64,000 nucleotides of DNA from the human T2T-CHM13v2.0 reference genome, Homo sapiens. Position 1 is the first letter of the stretch, and the number at the start of each line of letters is the position of its first letter. Positions 1-64,000 of the stretch are shown here, piece after piece. The notes beneath the pieces are model-generated. The model saw nothing but the letters and a program-made list of their open reading frames with translations, did no database searches and was not told where the DNA came from. Where the stretch lies: the NCBI RefSeq assembly GCF_009914755.1, contig NC_060931.1; one strand, given 5' to 3'. The position numbers and the translations under genes are program-made.

Positions 1-340
1 AACATTAATGAAAGGAAGAGGGTGGGAAGGATTAGATAAAGGAGGAAGTTTATCTGGAATTTAGTTGCAACAGATACCCATTAACTTGGTGGAGCACTTG
101 AGTAAATACTATCCATCAGAGTCTTCTCTGTGTGAGCCAAAATAGCTGGTTTTATACCTGTCGACCATTTAGTCACTGAACATAGGATGTCCTGCGTGAC
201 TTTAGGCAAGGTCACTCATTGAAACTGAGGCTGACTCTAAAGGAAACAGCGGGAGAGCTTTCTGCTGTTAGCACTATTAATAGCTGAACAAGTTCATTCT
301 GAAAGGTAATTTGGATTTTGCATCTTTTATGTCTCTCACA
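1..340. mobile_element. Highly diverged LTR fragment, probably ERVL class
   Basis: Motifs such as 'gctggtttttatacc' and 'gcgtgactttaggcaagg...gaaactgaggc' resemble old ERVL-class LTRs from memory. Boundaries and family are uncertain. Confidence 0.35.
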
Positions 341-389
341 TCCAGGTTCTCTACAAAACAGATCTTGAGGCAAAGACTAAAAGAAGCTA

Positions 390-2060
390 AGAACATTATG
401 CCAAGTGAAATAAGTCAGGTGTAGAAGGACAAATATCGTGTCATCTCTACTGGTTTTATTTATTACATGATTTTCATTCTTATTTCCTTTTGTTACTTCT
501 GTTTACTTTTCATTTACTTCTATTTACTTGTGGATTAATTTGCTCTTCATTTTATACTTTCATTAGATGAAAGTTAAAATCATGGATTTTACATTTTTTC
601 CCTTAAAATGGGCATTTGAGGCTTTAGGACATCATTAAATAAATTCAATAATGTCCATGTGCTGCTTTTATTTCATTTATATTACAACATTTCCTATTTT
701 TTTCTTGTCATTTAAAATATGAATCACATATTAATAAGTGAATTGCTTAATTTCAAAATATATTGAGATTATTTTTATTTCCCAATTTAATTTTATTGTG
801 GCCAAAGAGCATGATCTGTATGATATTGGTCCTTTAAAATTTATTGAGACTTATTTTATGATTCAGCATATGGTCTGTCTAGATGAATACTTCATGGGCA
901 CATCTAAAAGTTTTGAATATGTTCATTTTAGTATGTAGTATTCTATAAGTCTCTGTGAGGTAAATATTTTCACAGTGTTATTCATATCCCATCTGTTTGC
1001 ACTTTTTAATTTTATTGTTCTATCAATTACTGTAAGATGAGAGTTATGATCTCCAACTATTCCATGAATTTGCTTATTACTCTTCTTAGTCTATTCTGTT
1101 TTATATAGTTTGAAACTCTTTATTAGGTGCACACATATTTAAGATTAGTATGTCTTCTCAATGAATTGCAATATGAAGGCCCTATTTATCTTGGTAATAT
1201 TTCTTGTACTGAAATATATTAGTTTTATATTAAAAAACATAAACCTACCTTAATATGCTTAGTGTTTTCATGTTTTATACATATATATATGTTCTAGTCT
1301 TTTATAATCAATGTCTATTATTTATTGATTTATTGAATTAAAATGTGTCACTTGTAGATATATTTAGTGCTTGCTTTGTTATCCAAATAGACAATTACTG
1401 CCTTTTAGTGGTAGAATTTAGTTAATGTATATTTCATATAAATACTGTTATAGAAAGATGAGTCTAACATCTAGGTATTTGTTTTCTATTTTTTTCACTT
1501 TATAATGTTTTCAACTCTCTCTTGATTTTTTAAAAAAATATTTTCTCATACTTCTTTCAGAAAGTTTTAGTGGTTGCTGTGGTGAATAATATATGCATGT
1601 TTAATTTATCATAGTCTGTTTTCAAATAATATTATATTACTTTGTAGTGATATAAGAACCTTTGAGCAAAAACTAAAATTTCACTTATCTTCTTCACATC
1701 ATTTATACTCCTGTTCTCTTATCTTTGAGATCTATATATATTATAAGCCCCATGAATTCATTGTATTCATTTTATTTTTATTATTTTTGATTTTATTTTA
1801 GATTGTTGATAAACTTTAAAATAATTTTACTTGTGCATATGCATATAAATTAGATATATAATTTGTTTTTTAAAAATATATGCACCCTATATTTAATCTT
1901 TCTCATGCATTTTACCTTATCTTATACATCCCAGTCCAGGTGAAAAATTAATGTCTATTATCTTACTTAATCCCATGATGAGATACTTTCAGATTCTACT
2001 AAATTAAAATTCTTATAGCAGTATACAACTAAAATCTTAAATATCTCTCTTTTTTCACTT
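390..2060 (-). mobile_element. Ancient L1M (mammalian-wide) fragments, mostly antisense
   Basis: T-rich degenerate L1 antisense motifs ('tttaaaatttattgagactt', 'atctccaactat', 'ttattaggtgcacacatattt'). A short sense L1M 3' motif lies at ~390-450 ('aacattatgccaagtgaaataagtcag...aaggacaaata'). Confidence 0.55.
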
Positions 2061-2077
2061 TAGAAATAGTTTAGTTA

Positions 2078-2980
2078 GAGGGAGGAGCCAAGATGGCCGA
2101 ATAGGAACAGCTCCGGTCTACAGCTCCCAGCGTGAGCGACGCAGAAGACGGGTGATTTCTGCATTTCCACCTGAGGTACTGGGTTCATCTCACTAGGGAG
2201 TGCCAGACAGTGGGCGCAGGTCAGTGGGTGCGCGCACCGTGCGCGAGCCGAAGCAGGGCGAGGCATTGCCTCACTTGGGAAGCACAAGGGGTCAGGGAGT
2301 TCCCTGAGTCAAAGAAAGGGGTGACGGACGGCACCTGGAAAATAGGGTCACTCCCACCCGAATACTGCGCTTTTCCGACGGGCTTAAAAAACGGCGCACC
2401 ACGAGATTATATCCCGCACCTGGCTCGGAGGGTCCTACGCCCACAGAGTCTCACTGATTGCTAGCACAGCAGTCTGAGATCAAACTGCAAGGTGGCAGCC
2501 AGGCTGGGGGAGGGGTGCCCGCCATTGCCCAGGCTTGCTTAGGTAAACAAAGCAGCCGGGAAGCTCCAACTGGGTGGAGCCCACCACAGCTCAAGGAGGC
2601 CTGCCTGCCTCTGTAGGCTCCACCTCTGGGGGCAGGGCACACACAAACAAAAAGACAGCAGTAACCTCTGCAGACTTAAATGTCCCTGTCTGACAGCTTT
2701 GAAGAGAGCAGTGGTTCTCCCAGCACGTAGCTGGAGATCTGAGAACAGGCAGACTGCCTCCTCAAGTGGGTCCCTGACCCCTGACCCCTGAGCAGCCTAA
2801 CTAGGAGGCACCCCCCAGCAGGGGCACACTGACACCTCACACAGCAGGGTACTCCAACAGACCTGCAGCTCAGGGTCCTCTCTGTTAGAAGGAAAACTAA
2901 CAAACAGAAAGGACATCCTCACCAAAAACCCATCTGTACATCACCATCATCAAAGACCAAAAGTAGATAAAACAACAAAG
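2078..2980 (+). promoter_or_regulatory. L1 5'UTR internal sense promoter and antisense promoter; YY1 site
   Basis: CpG-rich 5'UTR; YY1 motif AAGATGGCC at 2090-2098; antisense promoter position known from L1 biology. Activity is not demonstrable from sequence. Confidence 0.8.
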
Positions 2981-3996
2981 ATGGGGAAAAAACAGAACAG
3001 AAAAACTGGAAACTCTAAAAAGCAGAGCGCCTCTCCTCCTCCAAAGGAACGCAGTTCCTCACCAGCAACGGAACAAAGCTGGATGGAGAATGACTTTGGC
3101 GAGCTGAGAGAAGAAGGCTTCAGACGATCCAATTACTCTGAGCTACAGGAGGACATTCAAACCAAAGGCAAAGAAGTTGAAAACTTCGAAAAAAATTTAG
3201 AAGAATGTATAACTAGAATAACCAATACAGAGAAGTGCTTAAAGGAGCTGATGGAGCTGAAAACCAAGGCTCGAGAACTACGTGAAGAATGCAGAAGCCT
3301 CAGGAGCCGATGCGATCAACTGGAAGAAAGGGTATCAGCGATGGAAGATGAAATGAATGAAATGAAGCGAGAAGGGAAGTTTAGAGAAAAAAGAATAAAA
3401 AGAAATGAGCAAAGCCTCCAAGAAATATGGGACTATGCGAAAAGACCAAATCTGCATCTGATTGGTGTACGTGAAAGTGATGGGGAGAATGGAACCAAGT
3501 TGGAAAACACTCTGCAGGATATTATGCAGGAGAACTTCCCCAATCTAGCAAGGCAGGCCAACGTTCAGATTCAGGAAATACAGAGAACGCCACAAAGATA
3601 TTCCTCGAGAAGAGCAACTCCAAGACACATAATTGTCAGATTCACCAAAATTGAAATGAAGGAAAAAATGTTAAGGGAAGCCAGAGAGAAAGGTCGGGTT
3701 ACCCTCAAAGGGAAGCCCATCAGACTAACAGCGGATCTCTCGGCAGAACCCTACAAGCCAGAAGAGAGTGGGGGCCAATATTCAACATTCTTAAAGAAAA
3801 GAATTTGCAACCCAGAATTTCATATCCAGCCAAACTAAGCTTCATAAGTGAAGGAGAAATAAAATACTTTACAGACAAGCAAATGCTGAGAGATTTTGTC
3901 ACCACCAGACCTGCCCTAAAAGAGCTCCTGAAGGAAGCACTAAACATGGAAAGGAACAACCGGTACCAACCACTGCAAAATCATGCCGAAATGTAA
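2981..3996 (+). pseudogene. L1 ORF1p (RNA-binding chaperone), frameshifted
   Basis: MGKKQNRKTGNSKKQSASPPP...REKG. A 1-bp deletion at ~3748 (gcagaaccctac vs consensus gcagaaaccctac) splits it; the C-terminus is in ORF 3805-3996 (…YPAKLSF…NHAEM). Confidence 0.95.
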
Positions 3997-4035
3997 AGAC
4001 CATCGAGACTAGGAAGAAACTGCATCAACTAATGA

Positions 4036-7886
<3,851 letters not shown>

Positions 7887-8111
7887 ACAATCAGATCACA
7901 TGGACACAGGAAGGGGAATATCATACTCTGGGGACTGTTGTGGGGTGGGGGGAGGGGGGAGGGATAGCATCGGGAGATATACCTAATGCTAGATGACGAG
8001 TTAGTGGGTGCAGCGCACCAGCATGGCACATGTATACATATGTAACTAACCTGCACAATGTGCACATGTACCCTAAAACTTAAAGTATAATAAAAAAAGA
8101 AAAAGAAAAAA

Positions 8112-8600
8112 GACTCAAATCAGGCGATTGTTAAATTGTATCTATATGCTTGATTTGTTTATTTTTAAAGGACATGGCCATGCCTTGATTAAACCATAGA
8201 GGTAAATGAACTCATCTTTGAATGCTCAGTTGCTTTGAGTGCCTTCTATGTGCCAGATCCTATGTTCTCTGCTGAGAGTGGCCTGGAGAGTGTCAACTGC
8301 AGGTTTGCGACCACGGGCTCCCTGCCCAGCAGGATCTCCCACCCAGCCACAGACACAAGGAAGACGGAGCCACCTCTTCTCCTGCCATAATCTCCCCGCA
8401 TTTGAAGCCTCTGTCTCTGCTGGGAAGACCTAAGAAGGCTATGTCTACAGCTGCCTTAAAGCTATTAATTTTTAAAAGCCATTCCATGAGAGACCTCAAA
8501 AGTCACCTACCTGGCCAAGATCTAGCCTTAATCGACAATTGATTATCTTTGAAACCAACAAGGCAATAAATCATTAATTCATAATTTGAAAAAAAAAAAA
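8112..8600 (+). other. L1 3' transduction (~477 bp non-L1 DNA) with AATAAA (8565-8570) and second poly(A) (8589-8600)
   Basis: Lies between the L1 poly(A) and the right-hand copy of the TSD AGAAATAGTTTAGTTA (2062-2077 and 8600-8615). Confidence 0.93.
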
Positions 8601-10256
8601 GAAATAGTTTAGTTAAAGAACATCTTCATAAAGTAAAATAATGAGGAATCTGGCTGGGCGTCTTACCAAGGTTCAAGGGTGTCCAGTGTGTGGGAGGCAC
8701 ACACTCTTGTCTATGAATAGGCATTTTCTGGTAATTTGGTGAACTCAGCATGTTTTTTTAATCAGTGGTTAGGGGCTTGTATTTCTAGACATAATGAATG
8801 TATCCATAGAAAAAAATATGCAAGTGAAGTTCAAGTATGTGGGTGAATGGGAAAGCATACTTACATTTGTTAAACAGATTTTTAAAAGTCACTTAAATAA
8901 AACTTAGTATCCAGAACTTGGAAAATGAAGAGTTGGCACAAAAACTTTGGTTTTCGGTGCAGCAGAACATGCCAGGTTCCTGGGACCCTAACTAAGCTGT
9001 CTGCCCCTACTTTCTGCCTATGCACTGCCTTGTCTAGACAGAGCGATAGAGTTCATTATCAAGATTAAGAGAATACAGAGATATGCTCTGATGGAACAGA
9101 AATTATGTTTATTAGTTTTCAGACATAAAGGTTCTACATAGGGAGCAAGAGAAAGCTGACTTAGATGAGATATTGCTCAAAATGAAACTATCATATGGGG
9201 AAACAACTAAATTCTACCACAAAACACACTGAAGACTAGGCCAATGTGCACTGGCACTTTCAGCTGGAAAAACAGGCTCTTTAAATTTGAGGGTAGAAAG
9301 ACTTTTTCATATTAATTAGGCAGTGTGCTGGAGATTCCATATCACCCTTTCACCTTTCTACATTCTGTCATGAGAACCGGAAGCCTGACATCCGTGGTTT
9401 GCTTCAACTTTGCTGTTTTGCCTACTAGCTCACAGTTTAGAAAAGCTTATAAAAGGTATTAGAAGGAGACCAGAATAAGAAGAAGAAGTTGGGGCATTTA
9501 TTTTCATCGTGCCCTCTTTTGGACGTCAGACTGTTAGTAGTACTCTGTCTTTACTAAGGTCACATCTTCTGCCCTGCCATCTACTATGACATCTACAATT
9601 ATTTCTGGATTCTTGTAACCACTCCTTGTCTTTGCTTTTGCAAGCCTAAGGATTGGTAACAGCTTTCCACTATTTCTAGGCCAGTGGTGCTTCAGCATCT
9701 TTTTGGGATTTCCTTTCGCTTTGAAGTTTTTGTCATTGTTGTTGCTTTTCTTAAATCTCTTTAATAAATATAGTTAAAATTATTTTATTAAATTTTCTTT
9801 AATAATTTTATTTTTGTGTGTGTCATCTGTTTTACATCAGGACCAGACTGAAAAAATATTAATTGTAATAGTGACATGAAGAAATAGATTTTCAAAATGA
9901 AATTTAAAAATCGAGTTACTCATTCCTTGAAAAAAGGAAAGGAGACACTTTATTAATGGCTTGAGTGGTAGTTCACAATTACTTACATCATCACTTGTGG
10001 TAACATGGGATGCCACTCTGGTAGAGTTCAAGGCATTGAGAGACCAAGTGCTTGAGCAGTCAGTCATCATCACAGTAGTGATGATAACACTGATTGTGCC
10101 ATGATTGTTTAATGTCTCTGGGGAGAACACATGTAACATGAAATTAATGGATAACTTGAATGGACATCTCTGGGCACAGGTGAAAAAAAATCGTAGGCTT
10201 TTGACAGCAGTGAATGGTTCTACAAAGAAGCTGTGGCTAAATCATCAAGCAAACAC

Positions 10257-10680
10257 TGTATTAGGCCATTCCTGCATTGCTATAAAAAAATACCCAAAGA
10301 TGGATAATTTACCAAAAAAAAGTTTTAATAGGCTTATGGTTCTGCAGGCTGTACAGAAAGCATGGTGCTGACACCTGCGCGGCTTCTGGTGAGGTCTTGG
10401 GAAGCTTTACTCATGGCAGAAGGCAAATCAGGAGGAGGCAATTCACATGGCAAGAGGAGAAGTAAGCGAGAGAGAAAGGAGAAGCCCCAGATTCTTTTAA
10501 ACAAAAGGATCTTGTGTGAACTAACAGCAGGAAATCACTTATCACCAGGAGGATGGTGTTTAGCTATTCATGAGAGATCTGTCCCCATTATCTAGTCACC
10601 TCCCACTGGGTCCTACCTATGACATTGGGAGTCACATTTCAACATGAGATTTGGAGGGAATGAACATCCAAACCGTATCA
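10257..10680. mobile_element. MaLR solo LTR (MSTA/MSTB type) inserted in the ERV-L remnant
   Basis: TGTATTAGGCCATT…CATGGCAGAAGGCAAA…CAACATGAGATTTGGAGGG…AAACCGTATCA; TG…CA ends. TSD not clean. Confidence 0.85.
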
Positions 10681-11821
10681 CAGGCCTAATGGTAAGGGTC
10701 ACAGTGTTATAGTGCCAGTTAAGTTAAATGTTAAACCACTCCAGAACCCTTATGCTAAGCTTGAGAAATGTGAAACTCGAAACATGGGTTGAATATATTT
10801 GGGTAGACAGAGATTAGGCAGATGACTCTGACCTCTCAAGTTCTCCTGCGCTTTTTTGCTTTTTCTGCCAGGAATAGCAGCCTTCTCTTTACCCATTCTA
10901 CATATCCTCTAGGGGAGGTCAAAATTTTATATTACCTGTTGTAATTTGTAACAAAATTGCAAAATTTTACATTACCTCGTACAGTTTCTTCACTAGAGAA
11001 AGCCAGCTATATTTGTAACTTTTCTCTCTATTTCCCCTTGCCTCTGATCCCATAATAAGAGTTAGGTCCTATCATAACAAAGAGGAAGAGGTACAAGGAG
11101 GCAATCTCCTATATGTACTAACTGAGTGGTAGATCTTTTCAGCAACTATAGGGTACATGTTGTAGAAGTGCAGTCTAACTATATTAGATAAAAGAGGATT
11201 TTTTTCCTAGTCAAATGTACATTATGGTGCCCCCCCCACACACACACAAAATCTGTAGTTAGCATGCTTTCTTGAGCTTCAGAAAATAGAATTAACAATG
11301 TGTTGGTGTCATAGATTAATTCCTAGACTTAAATGTGGTCTACAGTAAATGAGATAGAAGTGCTGTAATTTTCTAGACGCACTGCAGATGTCTTAAAGTT
11401 TTCAGTGATGTTTCTATTAAGATTAACGTATTATGTGCAACCACTCAGATACCACCTCATTATATTCCTTAGAAGATCAGGAAGACACACCCTGTTCAAG
11501 ACACTAAGAAATGTTTTGGTAAAGGGAGCTCCAGAATCCTTTAAATGATTTGTCATTGCTTTTTTTGTTTTTTTGTCTGTAAGAGAAGCATGATGGTGGG
11601 AGATGACATAATAAAATACAGCTCCCTGATTTCAAGGAAATAATGTACTTTACAGTGGTAGAGGCTATATGACTTTGCTTATCCATAGACAGCAAAGCAG
11701 AAAGTTGCCTAAACAAAATGTTTTGAAAAGCAGTGATCTTCAGTGATAGCTAATGGAGTACAGTGTTCTGAGGTATGCAAGTGATAGGTAGATCAAAGAA
11801 ACTTGATCTATGTGAGGGAAG

Positions 11822-11822
<1 letters not shown>

Positions 11823-11859
<37 letters not shown>
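11823..11859. repeat. (TG)18 microsatellite
   Basis: Direct reading. Confidence 0.97.
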
Positions 11860-11863
<4 letters not shown>

Positions 11864-12559
11864 GTAGTGAATATGTCTCGAGTCACCATGTCACCATTGT
11901 GGAAATTTATATCTTCTTACCCAGGTATCAGTTCACATAACCAGATGACCACCATGAACACAAGACCAGATACTTTTCAAAAAGGTTCCTGCAATGGGAT
12001 TTTAAATGTGAAATTTCATCTAAGTTTTCAAATACAAACCTGAGACCATTAACTATGGTTACTGTGCAGTGACAAAAAGGAAACATAGGTCTGACAGGGC
12101 ATATATAAACAGTGGCTCTGAAATACTACTAAGCATCACAAAACTGAAACACCATCACGGTGCACAGAAAGGGAATTTACTGACTCCTGTGCTGATTTCA
12201 TCACACTGTGGATTCCCTGTGGGATTTATCTTTGTGGTTTTCCCTTGATTATCAGACTGTGCACTGATAATAGATACATCATATAACCAGCAGAATCCCC
12301 AACATGGTTCCCTGACACATGAAGTGAGTCCTGTTATGGCAGAAAGAAACTGAAGCTGACACTCACACCTGCCACTTATTCTCATCCCAAAAAAGATAGT
12401 GAGACAATATAAATAAATAAATAAATAAATAAATAAAAAAAAAAGAAAGAAAAGAAAAAAAAGTTGCATTATTAGGGGGATTTGCAGAGATTAACACTGA
12501 TATTAATAACTTGGAAGAATCATTTTTAGAGATTTTTACTACATCCCCAGTTAAATCAT

Positions 12560-12701
12560 CCCACTTATGAGTGAGAACATGCGGTAATATAATGTACATG
12601 ATGAGTTAATCGGTGCAGCAAACCAACACAGCACAGGTACACATATGTAACCAACCTGCACATTGTGCAGATGCACCCTAGAACTTAAAGTATAAAAACA
12701 A
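12560..12701. mobile_element. Tiny L1PA 3' fragment: ~27-bp antisense 3'UTR piece followed by ~100-bp sense 3' end
   Basis: 'cccacttatgagtgagaacatgcggt' (antisense), then 'atgatgagttaatcggtgcagcaaaccaac…agaacttaaagtataaaa' (sense). Confidence 0.75.
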
Positions 12702-12704
12702 AGA

Positions 12705-13320
12705 GTGCCTGTGGTCTATGTGCATAAGTGTATTTTTGTGGAAGCAGATGTCATTCTTTTGATTCAATGTTTAGCATTCCTTTTAGGACCTCTGGTAAGG
12801 CTAGTCTAGTAGAAATGATTTCCTTTTGCACTTGCTTCTCTGAGAAGAAGTTCGTTTCTTCTTCACTTATAACATTTAATTTGGCAGGATATGAAATTCT
12901 TGGTTGGAATTTCTTTACTTTAAGGATAAATAAAATAGGGTCCCAATCACTTCTGTCTTGTAAGGTTTCTGCTGAGAGTTCTGCTGTTAGCCTGATGAAT
13001 TCTCCTCTGTACTTGGCTTGACCCCTTTCTCTAGCTGCTTTTAAGATCTTTTTTTTTCTTTTCCATTGATCTAAGTGAATCTGATTACTATGTGCCTTGG
13101 GGATAGTCATCTTGTATAGTTTCTAGATGGGGTCCTCCATCTTTATTGGATTTGTATATGAATGTCTCTATTGAGATTATAGAAATTTTAATGAACTATA
13201 TTCTCAAATATATTTTTCAAGTTGCTTATTCTCTCCTTTTCCTTCTCATAAATGCTAATGAGTCACATATTGGGTCTCTATACATAATTCCATATTTCTT
13301 AAAGGTTTCAATTTTTTTCA
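12705..13320 (-). mobile_element. Older L1 (L1PB/old L1PA) ORF1 fragment
   Basis: ORF 12751-13110(-): KILKAARERGQ…IRLTAELSAETLQ…FQPRISYPAKL. Confidence 0.88.
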
Positions 13321-13350
13321 AATTTTTTTTATTATTTTACTTTAAGTTCG

Positions 13351-13528
13351 GGTTTAGATAGTATTCTAGGTACTTAAGAAAAAACGTGAACAAGACATAT
13401 ATGTTACAAGAGAGTTTAATTTCTAATTACAAAGTTATCCATATATACTTAAAAATGAAACTTCAATTATTATTAAATTTTATATATCATACAAGAGGCA
13501 GTATCAGAAATTAAACTACAAGTCCAGT
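13351..13528 (-). repeat. Inverted copy of unique sequence 24971-25148
   Basis: Manual alignment gives 175/178 identity in reverse complement. Confidence 0.95.
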
Positions 13529-15754
13529 TTATTTATTTTATTTTATTTTAAAATTTTACTTTAAGTTCGGGTTTACATGTGCAGAATGTGCAAGTTTGTT
13601 ACATAGGTACATATATGCCATGGTGGTTTGCTGCACCTGTCAACCCATCATCTAGGTTTTAAGCCCCACACACATTACGTATTTGTCCTCATGCTCTCCC
13701 TCCCCTTGCCAACCACCCCTCAACTGGCCCCGGTGTGTGTTGTTCTCCTCCCTGTGTCCATGTGTTCTCATTGTTCAACTCCCACTTATGAGTAAGAATA
13801 TATGGTGTTTGGCTTTCTGTTCCTGTGTAAGTTTGCTGAGGATTATGGCTTCCAGCTTCAACCATGTCCCTGCAAAGGACATGATCTCATTCTTTTTATG
13901 GCTGCATAGTATTCCATGGTGTATACGTTCCACATTTTCTTTATCCAGTCTATCATTGACGGACATTTGGGTTGGTTCTATGTTTTTGCTATTGTAAATA
14001 GTGCTGCAATAAACATACATGTGCATGCATCTTTATGGTAGAATAATCTATATTCCTTTAGGTACATACCCAGTAATGGGATTGCTGGGTCAAATGGTAT
14101 TTCTGATTCTAGATCTTTGAGGAATTGCCACACTGTCTCCCACAATGGTTGAACTAATTTACATTTCCACCAACAGTGTAAAAGCGTTCCTATTTCTCCA
14201 CATCCTCTCCAGCATCTGTTGTTTCCTGACTGTTGTTTAATAATTGCCATTCTCACTGGTGTGAGATGGTATCTCCTTGTGGTTTTGATTTGCTTTTTTC
14301 TAATGATCAGTGATGATGAGATTTTCTTCATATGTTTGTTGGCCACATAAATGTCTTCTTTTGAGAAGTGTCTGTTCATATCCTTTGCCCACTTTTTAAT
14401 GGGAATGTTTGTTTTTTTCTTTCAAATTTGTTTAAGTTCCTTGTAGATTCTGGATATTAGACCCTTGTTAGAAGGGTAGATTGTAAAAATTTTCTCCCAT
14501 TCTGCAGGTTGCCTGTTTACTCTGATGCTAGTTTCTTTTGCTGTGTGGGAGCTCTTTAATTAGATCCCATTTGTCAATTGTATCTTTTGTTGTAATGGCT
14601 TTTGGTGTTTTAGTCATGAAGTCTTTGCCCATACCTATGTCCTGAATGACATTGTCTAGGTTTTCTTCTAGGGATTTTATGGTTTTGGGTCTTACGTTTA
14701 AGTCTTTAATCCATCTTGAGTTAATTTTTGTATAAAGTGTAAGGAAGGGGTCTAGTTTCAGTTTTCTGCACATGGCTAGCCAGTTTTCCCAACACCATTT
14801 ATTAAATAAGGAACTCTTTCCCCATTGCTTGTTTTTGTCAGGTTTGTCGAAAATTAGATGGCTGTAGATGTGTGGTGTTATTTCTGAGGTCTCTGTTCTG
14901 TTCCATTGGTCTTTATGTCTGTTTTGGCACCCAGTACCATGCTGCTGTGGTTACTATAGCCTTGTAGTATAGTTTGAAGTCAGGTTGCATGATGCCTCCA
15001 GCTTTGTTCTTTTTGCTTAGGATTTTCTTGGCTATATGGGCTCTTTTTGGGTTCCATATGAAATTTAAAGTAGTTTTTTTCTAATTCTGTGAGGAAAGTT
15101 GATGGTAATAATATCGAATCTATAAATTAACTTGGGGAGTATGGCCATTTCATGACATTGATTCTTCCTATCCATAAGTATGGAATGTTTTTCCATTTTT
15201 TTGTGTTGTCACTTATTTCTTTGAGCTGTGGTTTGTAGTTCTCCTTGAAGAGGTCCTTCACATCCCTTGTAATCTGTATTCCTAGGTATTTTATTCTCCT
15301 TGTAGTAATAGTAATTGTGAATGGGAGTTCATTCATGATTTTGCTCTCTGCTTTTCCATTGTTGGTGTATGGGAATTCTTGTGATTTTTGCACATTGATT
15401 TTGTATCCTGAGACTTTGCTGAAGTTGCTCATCAACTTAAGGAGTTTGGGGACTGAAACAATGGGGTTTCTATATATAGGATCATGTCATCTGCAAACAG
15501 AGACAATTTGACTTCCTCTCTTCCTATTTGAATACCTTTTTTTCTTCTTCTTGCCTAAGTGTGTAGGCCAGAACTTCTAATACTATGTTGAACAGGAGGA
15601 GTGAGAGAGGGCATCCTTGTCTTGTGCTGGTTTTCAAAGGAAATGCTTCCAGCTTTTGCCCATTCAGTATGATATTGGCTATGGGTTTGTCATAAAGAGC
15701 TCTTATTATTTTGAGATATGTTCCATCAATACCTAGTTTATTGAGAGTTTTTAA

Positions 15755-16945
15755 AATTTATTTTTATTAATTTATTTATTATTTAATTAATTTCTATTAT
15801 ACTTTAAGGTCTGGGATACATGTGCAGAACGTGCGGGTTTGTTACATAGGTATACATGTGCCATGGTGGTTTCCTGCACCCATCAACCCGTCATCTACAT
15901 TAGGTATTTCTCCTAATGTTATCCCTTCCCTTGCCATCCACACCCTTACAGGCCCCAGTGCGTGATATTCCCCTCCCTATGCCCATAAGCTCTCATTGTT
16001 CAGCTCCCACCTATGAGTGAGAACATGTGGTGTTTGGTTTTCTGTTCCTGTGTTAGTTTGCTGAGAATGATGGTTTCCTAAAAAGGACATAAACTCATTC
16101 TTTTGTATGGCTGCAGAGTATTCTATGGTGTATATGTGCCACATTTTCTTTATCCAGTCTATCATTGATGGACATTTGGGATGGTTCCAAGACTTTGCTA
16201 TTGTGAATAGTGCTGCAATAAACATATGTGTGCATGTGTCTTTATAGTAGAATGATTTCAGCAGCACATTAAAAAGCTTATCCACCACAATCAAATCAGC
16301 TTCATCCCTGGGATACAAGGCTGGTTCAACATATCCAAATCAATAAACGTAATTCATGACATAAACAGAATCAATGACAAAACCACATGATTATCTCAAT
16401 AGATGCAGAAAAGGCCTTTGATAAAATTCAACACCCCTTCATGCTAAACACACTCAATAAACTAGGTATTGATGGAACTATCTCAAAATAATAAGAGCTA
16501 TTTATGAAAATCCCACAGCCAATATCATACTGAATGGGCAAAAGCTGGAAGAATTCCCTTTGAAAACTAGCACAATACAAGTATGCCCTCTCTCACCACT
16601 CATATTCAACATAGTATTAGAAGTTCTGGCCAGGGCAATCAGGCAAATGAAATAAATAGAAAGTATTCAAACAGAAAGAGAGGAAGTCAAATTATCTCTG
16701 TTTGCAGATGAGATGATTGTATATTTAGAAAACCCCGTCGTCTCAGCCTATAAACTCCTTAAGCTGATGCACAACTTCAGCAAAGTTTCAGGATACAAAA
16801 TTACTGTGCAAAAATCACAAGCATTCCTATAAACCAATAACCGACAGAGAGCCAAATCATGAGTGAACTCCCATTTACAACTGCTACAAAGAGAATAAAA
16901 TACCTAGGAATACCACTTACAAGGGATGTGAAGGACCTCTTCAAG
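15755..16945 (-). mobile_element. Nested 5'-inverted (twin-primed) L1PA7-like element
   Basis: TSD GAGAGTTTTTAA at 15743-15754 and 16946-16957. Poly(T) and 3' end at 15755-16258(-); inverted ORF2 block at 16259-16945(+); 3'UTR 'ccgtcatctacattaggtatttctcc'. Confidence 0.92.
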
Positions 16946-18030
16946 GAGAGTTTTTAACATGAAGGGATGTTGAATTTTGTTGAAGGCCTTTTTTGCATCT
17001 ATTGAGATAATCACGTGGTTTTTGTCATTGGTTCTGTTTTTGTGATGGATTACATTTATTGATTTGCTTATGTTGAACCAGACTTGCATCCCAGGTATGA
17101 AGCCAACTTGATCATGGTGGATAAGCTTTTTGATGTGCTTCTGGATTTGGTTTGCCAGTATTTTATTGAGGATTTTTGCATTAATGTTCATCAAGGATAT
17201 TGGTCTGAAGTGCTCTTTTTTTGTTGTGTATCTGCCAGGTTTTGGTATCAGGATGATGTTGGCCTCCTAGAATGAGTTAAGGAGGAGTCCCTCCTTTTCA
17301 ATTATTTGGAATAATTTCAGAAGGAATGGTACGAGCTCCTCTTTGTAACTCTGGTGGATTTGGGCTGTGAATCCATCTGGTCCTGGGATTTTTTTGGTTG
17401 TTAGGCTATTAACTACTGACTCAATTTCAGAACTTGTTATTGATCTCTTCAGGGATTTGACTTCTTCCTGATTTAGTCTCGTAGGGTGTATTTGTCCAGG
17501 AATTTATCAATTTTTTCTAGACTTTCTAATTTATTTGCATAGAGGTGTTTATAGTATTCTCTAATGGTAGTTTGCATTTATGTGCAAACAGTGGTGATAT
17601 ACTTTTTTTCATTTTTTATTGTGTCTATTTGAATCTTCTGCCTTTTCTTCTTTATTAGTCTAGCTAGCAGTCTGTATATTTTGTTAATTTTTTTCAAAAC
17701 ACCAGCTTCTGGATTCATTGAGTTTTTGAAGGGTTTTTTGTGTCTCTAGCTTCTTCAGTTCTGCTCTGATCTTGGTTATTTCTCGTCTTCTGCTAGCTTT
17801 TGAATTTGTTTGCTCTTTCTTCTCTAATTCTTTTAATTGTGATGTTAGGGGGTTGATTTGAGATCTTTCCAGCTTTCTGATGTGGGCATTTAGTGCTATA
17901 AATTTCCCTTTTAACACTGCTTTAGCTGTGTCCCAAAGATTCTGGAACATTGTCTCTTTGTTATCATTGGTTTCAAAGAACTTCTTGATTTCTGCCTCAA
18001 TTTTGTTATTTACCCAGGAGTCGTTCACGA

Positions 18031-19812
18031 GCGCTGAAATTGAATCAGTAATATAAAACCTACCAACCAAAAAGAGCCCTAGGCAAGATGGATTCACAGT
18101 TAAGTTATATCAGATGTATAAAAAATTGCTACCAATCCTACTGAAAACATCCTGAAAAAAATTAGGAGAAACGATTACTCCCTAATTCATTATATGAAGC
18201 CAGCATCAACCTAAAATATGACAGAGACATGATGAGGAAAGAAAAATTCAGGCCAATATTCCTGATAAACACGTGCACAAAAATTCTCTGCAAAATACTG
18301 GCAAACCGAACCCAGCAGGATATCAGTAAGTTAATTCACAATTATCAAATACACTTTATCCTTGGGATGTATGACTTATTCAGTCTACGCAAATCAACAA
18401 ACGTAATTCACAACATAAACAGAATTAAAAGCAAAAACTATATGATCACCTCAATAGATGCAGAAAAAGCTGTCAATAAAATTCAACATCACTTTGTGAT
18501 AAAAACTTTCAACAGACTAGACATAGAAGAAACATACCTCAAAATAATAAGAGCCTTCTACAAAAAATCCATAGCCAAGATCATACTGAATGATTAAAAG
18601 CTGGAACCATTACCCTTGAGAAATGGAATAAGATGAGGATGCACACTTGCATTACTCCTATTCAACATAGTACTGGAATTCATAGCCAGAGTAATCAGAC
18701 AAGAGAAAGAAATAAGGCATACATAAATGGGAAAAGAAAAAATCACACTATCTCTTTGCTGCTGCTGATTCTATAGTTATAAAACACTAAAGACTCCACC
18801 AAAAGTCTAATAGAACTGTCAAATAAATGTATCAAGTTTTCAGAATACAAAATCAATGTACAAAAAGTAGTAGCATTTCTATATACCAATTATATCAAGC
18901 TGAGAATCAAATCAAGAACACAATCTCATTTACAATAGCCACACACACAAAAATGAAATACGACTGCAGCTAACCAAGGAGGGGAAAGATCTCTATGAGG
19001 GGAACTACAAAACACTGAAAGAAATCAATGATGATAAAAACAAATAGAAGATTATCCCATGCTCATAGATTGAAAGAATTAATATTATTACAATGGTCAT
19101 TACAGATTCAATGATATTTCTATCAAACAACCAACATCATTCTTCACAAATTAGAATAAAAAACTATTCTAAAATTCATATGGAACCAAATAAGAGCAAT
19201 AGCCAAAGAAATCCTACGCAAAAAGAACAAACCCAGAGGCATCACACTAATGAACTTCAAACTATAGTATGAGGCTACAGTAACCAAAATAGCATGGTAC
19301 TGGTGCAAAAACAGACACATAGACCTATGGAACAGAAAAGACAAGGCAAAAATAAAGCTGTACACTTACAAGCATCTGATCTTCCATAGGGCTGACAAAA
19401 ACAAACAATTGGGAAAGGACTCTTGATTCAATAAATGGTACCGGTTTAACTAGCTAGCCATATGCAAAAGAATGAAACTGTACACTTACCTTTCACCATA
19501 TATGGAAATTAACTCAAGATGGATTAAGATTCAAATGTAAGAACTCAAACTATAAAAATCCTTGAAGAAAACCTAGGCTATACCCAAAATGTACAAGTGA
19601 AACCTAATTAAACCAAAGAGTTTTTTTCACAGCAAAAGTAACTATCAACAGAGCAAACAGATAAGAAAAATGAGAGAAAATATTCACAAACTTTGCATCT
19701 GACATAGGTCTAATATCCATAATCTATAAAGAATTTTAAAAATTCAACAACCTCAAATAAATAATTTTTTTAAGTGTGCAAAAGACATGAACAGACACTT
19801 CTCAAAAACAGA
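18031..19812 (+). mobile_element. Older L1 (L1PB/L1MA-like) ORF2 fragment
   Basis: ORF 18229-18597 KFRPIFLIN…SIDAEKA; collinear decayed ORF2 up to 'gacatgaacagacacttctcaaaa'. Confidence 0.9.
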
Positions 19813-21660
19813 TACTTCTACTAAAATTTTGAAAAAAATACATAATATCATCACATGCATATGATATCTAAGTAATTTTGTCTAACTTGGAACTAAATAA
19901 GTTCATTTTATTCAGCATAGAATTATTCCTGCACCCTCAGCATCAACCTTTAATTTTGGAAACAGGGTAAGAAACACACTTTTAAAGTTTTATATACCTT
20001 TTGTCCCTAGTGAGTTTCAGGAACACACCAACTGTGAAGAAGTTCTAAGCCCTTAAAGAACATCTCTTTCATGGGGAAAAAGTAATCACTCAAGAAACAA
20101 CCCCAGCAAAGTGAAAAATGTATCTAATAAAATCAAATAGGGAGGCAAGTAAAAAAGAGTTATAAGTGAATGTGACCTGAAAACATTAAAAGTGGAAATG
20201 TGTGTGACTAGATAGGATTTGATTGTCAGTTCAGACTCATATGAATCAGACCAAACTTTACTAATTAATTGTAAGAATAAGAAAATCAAGGGATTCTGAC
20301 AAGGCATAGAATGGTATAGGACATCAAAGACATTTTATACTACCTAGAGAATTGTGTATCTCAAGTGATATTTTTCAAGGAGCTCTACTTCACAGAACTA
20401 TAGGTCCTGGGTTTTACTTACTAGATACCACATGTTAGCCAGGGATATTATACTAACAGCATTTCAGAGATGAGGTACCTTTCTCTGAGCAAATATTATT
20501 AATCTCTTTCTTTACCAGTGCAATTGACAAGAAGATTAGACTAGCTCCTATGGCTTCTTATCTTATTTCCCTAGATGCATTCCTCTAGAAGAGTTAGTAA
20601 ATGGATTTCAGGTCAACTGTTTTAACTCCTTTCTCTTAGAAAAGAAAAGAAAATACATTAAGAACTGAGAATTAAAAGATTATTCTTTGACTGGATAAAA
20701 GATTTAAAGGCATATGATTCTAAATCTATGGATCCAGTTACACTAATTGGTTAGATTAAAAATAGTATCTATCAAATATAATATTGTAATATGTGATTCT
20801 TTTTTATAGTTATAACATCTAAACAAAATTGGAAGTGCCTAATTGAGTTATAAAACAGTATATAATTCTACAAATCTTTAAAATGTAAAACCAGTGTTTC
20901 AGAAACAGATAAGATGGAGTAAATACACACCTCCCTTAATTCAGAGGACAATTATTTGAAAACTCTAAAGAGAAAATATGAGCAGACAAATCAGGGAAGA
21001 AAACCAGAATTTGTACTGTAACAAACCAGTTGTGAGTGTACCACTTTTCTCTCTCTGGCATCCTCTGACCTGTACTCAATGTAATCCAAAACCCATAAGT
21101 GAGCAATCTGGGGTAGGATGAGAGACTAAAATCCAGAAGAATCTCTTTAGTCCTGGCTTATGGAGTAATTAAAAAAACCCCACAAGTTCTAGATTATTAT
21201 AACTGCATTATTTTGCCATATTATTATATTTACACTAGAGGACAATACAGTAATTTTTTTATTAACAATGGAAACCAAACCAAACAAACAAACAAAAACA
21301 AAAACAAACTTAAAGACACCATCCCAGCAGAAGAAATGTGAATTTATACTAAATACAAAATAATACAAATACATCAGACAGATATCCAAAAGAGCGTGTC
21401 TTTTTCCTACTGAATATTGAATAAAAATAAAATATGCACACAATGTGGGGCTGTCACTGAATGTTCTGATCAAACCTCTAAAGAACTAAACATAGATAAT
21501 GATGAGTTGTGTGTGTGTGTCTGTGTGTAGTTCTGAGCATGTACTTGTGTGGGGAAAAGAGAATAAAAATAAGTAAAATCAAATTTCGCCCCAAAATAAT
21601 TATTTTTCTTTGTAACGTAAGTATATATATCACACTTTGTTAATCAACATCAGAACCCAT

Positions 21661-22135
21661 TACAGGATAGTTTCCTGGGTGGTCTTAGATTGACCAGCCT
21701 GGCTCTCCCCACTTTCTAGTTTGAAATTCTCAAGAATAACTATAAAATGTACTGGGAATGCAACATCCTGAAATAAGAGTAGAGCTGGCTGTAATGGCCC
21801 GGGATGTGTTTTAGCTTCCTCCCAGAAAAGGATGTAACTCAGTGCTTTAGCTCAGTGATTCATATTACCCCAAGGTATATAACCCAGAGTGGGATACCTT
21901 TCAGGGTCCCTCAGCTGCAGTTCAAGTGGGAAACATGCAGCAAAGACTTCATCTGCCCCAGGCAGCTTTCTGACCCTTGAAGTACTGGCTCACAATAAAT
22001 CCCAGACTGCTGTTGTCTCTTCCTGCCTATCTGTATGTAATGAGCATGATTTATATAATTTGTTGATTATGAGTGTGTTCTGTCTCACTAGGCTCAGACA
22101 AGTTGATAACCAGTGCACAGTCAACCAGCTCCACA
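21661..22135 (+). mobile_element. Solo LTR, ERVL class (LTR47-like)
   Basis: 5-bp TSD CCCAT at 21656-21660 and 22136-22140; TATA-like 'ggtatataa' at ~21873; AATAAA at ~21994; ends …CCACA. Family name from memory. Confidence 0.65.
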
Positions 22136-23477
22136 CCCATGTCTAGCTTAAAAAAAAAAGAGAGAAGAGGAAAGTATTTTGGAAAGAGAAGAAAAATAAA
22201 AAATAAAATAATAATAATAAAAAAACAGGACCAGAAGTATATTTTACTGTAGGGCACTAGAAATGAGCTGAAATTAAAAGAAATATATTATTTTACATGA
22301 TAATGTACATTTTTCTCCCAACTTCTACTTAAGATAGAAAAATCTGAAAGGAACATACCTCCAATCACTATGACAAGAAGAAAAGCGATATAATCTATGT
22401 AACCATAGTTTTTCTTCATCCCATCAGATACCTGAGGTCACACAGCAAAAAACTAGCATTAAACCTAAGACAAGAGAGACACTACCAGGGAGAGATGTGA
22501 ATGTAAGCTCTTGTTACCTGAGGCAGATTCTGGGCGCTATACAAACTAGTAATAATAATTCAGGTAAAATATTTAATGAATGTTTCAAAGCTGAATGTGG
22601 GATAGGCTGAGAGTATACTGATACTGGAGCATAAAAAACAAGGGAAATTACACCCACCTACATCTTTTAGCAATACATCTCACAGGCGCTCACTAGAAAG
22701 ATTGGTCACAAGGCAGGGGACTAGAGAAAGCTTCGCACACATGGCAGGCTTAGGAGAGCCAAGGAACAGCCACTGCAGGATGAATTGACTGGAGGGATCC
22801 GAGACCCACTCTCTTATTTTTCCTTCTGAACAAAAGCCTGAAGACACTGGGGTAGGATGGTAAACGTTACCATACTCAGGGTATAGGGTGAAGACCATTA
22901 CCACTGGAGGAAATAAATAGAAAGAGAAACTTTGGGCTTTGGGACCCAGACCATAGCAGATCCCCTATCATTGCAGATGTGAGAAATATTGATTTTCTCT
23001 CATTCCTAACACCCAGGGATGGACCACATGCCTAAGACTAAGGCTGAAATGAGCAAATAGAATTCCAAGTAACAAAAAACTTTAGTCCACTATTAAGGAA
23101 TAAGAAGAAGGAAGAAAGAGCATCTTTGAGGTGCAGGATTATAGGGGAAACCTAAAGCTGAGGTAGAAGAGAAATATTGAGAAAATGAGTCAAGCAACCC
23201 AGCAATCATCCAAAATACATGAAACATTAGAAGAGTTTGAAGCATGCGGAGGTTCACAATGACAACAAAAATGAAAATAAGCTCAACTCCTGACTAGATC
23301 ATGTCAACTCCTCACACTAAAGGCCTATCAAAAGAAGGGGGTCTGTCACACAAGAAAGTAAACATAACTATGCTTAATATGTTAAAGGCTGTTACATGAT
23401 ATGCATTAACATATCGGGAATTTCAGCTCTGCAACTAAAACCTGTCGAGGTAGATACAATGCAACAGAAGGTTTCTA

Positions 23478-23680
23478 CTAGTGCTTCCGGGTGGAACTTC
23501 CTGCGATGATGGAAATGTTCTATCACTCTTCTGTGTCCCATATGGTGGCCACTGGGCATATGTGGATGTTGAGCGCTTGTAATATAGCTGAGTAACTGAA
23601 ATTCTAGGTTTATTTAATTTTACTTAATATACATTTAAATAGCCATATATAGCTAATGGCTACTACATTGGACAGCTCAA
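23478..23680. mobile_element. MER3-like hAT-Charlie DNA transposon fossil
   Basis: 'gaacttcctgcgatgatggaaatgttcta…tggtggccact…tttaaatagccatatatagctaatggctact…ttggacagc'. Confidence 0.8.
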
Positions 23681-24758
23681 GATAACCACTTTCTTATGAA
23701 AAATCACTACTCCCTCAATTAAATAACTCCTACTTAAGGACCTAGAAATCAATTGTGTCTAATTAGATTGTTCACAGAGATTAAAAAGAAAACTGAAATT
23801 TGACTATCACAGCAGGATATAGGATGTATTTATTCTTTTAACTTTGTATTATGCAGTCATTCTTCTGTTTCACAAGAATTTTAGTAGGAGTTTTCAGAAT
23901 GGGTTGTGTAACCTTTTGAATATTTACTGGTTCTTAAATGCAATAGAAATACAATACACAAAAAAACACAATTCACTAGAAAACACGAATATTTACCTTT
24001 TTTATCCTCATAGAATAAAAATAATAACAGATTATTGACAGAAGATTTACCTGGTTAACCCTCTGATGATTTCTGTACTAAAATATATTTTACTAAAATA
24101 TTTAAAATAGCATTCTTTCTTAAAATATTTTAGAGATCATAATTGATTTGCAGTTTTAGTATTCTATTCCACTGTTTTTTAAACTAATGTGAGTTATAGC
24201 TAAATACTTTTATATTGAAAAAATTACTTGTGTTTTCCTTTGATTTTTTACAGAAAACTTACATAAGTAGTATTTAGATAAATGAAAAACCAGAAGTAAA
24301 CTCTTCTTGTAGGAAATCATCTTTTTTTGGTATAAACTCATGTATCTCATCTAGACAATCAGTGCTTTTATTTTTGTATCATATGTATTTTATTTAGTAG
24401 AATAGCTCATCTAAACAATTATTTTATTTTTATATTATATATATTTTATTTAGTCAAAAAACAAAAGGTGAATAGTTTAATAAAAATCAGCAATAAACAA
24501 ATTATTAGAAAAGATATTTTTCTTAGAGCAGGAAATACTAGTTTATCTTTTTAAACTATCAAATGTTGTTTCGATTTTTACCATGAATACTTTTTGCCTC
24601 ATTTACCAGAGTGGATATATGCCTTGAATATATGCTCTTGTACATACCATTTACCACAGAGTAGTGTATGGCAGGAGTAGTGGTGGTAAATTATATGTGC
24701 AAGGACATATATCCAAGACTACAGCCTAAATAAGCACCATAACAAATATTGAACTTGT

Positions 24759-24970
24759 GAGGGGTAGGGGGTAATGGGAGGGACAGCATAAAGACAAATA
24801 CCTAATTCATGTGGGGCTTAAAACCTAGATGATGGGTTGATAGGTGCAGCAAACCACCATGGCACATGTATTCCTGTGTAACAAACCTGCACATTCTGCA
24901 CATGTATCCCGGAACTTAAAGTATAATCTAAACAATAAAATAAAATAAAATAAAATAAATAAATAAATAA
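24759..24970 (+). mobile_element. Short L1 3' end (L1PA8-like) with AAAAT tail
   Basis: 'gtggggcttaaaacctagatgatggg…gaacttaaagtataa' plus (AAAAT)n. Degenerate TSD: aaatattgaacttgt (left) vs aaactggacttgt (right). Confidence 0.9.
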
Positions 24971-26493
24971 ACTGGACTTGTAGTTTAATTTCTGATACTG
25001 CCTCTTGTATGATATATAAAATTTAATAATAATTGAAGTTTCATTTTTAAGTATATATGGAGAACTTTGTAATTAGACATTAAACTCTTTTGTAACATAT
25101 ATGTCTTGTTCACGTTTTTTCTTAAGTACCTAGAATACTATCTAAACCTCCCAGTCTAATTATGCCTATAAAGCAGCAAACGCTTAGAAAGGTGTTCACA
25201 AAATTTTAATCTTGGAAAAAACCTCAGACATAATCTTGTTCATATGCCTGCATTTAACATTAATCACTCTTCTTTTTTCATTTGTGAGTATTTGAGCTTA
25301 TAAATACATCTACTAAAAAAAAGAAAAAAAAAGAAAAATTAAAAAACAAAACAAGATTCAGTATTACCCTACTCTTACCTTAAAAAGCAATACAGGAAAT
25401 AAATATAGGCTATCCAGACCTATAAGCTAGATGTGGCCTTGTTAGTCCCCATCTTTGACTTTCCACACCTTGTCCCATTTCACCCCATTCTCATCTATGA
25501 ACAACTGTTTTCCTCTCATTAATCAATTAAATAAACATAGAAGAGTGATGTTCAAAATATTTAATAACAGTAAAATTATACATGTATGATCTTGTCAAAG
25601 CAGGGCATTAAATCATCAAATAGTGTCAGTCACAAATATATTGTACATACCGCCATATGGGTATAACTCATCTAGATAACAGTCCTGAAAATGTAAAAAT
25701 TTATAAGAAAAATAGAAATAATTCTAGAAGTATGTGTCAAGTGTTGTGCAAAATCGTGATATTTGATTTTTGCAATATACGATAAGATACGACTCTCTTC
25801 TATCAATATTAGAACACTAAATCTTGGTGAAATTAAGTTACTTTCATGAAAGTAACTGCAGAAGGTAGAATTAGAATGTAAGTCTTCAGTTAAAGTTCAG
25901 TTTTGGTTTGTTACATCAAACACGGGAAATGTGTAAAAATTAAAAGAACCAAGCTAATCTCATAAGAGATAAAATCTATAGTTATATATAGTTAATATAT
26001 ATGAAGAAGTATTTTCTTCTTCTTTCCATTGTTGTTTTATTTCAAGGATATTTGGAAATGGATTATAGACTAAGAAAACCTGTAACAAGCACACATGTAC
26101 ATGTTTGTATGTTTGTTTCTCTTGGAGTAGAGAGACTTCCAGGAGAGAAGTGTTATAACATGTAAATGAATGATCAATAATCACACCTGAAAATGCAGAT
26201 AAGGCCTTTGCAAATGCATTATTTTAGAGGACAGTTCCATAGATTTGGAAATATCTCACTGCCCCTGGGCTGTTCTCTGCCATCTCCTTCGATTAATCCT
26301 CTTAAGCCAAGCTTCACATTGACCCGCTTCCCCAGTGAGGTTTCAGGTTTCGGCCTCCACAGCTCCTCTCTATCCACGCCTTCACTGACCCATAGGCCTC
26401 ATTATGGTTCCCACCAAAATGCTTACGATCATTTGTCTCATTATTTCCAATCTTTTCTGACCATATATTTTATAAACATGTCTCTGTCATAAA

Positions 26494-27296
26494 TGTGTTT
26501 AATATAGTGGCTGCCTCAGCATCTATTTTTAGGCCAACATAGTTATTTGAAACCCAGTTGTACCTGTCATACTTGGTCTAGTTGAAACTTCTCCTTTGCA
26601 ATATAGTCTGCTTGTTCCTCACTCCCGTGAGGCCAAAACAACACACCCACAGCTGCTAACCACAATAAAACCTAATGGTCAACATTAGAGTCATGTAAAT
26701 AATTTTCTCTTTTTGGGTGTGATTTCCTTAACCTAGCCAATTTATAACCCTAGGGAAAGCCTAAAGATAATGCTCAGGGACCTTATTAAAGTCCCACAGG
26801 TCCGGTCTCTCTCCCTCTTCCTCTCCCTCTCCCTCTCCCTCTCCCCCTGGTCAAGCACCCAGCTATCTCTGGACTTCCCATGGGTCATCAGGGGCAGTCC
26901 TCTTCTCTCATGGATCTATGAGTCATAAAGTGCTTCTATTCCTTCATGTGTTTTGTCATGCTGCCTCCTCTGTGTCTTGCCAGACAGACACACTCAAATC
27001 TAACTCTCCTCCCTGTCAGGCCTCTCCTAGAGTGTCTATCTTGGTATTCAAACTGGACACAGGTCAGACAAAAAACCACAAGGGCATCTGATGATATCAA
27101 CCAGGTGAGAGGGACACCTGGTCACAGGTTGAGCACCTGGGCATTAGGCTGTCTGCCAGGATAACAAAGTTTCCTGTGAAAGACATGCTGTAAACATCCA
27201 TGACCACCTTCCCTCGAGCCCTGTCAGGGCAGAGCTGAAATTTATAGTCACTCTCCAGAGAGAGACAGGAAGACCAAAATTGAGAAAAATACAACA
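26494..27296. mobile_element. Solo LTR, MER54/MER73/MER74-like (ERVL class)
   Basis: 'cccacagctgctaaccacaataaaacctaatggtc' and 'gagccctgtcagggcagagc…ctctccagagagagac…aaaatacaaca'. Family from memory. Confidence 0.6.
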
Positions 27297-27485
27297 GTCT
27301 CATTAAAGTTGATCCCATTGTCCATTTTCTCTGTAATGTTAGCTTTTCAGGCATATATATAAAATATATTTATTTACACATAATTGTACCTTAAGCTTTA
27401 TAATTCAATATATTATCAAATAAGAATACTATTCCCCATTAAGACATACATAAATCTAAGGGTTTATAAATATTAGCAACATTTT

Positions 27486-27875
27486 GATAGACTGGATAAA
27501 GAAAATGTGGCACATATACATCATGGAATACTATGCAGCCATAAAAAAGTATGAGTTCATGTCCTTTGCAGGGACATAGATGAAGCTGGAAGCCATCATT
27601 CTCAGCAAACTAATACAGGAACAGAAAACCAAACACCACATGTTCTCACTCATAAGTGGGAGTTGAATAATGAGAACACATAGACACAGGGAGGGGAAGA
27701 TCACACACCAGGGCCTGTCGGGGGTGGGGGGCTAGAGGAGGGATAGCATTAGGAGAAATACCTAATTTAGATGATGGGTTGATGAGTGCAGCAAACCACC
27801 ATGGCACGCGTATACCTATGTAACAAACCTGCACGTTCTGCACATGTATCCCAGAACTTAAAGCATAATAAAAAA
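27486..27875 (+). mobile_element. 5'-truncated L1 3' end (L1PA7/8-like)
   Basis: 'gatagactggataaagaaaatgtgg…ccagaacttaaagcataataaaaaa'. Confidence 0.92.
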
Positions 27876-28702
27876 GGGTTAAACTTATTAAAAGTACAAT
27901 TTTGTGATTTCTAAGTTATTGATTTGAGTCATCTATAGAAAGCATGTTTATTATGTAAAAACAACTGCAAAAATCCCTGAAAAATTAGTTGGTTCAAAGA
28001 TCTCTAAATATTCCTTAGTAGCTACGTGAGTGGACAAAATATGAGCACACATAGCTGCCAATTAAAATATCCTTTAGAAAACTATACATGTTTAAATACA
28101 GGATATTTCATGAGAGTTTGCAATTAACTGCAATTCCTTTAGTGAAACACATTTTTATAATATAGTAATTATGTTAGAAAAATTACATCAGAATACACAC
28201 GTGTATTTTTGTCAGGGTATTCAATTTTTGTAGCCCAGAGGGCAATGGTTTTCAGAACTTTCACAAGACCATTGAATTTAGGTTAGTGGTGAAGCCTACA
28301 AAATGATAGGCTAGAGTCCCCAAATTCAAGCCTCATAAAGCATGTTTATATATGTTTACAAATTATACTAGAGGCTTGTATTGCCTCAGAGTTCTGGGTA
28401 AAATAATTGTACAGAAGTATAAAGAATTCAAACATAAGCCCTTTTGTTTAGCCTAAGAAACAGCCCAGGCTCCAAGTATTGCCTCCTCGCCATCACTTTC
28501 TAACTACAGCAGATAGTCCTCTTAAAAAACTAAATGTTTGTTGGGTTCATACACATGAGTCTGAAACATTATTCTCATAAGCCTGATGTTTAATACCAGT
28601 TCTAGGGTGTTTATCGTAATAATTCTCATCTTCACACAACCCCATATATCCACATCTTTCTTACACAAGTTCACTCAGGAGCATGTATACATGCCCACAT
28701 AA

Positions 28703-28728
28703 ACACACACACACACACACACACACAC
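28703..28728. repeat. (AC)n microsatellite
   Basis: Direct reading. Confidence 0.95.
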
Positions 28729-30784
28729 TAACACACAATTTGAAAATGATGGAGGTTGGGCTTTCAGACACTGGTCATGTGACCTCTGAAAGTGCACTGC
28801 TTTTGTTTGTTTAGATGTTTGTTTTTGTTTTATGACACTAAATCCTTTAGAAGAAAAATACAATAGATTCATGAACATGAATGTCTTCAGCAGATATTGT
28901 ATATGCAAAAAACTGAAACACAATAATCTCTTGAAGAAAACATTCTTTCTCCTGAAACTAATGCATAGACTGTTTTCCTTAAAAGGGACGTTTGCCATGA
29001 GTAAATTATACAAAGTTCTTGTAAAATAATGCATTAATAATTTGAGAATCAATTAAAAATTTTTGTGTTTTGGCGGATATATATTTCACTTATACAGATT
29101 ATCTTTATTAAATGTTAAAACAGTAATTATTGCTTGATAAAATAGACATTCAGTTATTATATTTTATGGAAGATCCATATCAGAAGAATATCAGAAATAA
29201 TTTCAAAATTTGCCTCCCCATTAATCTTACATGACTGTTGTTAATGAGATATCTTCCAAAAATAGTCTGGAAAGCTGAATGAGTGGCGAAAACTTTAAAA
29301 TTACTTGATAAATACCATTACATAACAAATCTTTAAATAAAAGTACCAAATAGACTTTTAGGATGAGTAGTACAATTTCTCTTGTGCCAAAAAGACCTGT
29401 CTTTGAAATAAGTAAGGTAAGCTAACTACTGATAATTTGGCACCAGCAATAGATCTGGCTGAAGTTACTTGGAGTTATTTGCTGGTCTCTAAGATTACAT
29501 TTTTATGACCATAAACACACTCACCTTCTAAAACTGAAGCAGGTCATTTCAGCACAATTATATTCAACAGAGCAGTATCTAAACAAATCAGTGTTTGGTA
29601 ACCTGAGCCAACACAAGATATTTTAGGGCAGAAGAGTTAGCTAGAAAATAACATTTTCTAACAGAATCAGTCAGAGAGAAAACAACCCATCAGGTGGGAG
29701 ACATCCCAGTGCAATTATTGCAAAATATCCACCTGGCTGACTGAATAATCATTTTAGAGACAATCAAAACTGTTGAAATTGCACCTCATTGGTTAATGAT
29801 TCCATTATAGCTGGAAGGCTTACACCAATGAAAAGGGATACAGAGTTTATATTTCAAAATATTAAAGCAGACAAATTCCTTCATTGACTATTATGACATC
29901 AAAATAATATATTTGGATACAAATTATGACTTGCACTGGGTGAATATTGTGGCTGACAACTAACCACCTTATTATTTTTATTATTATTTTCCCCGTAGCT
30001 CACAATGACTTCCCCTTGTTCCCAGGGTTGGCAAATCACTGCCTTTGTTTCTGGCTAACCTAGAACCCTTAGTTCTATTCATGTCAGGTTTGTGTTCTCT
30101 ATTATACTTAGGAGAAGGTGATTTCCTAATACATAATATAATAATTTTTCTGAAACAAATATAAATATACTCTAAAAACACCTACATAAATGGTCATTAA
30201 TGTTAAAAAAATGCAGAGAAATAATTCAATGTCATAATTTTTTAAAGTTTATCAATATCCCTCTACAAGTAAGCTTCTAGATAAAGCCACTGTAAATTAC
30301 ATTCACATTTCCTAATAAACCTTTGCTCCCATAAATGTATTTCTCCTACAGCAGAGCTTGAATGTATTATTCAATATTGTATAACAAAATGACAAAAAAA
30401 ATCAATCCTGGAACATCTGATACTTATTCCTTTATAAAATGAGAGCAAATATTGTGTCTATTATGATTTATTAAAGTTTGCTAGAAAAATAATCCATAAA
30501 TAGTATATAAAGTTTGGCTTGGAGAAAAGTAACATCTTAGTAGACTTTTAGATCCTGTATGATAAAGGAATTTGATTCATTTTCACATATTTTAATGTCC
30601 TCTTTAGTCACTTAATTATTGTTTGTGACGTGCTTTCTTGATATATAAAAATAGGAAAAATAAATATATTTTAAGTTTATTACATCATACTTTATTTAGA
30701 AGCCACATGACTCAGAAATTTGCCAAGTATTTTATTTAGAGTGTGTTTTTGTGTGAGTTGACAATACAAATTGTAGCTTTAAAA

Positions 30785-33700
30785 AAAAATTAGGTTCAGG
30801 GATATGTGTGCCGATTTGTTATATAGGTAAATGGCTTCTCATTGGGGTTTGGTATGCAGATTATTTTGTTACCCAGATAATAAGCATAGTGATGAATTGG
30901 TAATTTTTTTTTATCCTCATCCACCTGTTACCATCCTCCTTCCTCAAGGAGACCCCATTATCTGTTGTTCCCCTCTTTATGCTCGTGTGTTATCATTATT
31001 TAGCTCCTACTTTTAAGTGAGAATATGCTGTACTTGGTTTTCTGTCACTGCGTTAATTTGCTTAGAATAATGGCCTCCAGCTGCATCCACCTTGGTGCAA
31101 AAGACATGATCTCTATGGCTGTGTAGTATTCCATGCTGTTTACATACCACATTTTCTTTATCTAGTCTACATTTAGGTTGATTCCATGCCTTTGCTACTG
31201 TGAAGAGTACCTCAATGAACACATGCACACATGTGTCTTTATGTTAGAATAATTTATATTCCATTGAGTATATATCCAATAATGAAATTTCTAGGTCAAA
31301 TGGTAATTCTATTTTAAGTTGTTTAAAGAATTGCCACAGTGATTTACATTTAAAATTTTAAAATGTAAATTTTAAACTAATTTGAACTTCCACCAACAGT
31401 GTATAAGCATTCCCTTTGCTCCACAATCTTACCAGCATCTGTCATGATTGGAATTTCTAGTAACAGCCATTGTGACTGGCGTGAGATGGTATCCCATTGT
31501 AGTTTTGATTTGCGTTTCTCTAATAGTTAGTGACTTTGAGCTTTTTTTCATATGCTTGTTTGTTGCGTATATGTTTTCTTTTGAAAAGCACCTATTCATG
31601 TCCTTTGCTCAGTTTTTAATAGGGTTGTTTGTTTTTTGCTTACATATCTATTTAAGTTCCTTAGGGATTCTGAATATTAAACCTTTGTTGGATACATAAT
31701 GTGCAAATATTTTTCTGATTCAGTAGATTACTTGTATACTCTATTGATTGAATGATTCTTTTGCTATGCAGAAGCTCTTTAGATAATTAGGTCTCATTTG
31801 CTAATTTTTTGTTTTGTTGCAATTGCATTCGGAGTCTTTGTCATAAAGCCTTTGTCAGGACCTATGTCCAGAATGGTATTTCCTAGGTTTTCTAGATATT
31901 CTTCTAGGATTTTTATAGTTTCAGGTTTTACATTTAAATCTTTAGTACCTCTTCAGTTGATTTTTATATACAGTAAATGTAAGCAATCAAGTTTCAATCT
32001 TCTGCACATAAAAAATCCTCAGCAAATTAACAAAAAACCTGAAATCATACCAACTACAGTCTCAGATCACAGAGAAATAGATAAACATATCAATACCAAA
32101 AAAATCACTCAAAGTTATACAATTGGATGGAATTAAACAACCTGCTCCTGAATGACTTTTGGTTAAATAATAAAATAAAGTCAGAAATCAAGAAATTTTT
32201 TGAAACTTATTCTAGCACCATTTATTGATTAGGGAGTCCTTTCCCCTTCACTTGCTTCTGTCAACTTTGTTGAAGATCAGATGGTTACAGCTGTGTGGCC
32301 TTATTTCTGGGCTCTCTATTCTCTTCCTGTGGTATATGTGTCTGTTTTTGTCTCAGTAGCATGCTGTCTTGGTTACTGTATCCTTGTAGTGTAGTTAGAA
32401 GTTGGGTAACTTGATGTCTCCAGCTTTATTCTTTTTGCTTAGGATTACCTGAGCTATTTGGGTTCCTTTGTGGTTCTATATTAATTTTTAAAATAGCTTT
32501 TGCTAACTCGATGAAGAAGTTTCTAGAACTAAATGTCCACATCAAAGAGTTAGGAAGAGATTAAATTACAACCTAACATCATAACTAGAGGAACTAGAGA
32601 AACAAGAGCAAACGAACCTCAAACCTAACAGAAAAAAAGAAGTAATCAAAATCAGAGCTGAACTGAAGGAAAATAAGACGTGAAAAAACATACAAAAGAT
32701 ATATGAATCCAGAAGTTTCTTTTCTGAAAAAACTAATAAGGCAGATCACTAATTGGAATAATAAAAGAAGAGAGAAGATCCAAATAAATACAATTTGAAA
32801 TGACAAAGGGGACATTACAATTGACCCCACAGGGAAGTAAAACAAACAAACAAAAACAAAACAAAAAAAACCGTTAGAGAGACTACAATAAATACCTCTA
32901 TGAACACAAACTAGAAAACCAGAAGAAATGGATAAATTCCTGGACACATACACGCTCCCAAGGCTGAACCGGGAAGCAGTTGGAAATCTGAACAGCCCAA
33001 TAATAAGTTCCAAAACCGAATCTGTAATAATAATAAAAAAAAGCCTACCAACAAAAAAAGCCCAGGAACAGATAGATTCAGCCAAATTCTATTAGAAGTA
33101 TAAAAGAAGAACTGGTGCCATTCCTACTGAAATTATTCCAAAAGATTGAAAAGAATGGACCCCTCCCTAACTCATTCTATAAGGCCAGCATCATGGTGAT
33201 ACCAAAAAGAGGCAGAGACACAGCAACAACAAAAGAAAACGTCAGGCCAATATTCTTGATCAACATAAGTGTTTATGATCAATAAAATACTGAAAAACCA
33301 AATCTAGCAGCACATTAAAACGCTAATTCACCATGATCAAGTAGGTGTTATCCCTGGTATGCCTCATTGGTTCAACATACGCAAATCAATAATGTGATTC
33401 ATCATATAAACAGGACTAAAAACAAAAACCACATGATTATCTCAATAGACATAGAAAAGGCTTTTGAAAAAATTCAACCTCCCTTCATGTTCAATACCCT
33501 CAACAAACTAGGCACTGATAGAACTTACTTCTAAATAGTAAGAGCCATTAATGACAAACCCACAGCCAACATCATACTGAACAGGCGAAAGCTGGAAGCA
33601 TTCCCCTTGAAAACCGGCACAAGAAGAAGTTGCCTTCTCTAACCATTCCTATGCAACATACAATTGGAAGCACTGGGCAGAGCAATCAAGCAAGAGAAAG

Positions 33701-34095
33701 AAATAAAATAAAAAGCATCCAAATAGAAAGAGAGGAAGTCAAACTATCTCTGTTGGTAGATGATATGCTTCTATACCTGCAAATCCCCATAGTCTCTGCC
33801 CCAAAGCTCCCTGATCTGATAAACCATTTCAGCAAAGTTTCAGGATACAAAATCAATGTACAAAAATTAGTAGCATTCTTGTACACCAACAACATCCAAG
33901 CTGATAGCCAAATCAAGAATTCAATTCCATTCACAATAGCCACAAAAGAATAAGCTACCTAGCAATACATCTAACCGGGAAGATGAAAGATCTCCACAAT
34001 GAGAACTACAAAACATTGTTTAAAGAAATCACAGATGACATAAACAAATGGAAAAACGTTCCATGTTCATGGATAGGAAGAATCAATATTGTCAA
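30785..34095. mobile_element. Old L1 (L1PA13-16/L1PB-like) in four alternating-orientation blocks
   Basis: 30785-32009(-) 3' end; 32010-32206(+) EN region; 32207-32518(-); 32516-34095(+) tower/RT region (ORF 33630-33953 …LLVDDMLLY…[13 protein letters not shown]). Confidence 0.88.
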
Positions 34096-35840
34096 GCAGT
34101 AGATTTTCAATGCCACCTGTCAAATGCTCCCCAGGTTGACTCTGCCTTCTCTCTCTCTACTATGACTTGTGCAATATATCAGCAAAAGAAAAATAAGTGA
34201 GAGGAGTTTTTGGATGCAGAAAAGTTTCTCAGATCTAGGTGACAGTGAAATAGTGAATATCAACACTTTCAGTTTTCCAAAGGCCAATAATGAAGAAACA
34301 AAAAAAATTTTAAAAATAACTGAGAGCAATACACACTGAGAAGCAAAATTTAGGGACTTTGAGAAGAGGAATCATGTCATTGCAGCCTGCAGGATTGCAT
34401 TCTGAGAATGAGACACTTGCACTAAAGCAAAATTAAGATGGAGGTTGAAGGATGGGTTTTGTTGATTAATATTATTTCTTTATAATAACACTAATAAGAA
34501 GTAGAATTCAATATTCTAAATAGCAACTATCAGTTGATTTTAAGGATTACAATATAAATTTATGTCAATTGATTGTATTTATAAAGTATTTTATAGCTAT
34601 TTAAAAATATTATGTTTTGCATTTGAAATAATATTTTGGAATTATAATTTAAATAATGAAATACATAAAGTTGTCATTGTTAGTATTTAAAATAGATTAC
34701 CTAATTTTATGATAGTTTGAGTTTTAAAATGTCAATACTACTTAGAATGCTTTCATACACCTAAATGTGAAAAAAAATAGAAAAAGTTTAGAGATAATTA
34801 TCAACCTATTTTTTATTTCTGCAGCCCACAAGACAAATGTGACACCAAAATTTCATAACTTAAAAAGCACATTAGACCTTTCCTGACAATATGATGCACC
34901 TCCAAAATCATAGGCAGCAATACTTTCAAAAATCAGCTCCACAGCTACCTCACAAAGACTTACCTCATTTTGATGATTTCTTACAGTTCTAAACACTGTC
35001 ATTGTAAGACTGTTCTGTACACAACCTTAAGTTCCAAAATGAGGAAGGACATTTTCTAGGCTTCATACTGTGTTTGGAGAGAATGAGGTTAATATTTTCC
35101 CTCAGCAGTGAGGATCTGCAGTCCAGCATCTTTAATATAGAGACTGCCAGGGGAACAGGAAGCAATGATGGGAATTACTTTTTCCCTTTTCCCTCTGTGA
35201 AAACTATGAGGAATATGTCTAAAAGGGTAAAATGATTTAACTTAGAGATTGGGTAGAAGATTACATTTCTTACTCTTTTTCTTCTCATTGCTGATTAAAA
35301 CCCTCTTCTACCTCCAAAGCAACAACTTGTCTTTGAGATTCAATTCTCTATTTTCTCTGGGGAAATACAAACACTAACTTGATCTTTATTTAGCAGTAAT
35401 CTCCAAAGTGTAGCACGTGTATACAATTACAATGACTTTGTAGCAGTTCTCTAAGTTCCTTCACTTAGAGAACAACCTAAGTGCTGATATTAGACTACTT
35501 AGGTTATCATCCTATCCATTTATTTGTTCATTCAGGAGTTCAGTCAGGCTTTAGAGCTTTCACCCGGCAACGGTCAACTACCAACTAGACATATAGGTTT
35601 CTGGGAGACAAAACGTAGATAACATGTGATTCACATCTTCCAAAAGTTTAGTTTCAGGAGAAGGCAAATATGTGAACAAATAATCATGATATAACTCATA
35701 GTGGGATATTTGAAGTGTGAAAAAATAGATCCTAGAATACAGATTTCTAAATCTATGAATTCTATGCTTCATAGCACACGCGTGTGCACGTGCACACACA
35801 CACACACACACACAGGACAAGATCAAGAAAACAAATAGTT

Positions 35841-36184
<344 letters not shown>

Positions 36185-36583
36185 TTAAGAATCTGCTCCT
36201 GGTGACTGACACTGGAACATACAAAGAACATCCCTCTGTAAAAACAGTTGTCAGATTAGCGCCAAGAAACAAAGCAGGCCAGAATGGCCTCTTTCACTGT
36301 TTTAAAAGCATGCAATTGGATTTTAGCACCTTTTGTTTCAACACAGTGATGGTTATAAAGAAACCTGCAGAGGAAAAACAAAACATATAAAAGAAAATGC
36401 AAACAGAGCAAGAGATTCAGGAAGATTTGCTTCTTACCTTTAACAGTGCTGGTCTTCAATTGCTGCCCTGAAACTTGAGGGCAGAAACGTAGAGCACCAG
36501 TCTCACGCTTTCGTGATTCTTAGGACTCATGGAAGGAAGGGTCTAGGAATACAGACAGACAGGACAGCAAGGGAGAGAGAGAA

Positions 36584-36651
36584 TGTGTCTGTGTGTGTGT
36601 GCGTGTGCGTGTGTGTGTGTGTGTGAGAGAGAGAAAGAGAGAGAGAGAGAG
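36584..36651. repeat. Compound (TG)n(AG)n microsatellite
   Basis: Direct reading. Confidence 0.93.
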
Positions 36652-37818
36652 GTGCTCACCGACCATTCTCTCTTGAAGGTAGCCTGAAACCTTCCCATTT
36701 CTAGACAAATAAAGTATTTCAGAGGACCATCTGAAAGGTGAACCATGGTTCCTGCTAATTCAGAGAATGACCTCCTACCTATTTAGGAACAGAATTAGGT
36801 AGAATTGGGAAAGGGAAAAAGCTGAGTCCCCTAAAAGCTTACAAGTTGTAATAGAGATATCTGCAAAGTGCTGAGGTGGTTTGCAATGGAAAAGAATTAT
36901 TAATTAACTTTGGGTAGGGAATTTAAAAAAAAAGTTAAACAGACAGTGATATTTGGAGATAAGCATCCTTAATATGTCCACAGATATCCTGGAGCAACTC
37001 TGATTATCTCAGCAATCAGATTATGATAGCTGGAACCATTTCTGTGAATCTCTCTAGTCCCGTACCTGTTCTGTAATGTATGAGAACATTTGCATCACCT
37101 TAAGATACACTCATGTTGAAAACATGTTTGCTAAATAATTATAAAGGCCACAGAAACTTGATCAGGAAAGTAGTGAATTGTGGCACAAAGCTGGAATATG
37201 CTGTCTTTTCCTTGGATCAATTTTTTATTTATTTGCATTTGTATTAAAGTTTCTCCATGGTAGCTTGAGAATATTTTTGTGTAAAATAGTACATAAAATG
37301 AAACCCTGAAAGCTACCAGAACTGCTTTGCCAATATTGTGCATGCTATGATGAGACCACTAGATATACCTACCTTCATTCTGCCTTCTGATTTGCCACCT
37401 AAACACTTTCATGTGTCAAGATGAAATGGTGCATAAACAGAAGCTAGAGCTTGACTCAGAAAAACTCAGTTCAAGCTTATCCGCTGCCCTTCTAGGTTTG
37501 GAAATTAAGTCATGTAATTTCTCTGGCTGGCTTTTACTTCACAAAGTTGTGATCATCTATTCAAAAAAACAATATATTTGATATCCTCATATGCTACTAA
37601 TAGTATTAATAGGAAATAATTCAGAATATTAACACTTTCTAACTTTCCAAACTATAAAAATGTGTAATGTTAATCAGATACATGAAAATGGTATTAAACA
37701 AAGGTATTTGAAATAGATCAGATTATAAATATATACCAGCCCTAAGTCTGTCTTAATATATTTATCCAGTCTATTTTAATTACTGGTGTTTCATTTCCTT
37801 AATAAGTGTAATCCTCAT

Positions 37819-37937
37819 TGGGTGGAGTGTTCACTGCTCGGGTGATGGGTACACCAAAATCTCAGAAATCATCACCGAAGAACTTATTCATGTAAACAAA
37901 TACCACCCATTCCCCAAAATCCTATTGAAATTTTAAA
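37819..37937 (+). mobile_element. Very short L1PB 3' end
   Basis: 'cactgctcgggtgatgggtacaccaaaatctcagaaatc…cctattgaaat'; TSD AAGTGTAAT(C/T)CT at 37804-37815 and 37938-37949. Confidence 0.85.
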
Positions 37938-38494
37938 AAGTGTAATTCTGTATTTTAGCTCTAAATAATGAAAAAGAATAAGAAAAATGGGGAAGACTAT
38001 CTGCAATGATTGCAACTTTTTACAAATGTTAATGAAACACGCTTTTATATATTGTGGCATTGATTTTGATTGGCTTACAATTTTGATTGTGTTTTCACAC
38101 ATAATTTACATTTAATGGTTATTTTTCAAGAGGAGACAGATATTTATATAACTAGGAGCCTTTCATAGAACTGGGCAAAGGTTAATAAACATGAAAAAAT
38201 CACATGTAGTTATGATGATTCTGTGGTAATCAATATATAATAATTTTCAGCAAAAAAAAGATTTGTATATTTTTATGTAGCTGAAGCACATTCTATAAAT
38301 AAAGTTATAAGGATAAATATTTTAAAATGTGAACTTGCTAGACATGCATAATTTTAAAAGAAAATAGGCTTCATTTTATACAAAGCTTAGAAGTGTTTAA
38401 AAAGCAAATAAATAAAAAATAAATATTTAACAGTTCAAGTTTTTAAAATAATTTTTAAGCCACATTTTTCTTCTTAATATGAAATCCTCAATCC

Positions 38495-38720
38495 AATTTA
38501 AATTTATTCAACAAATATTTATAGGTACTTGCCGTGATCCCAGCACATGCAGCAGTGAGTAAATATACCAAAAATCCCACCCTATGGTGCTTATATTTTA
38601 GTGAGAGGAGGCAGACAATAAACAAGCAAACAGACATTAGAAAGTTGTAGAGTATGTTATAAGATACTAAGTAGTTGGAAAAATAGGGGGAATAAAAGGA
38701 GAAGAAGATACATAGGATAG
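38495..38720. mobile_element. L2 fragment (similar fragments at ~35520-35720 and ~40640-41450)
   Basis: 'ttattcaacaaatatttat…cttatatttta gtgagaggaggcagacaataaacaa' is a typical L2 3' motif. Confidence 0.65.
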
Positions 38721-39017
38721 TGGATTTCAGCAGCAGGTAAACTGAAGTCACTGAAGTCAAACCGAAGTCACTAAAGCATTCGTATAAGCCCATCTTCAAA
38801 ATCAACAGGCAGTCTCATAGTTGCATTTTGGTTTTCATTTCATCTGACACTTTTCCTATGATCATTCATGTTTATACTCACTTACAGAAAATTGATGTGT
38901 ACGTCACACTGCTGCATGCATGTTGTTCAAGCTAACCATACCCTATCTTTGCATTGTTACCTCTTTGACTTAACTATTTAGAGCTCAGCTATTGTTTTCA
39001 CTAGCCATTTAGCATCT

Positions 39018-39019
<2 letters not shown>

Positions 39020-39071
<52 letters not shown>
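39020..39071. repeat. Perfect (GATA)13 tetranucleotide STR
   Basis: Direct reading. Confidence 0.97.
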
Positions 39072-39072
<1 letters not shown>

Positions 39073-39097
39073 ATATGCAACATTGATTTTTAATTAG

Positions 39098-39533
39098 TAT
39101 ATTAGTTTGTTGAGGCTACTATAACAAAGTACCACATACCAGTTGGCTTAAGCAACAGAGAGTCATTGTCTTATAATTCTGGAGGTTAGAAGTCTGAGAA
39201 CAAGGTATCAGCAGATTCATAAAACAAATTCTGTTCCATCCTTTTCTCCTAGTTTCTGGGGTTTTGTTATCAGTCTTTGTCATTCATGGCATGTAGAAGG
39301 CATTCTCCCTGTACCTTCGCATTGTCTTTCTCTGTAGCTCTCTTTTCTTCACATGGTGTTCTTCTCAAATAAATACCAGTCACATTGATTTGGGGACCCG
39401 CCCTACTCCAGTGTTACCTTATTTTAATGAATTATGTCTGCAAACACCCTATTTCCAAATAACATCTCATTCTGAGATACTGGGTATTAAGACTTCAACA
39501 TATGGTATTTAAAGGGACACAATTTCTATCATA
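39098..39533. mobile_element. MLT1 (MLT1C-like) MaLR LTR
   Basis: 'tattagtttgttgaggctactataacaaagtaccac…ggaggttagaagtctgag…ccctatttccaaataa…gggacacaattt'. Confidence 0.8.
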
Positions 39534-41669
39534 ATGGTCATCTTCATCATCTACTTGTCACTCAGCATCTATTAAATTTAGCAGAATGTGCCTCAATTGA
39601 TTTAGATGGATTCTCTAAGCATTAATTACTATTTAAGAGATTACTTTTCCATATTCTCACTGATAAATATGTAGTATACATATAATAGAATATATCAAAA
39701 TTACCATTTAAATCTGCTTCTCTTCTTGACGCTAGTAAAACTGTTACTGTACCATTTTAGCATTATTTTATTTACTGAAGGAAACAGCTACCATCACCAA
39801 ACAAACAACAAAAAGTAAAATAAAAAAAATATTTGAAAATATCTACTCAGGTGCAATCCACTATTTAGTCCCTACTAATAGACATACATGTCATTCTCAG
39901 ATATTAATATGGCATTTATAGTTTTGATATTAATATCTAAGATTTAGTGCTTTGTGATTATAACAACTTTTATCATTTTCCAGGTAGAATAAGTCACTAA
40001 CAAGGAGTCAGTCTACTGCCTTTATCAGACAGGTTCACTCCAGAGCTCTTAAATACCCTAAGTACAAGGATTAGAATATACTAAGCTAATAATTTATTCC
40101 TGTGCTCATAAAGTCATTCGATAGCTTGTCCATCAGAACATATTTATTAGCAATGAAGAACATACCCAAATACCAATTCCTAGCTATTTATAGTATGAAA
40201 GTAAATTATTGATAACATTATGACAAATATTTAATATGCCAATGACAAAATAAGTTGAGGAGGTTATTTCATTTACAGGTAAAGCGATATAAATACAAAT
40301 AAAGCAAGAATGTGAATTTTTTTAAGTCTGAAATTCATTTTCCATATTAAAATAGCCTAAATGACCTACAGAATTCAGTTCAAGGTTCATCTGTTTACAT
40401 AATCTATTGCCTGAGGGAGTGTTGAAGGAGAAAATTTATTTGAGAAGAAAATTAGATAATCACTGGGGGAAGTTGATTGAATGCTGACAAAGTGTCAGCA
40501 ACTTGCTTCTTTAATTTATGGTTTTAATCATAGGAAGTTGGTCTGAGCTGGAAAATGTGCACATACTTTAACCAAATGCCAAGTTTCACAGGGCTTAACA
40601 TTAAACTGCTCAACTGAAATATTAACACTATATTCAATGTTTCATTAATTCATTAATACATTCTTTCTTTAAATAATTATTCAACATCTGTTATCTGCAA
40701 TGCTTTTGAGATCTACAATTGTCCCACAAGTTAATAAGATAGCGAAGGTACATAGCAGGATTTTCTATTCAGAAGAACTTCAAGAAAGGCATTCCAGAGG
40801 AAATTATATCTGAGCTAAGTCTAAAAGGATGGTTAGGAATTAACCAGGTAAAGGCAGCCAAGAGAGGGCCACAAATGTTGGATGATACAGAAGTGGATGT
40901 TTCAGAAAGAGAAAATAACATAAATAACGATCTGGGGCAAAGACGTAGCATATTCTGATTTCAGCTTGGCTGGCGTGCAGGATGTCAGGTAGAGTGTGAT
41001 GCAAGTAAGCATAGATAGCATAACATCCATATTAAGAAAAGTGGAATGTATAATGGTTCCAATGAAAAGCCACAGAGGAGTTTTTCTTTGTGACATGTAT
41101 AAGCAAATTAGCATTCTACAGAGTATTCCAAACATAGAGTGGAGAATGTATTGAATAGAAAAATAACTAGAGGCCAGAAGACTACAATATTACAGCTGTA
41201 AAACATAACAGGGGTGTTTTGTATCTGGAAAATTAGGCTAGGACTAATAGAGACAGAGGAAGTAATGGTTGTAAAAATATGTATTGGGTATTGAATTTTT
41301 GTGCTACTGGTGTGGATAGGGAAAGAGAACTGAAATCAAGAAATGATAGCAGCTCTGTGATTTGGAAAAGAAGTGAAAATTCTATCCAAACCAAGAAACA
41401 CAGATTAATACAGATCAATAGGTAATAGTAACCTGTAGATTTAAGTTGAAAAGGATTACTGCTCCTCTATACACTTTGTCAAAACGTGCCATAATTTTTA
41501 AAATTATAATTAAAATGTTGATACTGGGTTCAGGAGATGATAGCAGTGGTAAGAATGTCCCACTTTTGGCAACTAATTCGCCATTCTTCTCTTAATTTAG
41601 TTGATCACATCACATACATATCATCTCTAATCTTTCTTATCCTAGAGTACAGCAGGAACTGCAAAAAAA

Positions 41670-44600
41670 CAGCTTTATATTTTAAATACCATGTAATTTC
41701 ACATACTTTATAATTCACCTCCTATATGGGTAGTCAATATTTTTTAGAAAATTTATAGAGTTCTGCAACTATAACCATAATTCAGTTTTAAAACATTCAG
41801 TCAAATATCTGCCTTAAACGAATTTTTAGTTAATTCCCACTCTCACACCCCACTCTACTTTATGACTGATCTCTTTCTACCTCTGTAATTTGCATTTAAT
41901 GGATATTTGATATAAATGGAGTTATACAGAATGTGGTCTTTCGTCCTGCCCTTTTCTTTTAGCTTAATATATTTGAATTCACCTATTTTGTGCAATGTAT
42001 CAGTAGTCAGATCCTTTCCATTGCTGAATAGCAGTTCATTACATAACGATGTTACATTTTGTTTTCCACTTACTAGGTAACTGCCAGGTTATGGCTATTA
42101 TGAAATACTTAAATTGCTGCTATGAATATTTGCACGCAGGTATTTGTGTGTGTATGTACTATTATTTCTCATTGATCCTAAAGGTGAAATTGCTAGGATT
42201 TTTGTTAATCTTTGACATTTTAAGAAACCAACAAATTCTTCAGAATGGTTGCACCCATTTTTCATTACCAGCAAGGTCTAGTTTCCAATTGCTTGCCAAT
42301 ATTTAATATTTTCTGTCATTGTATTATAGTCACTCTAATTTATGTAAAATAATATTTTGCAGAGGTTTTAATTCGTGTTTCCATAATCACTAACGATGTT
42401 GAGCATCTTTTCATGTATTAATTAGTCATTTGCATATCTTCATTGATAAAATTTCTAATAGTTTTACCCATTTTTAAAATTGTGTAACATTTGTCTTATT
42501 ATCTTGTAAGAGTTCTACAATATCCTATATCAAACACAGAAATATAAAACTCCTAGACTATAATCCAGATGTATGTTTTATTCTAGAAGTTTTATCATTT
42601 TAGCACTTTCATTCCATTTTGATCTATGGCATATTGTGTGTTAATATTTCATATGGTATAAGGTTAAAATCTCAGGGGTTTTATGTCTATTTCTTTTTTT
42701 TCCTTTTTTTTTTGGACATTCAATTATCCTAACACCATTTGGAGAAAAGTAATACTGCCTATCCTTTCCCCAGGGAATTGTCTTGGCACATTTGTTAAAT
42801 TAGGTCATCATAAATATAAAGGTTTATTTCTAAATTATCAATTATATTTTATTGTTCATATACAAACTTTTGCCCCAATATCAAATGTTTGATTACTCTG
42901 ACTTCATAAGGACTTTGAAAAAAGATAGTTAACTTCATATTTGTTCCATTTTTTAAATTATTTTGGCTTTTTTATGTACTTTACATCTCCATAAGACTTT
43001 AAGATCATTTCGTTAATTTATATTTTTAAAAATTTGCTGGTACCTTCATAAGAATTGCATTAAATTTTTAGATCAATTGGGGGAGGATTACCATCTTGAA
43101 AGCATCATATCTTCCAACCCATGAATTTTTATTTAGAACTTTAATTTCTCTCAGCAATGTTTTATTTTTTAACTTTACAAGCCTTGTACTTCTTTTGTTT
43201 TTATTTCCAAGCATTTAAATTTTTATTGTATTATAAATGGTATTACTTTCTTAATATTAGTTTTGAATTGTTTTGAATATAAGTGTATAGAAATACACTT
43301 AATTTTTGTAAATCCATATTATATTCTATGATCTTACTACTTGTTTCCTTTAATTGCTTGAAATTATCTACATAAAAGGTGATGTCATTTGCAAATAAGA
43401 GTTTTACTTCTTTTCTCTCAACCTGCTCTTTTTTGTTGTTTTTGTCTTTCTTTCCCTTATTTTACATCTAAAACCTCAAGAAAAAAATGTTAGATCACAC
43501 TGATGAAGAAAAAAAGCTCTTTCCTGTTTCTTTTATTACAGGTAGAGAAATCAGCATTTTCACAATTAAGTATCATGTTAACTGCGGGTTTTTCACAAAT
43601 GTCATTTATGAAGTGGGAGGTGTTCCCTCTACTCTTAATTTGCTAGGAGGGTTGTGTTTGCTTCATTCCTGCTGTTTAGTCAAATATTGTCAAATGCATC
43701 TTTTGACCATTATTATGTTAACATATTATACTAAATAATTTTCAGATATTAAACTAACTTGGCATCCAACTTGCTCATGGTGCATAATCTCTTTTATATG
43801 TTGCTGAAAGAACATATGAATACCACTGAGGTAGTATTCATGAGGGGCTTTGGACAGTAGTTTTATGTTCTTGCAACATAGTTGTCTGGTTGTGGTATCA
43901 GGGCAATACTGACCTCATATAAAAACTAGTTGAGAAGTATTCACTCCTTTACTTGCTAGAAGTGTTTTGGTGACTTAACGTTATTTATTCTTCAATTATT
44001 AAATAGACTGCACCAATTAAAATATCTCTGCTTTTCTTTGTGGGCAGATTTTTAATGACTAATTCAATTTTTGAATGTCTTATATAATGTATTTGTGCTT
44101 TCTGTTTCTTCATGAATTGGTTTTCAAAGTGTCCTCTTCTAGAAATTTTTCCATTTTATCAAAGCTATTTTATTATTTTTGATTTTCACAATATCCTCAT
44201 ATAAATTTTTAATGTTTTAATTACTAAATGTTCTTTTAAGGTATCTTCTCTTTAATTTGGTAATTCAAATTTTGTCCACATTGTTCCAGTTCGCGTCCAG
44301 ATATAAGTTAGTAAGTTTTGTTAATCTTTTCAGAGAACAAACTTGGTTTTCATAACTTTTTCTTTTGTTTTCTCCATTCTATTTGATTTGATGTCTTTTT
44401 AAGTTTTTATTACTTTCTTCCCTTTGCTTGGTTTTTGTTTGCTTTACTTTCTTTCTAGTTTCATAAGCCGGGAGCTTAAATTATTGTTTTGAGATCTTTC
44501 TTCTTCCCTGATAGACTTTAAATATAAAAGCTATAAATATTCCACAAATGTTGGTATATTACCTGTCTTTTTATTCAATTCAAAGTGTTTTCTAATTTTC

Positions 44601-46430
44601 CTTGTGCTGTTTTATTTGCTATGAGTTATTTAGAAGCATTTTGTTTAATTTACCAATATTTGAAGACTTCACACATTCCTTTCTATTGTTTAACTCAACT
44701 TTTTATTAGAGAACATGTCTGGTATAACTTAAATCATTTGAAATTTATTGAGAATTTTTATAGCATAGCGTACGACCTGTTTTGGAGAATGTTTCATGAC
44801 TTGTGAAAAGAATGCAGATTCTAAAGTTATTGGGTGATTTATTCTTTATATTATATGTCAGTTAGGCTAACTTCAATGATAGTGCTTCTCTAGACTTCTT
44901 GCTAATTATACTTCTAGTTGTTTTGTCAGTTATAGAGAGTGAAGTATTTAAATGATTATTGTTAAATCATTTCTTTTTTTCTTTCCATTCCATCATTTTT
45001 GTTCCATGTAATTAGAGAATTTGTTAGGTGTATATGTTTGTATAATTATTGTATCTTCCTAATAAATAGAATATTTAATTTCCATGAACTACCACTCTTT
45101 TTTTTCTTGATAATACAGTGATCTTTGTATAGTACAAGTCTATATATGGTAATACTGTTTCTATTTTGACCGCCATTGAAAAACTACTCCATCTCCATCA
45201 TATGTTCCCTTTGGTTGGTATATATTTTTTTCATCTTTTTACTTTGAACCAATTTGTGTTTTTAAATCCAGTGGGTGTCTTCTTTTTTAGACAGTATGTA
45301 GTTGGATATAACTTTTCTAATCTGTCTGATAATCTCTGCCTTTTGAATATAATAGAACTTTTATATTTAAGGTGATTAGTGATTTATTTCCATTTGGCAT
45401 ATTGCTATTTGTTTTTCTTATATGTTTTCTGTATTTTTTCCATTTCTTTGTTTCTCATGTACTGCCTTCATTTATGTTACATCATTATTTTTAGCATACT
45501 TCTAAAATTTCTCTGTTGATGTTTTGTACTATATTTCTTAGTTACATTTTGGTTGTTTCTCTAGAGGTCAAAATATGCATCTTAGCATATCTTCCCTGCA
45601 TACATATTGCCTTATCCAGCAATATGCCTTCTCTAACAAAGACAGCATCCTTAAGCTAGAAGAGTCATTGGCTTTCCCTGACGTTTGCCAGAAATATTGC
45701 CTCTTCCATCAACAGTACTACTGGATGTGTGTATGATTTTTGGCTTTGTGTCCCCACCCAAATCTCATCGCAAATTGTAATCCCCATGTGTTGAGGGAGG
45801 GACCCAGTGGGAGGTGATTGGAGCTTGAGGGTAGTGTCCCTCATGCTGTTATAATAGTGAGTGAGTTCTTATGAGATCTAATGCTTTAAAAATGTGGCAC
45901 TTTCTCTCTCTCTCTTTTGCTCTCTCTTTCTCTTTCTCTCTCTCTCTCTCTCACCGCTGTGGAATGCTACTTTGCTTCCCCTTCAACTTCTGCCATGATT
46001 TTAAGTTTCCTGAGGCCTCCCCAGCCGTGGAGAACAGTGACTCAATTAAATTTCTTTACCAAGTCTCAGGTAGTTCTTTACAGCAGTGTAACAATGGACT
46101 AACACACCAATGCAAATTGAGTGAGCCCTTTGTGCCTGTGGAAAAGAAGCTTACCTATACTCACCCCTTGCCCTGTACTGGCAGAGCCTCTGTGCTGACT
46201 GAGCTGGAAAGGGAGGGGATCAAGAAGAAACAGACCCAACAAGAATGTCTATTTCTTCTGCTCTTACCTGAAGTTCAGCAATTTTTAATAATAAATGTTT
46301 GTCACATTATTTGCAGGCCTTTGGTTGATATCCAGCAAGCTAAAATGGTTATTTTTATAAATTTTGACCATCTTTATGGCTGTTTTGTGGAAATGATTTG
46401 CTGACCTCCTCACTTGGACATACCAGAAAA
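41670..46430 (-). mobile_element. Ancient L1M (L1MC/ME-like), long degenerate antisense copy interrupted by a MaLR LTR
   Basis: Collinear decayed motifs 'gatgttgagcatcttttcatg', 'gaattgcattaaatt…gatcaattgg', 'gtcatttgcaaataa', 'ggtatcagggcaatactgacctcata'. The 5'-like portion lies near 46110-46430. Confidence 0.7.
45730..46106. mobile_element. THE1/MST MaLR solo LTR
   Basis: 'tgtgtccccacccaaatctcat…gtttcctgaggcctccccagcc…ggactaacaca'. Confidence 0.9.
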
Positions 46431-49084
46431 TTCCTCACCATAACTTTTGGATCATAATTTATAAGATCTTGAATAATTTAGAGTGACTGAGTTCCAGGTT
46501 TGTACTATACCAAAGGTTAAGGGCCAGGCTTTTCCAAGGGTAGGATATACAAGACAGCTCAATAAGCCTGTCATCTTTTATGTTTAAATCAGCTTAAAGG
46601 AAAACATTAAGTCTACCTTTGGATGAATCCAATTTTGAAAATATCTCAAGGTACAGTTGACCTATACTCTAGAACTCTCTTAGTCATGGTACTATGACTG
46701 TGTTAGTATCTATGTCTAGAAATGTTAACTTACATTTTACCAGAATATTAATTTGGATGTTACACTTGCTTACACAGTGAATTGCCAATATAATATTAGA
46801 TGATTACTGGAAGAAACTATCACTTCTGTTCTCCAAATACCCACTTAGGCTTTAGTGGTTATTGGTTTATTCTTAGCAGGGCAGTAACAAGATATGTTAG
46901 GTTAAGAAATCAAGTAGAGTAGATAGTAACTTACTTATACAGTTATACAGTGTGTCTTCTTGCAGATGTTTAAAACATGTACCTAGAGATAGAGGATAAA
47001 TGTATTGACAAAGATATCATGCTCAGTTTAGTTCTGAAATTAAAGAATAATATTTTAGGTAGATTGATTTAATTCCTATATTTATCTAGTAATTATTTAC
47101 TAGAGCCTAATTCAGCAGGAATTGTGCAAGTGTCAAGGTTTGAAAAGGAACGGGAAAGAGTCCTAGTTTTCATAGGCTTTTCAGAAAATAAAGAAGCAGA
47201 TAAACCTGTTACCACAACATTTTGTGAATGATGCTGTAATAGAATCTTTCTAGTTTATGAAAAGAGAGTCTTCCTAGATTTTGTGAGTCTATGATGACCA
47301 TCTGCACTGCCCCAGGTATAGACTCACAAAATCAGATACAGTTAGATAATTTTCTCTGCTCATAGATGTCAAGGATGCAAAATTTTCTTCATACCACCAA
47401 ATCACAGGCAACATGACCACCAATGACATAATTCACAATGTGTCTATCCATATGCATTGTGCATTTAACATAGTTAATACTGTGTATGAGGTTACTTATA
47501 GCTAAGTCATTTTGTTTCCTGAATGGTGACATATATTGTTCACATTGCTTAGAGTTTCCAATTTGCAAGTAATGTAGAAAATGTTATATACCTAACTATT
47601 AGCTTTTGAGGAGATGTTTTGCTTTATTCCTTTAGCAGTACCTATAGATCACAGATATACAAATATTTTTAGCACTCAATTTTCTTCACCTTTTAATTCT
47701 GCCTATCTGTATTTAATTTCTGCAGAGAAAATAACTTTTTTCCTTCTATTTTGTTTAGTTCAGTTTCTAAATGTATTTCTGTATCTCTCTGTGTCACTTA
47801 CATGATATAGTTTAATATTCAAAGAAAAATTCAGGAATATGATATATTGCACTTCTAGCCAATACTCATTAAATTTCAAAGACATTTTACAGCAATCAAA
47901 ACCACTTTAAAATTATCAAAAATATTTATGTATTTTTGGCATATTAAACTTCGAAAAACCTCTTTTCTTTAAAAACTTCTTATATAGTTTGGATTTCAAG
48001 CCAGCATATACCTCTGGAAAATTTGCTATGCTCTCTTTGATTCCAAGCAATCATACTGAGGAAAGATGATTTGATGCAGAAGAATTAGAAATGTGTTAAT
48101 ATTTCAAGGAAAGACAGACATAGTAAGATTGGAATATTTACACCTCAAATAGAAATTAAAAGTAGCACCATAATACAAACTATGCTTCGGGTGGCAACAT
48201 AGACTATTCATACACAAATAAGTAATAAAAAAATAAGTTAACATTTAGAAGGTGAACATGACTCAAAGATCTGTGAAAATCAATTAACCAAAAATAGCCT
48301 GTTCCAAAGAAATTGAAAGAGATACAAATGAAATTATACTTTAACCTTTAACCTGTGTTTGTAATGAATTCTATCTGCTAGACAATATTACAATAATGTT
48401 GTGCCTTTTCCACAAAGACAAATTCTTCAGCATTACATTTACTAGGACACCCTCCTCACCCCACACAGAAAGTGCACTCAGATGCTAGGCTTCTATGTCT
48501 AAATATTATTCTTTCCCTCTAACTCAAAAATATCTTTATATAATTTTGTTTACATTTTGACAAATTCTAGCTCCAAGACTTTGCTTATCAGATGAGCATT
48601 TGAATTATTTTTCACTTTCAAATGTAGTGCAATAAGTGCTTATTACTAAACCACTCTTTGCCTAGCTCCATGCTGGGCTTTATAAAATCAACAGTGCTCA
48701 GTCTCTATACTTTCTTCCTCAATCCCTCTTCTATCCTGTCCTCTTCTCTACATTTTTTCCCTTTTTTCTCTTTCCCTCCTTTTGTCATCTCTCCTTCAAT
48801 CTGAGAACACAATTATTTCAAGGAGACATATATTCCCCATAAGGAAGACATGCCTATGAAGATTTATTGGTGGTAATTATGTGTGTAATACTGTAGCCAC
48901 AAAAATATTGTGGCCAAAACTCTATAGGTGAATGAATCCATCATTTAAAAAAAGAATATGAGTTTACCAACTAACAGCTGGATGAATGAAAGTAATAAAC
49001 ACAAGTTTAAAATTGTATGTGATTAACTGTTTATGGGATTTTTGTTGTTTTTACTTTGTGTGTCTTCTCAGATAATAATTATTA

Positions 49085-49340
49085 TTTTTTCTTTTTTTAA
49101 CTTTTATATTAAGTTCAAGGGTACAAGTGCAGATTTATTACATTGGTTAACTTGTGTCATGGGGGTTTTTTGTAGAGATTATTTCATGACCCAGATATTA
49201 AGCCTAGTACCCATCAGTTATTTTTCCAGATCCTCTCCCCTTCTTCTACCCTCCACCCTCTGAAAGGCCCAGTGTGTGTTGTTCCCCTCTATGTGTCCAT
49301 GTGTTCTCATAGTTTAGTTCCACTTATAAGTGAGAACATG
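49085..49340 (-). mobile_element. Short old L1PA (PA13-16-like) 3' end
   Basis: 'aagttcaagggtacaagtgcag…cttgtgtcatggggg…ttatttcatgacccag…gtgagaacatg'. Confidence 0.85.
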
Positions 49341-49341
49341 G

Positions 49342-54480
<5,139 letters not shown>

Positions 54481-54621
54481 TATTTATTTATTATGGTGAA
54501 TTGCTGAAAAGGTTTCCTTGCAATCTATAGCTACAGATAATCCAGGGATTTTTCAAGGAGGGATATTAGAAATTATAGGTTTGAATCTAGGAGCTAATTA
54601 TTCAGGATAAAAATGCTTTCC

Positions 54622-54914
54622 ACGGATCACAAGGTCAGGAGATCAAGACCATCCTGCCTAACACGGTGAAACTCCGTCTCTACTAAAGTAAACAAACAAA
54701 CAAACAAACAAAAAAATTAGCCAGGCATGGTGGCGGGCGCCTGTCTGTATTTCCAGCTACTCAGGAGGCTGAGGCAGGAGAATGGTGTGAACCTAGGAGG
54801 CGGAGCTTTCAGTGAGCTGAGATAGCGCCACCGCACTCCAGCCTGGGCTACAGAGAGAGACTCCATCTCAAAACAAAAAAACAAAAAGAAAAACAAAACA
54901 AACAAACAAAAAAA
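54622..54914 (+). mobile_element. 5'-truncated AluY-like element with (AAAC)n expansions
   Basis: 'ggatcacaaggtcaggagatcaagaccatcctg…taacacggtgaaac…gagaatggtgtgaacc…gcggagctt' AluY diagnostics. Confidence 0.9.
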
Positions 54915-56351
54915 GTGACAAGGAGCTGCTGAATTGTTGTCAAAAGGACAAAAGGAGCTGGTAGGATTCCTTGATGGGGACAGCAGTGAAAGCCTTATCT
55001 GAAGTCAGAAGATAGTCCTCACTCCTTTCTTTAAAATATTCAGAGCACACTGCCTTGAGAATTAATCATCTCTAATTGCATTCCTGTATGGGGATTGCAT
55101 AGAGAAGATGGCTAATATTTTATTGTTATCTTCAGTAAGAAGAATTACAACTGCCTAGTAGGAATCCTGGTGGGATAAGAAACTTACAAAATATCTATTG
55201 AGGGCTCAGATTATCTGTATAAACCATAAAATCTTAACTTCATTTTGCTGGACAGAACCATGTGTCCTGTGGAAAGGGGCTGACAGACATAAGAATGCAC
55301 AGCTTATTATTATAATCATAATTAGTTTTCATAATGAGTCGTGCTAATATTGAAAGAGTTTTGGAGATTTAGTCCACATTTACATGGATTCTGTTACATT
55401 ACATTGTTTTTTATTAATGGGTGCTGAAGTTATGTTTTTGAAAATACCAAGTGTATTCTCACTAGGAAGCAGAGAAATTTTTAAAGTTTCAATTAAGAAA
55501 ATTAAATACATTAGATCATGTTCATAATGCTACTTTGATGAAATGAAAGTTTAAGTAGATGCAGAAATATTATTAATAGTATTATACATGGGATGTATAA
55601 AAGATAACAGAATTAAGACCATGTTCAAGGAAAAAATGTTTTACCTTTTTTACATGAATTTAAGGCAAGTTAACACTAATAATGCCTAGACATTTGCTTT
55701 ATAAAATTCAATTATTCTTCGTTTTGACTTGAAGAAATTTAAGATTGTGAATATATTTTATTTTGAATGCATTCAGCCTGGTTTCAAGCAATATGTTTTT
55801 AACATGGTTCTAATAATTGCATTATGCTATCATTTCCATTTTTAGAGTTTCAGTTACGCAGACATAGCTACAAGCTGCCTCACCTTTCTTATCTCTTGCC
55901 CTGAGCAGTTTTAGTTAAACCTCAAAAATAAGATATGGTATCACTAAGAACCAATGCAGCTTCACACTGTGTGTATGTCAATAGAACAATCATTTTATTT
56001 GAAATGCTTATCCCTTTCTAACGCACAGAATACGTCTAAAAGATTTTTACATATGTTTGTCAGATACATTTTAGATGCAGTTCTTGTAAAATTTAATAAT
56101 GCAGAGTACTGGTAAGTAGACGCATAATTCACATTCTGGTAACTCAAGTTCTGAAATACCTTAGAGGGTAAAAAGAAACAAAAATATAACCTAAAATTTG
56201 GTTATTTGAATGTGTGTTTGTTGGTAATAATAAAAAAGTCAGGTCTACCGAGCTATATTTAAGATTAAAAATTTCTTCTTTTCAAAGCTATTCCACATAT
56301 ATCACATCAGTAGTTTAGCCATCATTATCAACAGTATCTATGCTATCATAC

Positions 56352-56689
56352 TGAGGTCCCCAATCCCTGCACCACCAACTGCTACCAGACCTTGGTCTGT
56401 TAGGAACCGGGCCACAAGCAGGAAGTGAGCAGCACCTGGGTGAGCCAGCATGACCTCCTGAGCTCCACCTCCTGTCAGGTCAGTGATGGCATCAGATTCT
56501 CTTAGAAGTGAGACATCTACTGTGAACTGTGCACATGAGGGATGTAGACTGCGTGTTCCTTATGAGAATCTACTGCCTGATGATCTGAGGTAGAAAAGTT
56601 TCATCTCGAAAATATCTCCCTGAACATCCATGGAAAAACTGTCTTCCACAAAACCACTCCCTGATGACAAAAAGGTTGGGGATCACTGC
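56352..56689. mobile_element. MER1B hAT-Charlie DNA transposon fossil
   Basis: Terminal inverted repeats 'gaggtccccaa…' and '…ggttggggatcactg'; internal 'gttaggaaccgggccac', 'ccttatgagaatcta'. Confidence 0.88.
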
Positions 56690-59126
56690 TAAACATATTA
56701 ATTAAATACTGAACAATATTAATGAAAGGAACTTGCCCATCATTGGAATCCAATCATAAATAAGCATTAGAATATATAAGATTTTTTATGTACATGTATT
56801 TTATAAATTAATATATGAGTTTATTGACTCATAGGGAACTACTCATTTGCTCACAGTTTACCTTAGTTGTTTTTATTTGTGATTGGTTAACTGTGATCTA
56901 ATAATGCCTATCATGGTCTTTAATGGTCTCTTGGTTCTGCTCAGGAACAATAATCTATACAATTTGAGTTTGTAAGTCTGTTATTTTGCTTCTGGAAAAA
57001 AAAAATGGTTTTCTATGACAAGGAATCTTACTCTCCCAGTGCTCTCTCATTGCTGCTGCTACCCCTGCTCCTGCTGCTTCTTCTGCTTCTCCTTCTTCTC
57101 TCTTTAAATTCAGTTGAGTTCTTAAGCTACCAAGAGATATCAAGCATAAAAACTGTTCAACATGAAGATAGCCACCTTACCCCAATACATATCCATGTAA
57201 GGACTCAAGGCAGTTCCCCATAGGCCAGAAGACACTCTGGATTTGTCCTGTTATTTGTTGTTGTTGTTTGTTTGTTTTTCTATTTTTTTTCAATTAGCCT
57301 AATCCAAATACTATCCTAATATCCTCTTACTCTGATCTTCTTTAGTATCCCCTGACTTACCAGCCATTGATAATGATTTTCACTGTTCTCTTTTACTTTC
57401 TCGGCCATAATTGATTATTTTTCCAAGCACTAATCAATTGAGAATCCCTCTGTTAACATACATTGTTAAAACATATAGTCATAAGTTCAGATGGAACATA
57501 AGCTATCAATATTGATCATAGCTGGGGATTAAAAGCTGCCTGCCTAGGATTTAAGGTGAAATAGGGAAGATTTTACATAAAGCTTTAGTGACTCCTCCTT
57601 TCTTATTGACCATTCCACAAAGTCAGCTTCAGCAGCCTCATACTCCAATCTGCTCCCACCTTAAATGTGATTTTTCCCTCTATATTTGGTTCTATCTTCT
57701 TTATACTGATATCAATACAATTGTTCTAGACAAAAAGCCACCTAGAACATGAGGCTCACTTGATGTATTGTCTTTTTTGACAAGATTACGGACATGCATT
57801 GTCTGGACAATGCCTAAAAATAGTTTTTTAATACATATTATGTAGTTTTGCACTTGTTCATGGTGAGTAGGTATGTCTAATATCAGGTAATACATCATAA
57901 TTCACAAAACAACTTTTTAAACAAAAGTATCTATAATATATTTGATAATAGGGCTTCATTTTCACAGTTTTATTGGGCAGCTTACTTACATAAAAAATTG
58001 GTAAGACAGATTTATGAAAGAAGTAGTATTTATTCATCATCTATCACCTTGCTGGCATGGAAATGCAGAAAAAATAATAAAATGACAGACAAAGTACACT
58101 CAACCATGTACTTTAAGTCAAGTCTCTACTCTCAGCATATGCAAATCACAAATCAAGGAAGTGTTATCCTAGGGAGTGTCCAGATGCTAAATAAGTAGAG
58201 CACTAATTAGACCCTAGAATGGGCACAAAAGCTTTGATTTACATTGCAGAGCATATACAAATTTATTCTGGGAGCATCTTACAGGAACAATGATATGTCT
58301 TTAATACAAGGAATAATGCAGAAGCTTAATGATCAAAACCAGGGAATTATATTTTTGGAGAAACTTAAAGGATAAATGAATAAAAAAATAGCTTCCTAAC
58401 TGAAATTAAAAAAAAATTAAGTCTTAGGTGTAAATGAACTAGTTTTAGAACAGTATGTTAGCAGAGAAGATGAAATGCTTAATAGCTGTGCAGAAACAGG
58501 GAAAGATACCCTCTGGGATAATGGTATGATGAACTACTTATAGGTCATTTTGAATTTACATTCCCTTAACATTAGTGTTGGGAATTTACTACATCTCTAA
58601 AATGGTAGGGGTAGATATTTACCTTGAAGGTTCATTTAGTATACTTTCATATGATGCGTAGATGTTGCTAGTCTCTTTCTTCTCCATGGGACAGTATCTC
58701 AATAATTATGTCTCCTGTGATAATCAAGCTCAGATACATGTGCCCATGTGGTCATGAATACTTTATGTAAACTTTTTGTAAATTTTAGTTTCCAAATGTG
58801 TTCAATAAAGATAATTATAGCACCTTCATATAGGATTTTAGTTAAATGCAAATAAAAGGGAATATACTTAGAGTGTCTGATTCAGAGTGAAACGAGACTA
58901 ATTTCCCCATAGAACTGATGAACAGATGTTGACGCTCGCTTTAAAAAAAAAAAAAAAATACATAGAAATTGACCCTCCCAGTCTTAAAGCTTGAAACTTA
59001 ACATTTGTTTTATCTTAGTCCCTTTCACAGGAGATCAACTTTCAGCCCTCCCATCAGGGAAGTGAAACTTACCAGATCACCACATCCAATTAGACACCAG
59101 AACCCCATTCTTCACGATGGCCCAAC

Positions 59127-62635
<3,509 letters not shown>

Positions 62636-63033
62636 CCAACCTACCACCTATCCTCCATTGACCAACTGCTTTTCCTCATCCAGGATTAATTCCTGTTTTC
62701 CTGAATGCAACTAACTTTCTTCCCAGCTATATAAACTCTTGACTTTAGTCAGGGAGGAGAGTCAGATTTGAGGTTTGTTTCTTCTCTCTCAGGCTGACAT
62801 CACTCATAATTGAATCAAGCCATCTCTGACAATATTTGTTGTTTCAGTGACTGGCTTACCATGCAGCAAGCAAAATGACCTACATCAAACTCCTGGCATT
62901 TTGGTAACAATAGTAAGTCCTCAATAAGTATTAACTATGACTAACAGTTTAAATATATGCCAAAAGTAGAAAGAAGCTCTCTTCTCGTATTGTTCACTTG
63001 TAAATTAATCATTTTCTATCCTGGAATACTTTA

Positions 63034-63362
<329 letters not shown>

Positions 63363-64000
63363 GTCTTAGATAACATGTGGATATAAATCTGGAGATTAAA
63401 TATGTGGTGAAACTAAGTTATTATGTTAACATAGTGATAAGTTGCAGGAGATAAAATCAATGTATCCTAATTCTATTTACTCATGTTACTTTTCTAAATC
63501 ATACAATGAAGTTACTACATTATTATAATGGAAAGAGCATAGTATTAAAGTATTAGAAATCTGACATAAACAAATTTATCCGTTGTTAGCCTTTATTCCA
63601 AAAAAGTTGTGCTAAATTTTGCTTACTGATTTTTGCTTAGAATGATATCGCATCAAAAGGGAGCATTTAAAAAATGAGATAAAATATTAATCTATGTATA
63701 CTAAAAAACTGGAAGAAAAAAGTAATCATATTTTATGATATCAATAGCTTAATCAGAGAAAATATCTACTAGAAAAACACATTTTTAACAATTTTAAATA
63801 TTCTTGGAAATCAGGAACTTTTCTAAACTTTCTAAGAAATTGTTATTATATTTACACAGGAGTTACCTATCAGTAAAAATAATCTTTAGACATATAGCAG
63901 TGCACTATACATCTGTACTTGCAATGGTATAATAAACTTTTAAAATAATTTATATTATAAATAATATTCATATTAATTATTTAAATATACATTTACATTT

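What the first reader, a model, noticed from the sequence alone, without database searches (positions are those of the whole stretch)
13334..13575. Recent 178-bp inverted templated insertion copied from 11.5 kb away into an old L1 tail
Seen: 13351-13528 is the reverse complement of unique DNA at 24971-25148 (3 mismatches in 178). It is bracketed by an exact 23-bp duplication of the L1 terminus ATTTTACTTTAAGTTCGGGTTTA (13334-13356 and 13553-13575). One junction uses 6-bp microhomology GGTTTA; the other lies in the shared (AAAAT)n tails of two oppositely oriented L1PA8-like 3' ends. The 1.7% divergence is far lower than that between the two L1s, so this is not a transduction from insertion time. 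Inference: a double template switch (FoSTeS/MMBIR/SDSA-like). Synthesis jumped from one L1 tail to the other, copied its flank, then returned upstream of where it left. It mimics a 3' transduction but is DNA-templated, and creates a long-range inverted repeat.
Basis: partly seen in the sequence, partly recalled or inferred. Interest (0 to 1): 0.8.

Follow-up and report, generated by a model that had tools for sequence, protein, structure and literature searches.

The report
Templated inverted patch in L1 tail
A 219-bp patch was added to the end of an old, decayed L1 element long after it landed, copied in reverse from unique DNA beside another L1 fragment 11.5 kb away; it is a clean example of a known kind of DNA copying error, not a new mechanism.

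Summary
13351-13528 is the reverse complement of 24971-25148 with 3 mismatches in 178. It is bracketed by an exact 23-bp duplication at 13334-13356 and 13553-13575. In the whole T2T genome the 172-bp copy and the 23-mer each occur only at these two places.

The donor is the 3' flank of a ~170-bp L1 fragment. The copy carries that fragment's target-site duplication and 23 nt of its compound (TTTA)n(TTTTA)n tail.

The recipient is a 2.2-kb L1 3' fragment with 7.1% private substitutions. The duplicated terminus and the 6-bp junction microhomology GGTTTA both contain changes private to that L1 (0 of 20 relatives). The event therefore came long after insertion, so it is not a 3' transduction.

After the event, 13351-13722 is colinear with the reverse complement of 24758-25148. 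This points to a homeology-anchored switch into the other L1, copying out into its flank, and a microhomology return 23 bp behind the departure point.

DNA versus RNA template is unresolved; I favour DNA. The ape orthologue test could not be run.

This is a member of known classes: MMBIR-type templated insertion and small inverted duplication. Interest is modest.

The parts
13310..13333 (-). Native A-rich tail or target of the recipient L1 (L1#1). It reads T7CAAAT8ATT on the + strand and is not an (AAAAT)n tail.
13334..13356 (-). Left copy of the 23-bp L1#1 terminus (B). Its last 6 nt, GGTTTA (13351-13356), are the junction microhomology with the donor (25143-25148).
13357..13527 (+). 171-bp inverted copy of unique donor DNA (donor 25142-24972). 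The 3 mismatches lie at 13410, 13421 and 13437. It includes the copy of L1#2's target-site duplication (ACAAGTCCA, 13518-13526) and an ATTAAA hexamer at 13510-13515.
13528..13550 (+). Copy of 23 nt of the donor L1's compound microsatellite tail: (TTTA)2(TTTTA)3, against (TTTA)4(TTTTA)4 in the donor.
13551..13552 (.). AA filler. It has no template in the donor or in the recipient's native context.
13553..13575 (-). Right copy of the 23-bp L1#1 terminus (B), contiguous with the L1#1 body.
13576..15753 (-). Body of L1#1, a 5'-truncated 2.2-kb 3' fragment. It is 84% identical to the window's full-length L1 and has 34 private substitutions in 478 columns. Its first ~150 nt are homeologous to L1#2 (19 mismatches in 147).
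24750..24758 (+). Candidate 5' target-site duplication of L1#2 (TGAACTTGT). It matches 8 of 9 with TGGACTTGT at 24973-24981.
24759..24927 (+). L1#2, a ~170-bp 3'-end fragment of an L1, inverted relative to L1#1. Its terminus B' is at 24905-24927.
24928..24971 (+). L1#2 tail: CTAAACAA followed by (TAAAA)4(TAAA)4. Only part of the microsatellite was copied.
24972..25148 (+). Donor: unique 3' flank of L1#2. It starts with L1#2's 3' target-site duplication (24973-24981) and ends with the TAAACC microhomology (25143-25148). It continues into unique DNA with no duplication and no poly(A).

Best explanation
This is a templated insertion that formed long after the L1 inserted, made by two switches of a DNA 3' end between DNA templates.

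Proposed path:
1. A nascent or broken strand was copying L1#1 towards its tail and ended at the left edge of the 23-bp terminus.
2. It left its template and engaged the inverted, homeologous L1#2 3' end 11.4 kb away. The two share 87% identity over ~150 nt, with exact runs of 31, 23 and 19 nt.
3. It was extended through part of L1#2's microsatellite tail and 171 nt of its unique flank.
4. It then fell off and re-annealed to its own template through the 6-nt microhomology GGTTTA at the right edge of the 23-bp terminus. That is 23 bp behind where it had left.
5. It therefore copied the terminus a second time.

Shown:
- the structure;
- the direction, locus 2 to locus 1;
- the timing, well after L1#1 had decayed;
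- the microhomology;
- the colinearity with the donor.

Inferred:
- that the template was DNA;
- that the process was replicative (MMBIR/FoSTeS-like), or two-ended SDSA with both ends extended, possibly from a staggered break;
- the origin of the 2-nt AA filler.

Consequence: the pre-existing ~190-bp, 84-87% inverted L1/L1 homology grew to a ~372/391-bp inverted repeat whose outer 200 bp are 98% identical. No function is indicated.
For: 1. Structure. Net insertion 13357-13575 = 171 unique + 23 tail + 2 filler + 23 duplication.

2. Uniqueness. The 172-mer and the 23-mer each occur twice in 3.1 Gb, only here.

3. Direction. At locus 2 the segment runs on into unique DNA. It begins with L1#2's candidate target-site duplication (TGGACTTGT against TGAACTTGT at the L1#2 5' edge, 8 of 9). 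The locus-1 copy carries that duplication plus the donor's compound (TTTA)n(TTTTA)n motif.

4. Timing.
- L1#1 differs from the agreed state of 20 relatives at 34 of 478 columns (7.1%).
- 3 of 178 mismatches has P=6e-9 if both copies were as old as L1#1, and P=1e-3 if only one had aged.
- The adjacent L1 parts differ at 19 of 147 sites (Fisher P=7e-5 against 3 of 178).
- Both 23-mers share changes private to L1#1. GGTTTA and TTCGGG occur in 0 of 20 relatives, and GGATACA in 20 of 20. The microhomology used at the junction therefore did not exist when L1#1 inserted.

5. Homology guidance. 13351-13722 aligns colinearly with the reverse complement of 24758-25148 through flank, tail, terminus and L1 body. 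A random insertion would have to hit the right element end, in the right orientation, within a few bases.

6. Precedent, from passages read.
- MMBIR templated insertions are inverted copies flanked by microhomology (PMC8421209).
- Two template switches, the first in inverted repeats and the second at microhomology, underlie DUP-TRP/INV-DUP (PMC11293582).
- The four-point model includes events where the return point precedes the departure point (PMC7954356).
- 277 polymorphic inverted duplications, median 284 bp, mostly with 1-15 bp microhomology, are known in humans (PMC12350158).
Against: - The first switch is not a clean homologous extension. The donor's 8 nt TTGTTTAG and some repeat units between B' and the copied tail are missing, and 2 untemplated bases (AA) sit at the junction. 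Slippage of the 3' end into the microsatellite plus a filler must be assumed.
- A 17-23-bp flanking duplication is also the hallmark of staggered (ORF2p-type) nicking.
- Nothing in the sequence excludes an RNA template.
- The template is 11.4 kb away. Described small templated insertions use templates within 100 bp or 2 kb.
- The three mismatches fall within 28 bp (P=0.06). They could be synthesis errors, so the age estimate may be too old.
- No orthologue, population or read data were available.
Confidence: 0.65

Rival explanations
1. RNA-templated patch. A transcript of the minus strand at locus 2 was reverse-transcribed at a staggered break in the L1#1 terminus. The route would be either target-primed reverse transcription by L1 ORF2p in trans (class-1 TSI-like) or reverse-transcriptase-mediated break repair. 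The transcript could, for example, be read-through beyond LINC02476, whose 3' end lies at 34798 on that strand. The bottom-strand 3' end (...GTAAAAT) primes, and the top-strand end (...GGTTTA) joins the cDNA by microhomology.
For: - The flanking 17-23-bp duplication is in the range of L1 target-site duplications.
- 5'-junction microhomology and short fillers are usual at such insertions.
- The insert ends in A's on the + strand (13550-13552).
- An ATTAAA hexamer lies upstream at 13510-13515.
- Templated sequence insertions from RNA, with and without target-site duplications, are documented in humans (PMC5110952, sections read).
- The hub's gene table puts a minus-strand lncRNA upstream of the donor.
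Against: Three of the four class-1 features are not met.
- The A run is 2-3 nt, not 10-40.
- The nick sites read AAAT/AA and TTTA/CA, not TTTT/A.
- The hexamer ends 34-37 nt before the end, outside 10-30 nt (against the definitions).

An insertion in trans has no reason to land 11.5 kb from its source. It also has no reason to land exactly at the homologous end of an inverted L1 in the colinear orientation. No transcript evidence was examined.
Confidence: 0.15
2. The structure dates from the insertion of L1#1. It would be either a 3' transduction from L1#2 or a reverse-transcriptase template jump between RNAs during retrotransposition. The high identity would be due to later gene conversion.
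For: The layout (L1 end, A-rich tail, then the unique flank of another L1) superficially looks like a 3' transduction.
Against: - L1#2 is only a ~170-bp fragment and cannot be a source element.
- The L1 bodies differ at 19 of 147 sites while the flank differs at 3 of 178.
- The segment is followed by a second copy of the L1 terminus, not by poly(A).
- The duplicated terminus and the junction microhomology contain mutations private to L1#1 (0 of 20 relatives), so they arose after insertion.
- P=6e-9 for 3 mismatches at L1#1's age.
Confidence: 0.02
3. By-product of an inversion of about 11.4 kb with staggered breaks. This leaves inverted duplications at the two ends of the inverted segment.
For: The two copies are inverted and lie at the two ends of the interval 13529-24970.
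Against: - The ancestral order implied would place the flank next to L1#1's terminus and separate it from L1#2's tail and target-site duplication, with which it is contiguous now.
- It does not explain the direct 23-bp duplication or the 6-bp microhomology.
- It needs more steps than a patch.
Confidence: 0.03
4. Assembly artefact, or a change private to the CHM13 cell line.
For: None found. It is listed because reads could not be inspected.
Against: - Three mismatches between the copies are not expected for a very recent event or a mis-join.
- A 200-bp repeat 11 kb apart is well within the length of a single long read (my knowledge, not a call).
Confidence: 0.02

Closest known systems
MMBIR-type templated insertions (MMB-TI; Osia et al. 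2021, PMC8421209, passages read)
   Same: - Inverted copy of a template in cis.
- Junction microhomology: 6 bp here, 2-12 bp there.
- Return to the original template.
- Found as germline variants.
   Different: - The template is 11.4 kb away here, against within 100 bp in their definition.
- The insert is ~200 bp.
- One switch is anchored in ~150 nt of retroelement homeology rather than microhomology alone.
Four-point template-switch model in great-ape genomes (Walker et al. 2021, PMC7954356, passages read)
   Same: - Two switches.
- The middle fragment appears as a reverse complement.
- The model includes the class in which the return point (4) precedes the departure point (1). That arrangement gives the flanking duplication seen here.
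   Different: Their search space is about +/-100 nt around the mutation cluster. This event is two orders of magnitude longer in range.
Inverted-repeat-mediated two-step template switching (DUP-TRP/INV-DUP; PMC11293582, passages read)
   Same: The first junction lies within a pair of inverted repeats. The second junction is at microhomology.
   Different: - There the repeats are kilobase low-copy repeats with stretches of 100% identity, and the product is a large copy-number gain.
- Here the repeats are 87%-identical L1 ends and the gain is 219 bp.
Polymorphic small inverted duplications in 1,019 long-read human genomes (PMC12350158, passages read)
   Same: - Size: their median is 284 bp.
- Inverted orientation.
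- 1-15 bp microhomology at junctions.
- A replicative origin was proposed.
   Different: Their class requires the template within 2 kb of the breakpoint. At 11.4 kb this one would fall under their 'interspersed' duplications. I could not find the numbers for those, since Supplementary Table 17 was not among the held text.
Templated sequence insertion polymorphisms, class 1 and class 2 (Onozawa & Aplan 2016, PMC5110952, sections read)
   Same: - A 73-414-bp-scale patch copied from elsewhere with the donor left intact.
- A flanking duplication as in class 1.
- Microhomology and filler as in class 2.
   Different: - It fits neither class cleanly. There is no real poly(A), no TTTT/A site and no well-placed signal, so it is not class 1. 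It has a 23-bp duplication, so it is not class 2.
- Their donors are distant or on other chromosomes and are thought to be RNA. Here the donor is 11.5 kb away in cis and homology-linked.
L1 3' transduction
   Same: Unique DNA lying 3' of one L1 ends up attached behind the tail region of an L1.
   Different: - The source is a 170-bp dead fragment.
- The L1 bodies are unrelated copies.
- There is no terminal poly(A).
- The event came after the recipient had decayed.
It is a mimic, not a member.

Membership tests
L1 3' transduction | The transduced segment lies directly 3' of the source L1 at the donor locus. | tested here: met
   The donor 24972-25148 follows L1#2's tail.
L1 3' transduction | The source element is retrotransposition-competent (full length), and the offspring L1 body derives from it. 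| tested here: not met
   L1#2 is ~170 bp. The L1 bodies differ at 19 of 147 sites, against 3 of 178 in the flank.
L1 3' transduction | The transduced segment ends in a poly(A) tail, and the whole insertion is flanked by one target-site duplication. | tested here: not met
   The segment is followed by a second copy of the L1 terminus. The 23-bp duplication brackets only the patch.
L1 3' transduction | It has the same age as the L1 insertion. | tested here: not met
   P=6e-9. The junction uses mutations private to L1#1.
Class 1 templated sequence insertion (ORF2p-mediated; PMC5110952) | Target-site duplication of at least 5 bp. | tested here: met
   23 bp exact, or 17 bp if the 6-bp microhomology is assigned to the insert.
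Class 1 templated sequence insertion (ORF2p-mediated; PMC5110952) | Non-templated poly(A) of 10-40 nt. | tested here: not met
   Only AA at 13551-13552, or 3 A's counting the last base of the tail unit.
Class 1 templated sequence insertion (ORF2p-mediated; PMC5110952) | Insertion at a 5'-TTTT/A-3' site. | tested here: not met
   The implied nicks read AAAT/AA (bottom strand) and TTTA/CA (top strand), as read.
Class 1 templated sequence insertion (ORF2p-mediated; PMC5110952) | Polyadenylation signal 10-30 nt upstream of the A tract. | tested here: not met
   ATTAAA at 13510-13515 ends 34-37 nt before the insert's end. There is no AATAAA on that strand.
Class 2 templated sequence insertion (break patch; PMC5110952) | No target-site duplication. 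Microhomology, microdeletion or non-templated bases at the junctions. | tested here: not met
   Microhomology (6 bp) and filler (2 nt) are present. A 23-bp duplication is also present, and there is no deletion.
MMBIR-type templated insertion (PMC8421209) | The insertion is an inverted copy of a template in cis, flanked by microhomology. | tested here: met
   It is inverted. One junction has 6 bp (GGTTTA). The other junction has a 2-nt filler next to L1 homeology.
MMBIR-type templated insertion (PMC8421209) | Template within 100 bp of the insertion (operational definition of MMBSearch). | tested here: not met
   11,372 nt lie between the arms.
MMBIR-type templated insertion (PMC8421209) | Made by a DNA polymerase on a DNA template during replication or break-induced replication. 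| not testable with these tools
   The sequence geometry fits DNA and RNA templates alike.
Inverted-repeat-mediated two-step template switch (PMC11293582) | Junction 1 lies within a pair of inverted repeats. Junction 2 is at microhomology. | tested here: inconclusive
   Junction 2 is met. Junction 1 lies at the edge of inverted L1 3' ends (87%, exact runs up to 31 nt). It has a skipped 8 nt and a filler rather than a clean recombinant join.
Lineage-specific (hominid or hominoid) insertion | Absent at the orthologous site of more distant primates while the donor is present. | not testable with these tools
   No primate genomes are held: 'It has no relatives here'.

The most novel reading that the evidence does not exclude
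This could be one visible case of a recurrent, unrecognised class that might be called 'pseudo-transduction'. A stalled or broken 3' end inside the terminus of one decayed L1 (or Alu) invades a nearby diverged copy. It copies out of that copy into its unique flank and returns by microhomology. Unique DNA would then move between retroelement loci without RNA. The products would mimic 3' transductions in source-tracing pipelines, lengthen inverted repeats and seed later inversions.
Probability: 0.15. Interest if true: 0.55.

Novelty: new member of a known kind. Interest (0 to 1): 0.33.

Why it matters
The locus is a well-resolved natural example of a two-switch templated insertion. Its timing can be read from the sequence alone, because the junction uses mutations that the host L1 acquired after landing.

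It shows that such patches can use a template 11 kb away when diverged retroelement ends provide an anchor. It also shows that the product can pass for a 3' transduction with a target-site duplication.

That is a caution for pipelines that call transductions or ORF2p-mediated insertions from layout alone. It is also a small addition to the catalogue of ways inverted repeats grow.

It does not open a new question, and no function is indicated. The region is intergenic and outside the RefSeq enhancer marks in the hub's table.

Tried and rejected
1. Ape or monkey orthologue test: not possible, because the genome tool holds no relatives of this assembly.

3. Pilot scan for further cases. I ran self-megablast for pairs at >=94% identity, 80-3000 bp long, up to 100 kb apart and not tandem.
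- In the window it returns 2 pairs: this event and a pair of young L1 3' parts.
- In 200 kb of chr7 (120,100,001-120,300,000) it returns 1 pair, which is a 7-copy repeat. That leaves 0 further candidates.
- The planned 1.6 Mb could not be fetched, so the scan says little about frequency.

4. 'The (TTTTA)n next to the right 23-mer is L1#1's own tail': rejected. It has the donor's compound order (TTTA)n(TTTTA)n directly abutting CCAG. The left 23-mer is preceded by a different tail.

5. 'The duplication is 30 bp with two later substitutions' (TTTTATT read against TTTTAAA): considered. It is less parsimonious than a 2-nt filler, and it is not excluded.

6. Clean homologous extension from the paired L1 terminus: rejected as the sole account, because the donor's TTGTTTAG is absent from the copy.

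7. Direction locus 1 to locus 2: rejected (target-site duplication and continuity at locus 2).

8. L1 subfamily assignment (L1PA8): not attempted, since no repeat library is on hand.

9. Literature.
- The searches found no paper describing an L1-tail-anchored templated copy of another L1's flank. This covers only the held open-access library.
- One search failed on a syntax error and was re-sent in corrected form.
- The supplement search of PMC12350158 for interspersed duplications found nothing usable.
Full report
OBSERVATION

- 13351-13528 equals the reverse complement of 24971-25148 with 3 mismatches in 178 and no gaps (13410 G/A, 13421 T/G, 13437 A/C).
- The repeat finder reports the same pair as arms 13351-13563 and 24936-25148, with 11,372 nt between them.
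- The 23-mer ATTTTACTTTAAGTTCGGGTTTA is exact at 13334-13356 and 13553-13575.
- In the whole 3.1-Gb assembly the 23-mer has 2 forward and 0 reverse matches, both here.
- The 172-bp core has 2 matches at E<=0.001, these two.

The segment is therefore not a dispersed repeat, and chance is excluded.

SURROUNDINGS

I used the window's full-length L1 (2081-8105, + strand) as a ruler.
- The recipient, L1#1, is a 5'-truncated 2.2-kb 3' fragment on the minus strand (13533-15753, 84% identical to the ruler).
- Its 5' end abuts the T-rich tail of another minus-strand L1 3' end (15791-16258).
- Left of it lies a much older minus-strand L1 piece (12763-13100, 71%).
- The donor-side element, L1#2, is only a ~170-bp 3' end on the + strand (homology 24758-24944).
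- L1#2 is followed by CTAAACAA, a compound microsatellite (TAAAA)4(TAAA)4 (24936-24971), and then unique DNA.

ANATOMY OF THE PATCH

On the + strand the order is:
- native L1#1 tail T7CAAAT8ATT;
- 23-mer B (13334-13356);
- 171 nt of unique copy (13357-13527);
- 23 nt of the donor's tail as (TTTA)2(TTTTA)3 (13528-13550);
- AA (13551-13552);
- 23-mer B again (13553-13575);
- the L1#1 body.

The last 6 nt of the left B (GGTTTA) also precede the donor segment (25143-25148), giving a 6-bp microhomology. The net gain is 219 bp.

Only L1#2 has such a tail. The donor's 8 nt TTGTTTAG between tail and terminus are not in the copy. The two A's have no template.

DIRECTION

At locus 2 the segment continues into unique DNA without any duplication. 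It starts with TGGACTTGT (24973-24981), which matches TGAACTTGT (24750-24758) at the 5' edge of L1#2 in 8 of 9 positions. This is a plausible target-site duplication of L1#2.

The locus-1 copy contains that 3' duplication (13518-13526) and the donor's compound microsatellite in the same order. It was therefore copied from locus 2 after L1#2 had inserted. At locus 1 the segment interrupts an L1 terminus and is bracketed by a duplication of it.

TIMING

A search with 500 bp of L1#1 scored 40 of 10,445 first-look candidates. The best non-self identity was 89%.

I took 20 of the 39 non-self rows, working from the top of the list. Seven rows ranked among them were passed over: three because their match did not start at query base 1, and four for no good reason. 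These best hits are biased towards little-diverged copies.

Against the state shared by at least 80% of these 20, L1#1 differs by substitution at 34 of 478 columns (7.1%).
- If the patch were as old as L1#1, the two copies should differ by about 14%. Three of 178 then has P=6e-9. Even with only one copy ageing, P=1e-3.
- The adjoining L1 parts differ at 19 of 147 aligned sites plus 3 gap columns (Fisher P=7e-5 against 3 of 178).

There is an independent argument from the terminus. All 20 relatives read ...GGATACA at that position. None has GGTTTA or TTCGGG (0 of 20 each). The other four L1 termini printed from the window do not have them either. Both 23-mers carry these private changes, and the junction microhomology is one of them. 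The event therefore happened after L1#1 had decayed.

Absolute age depends on substitution rates that I recall rather than take from a call.
- At 1e-9 per site per year, 3 differences give about 7.5-8.4 Myr (95% interval 1.5-25).
- At 0.5e-9 they give about 15-17 Myr (3-49).
- In relative terms the event falls at about one eighth of L1#1's age.
- Caveat: the three mismatches lie within 28 bp (P=0.06). If they are errors of the copying synthesis, the event is younger.

MECHANISM

After the event, 13351-13722 aligns colinearly with the reverse complement of 24758-25148. The alignment runs through flank (98.3%), tail, terminus and L1 body (87%, exact runs of 31, 23 and 19 nt). The patch extended an existing inverted L1/L1 homology outwards into the donor's flank.

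That colinearity, together with the cis distance of 11.4 kb, is what a homology-anchored strand switch predicts. An insertion in trans would have to achieve it by accident.

The simplest path is as follows.
1. A 3' end that has copied the L1#1 body and terminus engages L1#2.
2. It is extended through part of the tail and 171 nt of flank.
3. It dissociates and re-anneals through GGTTTA at the right edge of the terminus.
4. It copies the terminus again, which yields the 23-bp duplication (17 nt plus the 6-nt microhomology).

A two-ended break in which one end copies the sister chromatid and the other copies L1#2 gives the same product. So does a staggered break. I cannot separate these variants.

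Still to be assumed are the skipped 8 nt and the AA filler. They need slippage of the ...TAAAAT 3' end into the (TAAAA)n repeat plus two untemplated or misincorporated bases.

RIVALS

RNA template. The same geometry fits target-primed synthesis on a minus-strand RNA of locus 2. Measured against the published class-1 criteria (PMC5110952, read), only the duplication is met.
- The A run is 2-3 nt.
- The implied nick sites read AAAT/AA and TTTA/CA.
- The only hexamer on that strand (ATTAAA, 13510-13515) ends 34-37 nt before the insert's end.

Class 2 is contradicted by the duplication. I give the RNA route 0.15. The main reason is that it does not explain the proximity or the colinearity, unless local nascent RNA is used.

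ORF2p as the source of the break. A preprint on L1-induced rearrangements reports that duplications resembling target-site duplications are kept in inverted-duplication outcomes of ORF2p-made staggered breaks (10.1101/2024.12.14.628481, passages read). An ORF2p-made break repaired from a DNA template is therefore a live variant of the main reading.

Other rivals are rejected or unlikely on the evidence above and are listed in the Rival explanations section. These are origin at insertion time, inversion with staggered breaks, and artefact.

COMPARISON WITH WHAT IS KNOWN

The event works like an MMBIR-type templated insertion (PMC8421209). It also works like the four-point template switch in which the return point precedes the departure point (PMC7954356). 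It fails both of their operational distance limits of about 100 nt.

It resembles in miniature the two-step switch of DUP-TRP/INV-DUP, with the first junction in inverted repeats and the second at microhomology (PMC11293582).

In size and junctions it matches the 277 polymorphic inverted duplications in 1,019 long-read genomes, which have a median of 284 bp and mostly 1-15 bp microhomology (PMC12350158). That class requires a template within 2 kb.

It is not a 3' transduction, since four of the five defining features tested are not met.

My searches found no description of an L1-terminus-anchored copy of another L1's flank. This covers only the held open-access library.

IS IT A GENERAL CLASS?

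This is untested in practice. A scan that recovers this event found no other candidate in the window or in 200 kb elsewhere on the chromosome. The larger fetch was not possible.

VERDICT

The feature is real and precisely described. The main reading is sound: a patch made after insertion by a double switch. One junction detail was wrong, and the nature of the template remains open.

It is a new member of a known kind. Interest is modest. Its main value is as a clean, internally dated example and as a warning that such patches mimic transductions.

Noticed in passing
window 6164-8091 and 49419-51341: Inverted pair of young L1 3' parts, 97.5% identical over 1929 bp and about 41 kb apart. One belongs to the full-length L1 at 2081-8105. 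This is a possible substrate for inversion by non-allelic recombination.
   Followed up: no
window 15791-18032: L1 cluster with an internal flip: minus-strand 3' end 15791-16258, plus-strand piece 16251-16949, then minus-strand piece 16946-18032. It looks like a twin-priming-type 5' inversion or a nested arrangement.
   Followed up: no
window 15754-15790: The 5'-truncated end of L1#1 abuts the T-rich tail of the next L1 3' end. Similar strings flank L1#1: AAATTTTTTTTATT at 13320-13333 and AAATTTATTTTTATT at 15754-15768. L1#1 probably inserted into that older tail (read by eye).
   Followed up: partly
window 12763-13330: Old minus-strand L1 fragment, 71% identical to the ruler L1 over 12763-13100. 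It is not in the hub's list of masked stretches and runs up to the tail of L1#1.
   Followed up: no
window 13410-13437: All three differences between the two copies fall within 28 bp of the 178 (P=0.06 for such clustering). This could be chance or errors of the copying synthesis.
   Followed up: partly
window 13546-13555: The junction with the AA filler creates the palindrome ATTTTAAAAT. A snap-back origin of the filler was considered, but the sequence does not fit it cleanly (read).
   Followed up: no
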